From the NCBI RefSeq assembly GCF_009914755.1, contig NC_060925.1: 64,000 nt of DNA. One strand, given 5' to 3'. This document shows positions 1-64,000 of the stretch, piece after piece. The stretch's first letter is position 1. Every line of letters begins with the position of its first letter. The DNA is from the human T2T-CHM13v2.0 reference genome, Homo sapiens. The notes under the pieces were generated by a model, which saw nothing but the letters and a program-made list of their open reading frames with translations, was not told where the DNA came from and did no database searches. A program made the translations under genes and the position numbers.

Positions 1-194
1 GGTAATGATTTATGATTATTTATTTTTTAAGAAGTACTATTCTTTCCTTCAATTCATGCTGACTTGTTCAGCAAAATTGGAATATATTTGTGCATTCACC
101 TACAATATGAATTATAAGATTATACATTTTATATTTTCCTTTTTTTTTATCCCTTTTCTTCCTCACATGACTACCATTATTTTTCTTTTTGTAT

Positions 195-698
195 TATTTA
201 TTTGGGGATACAAACTTATTCTCAAACTGAGCAGCACAAACCAACAAATGTGTACTTTATCACAGTGTTTCCAAAAATCAGGAAACTGGCTATATCTTAG
301 CTGGTTAATTTTGACTCAGGAGCTCATGAAATTGCAGTCAGGACATAGGCAGAGGCTGTAGTCATCTGAAGACTTGACTTGGCTCCTTAATGTTCCAGAT
401 TCACTCACCAGGCTTTTGGCAGGAGGCCTCAGTTCCTTGCTGGCTGTTGCTCAGATACCTCAGCTCTTAATCACGTGGGCCTTTCAATAGAGATACTAAT
501 GATTTCCCTTCCTGTAGACCTAGTGATCCAAGAGAGAGCAATTAAGACAATACACAACCTCAGGAGTAATATACCATCACTTTGCCATATTCTACAGGTC
601 ACACAAGACAACTCTGATATAACATGGGAGAGAATTATGGGGTATGAATATCTGAAGGTAGGGATCATTGAGGGCCATCTTGGAGGCTGGCTATTATG
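195..698 (-). mobile_element. MaLR solo LTR, MLT1 (E/F/G-like)
   Basis: Ends in GGGATCATTGAGGGCCATCTTGGAGGCTGGCTA, the reverse complement of the MLT1 5' end. Internal GGAGGCCTCAGTTCCTT and GTCATCTGAAGACTTGACT motifs. Confidence 0.75.
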
Positions 699-2644
699 CT
701 AATAAAACTTTTAATAATGAATGCTAAAAACACATTAACAATATAACTGTGAAAAAAATGTGAATGAATAATACATTTCTCAATTTAATTTAGCACAGTG
801 AAACACTTACACTACCACATTTATAAACTTTATAGTCCTCATAAATTTCTCCAAAATGTCTAAGATAATTCCTGTATAGTTTGTAATATCCTCCTAATTA
901 AATCCTCCTTCTGCTTACCAGTTTGTAAGAAAAGCAAAAATTACTATTTCAATTTATATTTACTGATTTTTCAATTAAAATGACAACTTAGCTTGCAATT
1001 GATTACTACTGCTTTCAACACACAGATATAATCTTTTATATTTGTTTTGAGTTAATAGTTTGTGTAAACTACTGTAAGGAAAATCTCTCTCCATTCATTT
1101 TTTTAATGTTCTTTCTATACTTAAATCAATTGATACCTCAAACTGTATTTAAATAACCATGTTGGAGATTTTATTTACCAATAAAAAATGTAAAAATAAT
1201 TCTCCAATTGTCTCACCTCTGTTAAAATATGTCCTATGTTCTTTCCATAAACTTCCACAATTTGATTTTCCAGTGCATGATCATAGGAGGTTTCTGCAAC
1301 AATGGGGAGGTGTTCTTTTGGTGCAGACTATGTACTCCTTGCTGTCAATCATCAGAAATGCACATTACCTTGAGTAGACAATAGAAATAATGGCAATTCA
1401 GAGATGTTGGCAAAAATAGTTGCTGCTTTTAGTATTGCTACAATGTAACACCACAGAGGGAAGAAGCCAGAGAGAGGAGTTAAAGACAACATTTTTGAAG
1501 TGATCTATAGAATTATCTGAAGTTTGTGACCCATATCTAGTAGAGATGCCACCAATCCCCCATGACTCCAAACATCATTTTAGAGAAATGTTTGCATGTG
1601 TTCAAAATTTTGCATGCTGAAGGCAGATTCAACAAATTTCTGACTTTTGACAGTTATTTCCAACACCTTTTTATAGTCCTTCACTGCCAACTCCCACAGA
1701 CACATTCAGTCTGGCCTGGAAGAATAGCAGATACGCTAATAGTAGTTTCTTTTTCTGTTTGGCTCAGTACTAAAGAGGTATAGAAATAGGAGGTAGAGAA
1801 GCTAAAGAAAAATTAGTGAAAAGAAAGGAGAGCTATAGCTTGATAGTAACACATGGTTACTATCAAACATTACTTTGGATACTCTCTTGATTTTGTTTAT
1901 TTCACATACTGAAAGGATAACATAGTAAGAGACACTCAAAAAGAGGTCTGAGTTTTATATGCAGGTCTCAACAAGAAGCTGTTGAAGATATTTCACAAAC
2001 AATACTAAATTTTGGCCTTGCTGTCTGAGGATCATAAAAAGTCATTTAGTAATATTGGCATGTTATTTTCTTGTGGGTATATGTTAAATAAAAGTTTAAG
2101 CTTCTAGAAACTTACACATTCCAACTCCTTAGACAACTTTAGACATAACACATTTTATAATTAACAGATTTATCTTTAAGTAGATAGATATGTAAATGTT
2201 ATAGATAGTATGTATCACACATATGTTGCACCTCTTCAAGAGAAACTTTGTTCATCACAAATGTTCATACCACATTTAACATTTAACATTGGATCGATGC
2301 TGGTAGATGAAATAATTACTCTCAAACACAGTCACAGAAGGTTCATTCTTTTAGTCACAAAATAAATATTTGTTGTGCAACTACTGTGTGCCAAGGCAGA
2401 ATCTAGGGAAAATGCAGTGGCATTGGAGATATCTTTAGTGTCTCTGAATATACATTAGTGCACAAATCCAAGGGAGGCTGTGACTGGTTGTCATAGGAGC
2501 TAAATTATGTTTTTACATAGGAAGAAAAGAATAGATGAAAAATATATGGTTGTATAAATGAAAGAAACTTGGAGTTAAAAGCAACTTACACCCAACTCTT
2601 CTCATCATGCATTTAACAGTTGGACACTGTATTTTGATTTTAAG

Positions 2645-2818
2645 TTAGAGGACTTTGTTTCTACTCCAGGCTTAATCATTTTCTAAGGTAGGGCCCTCAA
2701 ATAAATCACTTAACCTTTCTATTTCTAAAAATTAATCCTACTTTAGAGTATTTTTTGGAACAATCAAATGAGATGACATAAATGGTACTCAATGTAGAGC
2801 TCTCTGCTGTTATTACTA
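2645..2818 (+). mobile_element. MIR SINE fragment (degenerate)
   Basis: AAATCACTTAACCTTTCT ... AATGAGATGACATAAA ... GCTGTTATTACT. Confidence 0.45.
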
Positions 2819-5659
2819 GAGATCTCTTCTAGTGAACATATCTTTAGAAGTTTTGCATAATTTTGAGATTTAAAAATACAAAATGATACTCTTTTTCACA
2901 TTTTTTTTTCTGTTTGTTTAAGACTTGTGGTTAACCCATGGGCAGTTATATGGTTACTAATTGAGGCTTTGATATTCTTTTTATCCATTCTGGCAACTGT
3001 TGTTCTAGAACAAGATATAATTACTTTATCAAGGTGAACCTTTTCTATATGCTTCAACCTAACATAATGAATTAATATGATATTAACTTTCACCATATAG
3101 TGAAATACAATACCAGTTATTTTATAGATTGAATACCCTTTATTGACAAATGAAAATGAAGAGACTAAAGTAATGTTTGACACCTGCTTTCAGTGGCAAG
3201 CCATATAGGGAAACTGGACACCAGGAAGAAAAGGTAATGCTTTACTTTATTAGAGAATAAAACTAGACAACAGACACTATTCAGGTGAACAAAAGAGGAT
3301 GGCCCTCATATATTTTGGTTACTTTGAATACAAACTCTGAGGAGAAATGTCTCCAATTATTTGCTTCAATAGTACTTTATTAAACCTTATCATTTTGGAA
3401 AATCATAATACACAAAAGCAAAACAAAACTCCCACAATTAGGAGTACAGAGCCCAATATCTTATCATGGAAGCATATACATAGTAGATATTCACATAATC
3501 AAATTTAAATTTGTGGATCTCATTCAGTTAAGGAGAAGAGGTTATGCAAAATATTAATCATAGTCTGGTTATAGGTCTCTAAATAAAATTATGGGAGTAC
3601 ATAAAATATAGTTGTGGTAAAAACTAGAGATCAAATACAGACAGAGAGATACTAGACCATTATTTCATGAAACAAATTAGTAATTTGAAATACCATATTT
3701 TTCAAAAAACTAAGATGAAAAACATCAACCAAAAGAAAAAAATACTGTGTGAAAGTATTTATCAAGGTATTTAATCATATATTCAGTTTATTTATCGGCA
3801 ACGAATGACCATAATTTTGTTAATGCAGTTAAATAATGGCATACAATTTTGTATTTAAACATAGTAATTATAATGTGTGAATCACAATATAAATAATAAT
3901 GCCACATCTAACATTCTGTAATTCCTGTGTTTCCAAAAATATTCCAAGTATTATAGAAACAATTTTCTAATTCAGCTTTTACATACTGATTTATTATGTA
4001 TGATGTATTGTTCTCCATTTAAAAATATTTTACCAGTTTTTTTGAATAATTAATGTTGCTGTTAATTCATTTCATATGTGTGTCCAGTTATGATTACAAT
4101 CTAAATCAATATTAAAGTTATATTTTTGATAATCATAAATCTTTCTGAAATCATATAGTTTTTCTTTATTACCTTCTGATCCTTTAAAGATACTCTGTAT
4201 GTATCTCTATAAGCTATTAATACTATTTTTTATAGTTTCTATTCTGAATACAAATATCTCTTACAATCAGCAATTTTACAAACATAGTAGCATTTACATG
4301 TATTCTCTGAAGGAATGTCTACATTGAAATATCATAGAAATAGCCCTGAAAGATATCCATGATATGCTATATTATTTGATCCTGAGGATATTGTGCCAAT
4401 TGAAGCAGTTTTTTTCAGGATTACATGTGCTTGGCAAAACTTTCTAACGATTAATATGTAGAAACATTTTTGACAAATTACTACTTGATTTTAATGTGGT
4501 TTCATTGATTTCTTAAAGCTGAGACTGGATATTTTTTCAGTTCTTCATTTAATTCCATTATTCCAGCTTCTCTTTCAGCAAATTTGCAGGGAAAAAAGCA
4601 ATGCCTTGAGTGGAATGCTGAAAGCATTTGGATAGCTAGGCATTTTAATTATGAAGTTTTTCATTTGATGTCTTTGTTCGTAATAAGGCAGATAGTAATT
4701 GAGGCAGTTAAAGCTACCTGAACATAAAGAACCTAGACTATTTCTAATGTTCATGGTAAAGTCATGCATATATCTAAAATTTAGATTTAAGTAATTTACC
4801 TGCAATTATGTTTGATTGGCTTATTTGTCATCTCCAGGCAGTCCTACATAAATCACTAAAAAACTAGTTCATCAATTTTTCAATATAAAATGATTCATGA
4901 TTATAGAATATGATAGTTGAAAAACACAGTTTATCCCTAAATGATTACCTTGCAAAACAAAAGTGTCCCATCTCTTCCAAGGGCACAATAATTCAAGGCT
5001 AGAAATGTAGTTTGGTTCCATAGCTGAATGGATTGAGCACACTTTTTGAATACTGTCTACACACATAAATAATAGGATATGAAAAATACACGAGGAAAAT
5101 TTGTGTAATACAGTATGTTCTCCTACTGTTAATCTACCTTTCCAATTGTAAAGAAAAGTGACTGTTTTGTAAGGGGTATTCTTCTCTATAACTTCTACCT
5201 TTTAATTGATCCTATAATTGGTACTAATTAAAGAGCATGTAGCAGTCACCAATCTTTTTAAGTAATGAAATGAAGCAAAGATGTAATCTAAAAGCATAAA
5301 AATAATGGACAAATTGATTCAGATTTTAATGGGAATTCCTTGTAAAGCCTTCAGTGAAATATCTTTTTGGAAGTAAAGAGATTAAAAGAAAAAAAAAACA
5401 CAGGAGTCATCAGTTAAGCAGAATAATAGTTGAAGAAACGAACATAGAACAAGGGTTTTGGGATGGATAGAAAATTCTAAGAGTTGAATATGGAGTCAAT
5501 AACGTTTTTTGATGCTAACTTACATGATATGCAGGTTTTATTATTTCCAGAAGCTCTTCACCAGAGTATTTGGTATAGAATAATGTACATTTTAAATCTA
5601 TTTTGAATAAGATAATAGATAATTATCTCACTGCTTCACTTATTACCTATTCAGTTTAG

Positions 5660-5830
5660 ACTAATTACTTAACTTTTCTGTTCCTCAGTTTCCTCATCTG
5701 TAAACTGGAGCTATTAAAACACCAAATGTACAGTTCTAGTGCAAGAATTAAGTGACATTATAAATGTAAAGTGCTTTAGGAAAGTATAGACTCATAATGT
5801 GCATTTAGTCAATGTTAATTATTAGTATTA
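5660..5830 (+). mobile_element. MIR SINE
   Basis: MIR core CCTCAGTTTCCTCATCTGTAAA ... ATGTAAAGTGCTT. Confidence 0.8.
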
Positions 5831-6255
5831 TGATTCTAATACACACCCTTAAAGGTCTTTATATAGTGATATAAGAAACTTTTTTGTTTATATAGGAGAA
5901 ATATGTTCATAAAAAGTTTTTTTTAAGCAAGTTAAGAGTGACATTGTTTTTACATCAATCTTCTATTTTCACTGGCATGATACCATCATAACATTCAAGG
6001 AGAAACACTTTATTAAATGTTTTGCTGGTGGAATTGTTCTTTACAGACTGACATCATCATCATTCCTCCACATCAGTAGCTAAAGCATAGTTTAAGTTTT
6101 GGTTTATATATGCTTTTGAAAACAAAAGTCATTCTACTAAAATGGATCGTCAAAAAATATCTAATACATTAAAAAGAACTTTCCATTAAAATTTATGGTA
6201 ATTCTTCAGCCTTCCAATAAAACTATATTACTATCCCATGTAGGTGAATTATTTA

Positions 6256-6430
6256 GTATAATAGTGATTAAGTTTGCAACCAAGCACTGTTTGGCTTTAA
6301 ATTCTAGCTTTACTGCTTACTTGCTGTGTGAATTTGGACAAGTAATATACTACCAGTTTTAGAGTTTTCATCTGTAAAGTAGGAATAAAAATAGTATCTA
6401 CCTCACAAAGTACTTTTGAGGACTAAAGAA
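6256..6430 (+). mobile_element. MIR SINE
   Basis: ACTTGCTGTGTGAATTTGGACAAGT ... TTTTCATCTGTAAAGTAGGAATAAAAATAGTATCTACCTCACA. Confidence 0.8.
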
Positions 6431-6599
6431 GCTCATTTATTTTGAAACCTCTTGTGTAACTTAAAGAGAATGCAGTTGGTATAGGTGTTGCCTTCATTGT
6501 AATTCTTCTGTTTTGTAATTGTCAGGGGTACTATTATTAAATCTGGCAATTTTCTCTTGTCCCAATGAAAGTCTCACCTCTAAATTCTTTATTTCTCCC

Positions 6600-6670
6600 T
6601 CTTTCTTTCTCTCTCACACACATATACATATATACATATATGTGCACATATATATGTTATATAGATTCTC
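6600..6670. repeat. (TC)/(CA)/(TA) mixed simple repeat
   Basis: Seen directly. Confidence 0.7.
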
Positions 6671-7269
6671 TCTATTTTTTTTAACTTCCTACTTAAATAG
6701 TGTTTTCTGTCTTGGTGTCTAATGAATATATAGGCATTTCTTTATTCAATAACGTTGTTTATCCATGTAGTTTGTGAATAAAAAAAGCTTTAGACCTGGA
6801 AATGGTGCTATACAAAATATAAATGAAAATTTTGATTAACAGACAAAAACTAGATGCCAGTTTTTCTCTGAAGCAAAAGTTAAAATTAATAAATAAATTA
6901 TTTATTTATTTAATTTTATAAAAAATAATAAATTGAACTTCCAGAATTATTTGTGAAGGATCCGTGATAGAGGATGGGGAAAAACTTATTTGAAAACTCT
7001 GCAAAATGTAGGAATTTAAAGAAAAATAATAAAAGATTGAGCAGAAATATATGCACCTAAAAATAGGATTTTTTTGTTCCATCCCCATTTTCAATTCATT
7101 ATTTTGCTTCATATTTCACTGATAAAATTGAAGTAATTGGAAGAAAGTTTTCAGAAACTTCCACCTGTGTATTTACCAGCCTGCCTGCATATACGTTGCT
7201 TTGCCTCCTGCTACTATTGAAGGGTACTCCCTGAATCCATATTAGGTCAATTCTGCCCTTTTTACAGAA

Positions 7270-8345
7270 GATCTGGTCATGTACCTTCATTCTTCTAAAA
7301 TACTCTTATCAAAATCTCCAGGTACTTCCATATTGTTAAATCCAATAACAAATTATCAGTTTTCATTGTATTTGACCTGTCAGCAGCCTTTAAGCTGGCA
7401 AGGCACTTCCTTCTTTTTTATACACTTTGTTTGTAATTTTCAAGGCACGATACTCCCTATTTTTCTCCATCTTACTCCTACAACTCATTTAGTTCTGCTA
7501 CTTGTATGCCTTCTCTTCATCCTTTTAATATTGGAATGTTTAGAGCTGAATCTGTGAAACTCTTATCTCTATATGAGATTATTTTAGTAATTCCACACAA
7601 TTGTTACTTTACGGACCACTTATATAGTGAAAATCCCCAATTTATAGCTCCATCTCTGATTTAGCTTATAAAATCTAGACTCTTATCTACAACTAATGGA
7701 CTCAGTGTTCCCATTTTGAACTGTAACACTCAGTTAAACATTAATATGGACTTCTCATATTGTGCACAAACTCATTCATCTGAATTTCTTCTCTTCTCAT
7801 TAATGGCACTTCATTCTACCATTTGCTTCATGTCTTCTTTAACTTCTTTTCTTTTAATGCCCATAGCTAACCTGTCAGGAAAATATCTTGATTCTATTTT
7901 TTAAGAAAAAAATGTAGAATCTGACCACTTCTCACTAACTTTACCGGATTTTTTTCTCCAAATAATTCAATTATTAGCACAGTTGGAAGACTAGCACTTT
8001 TCCAGTTGTAATGCTTATTCTTTAGACTCTATTCTCAAAGCAGCATTACACGTCAAAAAATAACTCAAATCAAATCACTTTTTCAATGAGTCATACATTG
8101 GCAATCGTAATTAAAATTTCCCGTTCTTTTATTTGTATTTATTCCCCTTACCTGCTTTATTTTTCCTATAACAATTATCACCTTTTAAGTATTATACAAT
8201 TATGCTGTTAACATGACTCCACACAACTAATACATAGTTCTCTTGGATTCAGGAATGTTTTTGGTCTTATTCTTCAATATATCCTTAGCACACAGAAGAG
8301 TCCTTGGTAAATAAGTAGGTACTCAATAAATATTTGGTACGAAAA
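7270..8345 (+). mobile_element. L2 LINE, 3' portion
   Basis: TTGACCTGTCAGCAGCCTTT and TCTGACCACTTCTCAC motifs; terminal GTAGGTACTCAATAAATATTTG typical of the L2 3' end. Confidence 0.75.
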
Positions 8346-8723
8346 AGAACAAAATATACATTTTATGACTTAGGAAGATAGTACAAAAGAATGAAGATGA
8401 TATGTAGTTTACAATTCAATAAGGTACTAACTAAATAAGGACCACAATTTTATTTATATTTCTTTTAATAAATGTATAACAAAAGAATTAAGTGAAAACG
8501 AAAAAAACAAACATTTTTTAAAAAGTAAATGCAATATTCAGTATTTCCTGTGATTATAAACAATTTTTTCTACCCATTTTAACTGATAAAATTAACATAG
8601 ACTTAAAACACAAAGACAGAAACTTCTCTACTGAGTATTAAGTTAAAGCTATCCTCCAGTGCTCCCTTCAGATTAGCAATCCTCTCTAAAAGTTTTATTA
8701 CCAATGGAAAGCAGCCCTAATTT

Positions 8724-9147
8724 TGTCTTAGTTTTTTGTTGCTTACAACAGAATACTTGAAAATAGGTAATTTATTTTTTAAGAGACATGGGGGTGGGAT
8801 AAGGTTTAGTTCTTACAGTTCTGGAACTGGGAAATTCAAGTCCAAGGAGGTACATCTAGGGAGAGCCTTCCTGCTGATGGGACCTCTCTGCAGGGTCTCG
8901 AAGTAGCACAGGACATCCTATGATGAGGAGGCATGCTTGCTCAGGTCTTTCTTCCTCTTCTTACATAGCTATCAGTGTTATTCATATAATAACCTATTAA
9001 TCCATTAATTTATGAATGTATCAATGCATTATGAGGGTGGAGACCTTATGACTCAATTACTTCTCATGATCTCCACTTGTCAATACTGCCTTAGTGGGGA
9101 TTAAATTTCCACATGGGATTTGGAAGGTAGAAATATAAACAATAGCA
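8724..9147 (-). mobile_element. MaLR solo LTR (MST family, MSTC/MSTD-like)
   Basis: TGTCTTAG...TCTTACAGTTCTGG...GGGGATTAAATTTCCACATG...AATAGCA; imperfect 5-bp TSD AATTT/AATGT. Confidence 0.8.
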
Positions 9148-9856
9148 AATGTGATACCTCTTTGAATCAGCTTTCTGTATTTTTGGAGTTTTCTAGCTAA
9201 TCTTTCATAAAATAACTGAGGTAGAAGAGCTGTTAAGGTCTTGACATATTCCTGGCTTATGTAATTGGTTTCAATGGAGAATTAGTAAACTATGGCATTT
9301 CAAACTTAATTGGACCCAATGTAATAATAAAAGATTCACTTTAAACTTGGTACTGTAGTGCTCTAATTTCTTTCTTTACTTACTAGTTTTATGCTGTTGA
9401 TTTTTTTATGTATTATTTATATAAAGTTTTATATAAGCATATTCATAAAATGCTAAATGCACAAAAGTTGCCACCAAAACAAATCTATAAATATTTATTA
9501 AATAGTACATAATAGTATTTACCAATCATATGTAATATTTCAAATATAGAACAAAATAATGAGCAGACATGGTTTCCCTATATCCTCTAATTTCCAGAAA
9601 ACATCAGATTTCAAAGTCTAGTCTTAATGTCTGTCTGTTATCTTAAATTTTACTTGGGTGCTCATGTGATCTGACCTTTCATTTAAAAAATGAGATCATT
9701 TGGTTTTAAAAATGAAATTACTGCAGTTACACAGTTTCTACTTTTAAAAAGACAGTTGGCTATTTGAAGTATTATCTTAATTCTCCAAATAACATATTGT
9801 CTTGTTTTCTCTTGACTATTTCAAATTCATCTTGCCCCAAATTGGAAGTCAATATT

Positions 9857-10190
9857 TGACTTAGTCCATTTGAGCTGCTATAACAAAATAACATAAAACT
9901 GGGTGGCATATGAATAAAAATGTTTTATTTCTCCCAGTTCTGGGGTCTGGGAAGTCCCAGATCAAGGCACTGGCAAATTCAGTGTCTGGTTAGGGCTTGC
10001 TCCTCAGAGATGAAGGCTTCTCCCCGTGTTTGCTCATGGTGGAGGGGGAAAACCGGCTCCCTGTGAACCTCTTTTATAAAGGCACACATCGCACTCAGCC
10101 TTCATGGTTAATCATCTCCCAGAGGCTTCATCTTGAGGCTTAGAATTTCCACATATAAATTTGGGGGTGACAAACATTCAGACCATAGCA
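9857..10190 (-). mobile_element. MaLR solo LTR (MLT1A-like)
   Basis: TTAGTCCATTTGAGCTGCTATAACAAAA...AACATTCAGACCATAGCA; imperfect 5-bp TSD ATATT/ATGTT. Confidence 0.82.
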
Positions 10191-10221
10191 ATGTTATCTC
10201 TGTTCCTTCCAATAGGAAAGT

Positions 10222-10600
10222 GTCAATTCATTCAAAACTATTTATGAATTACCTACTATGGGTGAAGCAGAAATGTAGGCACTGGGAACACAGTGGTGAA
10301 CAAGATAAACAGAAATGGAGCTAATGTTTAGTGAGCAAGAAAAGAAATCAGTAAGGTAAATATGTAAAATACATTGTATGTTAGTGGTGAGAGCTAAGAA
10401 GAAAATCATGAAGGGAAGAAATACAGGAAATTTAAAACCCATATGAGAGGAGAGCCAGAACCATGCAAATATCAAGGGAAAGCTGTGCCAGGCAGGAGAA
10501 ACTTCCAAAATAAAGAATTTGAGGTAGGCATGTCCCTGCCAGACTCCAAGAGGACAACTAGGGGATAAGAGTTCAGAAAGGTGAGGGAGGTTAAGGCATT
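10222..10600 (-). mobile_element. L2 LINE 3' end
   Basis: ATTCATTCAAAACTATTTATGAATTACCTACTATG...TAGGCACTGGGAACACAGTGGTGAACAAGA. Confidence 0.75.
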
Positions 10601-11139
10601 ATATACTATTTTATATTGCTTTATTTTCCCTTTATGTAAATGTATTGTCTACTCTTTTGCTATTGTTTAATTGGTTACCCTAAAGTCTATACTATGCATT
10701 ATTAATTCATTCTAACACAAATTATGACTTTTACCACTTCCAAAATGAAACTAGAACATTAGAACTTTTTAATTGCATGTATACTTATATCTTTTGTATA
10801 ATTTTGTTTACACATTTTAATTTCATATATAACAGAACCCCATAAAACATAAGTCTAATTGTTTTGTACAGTTCATACTCAGTAAATTTTTAGTTGTGTT
10901 TATCCTCATTGCCCTTCTCTTAGTTCTTTGTTACTGTCTTCATTTCTGTGTTTTCCTCTCAGGCCATTTTGCTTCTGACTCTTCGAAGTTCTTCCTCTCT
11001 GGAGTCATAGTCCCTGTAGTTCTGTGTCTTCAGCAGCTCTTAGCTGCCTTCAAATCAGTCCTTTCTACTCTGTGTGTGTGTGTTGCATGGTTGTTCTAGG
11101 TATGCACAGCCAATGCATTTTCTGTGCTATTTCATTCTA

Positions 11140-11330
11140 CATCTTATTTCAGAACTTTATACACATTATTTTGTATGTATTTCTCACAGCAGTCCTTCAA
11201 GAAAGGTAACGTCAGTATTTCTGTTTACTTATCAGGAATGTGATGTTCCTGAGACTAATCAACATTCCTGAGACCACTCTGTTCATAAATTCTGTAGTCA
11301 GAATTCAAATGTGGGCCTGTAGAATTCAAA
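11140..11330 (-). mobile_element. MIR SINE (degenerate)
   Basis: CTTTATACACATTAT...TCTCACAGCAGTCCT...AGAATTCAAA pattern. Confidence 0.5.
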
Positions 11331-12067
11331 TAAGTGTGTGTGCCCACACTCTTTCTACTTAGTAAAGACATAGCCAAAGGCTCCATGAAGCTCTTGATTA
11401 GCCACGTGAATCTAAAGAGAACTTACTCTGTTCCAGGCATCATACTAGGGGTTGAATAGAGTGTGGTCTGTGGAGATAGGGTATAGAGAAGGTATACAAA
11501 GTTAGTACACCTCCCATAGTCTTAAGGAACAGTTAAAGTACACATATAACAAATTATCAATAAATATAAGTGCTATCTATAGAAATAAAAGTTAGTAAGT
11601 ATCAGGAGTGGATTTTGGGGGAAATGTCTTCTTTCTTAGAAAGAAATTATATTTGAACAACTTCAAAGGTGAGAAGAGGTTGTCAAGGTAGTGAATGAAT
11701 AGCAGATCAAAATATTATGGACATTATCCTGTACATGATGGGGAACTGTTGCAGATTTGGGACATAGAAGAAATATTAACAGCACCCTCATAATGATAGA
11801 AAGGAAATGGTTAAAAGGGAAAACTGTTAACTGCTTTGGTGGGGTAGAGATTGACACTGATGAGAGATATTTAATGGTTTCAGCCTGTTCATATATATAT
11901 TTCTGCCTAATGAGAGAGTTTCCACCCTCGGGAAAAAAAAAAAAAAAAGGATTTAACTCTCCCCATTGTTACAGATTGACAATTTTATAGACAGAAGGTG
12001 GGAGAATCTCAAATTAGAGAAAAAATAAAATATAAATCTAGGTCAATCATTTTAAAGTTAAAAAGGC

Positions 12068-12425
12068 CATGAAATACTATTCAGGCATATAAAATAATCA
12101 AAATATGTATTTTGCAGAAACATGTATGGCACTGGAGGTCATTATCGGAAGTGAAACAAGTCAGACGCAGTCAAATACCATGTTTTCACTCATAAGTGGG
12201 AGCTGAAAAATATGTATACATGGACATAGAGAGTGGAATGGTGGATAATGGAGACTCGGAAGGGTGAGAGTGTGGGAGAGGGAGGATAATGAGAAATTAC
12301 CTAATGGGTACAATGTACATTATTCAACTGGTGGATATCCTAAAAGCTCTGACTTTACCACTATGCAATATATGTCTGTAATAAAATTGCACTTGTACCC
12401 TATACATTTATTTTAAAATAATAAC
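12068..12425 (+). mobile_element. L1 3' end (L1PB-like), 5'-truncated
   Basis: CTCATAAGTGGGAGCTG...GAGAAATTACCTAATGGGTACAATGTAC...TTGCACTTGTACCC. Confidence 0.85.
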
Positions 12426-12534
12426 AAAAGGCTAGTATAAGTATGCTTTCTTAAAAAGTAAATAAATTAACAAAGTGATGTTTAAAAGAGCTATTTGAAA
12501 GAAGCAGCTCTGTTTAATAACAGTAGCACTATAT

Positions 12535-12971
<437 letters not shown>

Positions 12972-13807
12972 CTATCTCTCCTATGAAATTGCAAATCCAA
13001 GATCAGAAATCATATTATTATTTATTTTATTACTCCCTTGGAATACTAAATGACCTAGTAATTACGTGTTGAATAATTTACTAAGTGAAATACAAAAAAA
13101 GGGAAAGAAAAACGATATAAAAATTGTCATAACTTGAAAATAAAGGATTCTAGACTATATGAGAAAATATTTTCCCAGTTAATATCAGCCAAGGCATTTC
13201 TCCAGTTCTTTGTAAAGAGAAACTAGAAATTTATATTTGAACCCAACTGAAATGCTTCAACAATATATATAGTTAAATGAGCAGTAATATATAACTAGTT
13301 TTCCTTCCAAAGTTTGTTTATTCTGTTATTTTCATTCTTTCTTTGTCTCCAAGTCTTGAGATAAAGAACCCCCAGCAGTTTTTCTGGGTAGCTGTCTTGT
13401 CTATAGATTACACATGACTATTATAACCAGATATTGATGCAAAAAAAGTAGATTAAACAAGGAAAGAAAGAACGTCATCTACTGAATGAGAATCTAACAA
13501 GAATTATTTCTGTGTGTATGTGCTACACGTTGCTAGTGCAGCAGAGTATTTTTTAAAATAATCAGAAAGGAATTATTTAAAATGTTTATTCTGTTGGTTC
13601 AATTCAAGATTACTTCAAAAATTTGGTTAAAGAAGTTCTGATTCCTCATATACATTTTAGAGTCAATCTGATTTACACATTAGTTGTATTTATTTCTAGC
13701 GTTTCTTGTGATATGACGGTTAACTGATGCCTTTGATTCTATGATAAAGGAAAATTTTTATCTCTATCAACTTAGTTGTGCAACAAAGTTCTCATTTCTG
13801 CCTTCAA

Positions 13808-14895
13808 AAATTTTATTTATTTTGATATAATTCAAATTAGTTTAAAAGAGGCAAAAATAGTTCAAAGGACTCCCATAGACTTTTTACATAGTTTGACAAA
13901 CTATTCATACTTTTCCCCATTGACCTTTTTGTTATCTCTTTTTCTCTGTGTGTCCATGAGTACACACACACATATGTATGTACGTATGTATGTAGATGTA
14001 TAAATTTTCCCGAACCCATTGAGAGTAAGTGATAGAGTCACGTCCCTTTAGACATGTGTGTCATTGTATGCTTCCTACGGAAAAGGGTATACTCTTACAT
14101 AACTATGGTACAATTTTAAAAATATTGATACAATATTATTATCTAATCCACACTTCATATTCAGATGTCATTAATTGTTCCAATAATGTGCTTTATAAAT
14201 ATCTTTTCCTGGTTCAGAATCCAATAAGGTATCATGAATTACATTCTGTTGTCTCACCTTTCTTGATACAGAGCATTTCCTTGAACTTTCTTTGTGTTTC
14301 TTCCCTTTGGCATTTTTGGAGATTACTGGTGAATTGTTTTTTAGACTTGTTCTTCAGGTTGAGTTTTGCATATGTTTTGGTAGGAATACTATAAAAGTGA
14401 AGATTGCCTTTCTCAATGTGTTATATCTGGAAGCACCTGATGTTCAATTGTCCAGTATTGTGATATTAATTTGATAACATGGTTAAGGAATCCAAAAAGT
14501 ATTCCTACTATAAAATTATTATTTTTTGTAAGTAATAACTGGTTTTATTTATCAAAATTTGATCTGTTGGGTTTACCACCTTTTGACACTTTTCAGACTC
14601 TATACTTATTTTTATGTTTATTAGTTGATCCTCTGTAAGGAAGAGATTTCCTTCCTCCCTTATTTATTAATTTCTTCATTTTTATGCCATTATGAATTCA
14701 GATTATTATTAACATCTGGACAGTGACTGGCCCTGCAAAATAACTTCTTGTTCTTTACATCTATTTTAATTATTCTTTGGCTATTTCTTACCTTTGGTAC
14801 AACAAAATAATCCAGGCTCAATGTGTACCTTCCCTGCCCCAGACTCAGAATCAACTTCTTCACTAAGAATTCTAGATCCTTTTACTAAAGGCTAT
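13808..14895 (-). mobile_element. Old L1 3' end (L1MC4-like)
   Basis: TTTTATTTATTTTGATATAATTC...CCATTGAGAGTAAG...TCTTACATAACTAT...CCAGGCTCAATGTGTACCTTCCCTGCCCCAGAC. Confidence 0.7.
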
Positions 14896-17479
14896 ATATT
14901 ACTTTCTTCTATTTTTAATTTTTTCCATATTTGCCACTACTTTCTATGTCTCAAAAATAATTCATAGTAAAAAAAGCTGAACACAAAGTTTGTGTTTTTA
15001 AATTTAAAATTATATAAACAGCAAGATTGTGAAAAATAAAGAGTAAATTTTCTTTCTATTGGATATATATAAAATAAAATTTTTATCATTATAAAGTTCT
15101 CCTGAAAGTAATCTTTTGAAAAGATAAATTAATTTCACTATTATAAAAGAGCTCAACTATAATAATTGCATCCTTTCTTGTATTAAGCATGCACGATTTT
15201 AGACAAGACTATTAAGCTTTCCGGACACAACTCAGGTTTGGTTCTGCAAGTAAGCAAACATAGAGAAAGGATCTTCAGTTTCCTTACATGTTTTTCAATT
15301 AACTCTTACCCTTTGGATCAGCTTACTTCTCCCCAAGGTAATGCCACTGGCAGCTAAATGATGAACTTGCTTTCTCAGACTCCCTCAAAAAGACAGGAAC
15401 ATTTTAATTGTGTATCTATGTGGAGGGATGATTGATGTGAAAAAGAAATCAGAGTTGCTCACTATCACACTTTATAAAATTCCCTTCCATTTATCATTCA
15501 CTATCTAAAAGCCCTCAAGATTAGTTTTGTTTAAAGATTATTTGCATTTAAATTGTAGGGATATAGGAGAGTGCTTGCATTTTACGACTGAGGTTAAAAA
15601 CTAAAGTCATCAGTGGTTTAATCATTTTTAAAACAACATTCCCTAAAGCGACCCAAAGCATTGAATATGCTACAATATTTAGTAAAAAGTTCTTTAGTTA
15701 TGGGGCTACTGTGGAGTCAACAACGTAAAAGATAATTTAAAAAACGTATTTATTCTTTGCTAGGTTACAGCTAAAAATACATTCCTGTAGAATAATCATC
15801 CTTGATGTGAGCTACTCTAAAAACAAAAATGAAGCTTTTTATTTTCTGAAATTAGAATTGTATAAGCCAATTTTTCTCAAGTATCATGCAGGGTTAATTG
15901 ACTTCCAGTAACCTAAATTATGTTGTTACCTTACAGTTCAATTTAAAATTGTTAAGCAGAGAAATTTAGAAATGCTTAGAATGAAAACATTAGGCATAAA
16001 ATAGACTGTAATATTATAGCAGTTCTAAGTAGATTGTACACAATGCAGATTATGGCTGTGAGTATAAAACATAATTATCTATATTCCTTCATTTCAAGAG
16101 TTCATGGGGTCATTCATATCAAGTAAACAATCCCACTTTCGAGTTTTTACCAGTAAAGATAACTTATTTGAATAATTCTCAAAAGCCGTTCATTTTAAAA
16201 GGTCCAAGATAACTATTTTATAGCATTTACAGAATTCTTTAAAAGGACTGTTTCTATATTGATAGTAATTTTTTTACTTTGATGAATGCAGAAACACTGA
16301 TTTATATTTTTAAAAATGTTTAACAAGACCATTTGGTTGAGGTTAAATTGACCTGAAGGTCTGAAGTGGGCTTGCTGAGAGAGAAACATGATATTTACTC
16401 TTCCTGGCTCACACTGCCTCATGCATCTTGATGGGAAACATACATCTAATATCTAATGATTTGATTTTACAATAAGATATTTGGCTGGTCATGTTTGATA
16501 GATTCTCCTTAAGAGGTATGTGTTATACTATATTATGTATACTATTATTAGAGGTGAATCTGAAAGATCTATTTCTTTTTTATATCTTAAATCAGATTAA
16601 TGGGAAAGCTCCATGTGATTTTTAAAAATATATTTCATCATTTGTATACTTGTTAAATTTAATAGCTAAAATACTAAGAACATCAACCAGTTATCTACAT
16701 CAATTTATTTTTATATTGAGTTACATAATTATTAAAACTCTTATCAAATATTCACAGGCTTATTTTATCTATCTATACACACACACACATACACACATTC
16801 CTAATCTGTCTGAACAAAGGTATCATACAAATTTTAAATAAAATCCTAAAATAGATATTTGTAGTTTGTACACAATATGTATTCTTATCTGCCCTGAGTA
16901 TGAGGTTTAAAGCAAGCAGAATAATATAAATAAAAACATTTGTAAAATATGAAAGGAAGTCAAATGACAAATATAGGACAATATTACTTTTCAGTGATCA
17001 CCCCATCTCCCAGTTTTCATGAGCATTAATTGCCTTCCTTATGTTCCTGGATATAGGATAAAAAGTTATCTTTCAGGAACATGCTACGTTTTTACCTTTC
17101 AATAGCTCCTTTCCTTAATTCAAATATATTGATTATGCATTTAAGTCTCTGATATTAATCAGATATTTACAGATTTTAAGTAGTCTTTAGTGGACCCAAA
17201 AATGGTGCTAGTTTGCAGATGCTAGAGGTAGTAACCTATAAAAATTATTTCGGAGCACATAGGCTTCTAAACACTCTACAAAGTAACTCTTTATGTGATT
17301 ATATCCTCTCAGTTTTCGGATTATTGACAAACAATAGATTATTGAAATAAAATTATAATTATTACCAGAGCTTAATCTTAAATGCCAAATATTCTAACAG
17401 GAGTAAGATTTTGAATTTCAATGGACTATAGCAGATGACAATGTTCTATTAATATTTTTCACTATTACTGCTTTGTTGC

Positions 17480-17810
17480 AGTCGCAGACATTTCCTTTTT
17501 GTCTTTGTTTCTTTGTGTTATCCCAGTTTTGGGATATTTTCCTAGTGGTGACATTTTCCTGGTTCTTCCTGGGCATTTTGGATATTATGTTATGCGTCCC
17601 TGTGTTTTATTTGAATCCTCTGTTTTATCAGGCCTCCTGTGATACTATGCATGTTGAGGAAGGAAGCAATGCATCATTATTCCCAGGTGAGGGTGGAAGT
17701 TGAGGTTCCCCACTTGACTTGTTTGACAGTCCAGAAGGGAAAGTTGCCTCCTTATTTCTAGTCAGGGTCAAATTTAAGTTTCCCCATTGGACCTCTGCTG
17801 ACACTATTTT
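17480..17810 (-). mobile_element. Old L1M 5'-region fragment
   Basis: Two degenerate copies of GGTGGAAGT..AGGTTCCCCACTTG..CTCTGCTGACAC, a motif recalled from old L1M 5' ends. Confidence 0.45.
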
Positions 17811-19089
17811 AATAGTCTTTGTAGGAGACAATAATCATCAGAATTTGAGGAGTGTCTTTGGGGAATGGAAATCAAGATTTAGTTGTGAGAAACACAGAAG
17901 AGTTAGAATAAACTCTTGGGTGCCATGTGGAAGGTAAGGAAAGAGGAGTCAAAGATGACATGCAGATTCATGTTATGTGAATTAGTAAATGGGGATATTA
18001 TGACAAGCATGGTTTTTAAATGACTTTTTTAGTAATTTATAAAGCTTTTATATGAGAATAATGTTTAACGTGAAAACTTCCTAATTTTAAAACATATAAA
18101 CATTCTTATGTATTGAACTTATTTCTATGTTTTTCTTTCATGCAAGAAATGCAGGTATACTTGCATTGATCTTTCTGATTGCATTATCATGACTTTTTAT
18201 GAATTATGCCATTTTGATATTTAATATAGTATATCGTATGACTAAATTTACTTTTTAGTCTAGCCTCTTAATGAGTCCTATGTACATTTTATATTCTCAG
18301 TCATATTACATTATTATTGATTAGATATGTTGTCTTTAATTGGATTGTAATTGGATGGTATTCTTCTCTGAAATTAGTTTATAATTACCTATTCTTTTTG
18401 AAATTGTACTTGTTAAAAACTAGTTTGAAAGAGAAAAGTGAATAAATTCAAATCTTCCCATTCTTTATGCATTAAAAAACTTCACATTTAAGTTTTTTTA
18501 AAAAATGAAAAGGTGAGAGAAAATATTAATTGGTATAAAACATAAATATAGACAGGTAAATTTAAATATATAAAATATAAAATGTGAGTAACATCTAAAA
18601 TAATAAGCACAATAAAAAGACCAAAATCAAACTTGTGAAGTTTCACTTCAAATATGACAACATAGAGCTCATATTTGTAAAAGCATTTGCTAATAAATAA
18701 AACAGAAATAATTTAATTTGAAATTTAAAAGAAGACATGAGTAGAGAATAGCAAGAAATTTAGAGATGATACATTTAATCAAAGATCTTTACCATCTTTC
18801 ATGTCTATGATTTCCTTATTTGGAATTATCTTTAGGTCCATCCAAACATTATATTAAATATTATAATGCCAATATACACTTATCCTTTGATAGTGGACTT
18901 AATTTTTTGAAATGCCTCAAAAAGCGTGGCTATATAAATCTATGGGCAAAAAAAGCATTCAAAGAAGTAAATGTCATTGAGAACATATATAAGAATATAA
19001 TCTATTTTCACATGAGATGTGCTATCACTGAGATATTCACATGTTAGCTTAGTAGAAAGTGAAAAAGCTGTAAAAGATATTTAGTCCAT

Positions 19090-19450
19090 CCTATGGAGAG
19101 GCAAGGGAGAAGTAATTATCAGGAGGAATTAAAATTTGAGCTAAATCTTGAAAAATTACTTTGCAGTATTTGGCTACACAAGAGTTGAAACAGAGTTCTT
19201 GGCAGAAGGAGTAGCATGGAAAAATGTCGGAAGGCTTCAAGAATGATACAATTTTAAAGGAATTATATGTAGTATATTCTGACTGCCAAAGATAAATGAC
19301 AGTATAAGAGGAAAGCAGGTCAAATTATAAAGGGCTTAGAGATGTAAACCTTGCCATATAAGTAATCATGAGCAACTATCAGGTCTGAAATAGAAGGCTA
19401 ATCTACAATTTAGGGCAATTTGGAGGATGTGTTGAATAAGTGTAAGGCAG
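19090..19450 (-). mobile_element. L2 LINE fragment
   Basis: TTTGAGCTAAATCTTGAA...GGCAGAAGGAGTAGCATG purine-rich antisense L2 pattern. Confidence 0.5.
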
Positions 19451-20888
19451 TAAGTGTCATTGCTATTAATAAAGCTTCTTATTCTTGCTCAGTATCCCCG
19501 AATTTATTCATATACACTTTAATGTAAAATCCTCATCCTACACCTTATATCCTCTTGATAAGAACTACTTTATAAATTCTACACATATTGCATTATAGTT
19601 ACTTCATTGAAAAAAAATCTCCCAGAATCCAGAATGTTTAACGTGCAGAAAACAACAGTTTTAGAAGAGACATTGTACTATTGATGGAGAAATGATATGC
19701 TTTCAAACTTTATGTTTATATTAAGAAAATTTTCTAATTCAATTAATATTAGGCTTGTCACTGGCTAATGTGTGGAATAACACATTTTAAAGACCATTTC
19801 CAATGGTTATGTGCCTATTTTAGATACATTACACATTTGTTTCTTATAAAAACAGAAAACTATTACAAATAAAATGAAAATCTGTGTAAATTCCTAAGAC
19901 TATTTATATTATTTTTAAGTGTTAGAAATAAAATTGTTTTCTATCTCTTTCAAAAGCCTCTGTTCAACAATTTAAAAAATTAAGTGTGGCTTGGCAAACT
20001 TTTCACTATTAGAATAGAATGAGAAAAAAATAAGTAACTCATTTTACTTTTAAAATGTTTCAGATGCATTAGTTTATCCAAATAGTATATGCCACTTACT
20101 TTGCTTCAAATACCGGTAAATGTTACATCATCAAGAACCTTTTAGTAAAATCACAATTCTGTGATTTCTTACAGAGTTTAGAATAATCACTTCAACAATT
20201 ATAGTAATTGTTTGACTCTTGCTAAGTAAGTATCTTGGAACATATTTCAACTTTTAATGCACATTTTATTCACTATATATATAAAGAATATATATAATTC
20301 CTTCTTAACATACAATAAAATTTATTAAATATTAAGGATTATTAAGAGGATATAATTGAAATATTAGAAAGCTATTTAACATTTTTTACTTTTTAAAGTA
20401 TTTATTCATATTAAATCATTTCAAGTATTTCTACACATTACAAACACTGTGAGATAATCATATTTCAAATTAAAAACAAAAATCCTTCTCCACAAATCAC
20501 CTTTACCAACTGTCTTCACCAATGTTTACCCTTTCAAAATATTTTTATCTCATATACAAGAGATAAAGTGATAATAATATAATTAGGGGTGAGTAGAGTA
20601 AGTAACCAGTTCCTCTGAGTATGTGCTCCAATTACTTTAGGTAATGTGATGAAACAGTGATTGGTGAGAATATTGAAAACTATATGAGGAGAAGCAGAGA
20701 AAAATAAGTTAATCAGCCACTTAGGTAAAAATGATCAGTTCCATTTGAGACTGTCCTCTACCAGTCATCCCCAGAAGCAACGTCAGCTCATCACACTTAT
20801 TGTATGTTCCCTCATCCACCACTCAACCTCTCAGACTTTATCTTCAGTTTCATATCACAGATGGTTAGAACAATCCCTGGAAAAGGCA

Positions 20889-21291
20889 GTTATGGTAGAT
20901 CAATTGCAATAGTCGCCCCAAGTTTTCACACCCTACCTGCATCTATGGCTTTTGATTTGTGACTTTTTATTCAATTCAGCAGTGGCAAACATGACCCAGA
21001 GGTTTGAAAAGGTGCTTCTGCACTTTCAGGTTCTTTCCTGGACACTGTCACTGCCCAGGATAGCCTGCTAGAAGAATGAAGAGGTGTGCAGGGTGTACTG
21101 TGTCATCCGCCTGAGAGGTCTTTGGAAAGCAGGCAGCCTCCAGCCAAACTGCCACTGGGATGCATGAGCAAGGCTGCTCCAGATGAACAGAACTGCTCAG
21201 CCAACACACACAGCTGTGAGAAATAAACGGAGGTTGCTTAAGTCACTACATTTTTGACTGGTTCATTGCCAGCAATAGCAGGTAATATACA
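20889..21291 (+). mobile_element. MaLR solo LTR (MLT1H-like)
   Basis: TATGGTAGA...CAGAACTGCTCAGCC...GTGAGAAATAAA...TAAGTCACTA...CAGCAATAGCAGGTAATATACA. Confidence 0.7.
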
Positions 21292-21539
21292 GGAGTAATC
21301 CCTGAGGTTTTACATAAAGTGCATACAGGGGTGATCTCTAAGGTGTTACATAAATAATTGATTTCCAAGGACTCAGCCACTGGCTCTCCAGACTCAGAGG
21401 TAGCATCCAAGAACTTCTAGTCATTCTGGGTGATGGATATTCATGGCAATGCCCTGCCAGTGCAGTAGCTGTTGGCTTCCTAAACTCTATGGAGCAGCAG
21501 CTTTTGACTCATGCAAAGAAAAAAAATATATACGTAGAA

Positions 21540-23890
21540 GGAGAAGAGAGGGTAGAAAAGATGAAGGCTGGAGTTGGGGGACAAAAAGTGCTGGACTTTT
21601 CTAAATATAGCTTTTTGTGAAGATTTAATTTAGAACCATGTAAATATTTACATAATTATAAATCAAAATTACATTTTAAAATAGCAGTTCATAAAATCAG
21701 AGGCAACTTGAGGAAAGTGAAACTGTTGTGTTCCTGTTTCAACTGATTTTAAACAAAGAATGCAACTGCACATTTTCATAGATACAGATAAAAAGGTTAT
21801 GTGAAAAATTTTAAAATTATGTTCATCATTATACAGTGATAGTGTTGAAGTGTGTTTTGTTATTATAACAAAAGTGTTGTGTGTGTAATTTGTGATAAAG
21901 AAATTAATTCTATATTTATGTCATTAAGAACTTAGATTTTGATGTGAGGGAAAGGTCATATAGATGAAAGATTATATAAGAAAAATTATATAATTTCAAA
22001 ACAGAATCAGATGTATTACAATGCATTAATCATGCATTTTTTCTCTTAAAAATATATCTATTATTTGTATCCTCTAAAAATGTTTAAAAACAAAAAATAA
22101 ACAATCTACAGACAACCTATAGCACCAAAATTATGATCTTCAAACAATGCAATTTCACATTAAAAGGAACTAGAGCTCTTTGGCAGGAAATGATTAGTAC
22201 TATATCTGAGAATAAAATGTAAGAGATGAGACAGACAAATCTTGCCATAGCAAAAAATAACAGACAGCAAGAAAGCTATCTAAGACTAATGATATGTCAA
22301 TAGAATCAAGAGCCAAACTGAAGACATTCATACTTTTTTAGAAGGATACTTTCAGTATTAATAAGACTAATAAGCACAATGAACAAGAAAATATATATAA
22401 TTAAATCCATGGAATAAGGATACTTAAAACAACAAAGTATTCATTAACTTAGTGGTTTTCTAGGAAACAATGTTAATTTTCTATTGCTGCATAACAAAGT
22501 ACCATAAACTTAGTGGCTTAAAACAACACACACTTATCATCTTATAGCTTCTGTGAGTCAGGAGTCTGAGCCCAGCTTAGATGAGGCCTCTGCTCAGGGA
22601 AGAGTTGCACAATACTATAATCAGAGTGTTATCCTGGGTATATTCCCATTTAGTGATTCAGCTGGGAAAGAATCTGTTTCTAAACTAATTTAGAATTGGC
22701 AGAATTCATTATAGCTTTAGAACTTCATTTCCTTGTGGCTGTTGAACTGAGGGCCCTTGCTTTTTGCTGGCTATCAGCTGGATACCACCTTCACATCCAA
22801 GAGGCTGCTCACAGTTCCTTGCCATGTGGATTTCTCCAATATGTCTAATTCATGGGACCTGCAAGGAGAATCTCTACCTCTAGTCTGCTCAGATGGAGTC
22901 TTATATAACATAAGTACATCAGTGACAGCCTTCTATTCCCTTTGCCACCTTATGTTGGTTGGAAGCATGTCACAGGTCCCACATAACTCAAGGCAAAAAG
23001 ATTACACAAAGGATTGAAACAGAGTAGAGGAATCATTGGGAGTTGGGGTCACATAAGAATCTGCTATAGAAACCACCTTAATATTTTGAAAGCTGATAAA
23101 TAACTGTAAAGAAGCAAACATTTGTCTTACCTTTTTTGTGAGAACAATACCTCAGAGTAGAAAAATAGTTGTTGAATGAAAAATTATCATTATAAAGGAC
23201 ATGGTAAAGAAAGAATGCTGAATTTAATGTAGTACCATGTTGTAATCACTAAAATAACAATCACTTATGCTTGTTAACTATGGCATTATTTACCTATTAA
23301 TAGAAGTATGCAACACTGTATACAAAGTCTTTTTTTTTCCTAAAATGGCTTGTAAATGTCACAAAGTTTTTATGTTTAGCTACAAATTTATTGGCAACTA
23401 ACCAAGTATAGTTCCAGATAGTGAAAGTGTCTAAAGGAAAACAAATTGTTTCCCTTTGTTTTTAACACAAGTGGAAGAAATAGATATATCAAGAGATTTA
23501 GTATATACATAAACATAGTTTGTATGTTTGTATTTATTTCATTTAATTCTTCATTCAAACTCTATAAAAATGTGAGACAATCATAGATATTTGATCACTT
23601 ATCAGATAGCTGATGATATTAAGAAATGACTATGAAGAACTTTTTAGTTATGAGAATGTTATTGCTATTAATTTAAAAAATAATCTTGTTTTTTAAAAAC
23701 ATATTAGATAATTATTAATTAAATGGCATGTGTTGAAATACATCCAAATAACTGGACAGGGAGTATTATATGGAGAGATTGATGAATGAAGACAGAGAGA
23801 TCGATGAATAATAATGTGTTATTGGCCAACTATTGGTAAAGAATTGTTGAGGGGCATATGATGGTTTATTTTCCTGTTTTCGGTGCTTTT
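21540..23890 (+). mobile_element. Old L1 (L1MC/L1ME) 3'-region fragments, interrupted by an MLT1 LTR
   Basis: A-rich degenerate L1 3'UTR-like sequence on both sides of the LTR; boundaries approximate. Confidence 0.45.
22469..23068 (-). mobile_element. MaLR solo LTR (MLT1D/E-like)
   Basis: CTATTGCTGCATAACAAAGTACCATAAACTTAGTGGCTTAAAACAACAC...GGCAGAATTCA...CAGTTCCTTGCCATGTGG; candidate TSD GAAAC at 22464-22468 and 23069-23073. Confidence 0.82.
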
Positions 23891-23894
23891 ATAC

Positions 23895-24370
23895 ACAGCA
23901 CTTTCCCTTTACCCACTGTTTTACTCTCTGCACTTTCAGTTACCTGCAGTCAACTGCAGTCTGAAAATATTAAATGGAGAATTCTAATTCATAATTTTAA
24001 AATTGTGAGCCAATGTGAGTAGCATGATGAAATCACACACTGACCTGCCTGGAATGTGAATTCTCCATTTGTTGCGTGTACTCAGGTGTCTATGCTACCC
24101 TTCCATTAGCCATTTATTAGCCATTTTGGTTATCTATCATGGTCACCCATTGCATATGTTCCAGTTACCCTTAATGTATTTAATAATTGCCTCAAAGCAC
24201 AAGAGTAGTGATGCTGGCAATTTGGATATGCCATAGAGAAGCTGTAAAGTGCTTCTTTCAACTGAAAAGGTGAAAGTTCTCCACTTAATAAGGAAAAAAA
24301 TGCAGTGTTTGATATTATCTGTGGTTTCAGACATCCACTGGGGATCGTGGAAAGTATTCCCCATGGATAT
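23895..24370 (+). mobile_element. MER44 (Tigger7-derived, Tc1/mariner) DNA transposon
   Basis: TTTCAGTTACCTGCAGTCAACTGCAGTCTGAAAATATTAAATGG...AAGCACAAGAGTAGTGATGCTGGCAATTTGGATATGCC...CATCCACTGGGG. Confidence 0.8.
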
Positions 24371-24679
24371 GTTTAAAGATTTTTTTACAATAAAATGTTT
24401 TTAAATAAATCAAAAATTAAATATTATAGTAACGTGATACCTACCATTATCCATTTGCAAAACAGACTACAAAATGATTAGCAAAAATATGCAATGCCCA
24501 GTCATTGGAGTCATTCATTTTCTTAATGTATAGAAAGTTTATTAATTATGTTTTCTTAAAATTTATAAAATGACAATTATATATTTTATAATTTAGAGTC
24601 ACCTTTTAAAAATGACACATTTAGAAAGAGTTGGGAAATTTAAACACTTTAAAATTTCATTTTATGCATTTTATTACAC

Positions 24680-25547
24680 TGTGTTTCTATTGAGGTATGT
24701 TGTGCATACAGTGAGGTGCACAGATCATAACTGTACAGTTCTAACATTATTGAAAAAAGCATAAAGCTAGGTCACTCACACCAATGTCAAGACTGATAAC
24801 ATTTTGATTACTCAAAGAAGCCTAATAGTGCCTACTTCTAGTCAATTCCCTACCTATTCCCTGAAAACAACTACTGTTGTAATTATTTCATCACTGCTTA
24901 AGTTTCTCTGTTCTATGAAAACAGTGTATGCAAGTGGAGGAATGGCACTAGAAATCTGATCTGTGAGCTGGCAATATGTGGTGCATTGCTGGTAGAGAAT
25001 TTAAAACAATAAAATCCAACTAAAACTTGGTCAGTTTTTCAATATCACCATAAACTGGTGATTTTCAAAAAAGTCAGTATTAAAATACTCCACCTAGAGG
25101 AGATACCACTTCCACTATTACTCTCTCCTTCTTGGAAGGCCATTGTCCAAAATTATATCTACCAGAATGATGTTCTATACAATCCTATGGTAAGATTTCT
25201 TTCAGATAGCATTTTTGAGAGATTTATCCATGTCATTGTGTATATTGATAGTTCATCCCTCTTTATTGATGAGTACATATCCATTATTTAATAGATCATA
25301 ACTTATCCATATTTCTGATGGTAGACATTAGGATATTTGTAGCTTGAGACTATTATAAAGTTGCTTTGAAAATTTTTATAAAAATGTATCTTACAAAAGG
25401 TGTATTTAAATGTATAAGAAAATGTCAAACAGTTTTCCAAATTGGTTGTATCATTTTACTCTGTGAACACCAATAGTTCCCAACATTTGGTTTTATCAGT
25501 CCTTTTAATTAGAGCCACTTTGGTGCACATATATCTGTACCTCACTG

Positions 25548-25580
<33 letters not shown>

Positions 25581-26350
25581 ATTATCCTGATAACTCAATG
25601 ATGCCACTCTTTTAAATAATCTGTTATTGGTCATTCCTACAAGTTATTTGCATAAAATCTGTTTGAATATTTTACCAGTTTTCCTGGTATGACTTTTCTC
25701 TATCATTGAGCTTAAGGAGTTGTTTATATGTTCTTTATTTAACTACTTTGCCAAATATTTGTATTGCAAATATTTTCTCCACAAATTTGTATTATTATTC
25801 ATTTTAATGTATTTTGAATTATATATATGTAGTTCATAAATAAATATTTAAGTTTTTAAGATCCTTTTAATCAGATATTTTTATGATTAGATTTTTTGGG
25901 TAATGTAATGACAGCTTTTGCTAATCCCAGATTACAAATATGTTTTCTCATATTTTCTTTTAAAACTATATAGTGTTTGATTTTAAGTTTAGGTCAGTAA
26001 TCCATCTCAAAATAAATTTCGTATATAGTGAAAGGAAGGTTCAAGGCTCATCATTTTTCATACAGATACCTAATTTTTTTGTACCATTTTTTGAAAATGC
26101 TCTTCATTCTGAATTGAACGGATGAAGTTGCTTTGTCAAAAATTATTTGATCATATAAATATAGGTCCATTATAGAAAGCTATTCTATTTCATTGATTTC
26201 TCTCTCCTTATGCCAATACCACAATGTCTTGATAACATTTATTTTAGACTGAAATTTGAATTCAGATAATGAAAGTCCTCCAATTTTGTTGCCTTTCAAA
26301 ATTGTTGGGATAATTTATGTCTCTTGCATTTCTGTTTAAAATTTAAAATA
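24680..26350 (-). mobile_element. Old L1 (L1ME-like) 3' end and ORF2 tail; contains a ~30-nt T run at 25550-25578
   Basis: TATTGAGGTATG...CAAACAGTTTTCCAAATTGGTTGTATCATTTTAC...TATGCCAATACCACAATGTCTTGAT. Confidence 0.75.
24922..25145 (+). mobile_element. Short hAT-like (Tip100-type) non-autonomous DNA transposon nested in L1
   Basis: CAGTG...CATTG termini; internal GGTGCATTGCTGGTAGAGAATTTAAAACAATAAAA...GTCAGTATTAAAATACTCC resembles a recalled MITE consensus; family name uncertain. Confidence 0.5.
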
Positions 26351-26489
26351 TTTTTCTTGACTTACTGTTATACACTTTGAGGTACAGTTAAGAATCTTAT
26401 CTAACAATATTCTTACATATAACTCTTCTTTTATGTTATTTTCAAGTTTACTTCTATTTAAACTAAAAACTTACTGTACATGACTGTAC

Positions 26490-27100
26490 ATCGTTGTCAC
26501 CAGTTCTATTTAACATGGTACTCAAATTCTTACCCAGAGAAGAAAAAGAAATAAATGGCATTCAAATTGGAAAGGAAAAAGTAAGATTATTTATGTTCAC
26601 AGAACTCATAATATGGTGTATAGAAATCCTAAAGTTTCCACAAAGCATTGTTAGAATAAATAAATCTAGCAAAGTTGCATGACACAAAATAAACACAAAA
26701 AATTAGTTGTGTTCTTGTACAATTATAAGGAACAATCTGGAGAGTAAGAAAAAAATTCCATTCATAATAGCATCAAACAACAAAAAATTTAGACATAAAC
26801 TTAACTAGGGAGGTGAAATATATATGCACTGAAAACTGCAAAATACTACTGAGAGAAATTAAAGACATCAATAAATGGAAAGACATTCCATATTTTGTAT
26901 TAAGAAACTTAATATCATTAAGAATTAATGCTACCAAAAGGTTTCTATAGATTCAGTGTAATCTCTACCGAAATCCCAATAACATATTTTGGAAGAATAG
27001 AAAATTCCAACATAAAATGTATTTGGAAACTCGGGGGCTCAGAATAGCCAAAACAATCTTGATAAAAGAACATAGTTGTAGGTCTCACACTTCCTAGATT
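26490..27100 (+). mobile_element. L1 ORF2 (RT region) fragment
   Basis: ORF 26494-26682 SPVLFNMVL..EEKEINGIQIGKEKVRL resembles L1 ORF2 (SPLLFNIVLE..KEIKGIQIGKEEVKL). Confidence 0.85.
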
Positions 27101-27199
27101 CCTTGTTCAGTGCTCTGACAGACTACCATAGGCCAGTGTCAATTTCACTCTGTTCAATGGCTCCTCTCCTCATCACAATTTGTGTAAAGCTACAATGAC

Positions 27200-27556
27200 A
27201 GCATGAAGTCGACAGAAAGCACCAAAGAATTAATACCCCTACCCTATAAGAATAGTTTTAAACCAAAGACTCTTGAGCACTGATGCAAAAATATCTCAGC
27301 CCCATCATCCCTCTCATCCTTGGGACCAGCTGAAACTGAAGCATATGTTGTGTGCCATTTTCCAGAGTTTCACCATAGAGTAAGCTGCAGGAGACAATAG
27401 AAGACACTGGTGCAATAGAGCTCTCTTTATAGCTGACTTTCCTTCCCTCTGATCGCTTTTCTATCCTCATCCTCTTGTCTCTTATACTTCCCAAATAAAC
27501 TACATCATCTCAAATTCTTGTATCAGGGATATCTTTGAAGAATCTGAACTAAGACA
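27200..27556 (+). mobile_element. ERVL solo LTR (LTR16-like)
   Basis: CTTCCCAAATAAACTAC...CTCAAATTCTTGTATCAGGG...GAACTAAGACA 3' terminus. Confidence 0.65.
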
Positions 27557-28537
27557 ACAGTGACATTACTAGCTAGAGATAACAGTAAATCCTATCCATA
27601 CCAATAGCTACACTAATGTGTCAAGCAAATTAAGTTATAAACCTAAGAGAGTTAAAAACCATCCACCAGAAAAAATTGAAAGTGTTAATTCACAGTAAGT
27701 TGATTAAAAAAAAAACTTATCAAACTGTCATTGAAAGTATAGAAAATGTGTGATTATGTGGAATAAGTAATTAGGAAAATACATATTCCAGAAAATATTG
27801 TTTTGATTGTATTTAATTGTTAGATTCAGTAAATTAACTTATAAGTAAACATACCTGGTTCTAAATAACTGCAAAAGAATATTGCTATTTTATATCCTAA
27901 AGAAATAATGCTATTGGTATTTTATCCAATTTTTCCTTGTAATCTGCTAGCATAGAGTTCAAGCAACATAAATCATTTCACTAGTGTAGAAATATATACT
28001 GTTGAACCAATGCCACCACTTCAAAATTCATAGGATTTTTATGGCCAATTGTAAATAGAACATTTTTAATTAGAAGTGATGTTCTTTAAAAAACATTTTT
28101 TATAGAAAATAAGTGTGTAGAGAAGAATCTCATAAAATGTTCCAAAGCCAATCCCTAGCTCTGAGAACATTTTTAGAAGTAAAGCAAATATATTGGTATA
28201 ACTGACCCATTAAGAAGGTGATAAAGTAAATGGAAAAGAGATGCAATAGTATTTCCACTTCAAAAATTTGTCACAAGCATGTTATTTTGTCTTTTCTTTT
28301 AATTGTACTCTATCTTATGTTTAATGGGCACTTTCTGAAATAGTGAAGGTAACTAGGGAAAATACAGAATGCTCCAACTTTGCTTCCCCTTGCCACACCA
28401 CAAACAGTCCCAAGCAAGGTTATTTTAAAGACATCCCTGGATTTTCTGTTTGTTGGATTTGCCACCATGTCTAATTCTACAGTCACAACTCAATTGTTCC
28501 TAATACACTGGGCCAGATACTAAAATATCTACAGTAC

Positions 28538-28701
28538 CATATATATGACATGTCATATACATATATATACACACACACATATATATACACATACACACAG
28601 TGTCTGTATATAGTATATATATAGTCATATATATGTGTGTGTGTATATATATATTCATCATTGAACTTATATATATGACTCTGTAGATATTCATATATAT
28701 G
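28538..28701. repeat. (TA)/(CA)/(TG) compound microsatellite
   Basis: Seen directly. Confidence 0.9.
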
Positions 28702-29357
28702 AAGAAAACTAGGAGGTCTCATCATTAGGGTTTGCATGGATTCCATCCGGAATCAAAACCCTCTGACACAGCCAGCCAAGGTGGGCAGGGCAATATAATC
28801 CTCTGCCTTTCTAAGGAACCAAAGCCTGAGTCAGTGTATTCCATATATGATTCGTGTACAATATTTTCAAAAACAATCTTACTGAAACTAGGCTTGAGCC
28901 TTGACAACTTCAATCCGCGTATCTCTCTCTTTTTTCTTTTTTTGATGGTATAACCTTCGTGTGCAATATTTCTTGAGATAAATTTATCAAAAACTTGTAT
29001 TTATGAGGTAATTTCTTTGGATTGCAAGGTGTGTGCAGATATAAACAAAGACTGCAGTTACCTATTGCATTGTAATTTTCTTTTAAAATTTCTAAAACCT
29101 ATTTTTTCTACACTTGCAAATTTGAGGATCATTCATTTTAGTGTAATTAGTAGAAGATAATAGGATTGAAATTTTTCCCCTGCTCTCATTTTCTTCTAAT
29201 AACAAAAAAAAAACCCTCTATATCTTGGCTTTGTTGCTTTAAAAACATTTTAATCATGAAATTTTGATATAACAAAATGGTAGGTAAGTTATAAAGAGAA
29301 TTGTTTGAATGAACACACCATCCTTAAGACTGCCCAAATTATGAACTATTTTGTTAA

Positions 29358-29718
<361 letters not shown>

Positions 29719-30095
29719 ATCCCCAGGAACTTTTATCTAAAATACTGCATTTACCATTATTTGACTTTCTTTATAATTTTTTCCTTAAATAACATATTAC
29801 AAAGTTTTGCTTGTTTTTGAACTTTTCCCTGAGATTCATATATCTGATTAAACAATATTGATACATGCAGCTGTAGGTGATTTATTGTCCATGCTGTATT
29901 TTAATATATAAATATACTACTATTTCCCATTCATCTGTCACCAAATATTCATCACATAGATATTTGAGGTATTTTCTTTTTTTCCATTACAACCCTATTA
30001 TTGTAAACATTCTTAAAATTTTCTCCTGGAGTACATGTCCATATAACATAATACCATTTGTATAAATTTTAAAACAAACATTTGATAACTTCACT

Positions 30096-30552
30096 GTATT
30101 ATAAAGGAAATTCCTTGTGGACAAAGACAGATAGAACTCAAAGTCATCCCTCTTCTTATGTGAGACGAATATATATCTGATTGCTTCCTCTGCCCTATTT
30201 TTTCACTGAGCCATATTAAGGCGTAAATGACTATTCCTGTAAATTGTATATTCAGTGAAAGGCTAATCAGAAACTCAAAAGAATGCAATCATTTGTCTTT
30301 TATCTACCTATGACCTGGAAGCCCCTTCCCCGTTTCAAGCTTTCCCGCCTTTTCAGAACGAATCAATGTACATTTTACATGTACTGATTGATTTCTCATG
30401 TCTCCCTAAAATGTATAGAACGAAGCCGTGCCCGTCCACCTTGGGCACATGTCGTCAGGACCTCCTGGGGCTGTGTCAAGGTCGCCTTCATAACCTTGGC
30501 AAAATAAACTTTCAAAATTGACTGAGACCTGTCTCAGATTTTTTGGGTTCAT
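30096..30552 (+). mobile_element. ERV1 solo LTR (MER4A-like)
   Basis: GAAATTCCTTGTGGACAAAGACAGATAGAACTCAAAGTCATCCCTCT...CCACCTTGGGCACATGTCGTCAGGACCTCCTG...GGCAAAATAAAC...GAGACCTGTCTCAGA. Confidence 0.85.
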
Positions 30553-33329
30553 AACTCAGACTTGGTAGTTTTCAGTTTATTTTTTAAAATAGAATATGTG
30601 CAAAATATATATCATATTGGTTTTAAAGTACATGTTCCTCTATTATCTGCTACTGTAACATATTATTTTAAATCACAGCTTAATATTCCTCACTAACCAC
30701 ATGGCTAAACCTTGCTTATCACATTCCTAATCATTGAACTTTTGTATCTGGTGCAAGCAAACTGCAACTGACTTACCTGGGTGATTCATAGCATGATTGT
30801 TTTCCCTGCCTTATACTTGCTCCTGGTTTCAGTTAATAATGGCTTTTCTTTCTGTTTGTGGGTCAGGGAGGCTTAAAGCATCATTTCCCTTTATCTTCCC
30901 CACCGAATAGTTTCCTGCTGTGCTTTACCCCTGTCTGTAATGTGAAAAACATCCGTCCTACCTAAATTACCATTCAAGTGTAATACCTTTTTTATTTAAC
31001 CCTGAGTGCATGACTGCTCCCTTTAATCCTACTCAATCTACCCTGAACAGGGAAATATCTAAAGGAGAATTTATGGTCCCAAGCTTCAAATGCTATTTCT
31101 CAGTGTACTTGGAAATGATTTCAAAATTGATGTTCACTGAAGTTTTAGATCAAAAATTGAGCATAGATAAAGCCAAGGTCATGACTAGTCAGCTCACAAT
31201 TATTTCTGTAAAAGCTTACCTAGAGAGAGTAACACTGCTGTGCTTTGTATCTCAGATGATAAATTAACATTAGAAGCCAAATTGAAGTATTACAGAATAA
31301 GGGCTCATGATCTGGCCAAAAAAGTATTCAGGCATGACCTCACCAATTAAGCCACTAAAGTGATATGACAGACAGGTCAGACAGCTTTAAAGAGTGTCTA
31401 GAACTCAAATAGTAACTGAGCTCAGGTGAACATACACAGAGGAAAGTGACAGCTTAGAGCAATAATTTATGTATCCTAGAATAAAATTCAAAACTGTTTT
31501 CATGGACTCTCTAGAAAATTCTTAGCAATCATTACACTAGAATATTTTACTCTTTTACAGATATTTGATAAGCATTTAGTACTCATTTGCTTCCCACAGC
31601 CACAATTTCCAAAGCTAGCAAAGGAGCTGTGGTAATATGCTAATTATATTACCTGTGAATAGAGAGAAGGTATTATTCTTTAACCCCTTGTCCAATATGT
31701 AAAGAACCAACAAACAACATTTTTGTATATAGTGTATTTATTATGATTTAACTAACTTACATTAATGTCTGTATAAACGTATAAAAGTCAAAAATTGTCC
31801 CCCAATTTTAATGAGATGACAAAGAATCATATGCCCTCAAATTTAAAACCACCTATAATTTGTGAAAATAAGAAGGGTAAATTAGAGTACTGGTATACAA
31901 TTTATTTATAATTATTGACTTATTTCATATTTTAACAGTATTACTATTAAGAAAATTTTTTTTAAAAAAACCTCACATTGTATCAATGTTCATCATTCTT
32001 CATCATATTTTGTCCTCAGAGCATACCAGACAGCTTCTGAAGATACGTGTGTGCCTTGACTCATTGTGAAAACTTATCTTGCACATATTTGTCTGAACCA
32101 TGAACTGTGAAAAATCATTTTTGACTTTTTAAGCCTAGGTTTGAGATATGGATCAAGCAGGGACAAGATACCAGCAAGCCCATAAATATAACAGCGCAAA
32201 GCATGAGGAGCAGAACCGAACTGAGAAAATGATCAAATCGGAGCAGTCTAACACTCATTTTATTCTCCTACATCAAAAGTACTCACATTAAAGCAAGGAA
32301 AATATGAATGTAAAATACTAACAAGGCCAGTGTAAAGGCAGTGTTACTAAAGTCAGTTAATTAGCAATGTTTTCAACCTCTTCTGAATGTTGAAATAATA
32401 ATATATTTTTGTAATTTTCTTTACCACTCCACTCTTTTCTCTGCTGAGTAGAAGTAAATGAGGCATTGGAAAGGTTGGATTCTAGCCCTCATACAACATG
32501 AGTCTATAAATGAAGTGATATACTTAAAGCCTCTTTCAGAAGTGTAAAATGACTGCAACATACTTACAAGTTGAAAGCTATTTCTTTAACTGTACATTAA
32601 ATATGTTAGCCAGTATAATCATACTTTGTAACCATGTTTTTTCCTAAAATGTGAATCCAAGTCGACCCTGCTCCATCACAGAATGATTATAATCAGAGGA
32701 CCCCATCGCAGAAAAAACACTTTCCAGACTCTCTAGCACGTTAATATCCCTTATATGGTGTTCCTGTTGCATCTCTCCAGCCTGATAGCTCTCTGTCCTA
32801 CAACTGTGTTAGGCTTTACCTCCTAACCTTTTGAGCTGTTTACTATTGCCAGGAGATGCTAGAATACCTCAGTGCCTTTGCTAAATATTTCTAGTCCATA
32901 AGTATACATGTCCTTCTCGCGCTCAGCTCACACACTAGCTTCCTGATGAAACTCCTGATCCTGCAAAGAGGACTTACTTTTTCCTGATATGCATTTTTAC
33001 TTTCCCTTTATGTGCATCTTTACTTTTCTCTGCATATTCTACAGCATGGAGATAAAATATTTTAGCATTGATTGTTGCTGTGTCTGCTTCTTTTCACTTG
33101 GTTAAGGCCTCAAGGAGAGAATGTTTCAAAAGACTTTTCTATCTCCAATCCCCATAACAACCCCTGACACAAAAATGTGTATAAAATGGACTATGTCATC
33201 ATTAGTAGTACTCTCTTTATTTTTATGAAATAGCATTATGGCTACTTTTCAATGTGGTAAACAGAAGAGAAAGTAGCCATGTAAATAAAACTCACTGTTG
33301 AATTACAATTCTCTGTTGGAATAAAATGA

Positions 33330-34080
33330 AAACTGAGAGTACCTGATACCTACAAGAAACTTTTGCTAAGCGAAATAGGTGATGTTCACATATACATTGA
33401 CTTCAAGGGGCTTAAAATCTAGCAAATTAGACAGCTATGCAATTCTGTGTCAAATAAAACAGAAGAGTCAATCATGCACGAAGACCTTTGAAATTAAAGA
33501 TAATGAGAATATTATCAGTTTAAGGACCTAGGATTAAAACTATTCTCCTGAGTGACATTTGAGATGAAACTTAAGAACCAAATTGATTTTTGGTGCATAC
33601 AATGCACTTCATGAACACTGGGATACATTGCGAATATGGCTTGGGACTATCTTCTATAAGATTTAAAATGCTGAAATAATATTTTAAATTTAATTTATTA
33701 GTATCAAGCCAGTGAAAGTTTAGGACTAGAATAATCAGATGATTAGGAATACACATTTTAGAACAATTCAAACAGGCCACCACATATAGAGAATTGTAAT
33801 AACATGTGAAAAATGTTCAGGAGGCAGGTAAAGTCAAATAAACAATGACAACAATACTGAACTGTGACTGAATACAAGGTGGTGGCAGCACCTTGGAAAA
33901 TGGAATGAGAAAGATTGGAGTTTACATGAATGTAAGGTTCAATGATTTATCAGCCAGCTCATTCATAAAGAGCAAGAAAGGCATTAAATATTAACCTGAG
34001 AATTTGAGCCCAGATAACGGGAAGGTTTATGTGCAAATAAAAGAATAATAAATTAATGAGAAAAAGATGTTCTGGAAAGA
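33330..34080 (-). mobile_element. L2 LINE fragment (degenerate)
   Basis: TGACTTCAAGGGGCTTAAAATCTAG...GAGTGACATTTGAGATGAAACTT pattern. Confidence 0.45.
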
Positions 34081-34889
34081 AAATGTATGCACAAGAAATA
34101 GTGCATTGTTATAGCATAAAGGGTACTGCAGCAAAAGTAACAACAGTAGTTATTTCTATTTACATTTTTTTCTTTACCATAATCCAGAAAAAAAAATTTT
34201 ATCTCAATCTGAATCTCCAACAATCTATGCCAATCATTGACATTTCCACTGCCATTACATGGCAGAGTAAAAAATCAGTCCGACAGTACTGTAACATTCC
34301 TATAGCTTTATTTCTACACTTGTCCTGTCACTTAGTTTGCTGCTTAACCAGTGGCATAATAGTAAGTGTGTTAGGCAGCTGTCATTTGTTACAGACCAAT
34401 AATTAAAATGTTAATTGTACTAAAACTGCAAATGTACTTTTTGTACTAGATAATAAAGAAGTCCCTTACAACCACATTTTCTGACAGAGAAACATTTGAC
34501 ATAATTTTTTTGATTTTTTTTTCTGTTCTCTTTTAGAGACATAAATAAGGTTTTTGTTTGATGTGATGGGTGGTGTAGAGCCACTTTCATGATAAACAAC
34601 ATAAAACCATTAAAACTAAAGAAATTTAGTTATCCTACGCACTACTTTATTTTATTATAGAACATCAACCGATCTAATAGACTTTTTGTACCAAATGGAC
34701 TGAGTTTATTTTATTAGAATCGTGTAACTGAAAAGATTGCTTGAATGATTACTTTTGTTAAGGTTGTATCCTTGTTTCTATGTTGATTGATGTCAGGCAG
34801 GTAAGTAATAGATAATAATGAATTGCTACTACTGTCCATTTAAGAACAAAAATTGGTAATGAAATACTGGATGTTAGAGAACAAATTAT

Positions 34890-36735
34890 TTTTTAATTTT
34901 TAAATTATAGTTACATAATAGTATATATTTGCAGGGTACATGTGATGTTTTGATGTAGGCATACAATGTGTAATAATCAAATCAGGGTATTAGAGTATCC
35001 ATCACCTTAAGCATTTATGATTTCCTTGTATTAGGAACACTCCAATTCTACTCTTTTAGTTATTTTAAAATATACAATAAATTATTAACTATAGTCACCA
35101 TATTGTGCTACTGAATACCAGATCTTATTCATTCTAACTATATTTTCTACCCATTAACCATCCCCAATTTACCCCCTCCCCGGCTTGCTATTCTTTCCTG
35201 CTTCTGATAACCATCATTCTGCTCTATATCCATGAGTTAAATTGTTTTTATCTCTCATATGTGAGTGAGAAGGCGTGATATTTGTCTTTCTGTGCCTGAC
35301 TTATTTCACGTAGCATAATATCCTTCAGATCCATCCATATTGTTGAAAATAGCAAGATTTTATTCTTGTGGCTGAATAATATTCCATTGTGTATTTGTAC
35401 CACTTTTTTTAGTTCATTCATCAATTGATGAGCACTTAGGTTGATTCCCTATCTTGGCTCCTGTAAATCGTGTTGCAATACACAGAGGAGTGCAGATATC
35501 TCTTTGATATACTAATTTTCTTTCTTTTGGATATATACCCAACAGTGAGATTGCTGTTTGATATGATAGTTCTATTTTTAGTTTTTTGAGGAACCTCCAC
35601 ACTATTCTTCATAATGGCTATATACTAGTTTACATTCCCACCAACTGTAAAAGGGCTCATGTTTCTCCACATCCTTGCCAGCATTCATTACTGCTTGTCT
35701 TTTGGAGGTGAGCCATTTTAACCGAGGTAAAAAACTATCTTATTATAGTTTTGATTTGCGTTTCTCTGATTACTAATGTTGAGCATTTTTTATACATCTT
35801 GGACATTTGCGTGTCTTGAGAAATATTTATTCAGATTTTGCCAATCATTAAAGCAGATTGTTTTTTTCTTTTCTACTGTAAAGTGTGAGCTCTTTATATA
35901 TTCTGATATTTATCCCTTCTCAGATGGATAGTTTACAAAATATTTTCTCACGTTTTGTGTTGTGTCTTCACTTTGTATTATGTTTTCTTTGCTGTGCAGA
36001 AGTATCTTTGCTTGATGTGACTCGTGCCCATTTTTGCTGTGGTTGCCTATGCTTTTGAGTTGTTACTCAAGATATCCTTGAATAGACCAATGTCCTGGAG
36101 AGTCTCCCCAATGTTTTATTATGGGAGTTTCACAGTATCAGGTATTAAATGTAAGTCTTTAATCAAATTTGATTGTATTTTTATACGGTGAGAGATAGGG
36201 GTCTAGTTTCATTTTTCTGCATGTGGATATCTAATTGTCCCAGCACCATTTACTGAAAAGACTGTCTTCCCCGAATGTGTGTTCTTGGTGCTTTTGTTGA
36301 AAAAAGATTGACTAATAATATATTTATTTATTTATGGATTTTCTATTTTTCTCCATTGGTCTATGTGTTTGTTTGTATGCTAGTACCATGCTGTTTTGGT
36401 TATTATAGCTTTGTAATATAATTTTAAGTCAGGTAATGTAATTCCTCCATTTTTGTTCATTTTGCTAAGGATGGCTTTAGCTATTTTGGGTATTTTTTAG
36501 TTCTATATAAACTTTAGGATTAGATTATTTTTTCTATTTCTGTGAAGAATGTTATTGTTATTTTGATAGAGATTGGGTTCAATCTTGAATTTGCTTTGGG
36601 TAGTAAAAACAATACAAAAATACTGATTTTTCCCATGCATGAAAATGGAATATCTAATTTTTAGTATTCTTTTTGATTTCCTTCATCAATGTTCTATAAT
36701 CTTTCACTTGTTTGGTTAACTTTATTCTTAGGTAT
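34890..36735 (-). mobile_element. L1MA element, 3' part (3'UTR and ORF2 C-terminus)
   Basis: GGGTACATGTGATGTTTTGATGTAGGCATACAATGTGTAATAATC (L1MA 3' end); ORF 35414-35602 WRFLKKLKIELSY..AISLLGIYPKE is the L1 ORF2 C-terminus. Confidence 0.9.
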
Positions 36736-39015
36736 CATATTAGTCTATTTTCCTGCTGCTGATAAAGACATACCCAAGACTGGGCATTTACAAAAGAAAG
36801 AGGTTTAATTTGACTTACAGTTCCACATGGCTGTGGAAGCCTCACAATCATGGCAAGAGGCAAAGAGGAGCAAGTCACATTTTACGTGGATGGCAGCAGG
36901 CAAAGAGAGAGATTTGGCAGGGAAACACCTGCTTTTAATACCATAAAATATCATAAGACTTATTCACTATCACAAGAACAGCACAGGATAGACCTGCCTC
37001 TGTGATTCAATTACCTCCCACTGGATCTCTCCCACAACACATAGGAATTCAAGATGTGGTATGGGTGGGAACACAGCCAAACCATATTATTCCACCCTTG
37101 GACCATCCCAAATCTCATGTCCTCACATTTCAAAACCAATAATGCCTTCCCAACAGTCCCCCAAAGTCTTAACTCATTTCAACATTAACTCAAAAGTCCA
37201 CAGTCTAATATCTGATCTGAGACAAGGCAAGTCCCTTCCGCCTATGAGCCTGTAAAATCAAAAGCAAGTTAGTTACCTCCTAGATACAGTGGGGTTACAG
37301 GAATTGAGTAAATACAGAAATTCCATTTGGGAGAAATTGGCCAAAACGAAGGGGCTACAAGCCTCATGCCAGTCCAAAATCCAGCAGGGCAATCAAATCT
37401 GAAGGCTACAAAATAATCTCCTTTGACTGCGTGTCTCACATCCAGTTCACACTTATGCAAGATATGTGTTCTCATGATCTTGGGCAGCTCTGCCCTTGTG
37501 GCTTTGCAGGATCCAGGCTCCCTGCCTGCTGCTTTCACAGGCTGGCATTGAGTGTCTGCAGCTTTTCAAGGCACAGAATGCAAGCTGTTGGTAGATCTAC
37601 CATTCTGGGGTCTGGAAGATGGTTGACCTTTTCTCACAGCTCCACTAGGCGGTGCTGCAGTAGGGAGTCTGTGTGGGGGCTCTGACCCCACATTTCTCTT
37701 TCGCACTTCCCTAGCAGAGGTTCTCCATGACAGCCCCACCCCTGCAGCAAACTTCTTCCTGGATATGCAGAAGTTTCCATACATCCTCTGATATCTAGGC
37801 AGAGGTTCCCAAACCTCAATTCTTGACTTCTGTGCACTCACAGACTCAACACTACATGGAAGCTGCCAAGGCTTGAGGCTTGCAGCCTCTGAAGCCACAG
37901 CCCAAGCTCTATGCTGGCCCCTTTCAGCCACAGCTGGAGCATCTCAGATGCAAAGCACTGAGTGCCTAGGCTGCACACAGCACGGGGACCCTGGGCCCAG
38001 CCCACAAAACCATTTTCTCCTAGGTCTCTGGGCCTTTGATGGGAGGGGATGCCATGAAGACCTCTGATATGTCCTGAAGACATTTTCCCCATTGTCTTGA
38101 GGGTTAACATTTGGCTCCTGGTTACTTATGCAAATTCCTGCAGCTGGCTTGAATTTCTCCCCAGAAAACGGGTTTTTCTTTTCTATCACATTGTCAGGAT
38201 GCAAATTTTCCAAACTTTTATGCCTTGCTTCTCTTATAAAACTGAATGTCTTTAACAGCACCCAAGTCACCTCTTGAATGCTTTGCTGCTTAGAAATTTC
38301 TTCCACCAGATACCCTAAATCATCTCCCTCAAGTTCAAAGTTCCACAAATCTCTAGGGCAGGGGCCAAATGCCACCAGTCTCTTTGCTAAAACATAACAA
38401 GAGTCACCTTCACTCCATTTCCCAACAAGTCCCTCAACTCCGTCTAAGAACACCTCATCCTGGACCTTATTGTCCACATTGCTATTAGGCTTTTGCTCAA
38501 AGGCATTCAATGTCTCTAGAAAGTTCTAAACTTTCTCACATTTTCCTGTCTTCGTCTGAGCCCTCCTAACTGTTCCAACCTCTGCCTGTTACCTAATTCA
38601 AAGTTGCTCTCACATTTTTGGGGTGCCTTTCAGCAACACCTCACTCTACTGGTACCAATTTACTGTATTTGTCCACTTTCACACTGCTGATAAAGACACA
38701 CCTGAGACTGGGCAATTTACAAAAGAAAGAGGTTTAATTTGACTTACAGTTCCATGTGGCTGGCGAAGCCTCACAATCATGGCAGGAGGAAAGGAGCAGA
38801 AAGTCACGTTTTACATGGATGTCACCAGGCAATGAGAGAGACTGGGCAGGGAAACTCCCCCTTTATAACACCCTAAGATCTCATGAGACTCATTATCATG
38901 AGAATAGCACAGGAAAGACCTGCCCCCATGATTCAATTACCTCCCACTGGGTCCCTCTCACAACACATGGGAATTCAAGATGAGATTTGGTTGGATACTC
39001 AGCCAAACCATATCA
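36736..39015 (-). mobile_element. Complete THE1 (THE1B-like) MaLR provirus: 3'LTR 36736-37089, internal 37090-38663, 5'LTR 38664-39015
   Basis: Two ~350-bp direct-repeat LTRs (GCTGATAAAGACA..AGCCAAACCATAT[T/C]A), ~1.57-kb THE1-int with remnant ORF 37944-38510 (..RDLWNFELE..EEISKQQSIQEVTWVLL), perfect 5-bp TSD GGTAT at 36731-36735 and 39016-39020. Confidence 0.95.
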
Positions 39016-42000
39016 GGTATTTTATTTTATTTATAGCTATTGTAAATGGGATTAAATTCTTGTTTTTTTTTTCTTTCATATTGTTCACTGTTGGCATACA
39101 GAAATACTAGTGATTTTTGTATGTTGATTTTGCACCCTGCAACTTTACTGAATGTGTTTATCAATTCTAATCATATGCTTGTGGATTTATTGTTTTTTTT
39201 TTTCTAAATTTAAGATCATAACATTTTCAAAAAAAAAAGAATTTGTCTATGCCCTCTCTAATTTGGATGCTCTTTATTTCTTTCTCTTGTCTGATTGCTC
39301 TGGCTAGGACTTCTAGTATCAAGTTGAATAAATGGTGACAGAGGGAATCCTTGTCTTTTTCCATATCTTAGAGGAAAGAACTTCAGTTTTTTCCCATTCA
39401 TTACAATACTAGTTGTGGGTTTGTCATATATGGCTTTAATTACATTGAGGTATATTCCTTCAATACCTAGCTTTTTGAGAGTTTTTATAAAGGTATGTTG
39501 AATTTGATTGAATACTTTTTAAACATCAGTTGAAATGATCATATGGTCTTTATCCTTCATTCGGACTATATGATGTATCACATTAATTTGCATGTGTTTA
39601 ATTATCCTTGTATCCCTAGGAGGAATCCCACTTGATCATGATGGATGACCTTTTAATTGTATTGTTGAATTGGTTTGCTAGTTTTTTTGTTGACATTTTT
39701 GCTCTATGATATCAGAAATATTAACCTGTAGTTGTATTTTATTTCTTGTGGCTTTGTCTGATTTTTGCTTCAGAGTAATGCTGGACTCATGGAATGAGTT
39801 TGGAAGTATTCCTTCCTTCTAGATTTTTTTATAAGTTTGAGTAGAATTGGTATTAATTTTTATTTAAGTGGTAGAATTTAGCAATGAAGCCAGCAGGTTC
39901 TGGGCTTTCATTTGATGAGAGATTTTTTGTTCTTCCTTCTATATCATTACTTGTTATTGGTCTATTCATGTTTAGGATTTTTTTTTTGTGGTCTAATCTT
40001 TGTAGGTTGTATTTGTCTAGAAATTTTTACGTTTATTCCAGATTTTACATTTATTCTAGATGTTGATATTTAGTTGATAATGATAGTCTGTGAGAATCCT
40101 TTGAATTTCTATAATATTAGTAGTAATGTCTCATTTTTCATCTTTGATTTTATTTTTGGGAATCTCTCTTTCATTCTTAGTCAAACTAAAGAATTGGCAA
40201 TTTTCTTGATATTTTCAATAAATCAAGTTTCCATTTCAATGGTATTTTGTATTTTTGTCTCAATTTTATTTATTTCTGCTATAATTTTTATCATTTCTTT
40301 TCTTCTATGAACTCTGGGTTTGGATTGCTCTTACTTTTTAATTTTTTAACATGCAAATATAAATTGTTTATTTGAAGCTTTGCTCTTTTTAGATTTATGT
40401 GTTTATTGCTAAAAATTTCCCTCTTACTGCTACATTTGCTATATTCCATAGCTTTTGGTGTGTTATGTATCTACTTTCATTTGTTTCAAGAAAGATTTAT
40501 TTGCCTTCCTACTTTCTTCACTAACCCAGTGGTCATTCAGAAGCATATGGTTTAACTTACATATGTTTATATAGTTTCCAAGATTCCTCTTACTAATTTC
40601 TAGCTTTATTCCATTTGGTCAGAAAAGGTATTTGATATTGTTTCAATTAAAAAATGTTTTTGTGTGGCCTAACATATGGTTTATACTGTATTGTCTGTGT
40701 ACTTACTATTCCCAAGTGAGTGGTGATTTCTTGTTGTTCATCAGTGTCCTTTTCTTCCAGACTGAAAAACTCCCTTTAGCATTTCTTATAACACAAGTCT
40801 GGTGTTTACAGTATTTCCCAGCTTTGATTGTCTGAGAAAGTGTTCATTTTTTCTTCATGTTTGAAAGACAACTTTGCTGGACATAACATTCTAGATTGAA
40901 AGATTTTTTTTTTTTCATTCACCACTTTGAAATGTCATCCCACTCTCTCCTGGCCTGTAAGGTTTCCACTGAGATGTCTGCTGCCAGACATATAGGAACT
41001 CCTTTATATGTTTTCTGCTTCTTTTGCTTGCTGATTTTAGAATCCTTTCTTTCATCCTTGAGCTTTGAGATTTTGATTAACATAAGCCTTTTACTCTTAA
41101 TTGGATTTAGTCTTCTTGGTGTTCTATGACCTTCTTGTACCTCAATATTCATATCTTTCACCACAATTGGAAAGTTCTTTATTGTTATTTCTTTCAGTAA
41201 AATTTCCACTATGGTCTCTCTGTCTCTACATCCTTTTTATGGCCAATAACTCTTATATTTGCCCTTTTGAAGTGGTTTTCTAAATCTTGTTGGCATTCTT
41301 CATTTTTTCAATTCGTATTTTCTTTTTTCTCCTCTGACTGTATTTTCATATAGCCTGCTTCAAGCTCATTAATTCTTTCTTCTGCTTGATCAATTCTGCT
41401 GTTGATAGGTACTGATGTATTTTCAGAATGTCAATTAAATATTTCATTTTTAGTTTTTCTGTTTGACTTTTTTATTATTTTAATCATTTAAAAAATTTCT
41501 CTGAAAGAAATTTGAATTCCTTCTCTCTGTTATCTTGAAGTTCATAGAGCTTCCTCAAGACAGCTATTTTAAATTCTTACTCTGTAAGTTCACATACATC
41601 TGCCACTGCAAGATTGGTAACTGGGGCCTTATTTAACTTGTTTGGCGAGGTTGTGTTTTCTTGGAAATTCTTGATGCTTATGGATTTTTGTTAATGTCTG
41701 GGCAGTAAAGAGTTAGGTATTTGTTTCAATGTTCACAGTATGGGTTTGTTTGAACCCATCCTTCTTGAGAAGGCTTTCATCATATTCAAAGGAATTGGGT
41801 GTTATGATCTAAGCCTGTGGTCAATGCAGCCATATAAACATTAGGAAGTGCCCTAAGCATAGAAACACTCTCTTGCTGATTCCTAGAGGCATCACCTTGG
41901 TAGACTTGGGTAAGATCAAGGAGAATTCTTTGGGTTATCAGGTGACATCTCATGCTCTATTTCTTCTCTTTCCCCCAATCTTAAGGAGTCTCTCCAGGTA

Positions 42001-43049
42001 TACCTGGAGTTGGGGGATGAGTGATATGACCACTTTCATGGCAACCATAGCTGGGACTGTGCTGGGTGACACCTGAAGCTAGCACAGTTCTGGGTCTCAC
42101 CCAAGGCCCATGGTGAATACTGCCTGGTTACTACTAAGTTTATTCAAGGGCCAAAAGCTCTTTTGTCAGCACGCGGTGAATCCTGACAGCACTGCGTTCT
42201 CCCTCAAAGGCAGTGAATTCTTTTCTGGCCCAGGGTAAGTCTAGAAACATCATTCATAAGCTAAGGCCCAGAACTGGGGGCTTCAGGAATTTGCTTGGTG
42301 ATTTATTTTACTGTGGCTGAGTTGTTATCGAAGTTGCAAGATGAAGTCCTCTGTACTTTTCTCTCTCATTCCCCAAGGAGTATCTCCCTAAGCTACACTG
42401 CCTACAGCTGAGGGAGATGTGATACAGGCATTTCCTGGGCACCACAGCTGGTGTTGCACTTCAATTCCACAGCCTCTGAGACCACTGAAGCTCCAGAGCT
42501 CGCCCAAAAACTGTAGTCCTTGTGGCCTGACAGCCGCTCAAATTTATTCTGGGTCCCAGGCCACTTTAGTCAGCTGGTAGTGGAACCAACAGGGGCTCAA
42601 ATTCCTAATCTTGGTGCTGAGAATTCTCCTGTCACCCAGGGTTAGTCTAAATTCTCCCTCTGCGGACACTGGCATAAATCTGTCCTGTATTGTATTCCAC
42701 TGTGACAAGGCAGTACTGAGTTCCAATGCACAGTACTACATTCACTTCATTCTCTCTCCTCTAAGCAGAGACACTCTCTCCAAGCAGAGTACTCTCTCCA
42801 AGCAGCGATACTCTCTTCAAGCAGCAATGATGGGAGTTGGAGGATAATGGTGTAAGCAATGCAAGACTTTCTTTTCCACACTCTTGAATGCCTTTTTCCT
42901 TGACATTATGTTAAACCAGATACTATGATTGCTAATTTGATTTTTTGGTTCTTATGAAGTGCTTTCTTGCATGGATAATTGTGCAATTTGTTGGCCCTGT
43001 GGGGGAACAATCGCTGAAGCGTTCTATTCGGACATCTTGCTCTGTCTCC
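39016..43049 (-). mobile_element. L1MA element, 5' part (ORF2, ORF1 remnant, 5'UTR), continuation of 34890-36735
   Basis: L1 sequence resumes in register after the THE1 TSD; ORF 40919-41209 (..TYKGVPICLAADISVETLQARREWDDI) is L1 ORF1p; GC-richer 5'UTR at ~41750-43049. Confidence 0.88.
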
Positions 43050-44244
43050 TAATTCTCAAAAATGACTTTTTAAAAATCACTATATCTAAGTGAGAGACTT
43101 TCAAAAAGTAATTTTCTTTCAAGAGAAAAACATCTTGCTAAGTAATTCATTAAATACTCTAAATAGAGATTCTTTCAGTTTCTACAGATCGAATTATTTC
43201 ACCTATGAGTTTAGGTGACATGAAAAGAAGATTAACAGTGTAATTGAAACTTAATTGAATGCTAATAAAGATGTGACCTGTGGTTATTATGATTTCTAAT
43301 TGTTTTCTCTTGATGATACTTACATAAAACAACAAGCAAAAAAGTAATACACATGACATTTATTTATACTATAGAGTTATGTAACTTGTAAATATTTTAA
43401 ACTATGTATTTGGTAGTTCAGAATACTTGAATAGTTTTGCACTCTATGTTGTAAATACAAAAATAGTAATTATTCAGTTATGTCAAACATGGATTTATTG
43501 TCTTTCAGCCTGTATTTTTATGTGTTCTTATGCACAATGGGACTATTCTGACTGACAGCATTTATCATTAGCAATTTTACAACTGGGCTGTGTCAGGACC
43601 TGCCTGATTCTTTAGACTATGAACTCTTCCTCCCACTCCTTTGTTTATCTGTTCTACATTAAGAACGTATTTATTGAATTCTTATTCTAAACCAAACACT
43701 ATTCTAGGGGGAGGGAGAAACAGAAGTGAATAAAGCAATAAATATCTCTACCTATACCACGTATAATATCACTTGCTATCCAACACTACACTCAAGGCCT
43801 TAAAATTATAAATAGTATTAACCAGAGAAACTTAAAAATTCTTAGTTAGACCCACTTTCTGACCCTTGCTTCTTGTCTAAGTCTACACTTATGCAACAAT
43901 TCCACTAGCTGAGCCCTTGCCTTTTATCCCTGAGATCAAACTCCTGACAGATGATAGCCAATTTGTCATAACTAGAGCACATTAGTGGCCTCTGCTTTTT
44001 ATCCTGCTTAGGGCAAACTGCTTACTACCCTAGCTGCTCCAGTACTGAAGTTGTTGTTTGTGGGAATGGGAATACTTTCTATATAATCAAACAGTAGGAT
44101 CAAACTACCAGCACATGCATACTGCCAACGTATTTGGCAACAATGGTTTGCCTACTCCTTGATAGATCTGTAGATTTTATCTGCCACTGTATTATCTATA
44201 GTAATCTCCAAAGTGAAGCAGAGTCACAGTGTCCTGGCTACCAA

Positions 44245-44667
44245 TGTCTGAGTCTGGTGAGACGGAACATGTGCACATGCAACAAGTTATATGAAATGAA
44301 TTTATTATGTGCAAATAGGCAACGACGGACCAGAAAAGCCTAAGGTTTGTGAGCTGGTCCCAAAGTGTCAAGAAAACTGCCTGGGGAGGATAGAGTCTTA
44401 ACTGCATGTGTCCCACTTGCATAGGACCCCAAAATGCAGCCCACCATGGGTTATATAGTTCAGGGAAGCTTGACTCACTGAACTAAAGCTTGGAATCTCC
44501 GCTTGATTTCACAGGAAAGAAAAACAAAGCCCAGGCTTTTTCAAGCAGTTTCTACCTATCTCAGGATCTAGCATTCCCAATATATTCTGCAGTTATTCTT
44601 GAAAACTACAAGCAAGAAAGGGGGGAGAACTGAGTAAGTACAAGCCCACCCAGAGAATTGTGCTGCA
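44245..44667 (-). mobile_element. Solo LTR (probably ERVL class; family uncertain)
   Basis: TG...CA termini, minus-strand AATAAA near 44301; minus-strand start TGCAGCACAATTCTCTGGGTGG...CAGTTCTCCCCCTTTCTTGCTTGTAG resembles a recalled LTR 5' end. Confidence 0.65.
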
Positions 44668-45239
44668 CCCTATTAGAGCAACTGTTACTTTATTATTTTG
44701 CCAAGTCCAGTAAATGCCTATGAGTCTTCATATCTTACCACCTCTGGCAGTGCTCCAACTTAACAATCAATACCAGTTCCCGAGTATTATCCTTCTCATT
44801 TAGCTCCTTTTGCAGCAAATTAAGTCATTCCTGCCTACATTCCAATCTATAACATCTTAGCATGGACTGTGGTAGCCTTTGATCCAGACATTGTGTTAGG
44901 CAAAGTAAATGCTGCAATAGCAAACATGGACAGAAGCACAACTTTCTAATTTGTAGGCAAAGTTGCAAAGCTATGAGTTCAGAAATTAGAACTAAAATTG
45001 TAGATCGGTTGAATAAAGGTAGAATAGAGGAGATGTAATTAACATTGGTCGAGTTTTATAAAGAGTTTCAAAATTTAAGACATTTTTTTCTAGGCAGAGT
45101 GAAGGGTTATTATGGGGCCTGTCAGGTAAGCATAACCACCACAGAGGTCCAGCAGCAGCTATTACCGAGATAGCATCTGCAGAGGAAGTTCATTTGGGCC
45201 TGAAATACAACTAATCTGGGTATGAGAATTTAGCCTTGA

Positions 45240-45677
<438 letters not shown>

Positions 45678-46364
45678 TAAACACAGGGCAAATGATACCA
45701 AGCTTGGAAGGATGTAGATACTCGGATATATAATTACAAGCAAAATGTCATTTTTATGGGTTAAAATTTTTAGAAAATCAGAGATTATCAAATACCACAA
45801 TAACAATAAATATTTCAAATGGAATTGCTGGTAAAAATAAAATTTGAACCACATGAAATAAATATCTATGTAAAGTCTTACTGACATTTTTTAAATCAAT
45901 TTTTACACTTTCTAAGGAGTTTCATATTTCTTTGTGAACCCGATTGTTTCTGTTAATATTTACACCGACCTGTTGAGACAATACTAACGCTCTTAAAATC
46001 ACCCCTTTGTCTCAGCTACGTCCTAGTAAATGAAAATGTGATGTGTCACTCATTAGATTTACATCATCCATATCTTCCAGGAGCATGCTTTACCTTTGAG
46101 ATAACCATGCCATAGTAACACACAGAAACTGAGCAAGATGACAGTGAGGTATCCAAGAATAAATTAACTACATCAGAACTTACATAATTTGGTGCTATCA
46201 TTCTAAAAGGCACAGCCAGCAAGCTCAAATTCATAATATGTGACACATTTCAAAACAATTAGTCTGTAATTTCTCAGACCAGCAGGGATTTCTTAGTTTT
46301 CAGACAAATTCATCCCATATTTGCAAAATGCATTTTATCTCGTATGGCAAATGCGTCAAATTTT

Positions 46365-48405
46365 GTTTATATTTTTTTTTATTTTTATGGGTACATAGTA
46401 GGTGTACATATATGGGATACATGAGATTTTTTGATACATGCATGCAATGCATAATAATCACATCGGATAAATGCAGTGTCCATTACCTCAAGCATTTATC
46501 ATTTATTTGTATTACAAACATTCCAAGTATATTCTTTTATTTAAAAATAAACAAATTGTTGTTGACTGTATCCTGTTGCGCTCTCAAATACTAGATTTTA
46601 TTCATTCTGTCTAACTATATTTTTGTATCCATTAAAACAATCCCACTTCCACCTCCCCCTACTCCGCTACCCTTCCCATCCTCTGGTAACCATCATTTTA
46701 CTTTCTATCTCCAGGTATTGAATGATTTTAATTTTTATCTCCAACAAATTAGTGAGAAAATGTGAAGTGTGTCTTTCTGTGCTGGGCTTATTTCACATAA
46801 TAGAATGTCCTCCAGTTCAACCCATGTTGTTTCAAATGACAGAATTTCATCATGTTTTATGACTGAATAGTACCCCATTGTGTATATGTACCACATTTTC
46901 TTTATCCATTCATATGTTGATGGACATTTAGATTGCTTCTGAATCTTGGCTATTGTGAATAGTGCTGCAATAAAAATAGGAGTGCAGATAACTGCTCAAT
47001 ATACTGATTTCCTTTCTTTTGCATATGTACCTAACAAACAGTAGGATTGCTGGAACATATGGTAGCTTCATTTTTAGGTTGTTGAGGAACCTCCATACTG
47101 TTCCCCATAGTATTTGTACTAATTTACATTCCCACCAACAGTGTATGAGGATTCCCTTTTCTTCACATCCTCACCAGCATTTGTTATCCCCTGTCATTTG
47201 CATAAGTGCCATTTTAACAAGGGTGTTATGATATCTCATTGTAGTTTTGATTTGCATTTCTCTGATGGTCAGTAATGTTGGGCATCTTTTCATATTCCTG
47301 TTTTCCATTTGTATGTCTTCTTTTGAGAAATGTTTATTCAGTTCTTTTGCCCATTTTTAATTCAGATTATTAGATTTTTTTCTTATTGAGGTGTGTGAGC
47401 TCCTTATATATTCTGGTTATTAATACCTTGTAAGGTGGATAGTTAATGAACATTTTCTCTCATTCTATGTGCTGTCTCATCAAAATGTTAATTGTTTCTT
47501 TTGCATACAGAAGCTTTGTGTGACCATTTTTGCTTCAGTTGCCTGCACTTTTGGTATAGCCCTTGAGAAATCTGCAGACCAATGTCCTGGAGAACTTCCC
47601 CATTTTTTTTAGTAGTTTCAAAGTTTAGGTTTTAGATTTAAGTCTTCAATCAATTTTATTTGACTTTTTTTAATATGGTGAGAGACAGGGTTCTAGTTTC
47701 ATTTTCTAAATATCGATATCCTATTTCCCCAGCAGCATTTATTGAAAAGACTGTCCTTTCCCCAATGTATGTTCTTGGCACCTCGTTTGAAAATTAGCTT
47801 ACTGTAAATATATGGATTTATATTTGGATCGTGTATTCTGTTCCACTGGCCTGTGTGTATGTTTTTATGCCAGTACCATGCTGTTTTGGTAACTATAGCT
47901 GTAGTATAATTTGAAAATTGGTAATGTGATTCTTCTAGTTAGGTTCATTTTGCTCAGAATAGCTTTGGCTATTCTGGATCCTTTGTGGTTTCATAGATAC
48001 TGTACAACTGTTTTTTGTATTTCTATTGCTGTGAAGAATGTCATTGGTATTTTGATAGGGATTGGATTCCATTTGCAGTTTGCTTTGGATACCTTAACAT
48101 TATTGATTATTTCATGAACATGGAATATTTCTTCATTTTTTGTGTCTTCTTCAATTTCTTGTTTAATGTTTTATAGTTTTCATTGTAGAGATCTTCTACT
48201 TTTTTGGTTAAGTTATTCTTAGATATTTTATTTTGTTTTATTTTATTTGTTGCTGTTGCAAATGACATTATTTTTGTGATTTCTCTTTCAGATTGTTTGC
48301 TCTTGGCATATAAAAATGCTACTGATTTTTGTATGTTGATTTTCTATCCTGCAGCTTATTGAATTTATCTGTTTTAATAGCTTTTTGGTGGAGTCTTTAG
48401 GTTAA
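46365..48405 (-). mobile_element. L1MA, 5'-truncated (~2 kb)
   Basis: TTTTTATGGGTACATAGTAGGTGTACATATATGGG..; GAGGAACCTCCATACTGTT; antisense ORF2 to GGAGTCTTTAGG. Confidence 0.9.
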
Positions 48406-48679
48406 AAACATAAAATTTATCGTGGATACTCAAACTAGAGACAAGGAATTTCGATGTTCAGACATAAATTGTGGAAAAATCTTTTAAAGAAGGGAGGTTT
48501 ACAGGTTTGCTTGTTTACTTTCATCTCCTCCCTCCTCTTGGCTCCTCCTTCCCTTTTTTTTTTTCTCCTTAAAATCACTTTTTTCTTCCTTTCTGTTTTG
48601 AATTTAGGTACATGTAAGAGAGTTTATTATACCCCACAGTACATGGCATATCAACAGTTTTGCAAGGTCTTTCCTTTAT

Positions 48680-49658
48680 TTAAATTAATTTTTTTAACTA
48701 TCATTTCTATTTCTCATTTACAATCTCTACCACCTTCCCTTATGGTTAAATTGTGTGTGTGTGTGTGTGCACGTGCATGCACATGCTCACGCGTGCACAC
48801 CTACACCTTGGTAAGCCAAAGAATGTTTATGTTTCTATGGTCATACCTACTTATTTCTGTTAAATAGCATTCTGTTGTGAGTCTTATACTCTTTGTTAAT
48901 ATAACTTTTAAACAAAAATGATTTCAGTTGCATATAATCACATATTTTCCTATTTCAAAACGTTCCATATTTTTATGCAGCCCTCCTCCACGTTTTACTG
49001 TCCATTTCCCGTAAGTAGACGTATAAGTTGCCTTTATCTAAATGCTAGCAAAAATGTTGCTTCCGTGAATGTTTCTGTACACGAGTCTAATTAAACCGAG
49101 CAAGCATTTCTGGGGTATAAGGATTTTAACTGCAGATCACAATATATACTTATATTCAATTTTATTTTATGTTTCCATATTTATTTCCATAATGACTTTT
49201 CTGATTAAACTGTTTTCAGCATTATACACATTTCAAAGTCTCTACATATTCACCAAATCATTTATACAATCAAACTTCATGTTTTGCTAACCATACAAGT
49301 ATAAAATGGTTATTATTTACATTTATGTTTGTATGATTACCAATGAAATTGTCAGACATTCATGTGCTCCATGTATGAACTGCCTCTTTATATACTTTGT
49401 CCATTTTTCCCCATTGGATTTTGTATTTCATCTCATTGATTTGAGGATAGATATTTCTATCAATTATTTAATCTTATATTATTTTAAACTGTTTTAAATA
49501 TAAATAACAAGTGATAGATGTTATCACAATCTATTACTTCTCAACTTTTTTGTTGGTATCCTGTGTTAAGCTGAACTCCTTGATCTTAATGTAGTAAAAT
49601 AATAGGTATTTTTTATCCAAATTTTCCTTTTTTGAGATCTTGTTTTAAGAAAATCTTT
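48680..49658 (-). mobile_element. Old L1ME, host of the DHX29 retrocopy (left part)
   Basis: Degenerate antisense L1 (TATGAACTGCCTCTTTATATACTTTGTCCATTTT) continuing across the TSD. Confidence 0.6.
48752..48800. repeat. (TG)n followed by a mostly alternating purine-pyrimidine tract
   Basis: TGTGTGTGTGTGTGTGTGCACGTGCATGCACATGCTCACGCGTGCACAC. Confidence 0.8.
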
Positions 49659-52600
49659 TTTTGTTCTAATTCAACAAATGTTTATTAAATACTTACTGTG
49701 TGTCAAGTATTATCCTAGGCATCCTTTTTTTCCAAAATAAATAAACCTGTTACAGTTATCCATGACTCTGAGAGAGTGAGCTATACTAAGAATTACCTCT
49801 AGGGTGAACAGTAACGTTCTATTATTTGAAAATTCCTCTGGCAATATATGATTTCAGAATGATAACCTCTTTCCTGTCGTGCTTTCTTCCATCCTAGATA
49901 TGCATTGTAGATGATCAGGTGGTCTGAATCCACCATGGCCAAAGCTGATTTTGCAAGATCTGCATCATCTTTTCAACCAATTGGTGTGGTAAAAGGAGAC
50001 TTCTCTGTTATAACTGCAGCTAGTGTTGCCACTGGGTCAAGGCAGCCAAATACTGTACCAAAAATAAGCGTCTTGCCAGTCTTGACATACACAGGTAAAG
50101 CTGCAAGGTGTTGGCCCAACGGAGTCAGCTGAGGCTCATTTAGCTTACAAGCTCCAGTTTTTTGGAGGAAATTCATTGAATGGCTGATCACTGGGAGCTG
50201 AGGCGGATCTAAGGCTTTGAAAAGGATATCTTCAGGAGAATCATGATTACACCTCATAATATGAAGGCATAATTTCTCTAAAGGTACATGTAAGATTTCA
50301 GGAACAGAATAATCCATAAAGCCTTCATATTTTTCTCTTGTGTACCCCCAGAAGCAGAAGCCATCTCTGTCCTGCCCAGCTCTCCCCTCGCACTGCAAAG
50401 CACTGGCTTTACTGACAAATGTCTCAACCAAAGAACTCATCTATCTGCTTTCATGGCTCTTATTTTCTTCTGTTTTTCCAGTATCAATTACAAACTCAAT
50501 ATCTGGAATAGCGCTACCCGTCTCTGCAAAATTTGTTGCTAAAACAATCTTTCTGACTTCTGCAGGAGGAAGTGTGAGTGCTGCAGCTTGACCTTGGGTT
50601 GAAAGAACAGAATACAGAGCTATCCATTTATACCGTTCAGAATAAAACCTTTTATCATTTGATAGGAGATCATACAACTGCTGAATATGAGCAAGGCCTG
50701 GTAAAAAGATTAATACTGCTCCTTCAATATTTCCGACTTGGGAACTTTTATCTAAATACGCAAGAAGTTCTAAAATGAAATCCAGGTTGATTTTATGAGG
50801 ATTCAAGTGTAGAGAATAGCATGCTGAGTGAAGTTGCTGTACTTTTGGTAGAATAGATTTAAATCAGCATTTGCTCTAGTCTGAACTGAAATATATTCTT
50901 GATTTTTTTTGATCCCCCTGCTTTGCTTGTAACATTAATGGTTATTTCTTCTTCCTTCTCCAGAAATTTCTGACAATATCCTGATTCTTTTTCCTGTACA
51001 AAGTCTGTTTCTTCTATTATATCTTCATGTTGAAAAGCCTCAGCAGAATAACTTCTTCCTGAAATCCTGAGAGTGGGGCAGTGTGTGAAATATGTGGAAA
51101 ATTTTTCACTGTCCACAGCGGCACTCATAGAATCAAGTAGAGATCAGAATGTTTTTGTAAAACTTCCTTTAAGACAGTTAGTAGGAAGTCTGACTGGACA
51201 CTTCTTGTACGAACCTCATTTGCAATAATGTGAGACACATTAGTAAAAAGACCATCTTCTTGAAGTTTCCTTGACAAAACCCCTGTTGTACAGTAGAGTA
51301 CACTGGTAGATTCACAAGCTTCAGATAACATCCAGATCTGATATCCACACAAAGAATTCCTTCCTCCAGTTCCATTTTCACAGCCCAATTCATCACACAC
51401 TCTGGTGGCTAAACTCACTGCTGAGATCCTTTGAGGTTAGGTATAGGCAATGTTACATTTACTTGCTCCCCACTCATTTAGAAGCAAATCTTCCAACAGA
51501 AAATGTGGTACCTGAGTACTTTCATCACTCCTGGTTTTACCTGCCACAACCACTCCCCAGTGCCTTTAAGAGTTTCTACACCTGCATCCAGATGTTTAAA
51601 TACAGGAAACTGCTGTCTTTCCTTTAGAAGTCTCTAAGACTTAGGTGTGCTTTGCAACTTTCTAAAGAGGTTTCTAACATGTTCCAAATCTTCCGCATTT
51701 GCTGATACCAAGGACAGTGCAGAAAAATCCTCATCAGAAACTAAATTTTCCCAAGATTCCTCAGGATTATTAGAGATTTCTCTCTTATTTTCAGAATGTT
51801 GTTGTCGCTGCTGTTTCAATATATTCAAAAGTTGGGCAATAAAAAGATCACATGGTTTATTGGTTTTCATTTTATTTAATTCTTCTCTTTTCTTTTCCTC
51901 ATCACTGTACTCCAGCCAAACATCTTGGGAAGTAGGATGAAGTCACTGATAAACTGACTGCCCTTTAACTAAATGATAAAGAACTAAAGTGCCTCCCAGG
52001 TGCTGAGCTTGCATGCCATCCTCTGTTAAGATTGTAGGCAACCTACCAGGACAGCATCTTCAGACTTGATTACCCTAACCCTACATTTCCAGCATCTACC
52101 TACTGGAACTTTTTCAAAGGAAGGATTTCGACTTTTGGGAAGAGTCTTCCTGAACCAGTCAATCAGAAATTGTTTGGGAGATTTTCCAGTTCAGCGTTGA
52201 GCAGTACAGTCAAAATTTCTTACATCATGAGGTTCTTTTTATCTTTCTCTTCTTCAGTAGCAGCTGCAGATTTTTCAAATAACTGAAAAGTTCAATGCAC
52301 TTTCTCCTTCTATGGCCACAGGAGGCTTTTTTTCTTTCATTTTGTTGATGTGAAATCTTTATGGCTGGATTAAATACTGGATCATCTTCTAAAGTTTCAA
52401 TTTCTCTTTGAAATTTCCTTATTTTTTCCTGAGCCTCCTTTTGGTCTTGCTTGTTTTTTTTTTTTTTTTTTTTTGTTTTTTTTTTTTTTTTTTTTTTGTT
52501 TTTTTTTTCCAGTTTAAAGGCAGCTGCTGGCTCCTTTGCATCTAGCAGTTTTGCTGCAAGATGTAAATAACTTTCGTTGGGGTCAATTTTTTTTTTCCTA

Positions 52601-53466
52601 TTCTTCTAAACTTTTAGAATTCTCATTCTTTTCTTCTTCATTTGTTGTTTAGTGTACTGTGAAATCCACTCTTTCATATTTGCTTCCATATTTCCTTCTT
52701 CCTTTTTTGGCTTCATCTTAGGGTCTTATTCTTTTGTTTGTTTGTTTTGTTTTAGGTTGCAATGGAGGTGAAATAGTGCTTTGTATAGGAGACTGCAATT
52801 TCAGCCTACTTTTAGGTTGTTGCCCTTCAAATTCTTAACTGAATCTTTCAGTGCATCATTTGCAAGGTTTAAACAGAGCCAATCCAAGGCAGAATGAAGG
52901 TCACCTCCATGTAAGAGAGCATTGGTCGTGACATCTTCAATGTCTTAGTCTTAAATAAAAATGCTTGTAAAGCTGTGTAAAAATCCTGCAATTTTTTGGC
53001 ATTAAGTCTTCCAGAAATCACTCCCTTGTCATTGTTTTGCTTGTCATTGCTCACTCCCATAATTCCTTGCTCTAATTTGTTATTAATTACCACTTTCAAC
53101 ATAGATTTACCCAGACTTGCAGGACAACCAGAATCATTTGTAGAATTAAAACTATAAATTTTGGGGCCTTGCTTGACTCAGGGCTCCCTGGTGCTTGCAG
53201 CGGTGTCGGGAGGGAGGCCTGGACACCGGCTTTTTGTTTTGGGCCTCCTGGGCAGTTCCAGCCCCAGTGGTTGATTTGGCTCTGAAAGCAGACATGGCGG
53301 CCCGGACCACCGGACCACCGTGGTCACCAGAGCCATGTGTTTCTTGTCCTTGCCGCCAGTGTTGCAGCTGTGGCAGAAGATCATTCGCGGTGCAGGCCCT
53401 GGTGCTGCCACCAAGAGCTCTTCACATTTCCTGGCTCCTGTGACACCACCCTGCGCCCTCGATTCC
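49659..53466 (-). pseudogene. DHX29: Processed pseudogene (retrocopy) of DHX29, DExH-box RNA helicase 29; 5'-complete, ends in putative intron-derived sequence
   Basis: Collinear, intron-less ORF fragments match DHX29: GGKDKKH..VVR (N-term), LKVVINNKLEQ, ESWENLVSDEDFSALSL, RVCDELGCENG, NPHKINLDFILELLAY, SSLVETFVSKASALQ..GRAG, EKSPFTTPIG. Many stops and frameshifts. Start codon lost (ACT at 53358-53360). AATAAA at 49681-49686 (-), A7 at 49656-49662, TSD AAGAAAA[T/G]CTTT at 49647-49658 and 53467-53478. Confidence 0.96.
49681..49686 (-). terminator. Polyadenylation signal (AATAAA) of the retrocopied transcript, within an L2-like 3' end
   Basis: Minus strand reads CCTAGGATAATACTTGACACACAGTAAGTATTTAATAAACATTTGTTGAATTAGAAC-AAAAAAA. 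The hexamer is 18 nt upstream of the A-run and TSD. Confidence 0.8.
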
Positions 53467-54000
53467 AAGAAAAGCTTTCCTGAAAGAAGGTAACAAACAT
53501 ATCTTCTTGTCTTTCCTTCTTTATGTTTTTTACTTGCCATATATGAGTCTGCTTTGTGTATCTTGCAAATTAGCTATTCTGCTTTACTTTTCTCCATGTC
53601 ATGGATCTGTTTTTACAGCAGTACGCACTAAACAATGTTTCCCCACTGGTGTCTCCTTTCATCTATATGATATTCACATGGATCTATTTCTGAAACCTCT
53701 GTTCTGTTCCATTTATTTGTTTGGGGCTAGAGCATCATAGTTTGATAACTATTGTTTAGTTGCATTTCTTAAAATCTGGCAGGATAAGTCCCCTCCTCTT
53801 TTAAACAAAATTGATTTAGATATTTTGACATTTAATCTTTCATAAAATTTTTACTCCTTGAACCATCTTGCTGAAATTTATCTTGACATTGCAGTGGTTT
53901 TATAAATAATCTGGGTGCAATTATGTTTTTAAAGAAGACAAATTTTGTCTTTAACCTTATTCTTCTTTTATCTATTTTGGTTTAGATTTTTATTCTTTTG
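53467..54000 (-). mobile_element. Old L1ME, host of the DHX29 retrocopy (right part)
   Basis: GGATCTATTTCTGAAACCTCTGTTCTGTTCCATT...ATCTGGCAGGATAAGTCCC antisense L1 ORF2 tail. Confidence 0.6.
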
Positions 54001-54089
54001 CATTTTGGTAGGATTTTTTTCTGCATACGTTATAGTTTTTTGTTTGTTTGTTTGTTTTTTGCTTTGACTTAAGGTTTTTCTATTTTTTT

Positions 54090-54630
54090 TTTGGAGTGGG
54101 GGTCACATTATCTTGTAATTTTTTTATTCTGACACATACCCTAAATAGAAAAGGTATGCATCATGTATCTGTACAACTTAGAATAAAATAAACATCCGAT
54201 AACTCACCTCAAGCTTAAGAATCAGAACAATATTCTCCCCACTACCCACATACCCTACGGAGGAAACCTACTCTCTCTATTATTGGGTTATTCATGTTCT
54301 TCCTTTTCTTTATGGTTTAATCATAAAGCTATTCTCATATAGTATCTTAATTTGTTTCACATTGAATTTTATACATTAAAACATGCTTTGTATATTTGTC
54401 TGAGATATTTTTCTTTTGCTCAAAGCGAGAATGAGCTATGTTAATGTATATAAGTGTAGTTCATTCTTTAATACCACTATAGAATGTTCAATTGTCTGAA
54501 TATACTCTGAGTTATTTATAGTTTCTGTTGTTGATTGACATAATGAGTTGTTGTCAATACTTTATAATGATGACTGATGCTGCTATAAGCTTCCCTATAC
54601 ATGTCTCTTGGTACACAGGTGCAGACTTCT
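54090..54630 (-). mobile_element. Old L1ME 3' end
   Basis: TAAGAATCAGAACAAT...GTAGTTCATTCTTT...GCTGCTATAAGCTTCCCTATACATGTCTCTTGG. Confidence 0.6.
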
Positions 54631-54636
54631 GTTGCA

Positions 54637-54772
54637 CAGCAGCTCTCATAGTGTGAACCCTGGACCAGTAACATCAATACCACTTGGAAACTTGCTAATA
54701 ATGCAAGTTATCCAGCCCCACCCCAATCCTACTGAGTCAGAAATACAAAGGGTAAGACCCAGCAATCTGTGG
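54637..54772 (+). mobile_element. MER5A (hAT-Charlie MITE), partial
   Basis: CTCATAGTGTG..CCCTGGACCAG..CACTTGGAAACTTGCTA..AATGCAA..CCTACTGAGTCAGAAA..CCCAGCAATCTGTG. Confidence 0.8.
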
Positions 54773-57310
54773 CTGCTATATTTTTAAATTGGTAAATGCT
54801 TTTATGAAGAAACATTATTGATTTTGTAAGTTGATATTGTACTTGACCGTCTTCCTGAACTCTCTTCTTATTTGAATATGGCATATGAGTTTTTCATCTT
54901 AGTTTTCTGATAGAAGCACTACAGCAATTCTAAATTCCTACACTAACTTGACCTTCTGGAGGACTGAATCTAATTTTTAATGAAGGCAATAAAACATAAT
55001 TGGGAGTTTATATGAACAACACAAACTGAGCATATGCTAGCATTCTCCTATGTCTTCCAATCCTTTCCTAATTTTCTGTTATATTTAATGTATGCTTAAC
55101 TCTGTGCTACAAAGTGAGGGGAAGACATGGAAAACATAAATAAAAAATCATAATGTCACTTTGCCAGGCTTGGAATTCTCTGTGTCTCCTACCTATTATT
55201 TAGCCTCTACTCTGTTTAGCATTTATTCAGTGGACAGTTCCTCAGCCCAGTCTCTGTTTAGTTAACTTGTTAGCTCTAAGAAAATGACAACCTTTAATCA
55301 TGATTTACAACCTACATCTTCTTTGATTATGATTAAAAATATGAACACTTTTAATATTACTATGAGCCCCACATTTTGCTCAATATATTAAACTCACTAC
55401 TTCAATGTACTTTATAAAATGCTTAAAACTTGTTGCTGATTCTTAATGAAAAAGCAAATAATCAAACTATACTTTTAGCCCTGAATAGAAGTTAAGTGGC
55501 AACCATATCCTTACCTTTAGGGAATTTAAATTCATCATCAAATTGAATTTATTATTTTTTTCTAGCTTTCTTTACTCTAATTCAGATATTTTTCTCAGAA
55601 AGTCCTCTTTTAGTAGGAATGGTCAGAAGTTTACTTGTATTATAATAAATGCATTATTATTTTCAAATTATTCAGCTTTTAGAAATGCACCAGGATGTTC
55701 AGCTATGCATTGGGTACATCAAATGACTGAACTCATTAAGAGTAAGAGGAAAGAAAATTGAATCATAGAACAGTCTTTACAGAAAAATATTATCATTTTA
55801 TTACATTTCAAGATCTGAGTGTGCTTATTTCATCTTATCTGCACTATTAAATCTAGTTGAAACACGAAAAACAAATCAATTCATGAAGTTGAAAAAAAGT
55901 GCACAATATTCCTGAGAAGGCTTAAGCTTGCACTAGCATCTGTAAGCTTTTTGATAGGAAAGGGCTTAAGGCTGTAGCCATAAGAAGAAAGTAAAAGTCA
56001 CAATGGCAAGAAAATACTAAAAACACCAACTACATTAAAGATCAATATAAATTATTATAGGTTTATTGTGATTTTTTATTTATTGTAAAGCATAGTCTTT
56101 AAATAATTCAGTCACCTGGTGGTAAAAGTGATAGTTTGAGAAAGAGCCTAACAATCAACTTGAGCAGTATTATCAAAGAAAGTTTTTCATTTTTCATTTG
56201 GGTTTCCATTGCTCCTTTTCTAGTGCTTCAACCACAATATTCGTGTTAAATGAAGAGATTAATTATTTAATTATTGTATATATTCTGTCTCCATCAAAAC
56301 TGTTCATTAGGTTCTTGATGTATGAGTCTTAGGTTTGTGCAAGATAGTATTTACTATTAAGTACATATTCTATATTTCTTTGTATTATTATCAACCTGTT
56401 AATGAATAAATACTTATGTCGTTATGGATAAAATATGGTAAAATTAAAAATATTTTTTGAAATAAACTATTTGTTGAAAAAAAGATTGTTGACTAAAAAT
56501 AAAAGCCATCCAGAATTTCAGTTGTTATTTATAAACTTAACATGGTTGTTTTTAGAACATTGCAAACACCTTCAATCATAGGCAAAGCATAAGCAAAATA
56601 TAATGATACTCATTATAATACTTACATTTATATAAAATGATATCACTGATTTAATTAATTTCTTAATTATTTCCATGTGTTCTCATACCTTCTAAAAATT
56701 GCAGTGCACTAACCCATGATAATTTCTATATCTCTGGAATTATATTAACTTTATCAAACATGAGTGGAAAAGACTACTTCGTCATCCAAAATCAAGGTTT
56801 TAAGTTCTGGGTTGCTAAATAATTGATTCCTGGAAAAGAAGTAGATTTGCTAGCATAGCTGAACCTCCGTGAATCAGCAGACCAACTTGCTATAGTCAAG
56901 TTCCATGTTTACTTCAATGAGTCTTTTCAAGCTCATCAATTTTATAAACATATAATTGTCATGAAAGCCAGTTCTTTCTCCTTGTGTTATTTTAGCTATG
57001 CTTTTCAGACATTACCTGGTCAATTGGCCTTTCATTTGTTTCATATTGACTTCATCAGTTAATACTGTCAAAAAATTTTGCCTATCTTTGAAAATAATCT
57101 TTGTAAATAATTCATTCTGATTAACAGTGTAATCCTGAAATTTTCATTTTCAGATCACAATGTATTAGGTCAGTTGAGTCACCTTTTCCATTTACAACAT
57201 TTGATTAAGCCATTATCTTTCAAAAATACAGTTTGACACCATTTTTTCCTTGCCACATAGGTAATAACTCACAGGTTTTAAAAATATATCCATATTATTT
57301 GCTACTTCTA

Positions 57311-57930
<620 letters not shown>

Positions 57931-57934
57931 AGGA

Positions 57935-58545
57935 CAATCTGTACAGAAAATGGCATGAAAGTTTCTCAAAGAACTAAAATTAGAATTACCATTCAATCCA
58001 GCAATCTCACTACTGGGTATCTACCCAAAGAAAAAGGAATCATTATATAAAAAAAGACACCTGCAATCATATGTTTATCAAAGCACAACTCACAATAGCA
58101 AAGTCATAGAATCAACGTAAGTGCCCATTAATGGATGAATGAATAAAGACAAGGTGGTATATTTATATACCATGGAATTCTACTCAGTCATAAAGGTGGA
58201 AATCATATCTTTCGCAGCAGTATGGATGGAACTGGAGGCCATTATCTTAAGTGAAATAACTTAGAAACAGAAAGTCAAATACCACATTTTCACTTACAGG
58301 TGGGAGCTAAAGAATGAGTGCACAGGAACATACATAGTGGAATAATAGACATTGGAGACTCCAAAAAGCGGGGATGGGGGTGGTGGGAGAAGGATGAGGG
58401 AGGAGAAATTACCCATGTGGTATGATTTACACTATTTGGGTGATGGTCACACTAAAAGCCCAGATTTCACCACTATACAATATATTACTGTAACAAAAAA
58501 TCTATTTTTAAAATAAATATATTTTTAAAATAAATAAATAAAATG
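57935..58545 (+). mobile_element. L1PB-like 3' end, 5'-truncated
   Basis: TTTCTCAAAGAACTAAAA..CCAGCAATCTCACTACTGGGTATCTACCCAAAG...CACTAAAAGCCCAGATTTCACCACTATACAA plus A-rich tail. Confidence 0.88.
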
Positions 58546-59584
58546 GAAACACTGTGGCTTCCATCTTAATTTCTCTGTCTCTTTCTTTCTACTGGGAAAA
58601 GCCAAGATCCAGTAGCACCTGAAAGGCCTTCAGTAATGACCCATGAGGACCTGAGGCCTGCCAGCATCCAGGTGTGTTAGCTCAGTAGCAGATTCTTCAG
58701 CTGCAGTGGAGCCTTGAGATGATTGCAACCTGACCTGGAGCCAAACTACCACGTAAAACCACTCCCGGATTCCTACTACTTTGAAAGTGAAATAACAAAT
58801 GTTTCAGTGTGTGTTACATGTTAGATTTTCTATATTATAGATGATATCGATGTTTTTATATATTCACATTATGAGATTCACATGACTTCTTATGGGATCA
58901 ATATATTCTATAACCCAAGCTTTATCATTCTCTTTTTATGCCCAAATGATCACAACTTGGCCAAGGGGAGGTGCTTTTGGTCTTTGAGCAATAACAGATA
59001 TCTTTGGGTTTTATTCCTCCGACTTGAAATACTAAAACTTTCTGGCAACAGAATGTTTCAAACACGTCCTATTTTTTGAGGGGGTTGGGGTCATGTATAG
59101 AATGATACATATGCCTCCAAGCTGCATTACTTGTTTTTTCTCCACTCATAATATAGTTTCTTACCCATCTCCTTCCTCTTGTCAGTTAAGTCTGCATAAT
59201 GCTGCCTCCTAGAAAAACTTTCCTGGCTTTCCGACTTAAAAGGGCCCTGGCACAGCACTTTCTATGCTCTTTTCTTATGGCACTTAAACCTATGACAGAA
59301 ATTATAAAAACTGCTTGTAGCTTTTTGTATTTTAGACTATGAGAAGGTTTTTTTAATTAATTGATCTGTAGGAATGTATTACCATTTTTCTGAAATAAGG
59401 AAGTACATTTAAATTTTGATGCAAGTGTTTTAACTCTTTCCCTAAAGTTTTCTAACAATAAAATAGGTGATTCTTCCATATGTAAGTATAGGTGCAGTTT
59501 GAACTTTTATACTTTAAAAATCAAGAAAATTCCTTGAGTCATTTTCTAACTCCTGGCCTAAGCTAAAAATAAAAATAGGTCAGA

Positions 59585-59803
59585 TTTATTGAAGACCAGC
59601 AGTGTGTCCTATACAGCACTCTGTGCTATATTTGTGTCATCTCATTTACTCCTGGAGATTACCCTGTGAGGTTGCTACCAGCATTACTCTTATTTTAGAC
59701 CAAAGAAATTAAGTCAGAGGGAGACTTAGCAGTAGGCTCAAGGTCACAGTGTCAGAATTTGAAATTTAACATTTGAATTCTAAAATCCATACCTTGACCA
59801 CTA
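59585..59803 (-). mobile_element. MIR SINE
   Basis: TTTATTGA...ATCTCATTTA..CCTGTGAGG...CAAGGTCACAG. Confidence 0.7.
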
Positions 59804-60872
59804 ATATCAGATTACTGACAGATTTCTAGAAACATCTATCTCATGAATGTGACATAAAATTTGAAGATGCATTTTGACAGACATATTTTTATTGGCAATT
59901 TTTATAGAAATGTAATTCATGGAAAAATAAAGAGCTTACAGAAATATCAAGTAAAAAGAAAGTTTTCATGATGCAGCTATTCAGGAAAAGATGTTCACAC
60001 TTGGAATACATTTAGAAATATATAAATTATTATAAGGAAAAAATTAACGTTTGTCCCAGTAGTAGAATAATATTGAGAGGAGAAGTTCCTACTGACTACT
60101 TTTTATTGTTTTTTCTTATATACGAAAAAAAAGGTTAAGGAATTTTTTATTTTTATTTCTATCCACAACTTCTTAAAAGTAAACTTATGTGTTTGCCCTG
60201 CTCATTTTCCACATATGCAAAAATCAGCAGCTGCAGGGAATAAAATATGTAAGTGTGATATTATAATGTATCGCAAATTGTAAGTATCAACATCACAACC
60301 CACAGAATACAAATAGCTTAAAGGAAAGATCAGAGGTGACTTGGGAATAGGCTTTAAAAAGGCACAATCTTGATTCAAATTTTGTAATTGGCTCTTAGCT
60401 GATACTTTTTAGCCTACATGAAAGAATATATTAACCTTGAAAGCATAAAATATTATGTTTGTCCTCACAAAATATCGATCTAGATTTTGTACAGTTTATA
60501 AATTATATTTTTCTTTCACATTATTATTTTAAAAATACATTACACTGTCAATTCTACACAGTTGGAAAGTTAGATTCCTAATGTTAAGGTATCTCTTTTA
60601 ATTAACATTTTTGTTTATTTTGTTCGTCTTATCTTTGTGTATTTTTCTCTTCCTGAGCTAAAAAAAGAATTCATCAGAAGTTTTATAGGAAGAATATGGA
60701 TTCAATACTTTTAAATTTTATCTTTGAAATGCAAAACATAGAAACAGAAATGAATAATTCAGTGAGTCATTCACATACCTTGAAGACATCTATTTGCTTA
60801 TATTTACTTGGCCTTAGTTGAGTCATCTGCTAGCAACTTTCAGAGAAGGGGCATACAAGGAAAAATAAACAA

Positions 60873-61015
60873 TTTCTCTCTCTCTCTGTCTGTTTCCCTC
60901 TGTCTCTTCCCTCCTTCCCTTCGCTTTGTTTCTTCATTCTCTCCTTTCACTTTCTCTGTTTCTTCACTCCCTTCACTCTCTTTCTTCTCTCACTGTCATT
61001 TCCCTTTCCTCCATC
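60873..61015. repeat. CT-rich low-complexity (polypyrimidine) tract
   Basis: Seen directly. Confidence 0.8.
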
Positions 61016-61994
61016 TGTTAGTTTCGTGAATATACTGTTTTCCCAGAATGTAAGAAGCTGATAATATTTTTTTGGTTACCTTAGGTAATCAAAAGCCATG
61101 TATTTAACAGAGTAAAATAAATAAACTATTGGACAAAGTCTCACTTTATTTACATATTTTTTAACTCTTAACTTGTTTAAAATATTTTGTTAGATTTCAT
61201 GCTATTCCTCCATATTGCTATTTTTCCATATATAAAGGCAAGTCTGAGAAACCAAAGTCATATTGAATATATTGATTATTTTCTAAATTATCTTATCCCC
61301 ATCCCATTATTTTTTAAAATAAATTGAAACAAATTTTGCATTAATCTCAAATGCATGTTAGGAATGATTGATCAGCATTTGAATTTGTGGACATTTATGC
61401 AAATTTGAATTTATGGAAATCACACAAATGGCAAAAGTAATTCATCATCTACAGGTTCAATCATAGTAAAATGAAGCATTTAAAAACATGTTATTGTGAG
61501 TCTTCCATACCATATCCTCTCGACATATTTCAGCTCACCAGTGTTGTTTTGACTTAATTCTTAGTTCACTCTCCTGGGTGAGATCTTCTGATTAGCTGGT
61601 TTAGGGTTTGAAAATGCTCCATTCCCTGGTGGATGACTCAGCTCTCCTCCCATGCGTAACTTGAGAATTTCTTATAAGATGTCCATCTTACTGTCAGCAC
61701 ATGACTCCAATTACAATGGGCTTTGGGAGTTTCTTTTACTTGATATAAGCCAAGATTTAACAGGCAAAAAGTGTATCTTTTCATTAAAAAGTTACTTATT
61801 TTATATACTGTATTCATATCTATGACAACTCAGTCATTAAAAACAAATGTTTTACCACAGAGTATAATCTCCGAAATCTGGCCCTTTCTATTGTTCATTT
61901 CTATTGGGAACACCTAGCTCAGGCACTTGTATCTTCTTGCCAGCTTATCATAAACGTGATTTTAACTGGTTCCCATACTGGCTATACTTTCTTT

Positions 61995-63090
61995 TAAAAA
62001 AAATAATTATTATGGGTACATAAGAGTTGTATATACTTACGGGGTACAGGTGATATTTTGATACAAGTAGAAAATGTGTAATGATAAAATCAGGGTCATT
62101 GAGATATCCACAACTCAAGCATTGATCATTTCTTTGTATTAGGAATGTTACAATTATACCCCAAAAGTTATAAAGTATAATAATTATTGTTATAATTATT
62201 AGTAACTATAGTCATTCCATTGTGCTACTGAATACTAGATTTATTCATTCTATCTAACTATAAGTTTGTCCCATTAACCATCATGCTTTATCCTCCCCTC
62301 TCTGCTACCCTTCTCAGATTCTGGTAACCATCATTCTACTCTCTATTTCCATTAGTTTAAATTTTTTTAGCTCCCACATATGAGTGGCAACATGCAATAT
62401 TTGTCTCTCTGTGCCAGGCTTATTTTCACTTGACATCATGTCCTCCAGTTCCATCCATGAAGGATTTCATTCTTTTTTTTGGCTGAAGAATATTTTGTTG
62501 TGTATATGTACCATATTTTATTTATCCATTCATTCACTGATAGGCATTTAGGTTGCTTGGGTATCTTGGCTATAGTAAATAACGTTGCAATAAACATGGC
62601 AGTGCCAATATCTCTTCAAAATACTGATTTCTTTTCTTCTGGACATATACCCAGCAAAGGGATTGCTGGATCATATGGTAGTTCTATTTTTAATTTTTTG
62701 AGGAACCTCCATACTGTTCTCCATGGTGGCTGTACTAATTGACATTTCCACCTACAACGGTGTGTAAGATTTCCTTTCACTCCGTACCCTTGCCAGCATT
62801 CATTACTGCTTGTCTTTTAGATTAAAGTCCTGTTAGCTTGAGTGTGATAATATCTCACTGTAGTTTTGATTTCCAATTCTCTGATGATTCGCGGTGCTGA
62901 GTAAATTTCTATATATGTGCTGGCCATTTGTATGTCTTCTTTGAGAAATGTCTATTCAGGTATTTTGCCCATTTTAAAATCAGATATTTTTCCTATTGAG
63001 TTGTTTGAATTCCTTATCTGTTCTACTTATCAATTTCTTGTCAGATGGGTAGTTTACGAATATTTTATCTCATCCTGTGGGTTGTCTTAT
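61995..63090 (-). mobile_element. L1MA 3' end, 5'-truncated
   Basis: TATGGGTACAT...GGGGTACAGGTGATATTTTGATACAAG...GAGGAACCTCCATACTGTTCTCCA. Confidence 0.9.
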
Positions 63091-64000
63091 CTCATTGTAA
63101 TACCTAGTAAACTCCCTGAAGCTCTGGTCAAATAATAGCATTGTTCTGTTCTAATTTTGAGTGATTCGTGCCATTTAACTTTTGTTACAGCTGACATTAC
63201 CAGCTTCTCTATACTACCCCTATGATCAGAGCAAAAAGGCTATACCGATAGCCTCATGTTATATTCTGCGATTCCTTCCAGTAACATGCCTTTGGTTATG
63301 CTTTTCTATAATGCAGAAAAAATGTGGAGAAAAAATGGTCCCATCCTTCCTCATTTCCCAAACTCCAGATTTTTAAATCAGATATATGCTAAAAATGAAA
63401 TGACACATCCCCTCTGTAATTTTTCTTTCATGGACTAGAACTATTTTTTTATATATGCTATGATAGCGTTTAATTTATTGCTCTCTAAAGGCTCTAATCA
63501 TTTTCTACTGTCTTTTTTTTTATTTGTATTCATGCTTTACTTCTCCAGATAGACACAAATCAAGTCACATTACTTATATACCATTGAATCACCCACAGAG
63601 CAGGGTGGCACATCTTTCAAAGAGTAGGAACTTGATCATACTTTAGGGGAAGGGGGGAGAACTAATAAATTATGCAAAATATGTACAGCTGAAATTAAGA
63701 GTTACAGATGCAAGATATTTTGGAAATCTATACAAACAGTTTTAAGAATAAGTGCATATATTTCTTCATCTAATATCTTATGCAGAGTAAAAATAACTGA
63801 TTCATGGATTTCCCAATTCTGGAATTTGGCAGTAATTTTGAATTTGAAAAAAAATCTTAAGAAAAAGTTTTTGGACTAGTTTAAGAAATATATATAAGTG
63901 TCTGGAGAAAATGCTTTTTATATATTCTAATTTACATTTATGACTATCCTCCCTTAAAAAATTAAATTAAAAAATTGGATCAAGAGAATGTGCTTGGCTT

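What the first reader, a model, noticed from the sequence alone, without database searches (positions are those of the whole stretch)
49647..49830. DHX29 retrocopy appears to be a fossil of an intronically polyadenylated, truncated isoform
Seen: on the minus strand the coding match runs to AAT AGA ACG TTA CTG TTC ACC CTA GAG (NRTLLFTLE). It then continues as GTAATT (GAG|GTAATT, a 5' splice-site-like junction at 49797/49796, phase 0), 134 nt of non-CDS sequence, AATAAA, 18 nt, an A7 run and the TSD. Knowledge (recalled): canonical DHX29 continues ...LLTLE-DVKQEL for roughly another 190 aa, including the OB-fold. L1-mediated retrocopies normally truncate at the 5' end, not the 3' end. Inference: the template mRNA had all upstream introns spliced out but ended at a poly(A) site just inside this intron. 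A short DHX29 isoform was therefore expressed in the ancestral germline or early embryo.
Basis: partly seen in the sequence, partly recalled or inferred. Interest (0 to 1): 0.82.

Follow-up and report, generated by a model that had tools for sequence, protein, structure and literature searches.

The report
DHX29 retrocopy ending inside intron 23
This dead chromosome 1 copy of the helicase gene DHX29 was made from a spliced messenger RNA that was cut and given its poly(A) tail just inside intron 23, a tidy example of a known kind of genomic fossil.

Summary
On the minus strand the DHX29 pseudogene runs from 53466 to ...CTA GAG (49797). It continues as GTAATT..., AATAAA (49686-49681), 18 nt, an A7 run and a 12-nt target-site duplication.

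The human genome was searchable. The copy matches 23 DHX29 exons on chr5 in order, with all 22 introns between them removed. The last match runs without a break from exon 23 through 129 nt of the following intron, then stops at a CA. There the parent continues with a GU-rich stretch and has no A run, so the A's in the copy were added to the RNA.

LLTLE|DVKQ is a true exon boundary, residues 1175|1176 of 1369. The missing exons encode the OB domain.

Added here: the poly(A) signal lies in an old dispersed repeat, MIR/L2-like by recall. Today's parent reads AGTAAA where the copy and three other repeat copies read AATAAA. No other DHX29 retrocopy was found.

One RNA molecule is proven, not an abundant or functional isoform. 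This is a new member of a known kind, of modest interest.

The parts
53467..53478 (-). 5' copy of the target-site duplication (AAAGCTTTTCTT)
   Evidence: It abuts the first base homologous to DHX29 exon 1 and matches the 3' copy at 11 of 12 positions.
49797..53466 (-). Retrocopy body: DHX29 exons 1-23 joined without introns, heavily decayed (longest open stretch 155 aa)
   Evidence: There are 24 collinear matches on G000:C5 56134984-56094319, with exon 7 split in two by an A-rich tract; the piece 50440-49973 aligns to DHX29 residues 962-1116.
49791..49799 (-). Unspliced 5' splice site of intron 23 (GAG|GTAATT), identical in the parent
   Evidence: The exon boundary is confirmed.
49663..49796 (-). 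134-nt tail derived from the start of DHX29 intron 23
   Evidence: It is collinear with C5:56094447-56094319, with 19 mismatches in 129 aligned columns plus 6 gap columns.
49663..49720 (-). Part of the tail that is a dispersed repeat (MIR/L2 3'-end-like; the family name is recalled, not assigned by a tool)
   Evidence: three further copies on G000:C6 match only this part. PMC2553571 describes AATAAA in MIR/L2 3' ends.
49681..49686 (-). Poly(A) signal AATAAA (the parent now reads AGTAAA)
49662..49663 (-). CA cleavage site, the last bases shared with the parent
   Evidence: After this CA the parent reads TTTGTGATTGT... and the copy reads A's.
49656..49662 (-). A7 run: one templated A, a poly(A) remnant, and possibly the start of the target-site duplication
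49647..49658 (-). 3' copy of the target-site duplication (AAAGATTTTCTT)

Best explanation
LOC647132 is an L1-type processed pseudogene of DHX29.

Its template was a capped DHX29 transcript that was full-length or nearly so at the 5' end. Introns 1-22 had been spliced out. The 5' splice site of intron 23 (GAG|GTAATT, non-consensus at +5) had not been used. The RNA was instead cleaved at a CA about 129-135 nt into intron 23, 18 nt downstream of an AATAAA supplied by an old MIR/L2-like repeat, and was polyadenylated there. This is a 'composite terminal exon' type of intronic polyadenylation.

The RNA was reverse-transcribed into chromosome 1 in a germline or early-embryonic cell and produced a 12-nt target-site duplication. 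The date is tens of millions of years ago, from about 0.08 substitutions per site per lineage.

Translated, such an RNA would give DHX29 residues 1-1175 (N-terminal region, RecA1/2, winged-helix and ratchet domains) plus a short intron-encoded tail. It would lack the OB domain and the C-terminal helix.

Shown here: the collinearity, the exon boundary, the untemplated A's, the target-site duplication and the missing OB exons.

Inferred: the cell type, the date, and that the hexamer was AATAAA in the parent at the time.

I think it more likely (about 65:35) that the site was a weak, occasionally used one than that it made a regular, selected isoform.
For: 1. One search gave 44 matches: 1 self, 24 collinear matches in the DHX29 locus on C5, 16 to an A-rich tract and 3 to the repeat. 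Query ends abut from exon to exon, so every intron between the 23 matched exons is gone.
2; the last block runs from exon 23 straight into the intron for 129 parental nt and stops at CA. The parent then reads a GU/U-rich stretch with no A run. The A's are therefore post-transcriptional, and priming on an encoded A tract is excluded.
3; the exon boundary lies at residues 1175|1176.
4; the target-site duplication is 11 of 12, abuts both ends of homology, and is matched by 2 of 20000 controls.
5; homology to DHX29 exon 1 begins right after the 5' duplication.
6; the Kimura two-parameter (K2P) distance is 0.101 for exons 2-23 (315 of 3365 sites differ) and 0.165 for the intron tail (19 of 129). 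Fisher P is 0.047, or 0.015 against non-CpG exon sites. This is expected if both copies of the tail drift while the parental exons are constrained.
7; 4 of 5 aligned repeat copies, the retrocopy among them, read AATAAA. Only today's DHX29 intron reads AGTAAA.
8; nothing from the parental region holding exons 24-26 is in the window. All 31 hits fall in four Alu-like places.
9; exon 24 starts the Pfam OB_NTP_bind domain (32.1 bits, cut-off 29.5).
10. (passages of PMC2553571): MIR and L2 3' ends carry AATAAA and seed poly(A) sites.
Against: - The poly(A) remnant is very short (3-6 untemplated A's) and the target site reads GG|AAAG rather than the L1 endonuclease consensus TT|AAAA.
- No present-day use of this site was found. 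The IPAFinder supplements contain no DHX29 entry (3 files searched, 1 not). The one DHX29 site in the Singh et al. 2018 table retains 0.485 of the coding region, not the 0.858 expected here. That table lists only differentially used sites.
- The parental tail shows no sign of constraint: higher divergence than the exons and a weakened hexamer. This argues against a selected isoform, though not against the origin of the retrocopy.
- The intron sample is small. The 95% interval of the mismatch fraction is 0.09-0.22.
- The direction of the hexamer change rests on parsimony with three unrelated repeat copies, not on outgroup DHX29 sequences.
Confidence: 0.9

Rival explanations
1. The template was an intron-23-retaining or unspliced pre-mRNA. 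Reverse transcription started internally, for example on an encoded A-rich stretch, so no poly(A) site was used in the intron.
For: The poly(A) remnant is only 3-6 A's. Intron-containing retrocopies are known (review PMC5470649, passages).
Against: At the junction the parent reads CA|TTTGTGATTGT with no A run. The only A run inside the tail (49732-49726) was not the end point. The end lies 18 nt after a canonical hexamer, at a CA, and upstream of a GU-rich stretch. That is a full poly(A)-site architecture.
Confidence: 0.05
2. The retrocopy was originally complete to the canonical 3' end. It lost exons 24-27 by a later deletion or rearrangement, and the tail is pre-existing chr1 sequence.
For: None specific. 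MIR-like repeats are everywhere, so the last ~60 nt alone could be local.
Against: The first part of the tail (about 76 nt by coordinates), which begins exactly at GT, matches only DHX29 intron 23 in the genome. The target-site duplication directly follows the A run. No exon 24-26 sequence is in the window.
Confidence: 0.01
3. The intron-23 site made a regular, abundant and possibly functional OB-less DHX29 isoform in the ancestral germline, rather than an occasional premature-cleavage product.
For: It is the only DHX29 retrocopy found, so the one RNA captured was the short form. The ancestral hexamer was probably the strong AATAAA. The stop codon lies in the terminal exon, so nonsense-mediated decay would not be expected (inference). 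DHX29 does use another intronic poly(A) site today.
Against: One retrocopy is one molecule. The parental tail has diverged faster than the exons and its hexamer has decayed. No record of the site was found in the two IPA data sets that could be searched, and no paper joins DHX29 with 'intronic polyadenylation' (0 papers).
Confidence: 0.3

Closest known systems
L1-mediated processed pseudogenes (retrocopies)
   Same: Intronless copy on another chromosome, an A run at the 3' end, flanking target-site duplication, many disabling mutations.
   Different: The copy is complete at the 5' end and short at the 3' end, with an unspliced piece of intron as its terminal sequence. The usual pattern is 5' truncation with a complete 3' UTR (review PMC5470649, passage).
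Processed pseudogenes used as fossils of alternative transcripts (Shemesh et al. 2006, PNAS 103:1364)
   Same: The same logic: a retrocopy preserves the structure of a transcript variant present in the germline.
   Different: I saw the paper only as a reference-list entry. It is not held, so what it covers is recalled. I could not check whether this DHX29 case or 3'-end variants are listed in it.
Intronic polyadenylation, composite-terminal-exon type
   Same: Read-through of a suboptimal 5' splice site, then hexamer, CA and a GU-rich downstream element within the intron. The result is a C-terminally truncated protein. DHX29 has another intronic site in the Singh et al. 2018 supplementary table (PMC5928244).
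   Different: Here the evidence is a genomic fossil, not RNA data. The site lies only ~130 nt from the splice site. The present human hexamer is the weaker variant AGTAAA.
Poly(A) sites seeded by MIR/L2 3' ends (Lee, Ji and Tian 2008, PMC2553571)
   Same: The AATAAA sits in a dispersed repeat whose other copies keep the same hexamer. The paper reports AATAAA and TGTA in MIR/L2 3' ends and 444 MIR-associated human poly(A) sites (37 conserved and 407 non-conserved; passages and Table 1).
   Different: No tool assigned the repeat to a family, because no repeat library is available. The name is recalled.

Membership tests
L1-type processed pseudogene | Parental introns precisely removed | tested here: met
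   24 collinear matches, equal to 23 exons, abut in the copy.
L1-type processed pseudogene | Untemplated poly(A) at the 3' end | tested here: met
   an A7 run where the parent has one A followed by TTTGTG. The remnant is short, 3-6 A's.
L1-type processed pseudogene | Target-site duplication flanking the insert | tested here: met
   11 of 12 match abutting both ends; 2 of 20000 controls do as well.
L1-type processed pseudogene | L1 endonuclease target motif (TT|AAAA, recalled) | tested here: inconclusive
   the site reads GG|AAAG. The A-rich start fits the motif, but the upstream dinucleotide does not.
Intronic polyadenylation transcript (composite terminal exon) | Sequence continues from the exon end into the adjoining intron of the parent | tested here: met
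   one block across the boundary covering 129 parental nt. prove the boundary.
Intronic polyadenylation transcript (composite terminal exon) | Hexamer 10-30 nt upstream of a cleavage site, with a GU/U-rich element downstream in the gene | tested here: met
   AATAAA, 18 nt, CA. The parent continues TTTGTGATTGTACTTCTTTCTT.
Intronic polyadenylation transcript (composite terminal exon) | Direct RNA 3'-end evidence at the site today | tested here: inconclusive
   no DHX29 entry in the 3 IPAFinder supplementary files that could be searched; 1 file was not searched; the only DHX29 row is another site (RetainedCDR 0.485). PolyA_DB, PolyASite and long-read data are not available here.
MIR/L2-derived poly(A) site | The hexamer lies in a dispersed repeat with the same hexamer in other copies | tested here: met
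   three other genomic copies align over this part and all read AATAAA.
MIR/L2-derived poly(A) site | Assignment to the MIR or L2 family by a repeat library | not testable with these tools
   No Dfam or RepeatMasker library is available. The name rests on recall and on the description in PMC2553571.

The most novel reading that the evidence does not exclude
A MIR/L2-derived AATAAA 110 nt into DHX29 intron 23 once drove regular production of an OB-less, 1175-residue-plus-tail DHX29 in the primate germline. The site has since been weakened to AGTAAA in the human lineage, so the chr1 pseudogene would be the only surviving record of a lost helicase isoform.
Probability: 0.2. Interest if true: 0.45.

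Novelty: new member of a known kind. Interest (0 to 1): 0.3.

Why it matters
It is a clean, fully traceable case of a retrocopy preserving a prematurely polyadenylated transcript. Exon boundary, hexamer, cleavage CA, untemplated A's and target-site duplication are all readable.

It shows three things:
- DHX29 could be terminated just inside intron 23 in heritable cells.
- The signal came from an old repeat.
- The parental signal has probably since changed from AATAAA to AGTAAA.

It also shows that the RefSeq pseudogene span (49796-53463) stops at the exon end. The span leaves out the informative 134-nt tail, the A run and the duplication.

The biology is expected rather than surprising. Retrocopies as transcript fossils, intronic polyadenylation and repeat-derived poly(A) sites are all established.

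Tried and rejected
- Shemesh et al. 2006 could not be read.
- Literature searches:
  - 'DHX29' with 'intronic polyadenylation' gave 0 papers.
  - 'processed pseudogene' with 'intronic polyadenylation' gave 10 papers (9 listed), none on this topic judging by title and abstract start.
  - 'DHX29' with 'polyadenylation' gave 46 papers. Of the 20 listed, none dealt with DHX29 3' ends judging by title and abstract start. The one opened (PMC10931711) only names DHX29 in passing.
  - 'LOC647132' occurs in 3 papers, all association or expression studies judging by their listing.
- Present-day use of the site: nothing in the IPAFinder supplements. The Singh et al. table lists only another DHX29 site.
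- Other DHX29 retrocopies, which could have shown the same or the canonical 3' end, were sought. Exon 24 alone and the last 1.7 kb of the fetched chr5 stretch matched only themselves. I did not locate the last exon, so it is recalled rather than shown that those 1.7 kb cover the canonical 3' UTR.
- Rejected readings: later deletion, local origin of the tail, and internal priming. The reasons are given under the rival explanations.
Full report
**What is in the window**

Read on the minus strand, the DHX29-like sequence starts at 53466, directly after AAAGCTTTTCTT (53478-53467). It runs as a much-decayed coding copy to ACC CTA GAG (49805-49797). The longest open stretch is 155 aa.

After that come, in order:
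- GTAATT (49796-49791)
- AATAAA (49686-49681)
- 18 nt ending in AAC (49680-49663)
- seven A's (49662-49656)
- AAAGATTTTCTT (49658-49647), whose first three A's overlap the run

Only the '134 nt' needs rewording. It is the whole tail, 49796-49663, of which 110 nt precede the hexamer.

The two 12-mers match at 11 of 12 positions. In 20000 random pairs of 30-nt stretches 3.8 kb apart in this window, an equally good match in the abutting position occurred twice, and anywhere in the 30 nt 27 times.

**Comparison with the parental gene**

The window's own genome (human, 24 contigs) can be searched. The 191 nt around the junction gave 5 matches:
- the window itself
- one block on contig C5 (56094475-56094319, 83% identity) covering window 49824-49662
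- three short matches on C6, all confined to the last ~60 nt of the tail

The whole copy gave 44 matches:
- 1 self match
- 24 collinear blocks on C5 between 56134984 and 56094319
- 16 matches to an A-rich lysine-coding tract
- the same 3 repeat matches on C6

The 24 blocks are 23 exons, because exon 7 is split by the A-rich tract. Their ends abut in the copy, so all 22 introns between the matched exons were removed.

The last block is different. It starts at the 3' splice site of exon 23 (...ttatctag|ATGGAAG) and passes the exon end ...CTAGAG|GTAATTCTTA. It continues for 129 parental nucleotides and ends at TTAG(A/T)ACA. Beyond that CA the parent reads TTTGTGATTGTACTTCTTTCTT, while the copy reads A's and then the duplicated target sequence.

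At the 5' end, homology to the GC-rich first exon begins immediately after the 5' duplication.

**The exon boundary**

The chr5 reading frame gives ...NFLNRTSLLTLE at the exon end. An open piece beginning DVKQELIKLV... lies 4.2 kb downstream, preceded by ...caatctag.

Against the Protein Data Bank, the first piece is DHX29 residues 1145-1175 and the second is residues 1176-1276 of a 1369-residue chain. A piece of the retrocopy aligns to residues 962-1116.

LLTLE|DVKQ is therefore a phase-0 exon junction, and 194 residues are missing from the copy.

Exon 24 begins the Pfam OB_NTP_bind domain (32.1 bits, cut-off 29.5). The retrocopy keeps the HA2 winged-helix and ratchet parts. PMC8682770 gives the domain order RecA1/2, WH, ratchet, OB, and mentions a C-terminal helix (passages).

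Two more downstream coding exons were located on chr5. A BLAST of that 10-kb parental region against the window gave 31 hits. All fall in four Alu-like places (about 12.5, 29.5, 45.5 and 57.5 kb), and none involves the exons.

**How it arose**

The simplest account has four steps:
1. A DHX29 transcript had introns 1-22 spliced out.
2. The intron-23 donor was not used. This donor, GAGGTAATT, is identical in copy and parent and is non-consensus at +5.
3. Cleavage and polyadenylation took place at the CA 18 nt after the hexamer.
4. L1-type target-primed reverse transcription inserted the RNA into chr1.

The A's are untemplated, because the parent has no A run there. This excludes priming on an encoded A tract in an intron-retaining RNA.

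The hexamer, the CA and the GU/U-rich downstream stretch in the parent make a complete poly(A) site.

Heritability requires a germline or early-embryonic cell. This follows from established knowledge and was not tested.

**Age and selection**

The Kimura two-parameter (K2P) distance between copy and parent is 0.101 for exons 2-23 (315 differences in 3365 aligned sites). For the intron tail it is 0.165 (19 in 129, plus 6 gap columns). The difference has Fisher P = 0.047, or 0.015 against non-CpG exon sites.

This pattern is expected if the parental exons are constrained while both copies of the tail drift. It gives about 0.08 substitutions per site per lineage. With recalled primate neutral rates of 1-2 x 10^-9 per site per year, that is roughly 40-80 million years. 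This is an inference only.

The same pattern offers no sign that the parental tail has been under selection.

**The poly(A) signal**

The last ~60 nt of the tail belong to a dispersed repeat. Three other copies align, and all read AATAAA where the retrocopy reads AATAAA and the present DHX29 intron reads AGTAAA (4 of 5 sequences have AATAAA).

Parsimony says the parent carried AATAAA when the RNA was made and changed to AGTAAA later.

The repeat looks like the 3' end of MIR/L2. This is recalled; no repeat library is available. Lee, Ji and Tian 2008 report that these ends carry AATAAA and TGTA and seed many poly(A) sites, and that MIR was active about 130 million years ago (PMC2553571, passages). 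That is older than the retrocopy, as the account requires.

**The predicted product**

In the present parent, the frame reads through the donor for 39 codons to a TGA nine bases before the cleavage CA. The hexamer would therefore be inside the coding tail, and the 3' UTR would be about 9 nt.

The stop lies in the terminal exon, so nonsense-mediated decay would not be expected (inference). The protein would be residues 1-1175 plus the tail, without the OB domain.

**What is not shown**

One retrocopy is one RNA molecule. I found no other DHX29 retrocopy. I did not locate the last exon, however, so a 5'-truncated copy made only of the canonical 3' UTR is excluded only if the 1.7 kb searched covers that UTR. 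That coverage is recalled.

I found no present-day record of the site:
- The three IPAFinder supplementary files that could be searched hold no DHX29 entry. A fourth file was not searched.
- The differential-usage table of Singh et al. 2018 has one DHX29 intronic site retaining 0.485 of the coding region. By the exon map that is after exon 11, whereas the site described here would retain 1175/1369 = 0.858.
- That table lists only differentially used sites, so the absence is weak evidence.

No paper joins DHX29 with 'intronic polyadenylation'.

**Verdict**

The finding is a well-documented new example of known phenomena:
- retrocopies as fossils of transcript variants
- intronic polyadenylation
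- repeat-derived poly(A) sites

It is useful as an annotation correction, because the RefSeq span stops at 49796. It also gives a specific, testable hint of an OB-less DHX29 transcript. It would not surprise a specialist.

Noticed in passing
window 49647-49796: The RefSeq pseudogene span (49796-53463, from the hub's table) ends at the exon 23 boundary. It omits the intron-derived tail, the A run and the 3' target-site duplication. At the 5' end it starts 3 nt inside the homology, which begins at 53466.
   Followed up: yes
window 52460-52499 (between the two exon 7 matches): The A-rich, lysine-coding tract of exon 7 is about 38 nt longer in the retrocopy than in the parent. The two BLAST blocks map to overlapping parental coordinates. 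This tract alone gave 16 of the 44 genome matches.
   Followed up: partly
window 53167-53456: The exon 1 part of the copy is far more diverged (76.6% identity, 24 gap columns) than the other exons (83-96%). This probably reflects decay of a CpG-rich 5' end after it lost promoter context.
   Followed up: no
G000:C5, between the exon 11 and exon 12 matches (about 56108823-56110510): Singh et al. 2018 (PMC5928244, supplementary file 1) list a different intronic poly(A) site in DHX29. It retains 0.485 of the coding region, and its usage is 0.05 versus 0.28 in one cell-type comparison. DHX29 therefore does make truncated transcripts today.
   Followed up: partly
window about 12540-12835, 29414-29718, 45333-45643, 57392-57913: Four Alu-like repeats share 70-88% identity with Alus in the DHX29 introns. 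They are the only matches between the downstream part of DHX29 and the window.
   Followed up: no
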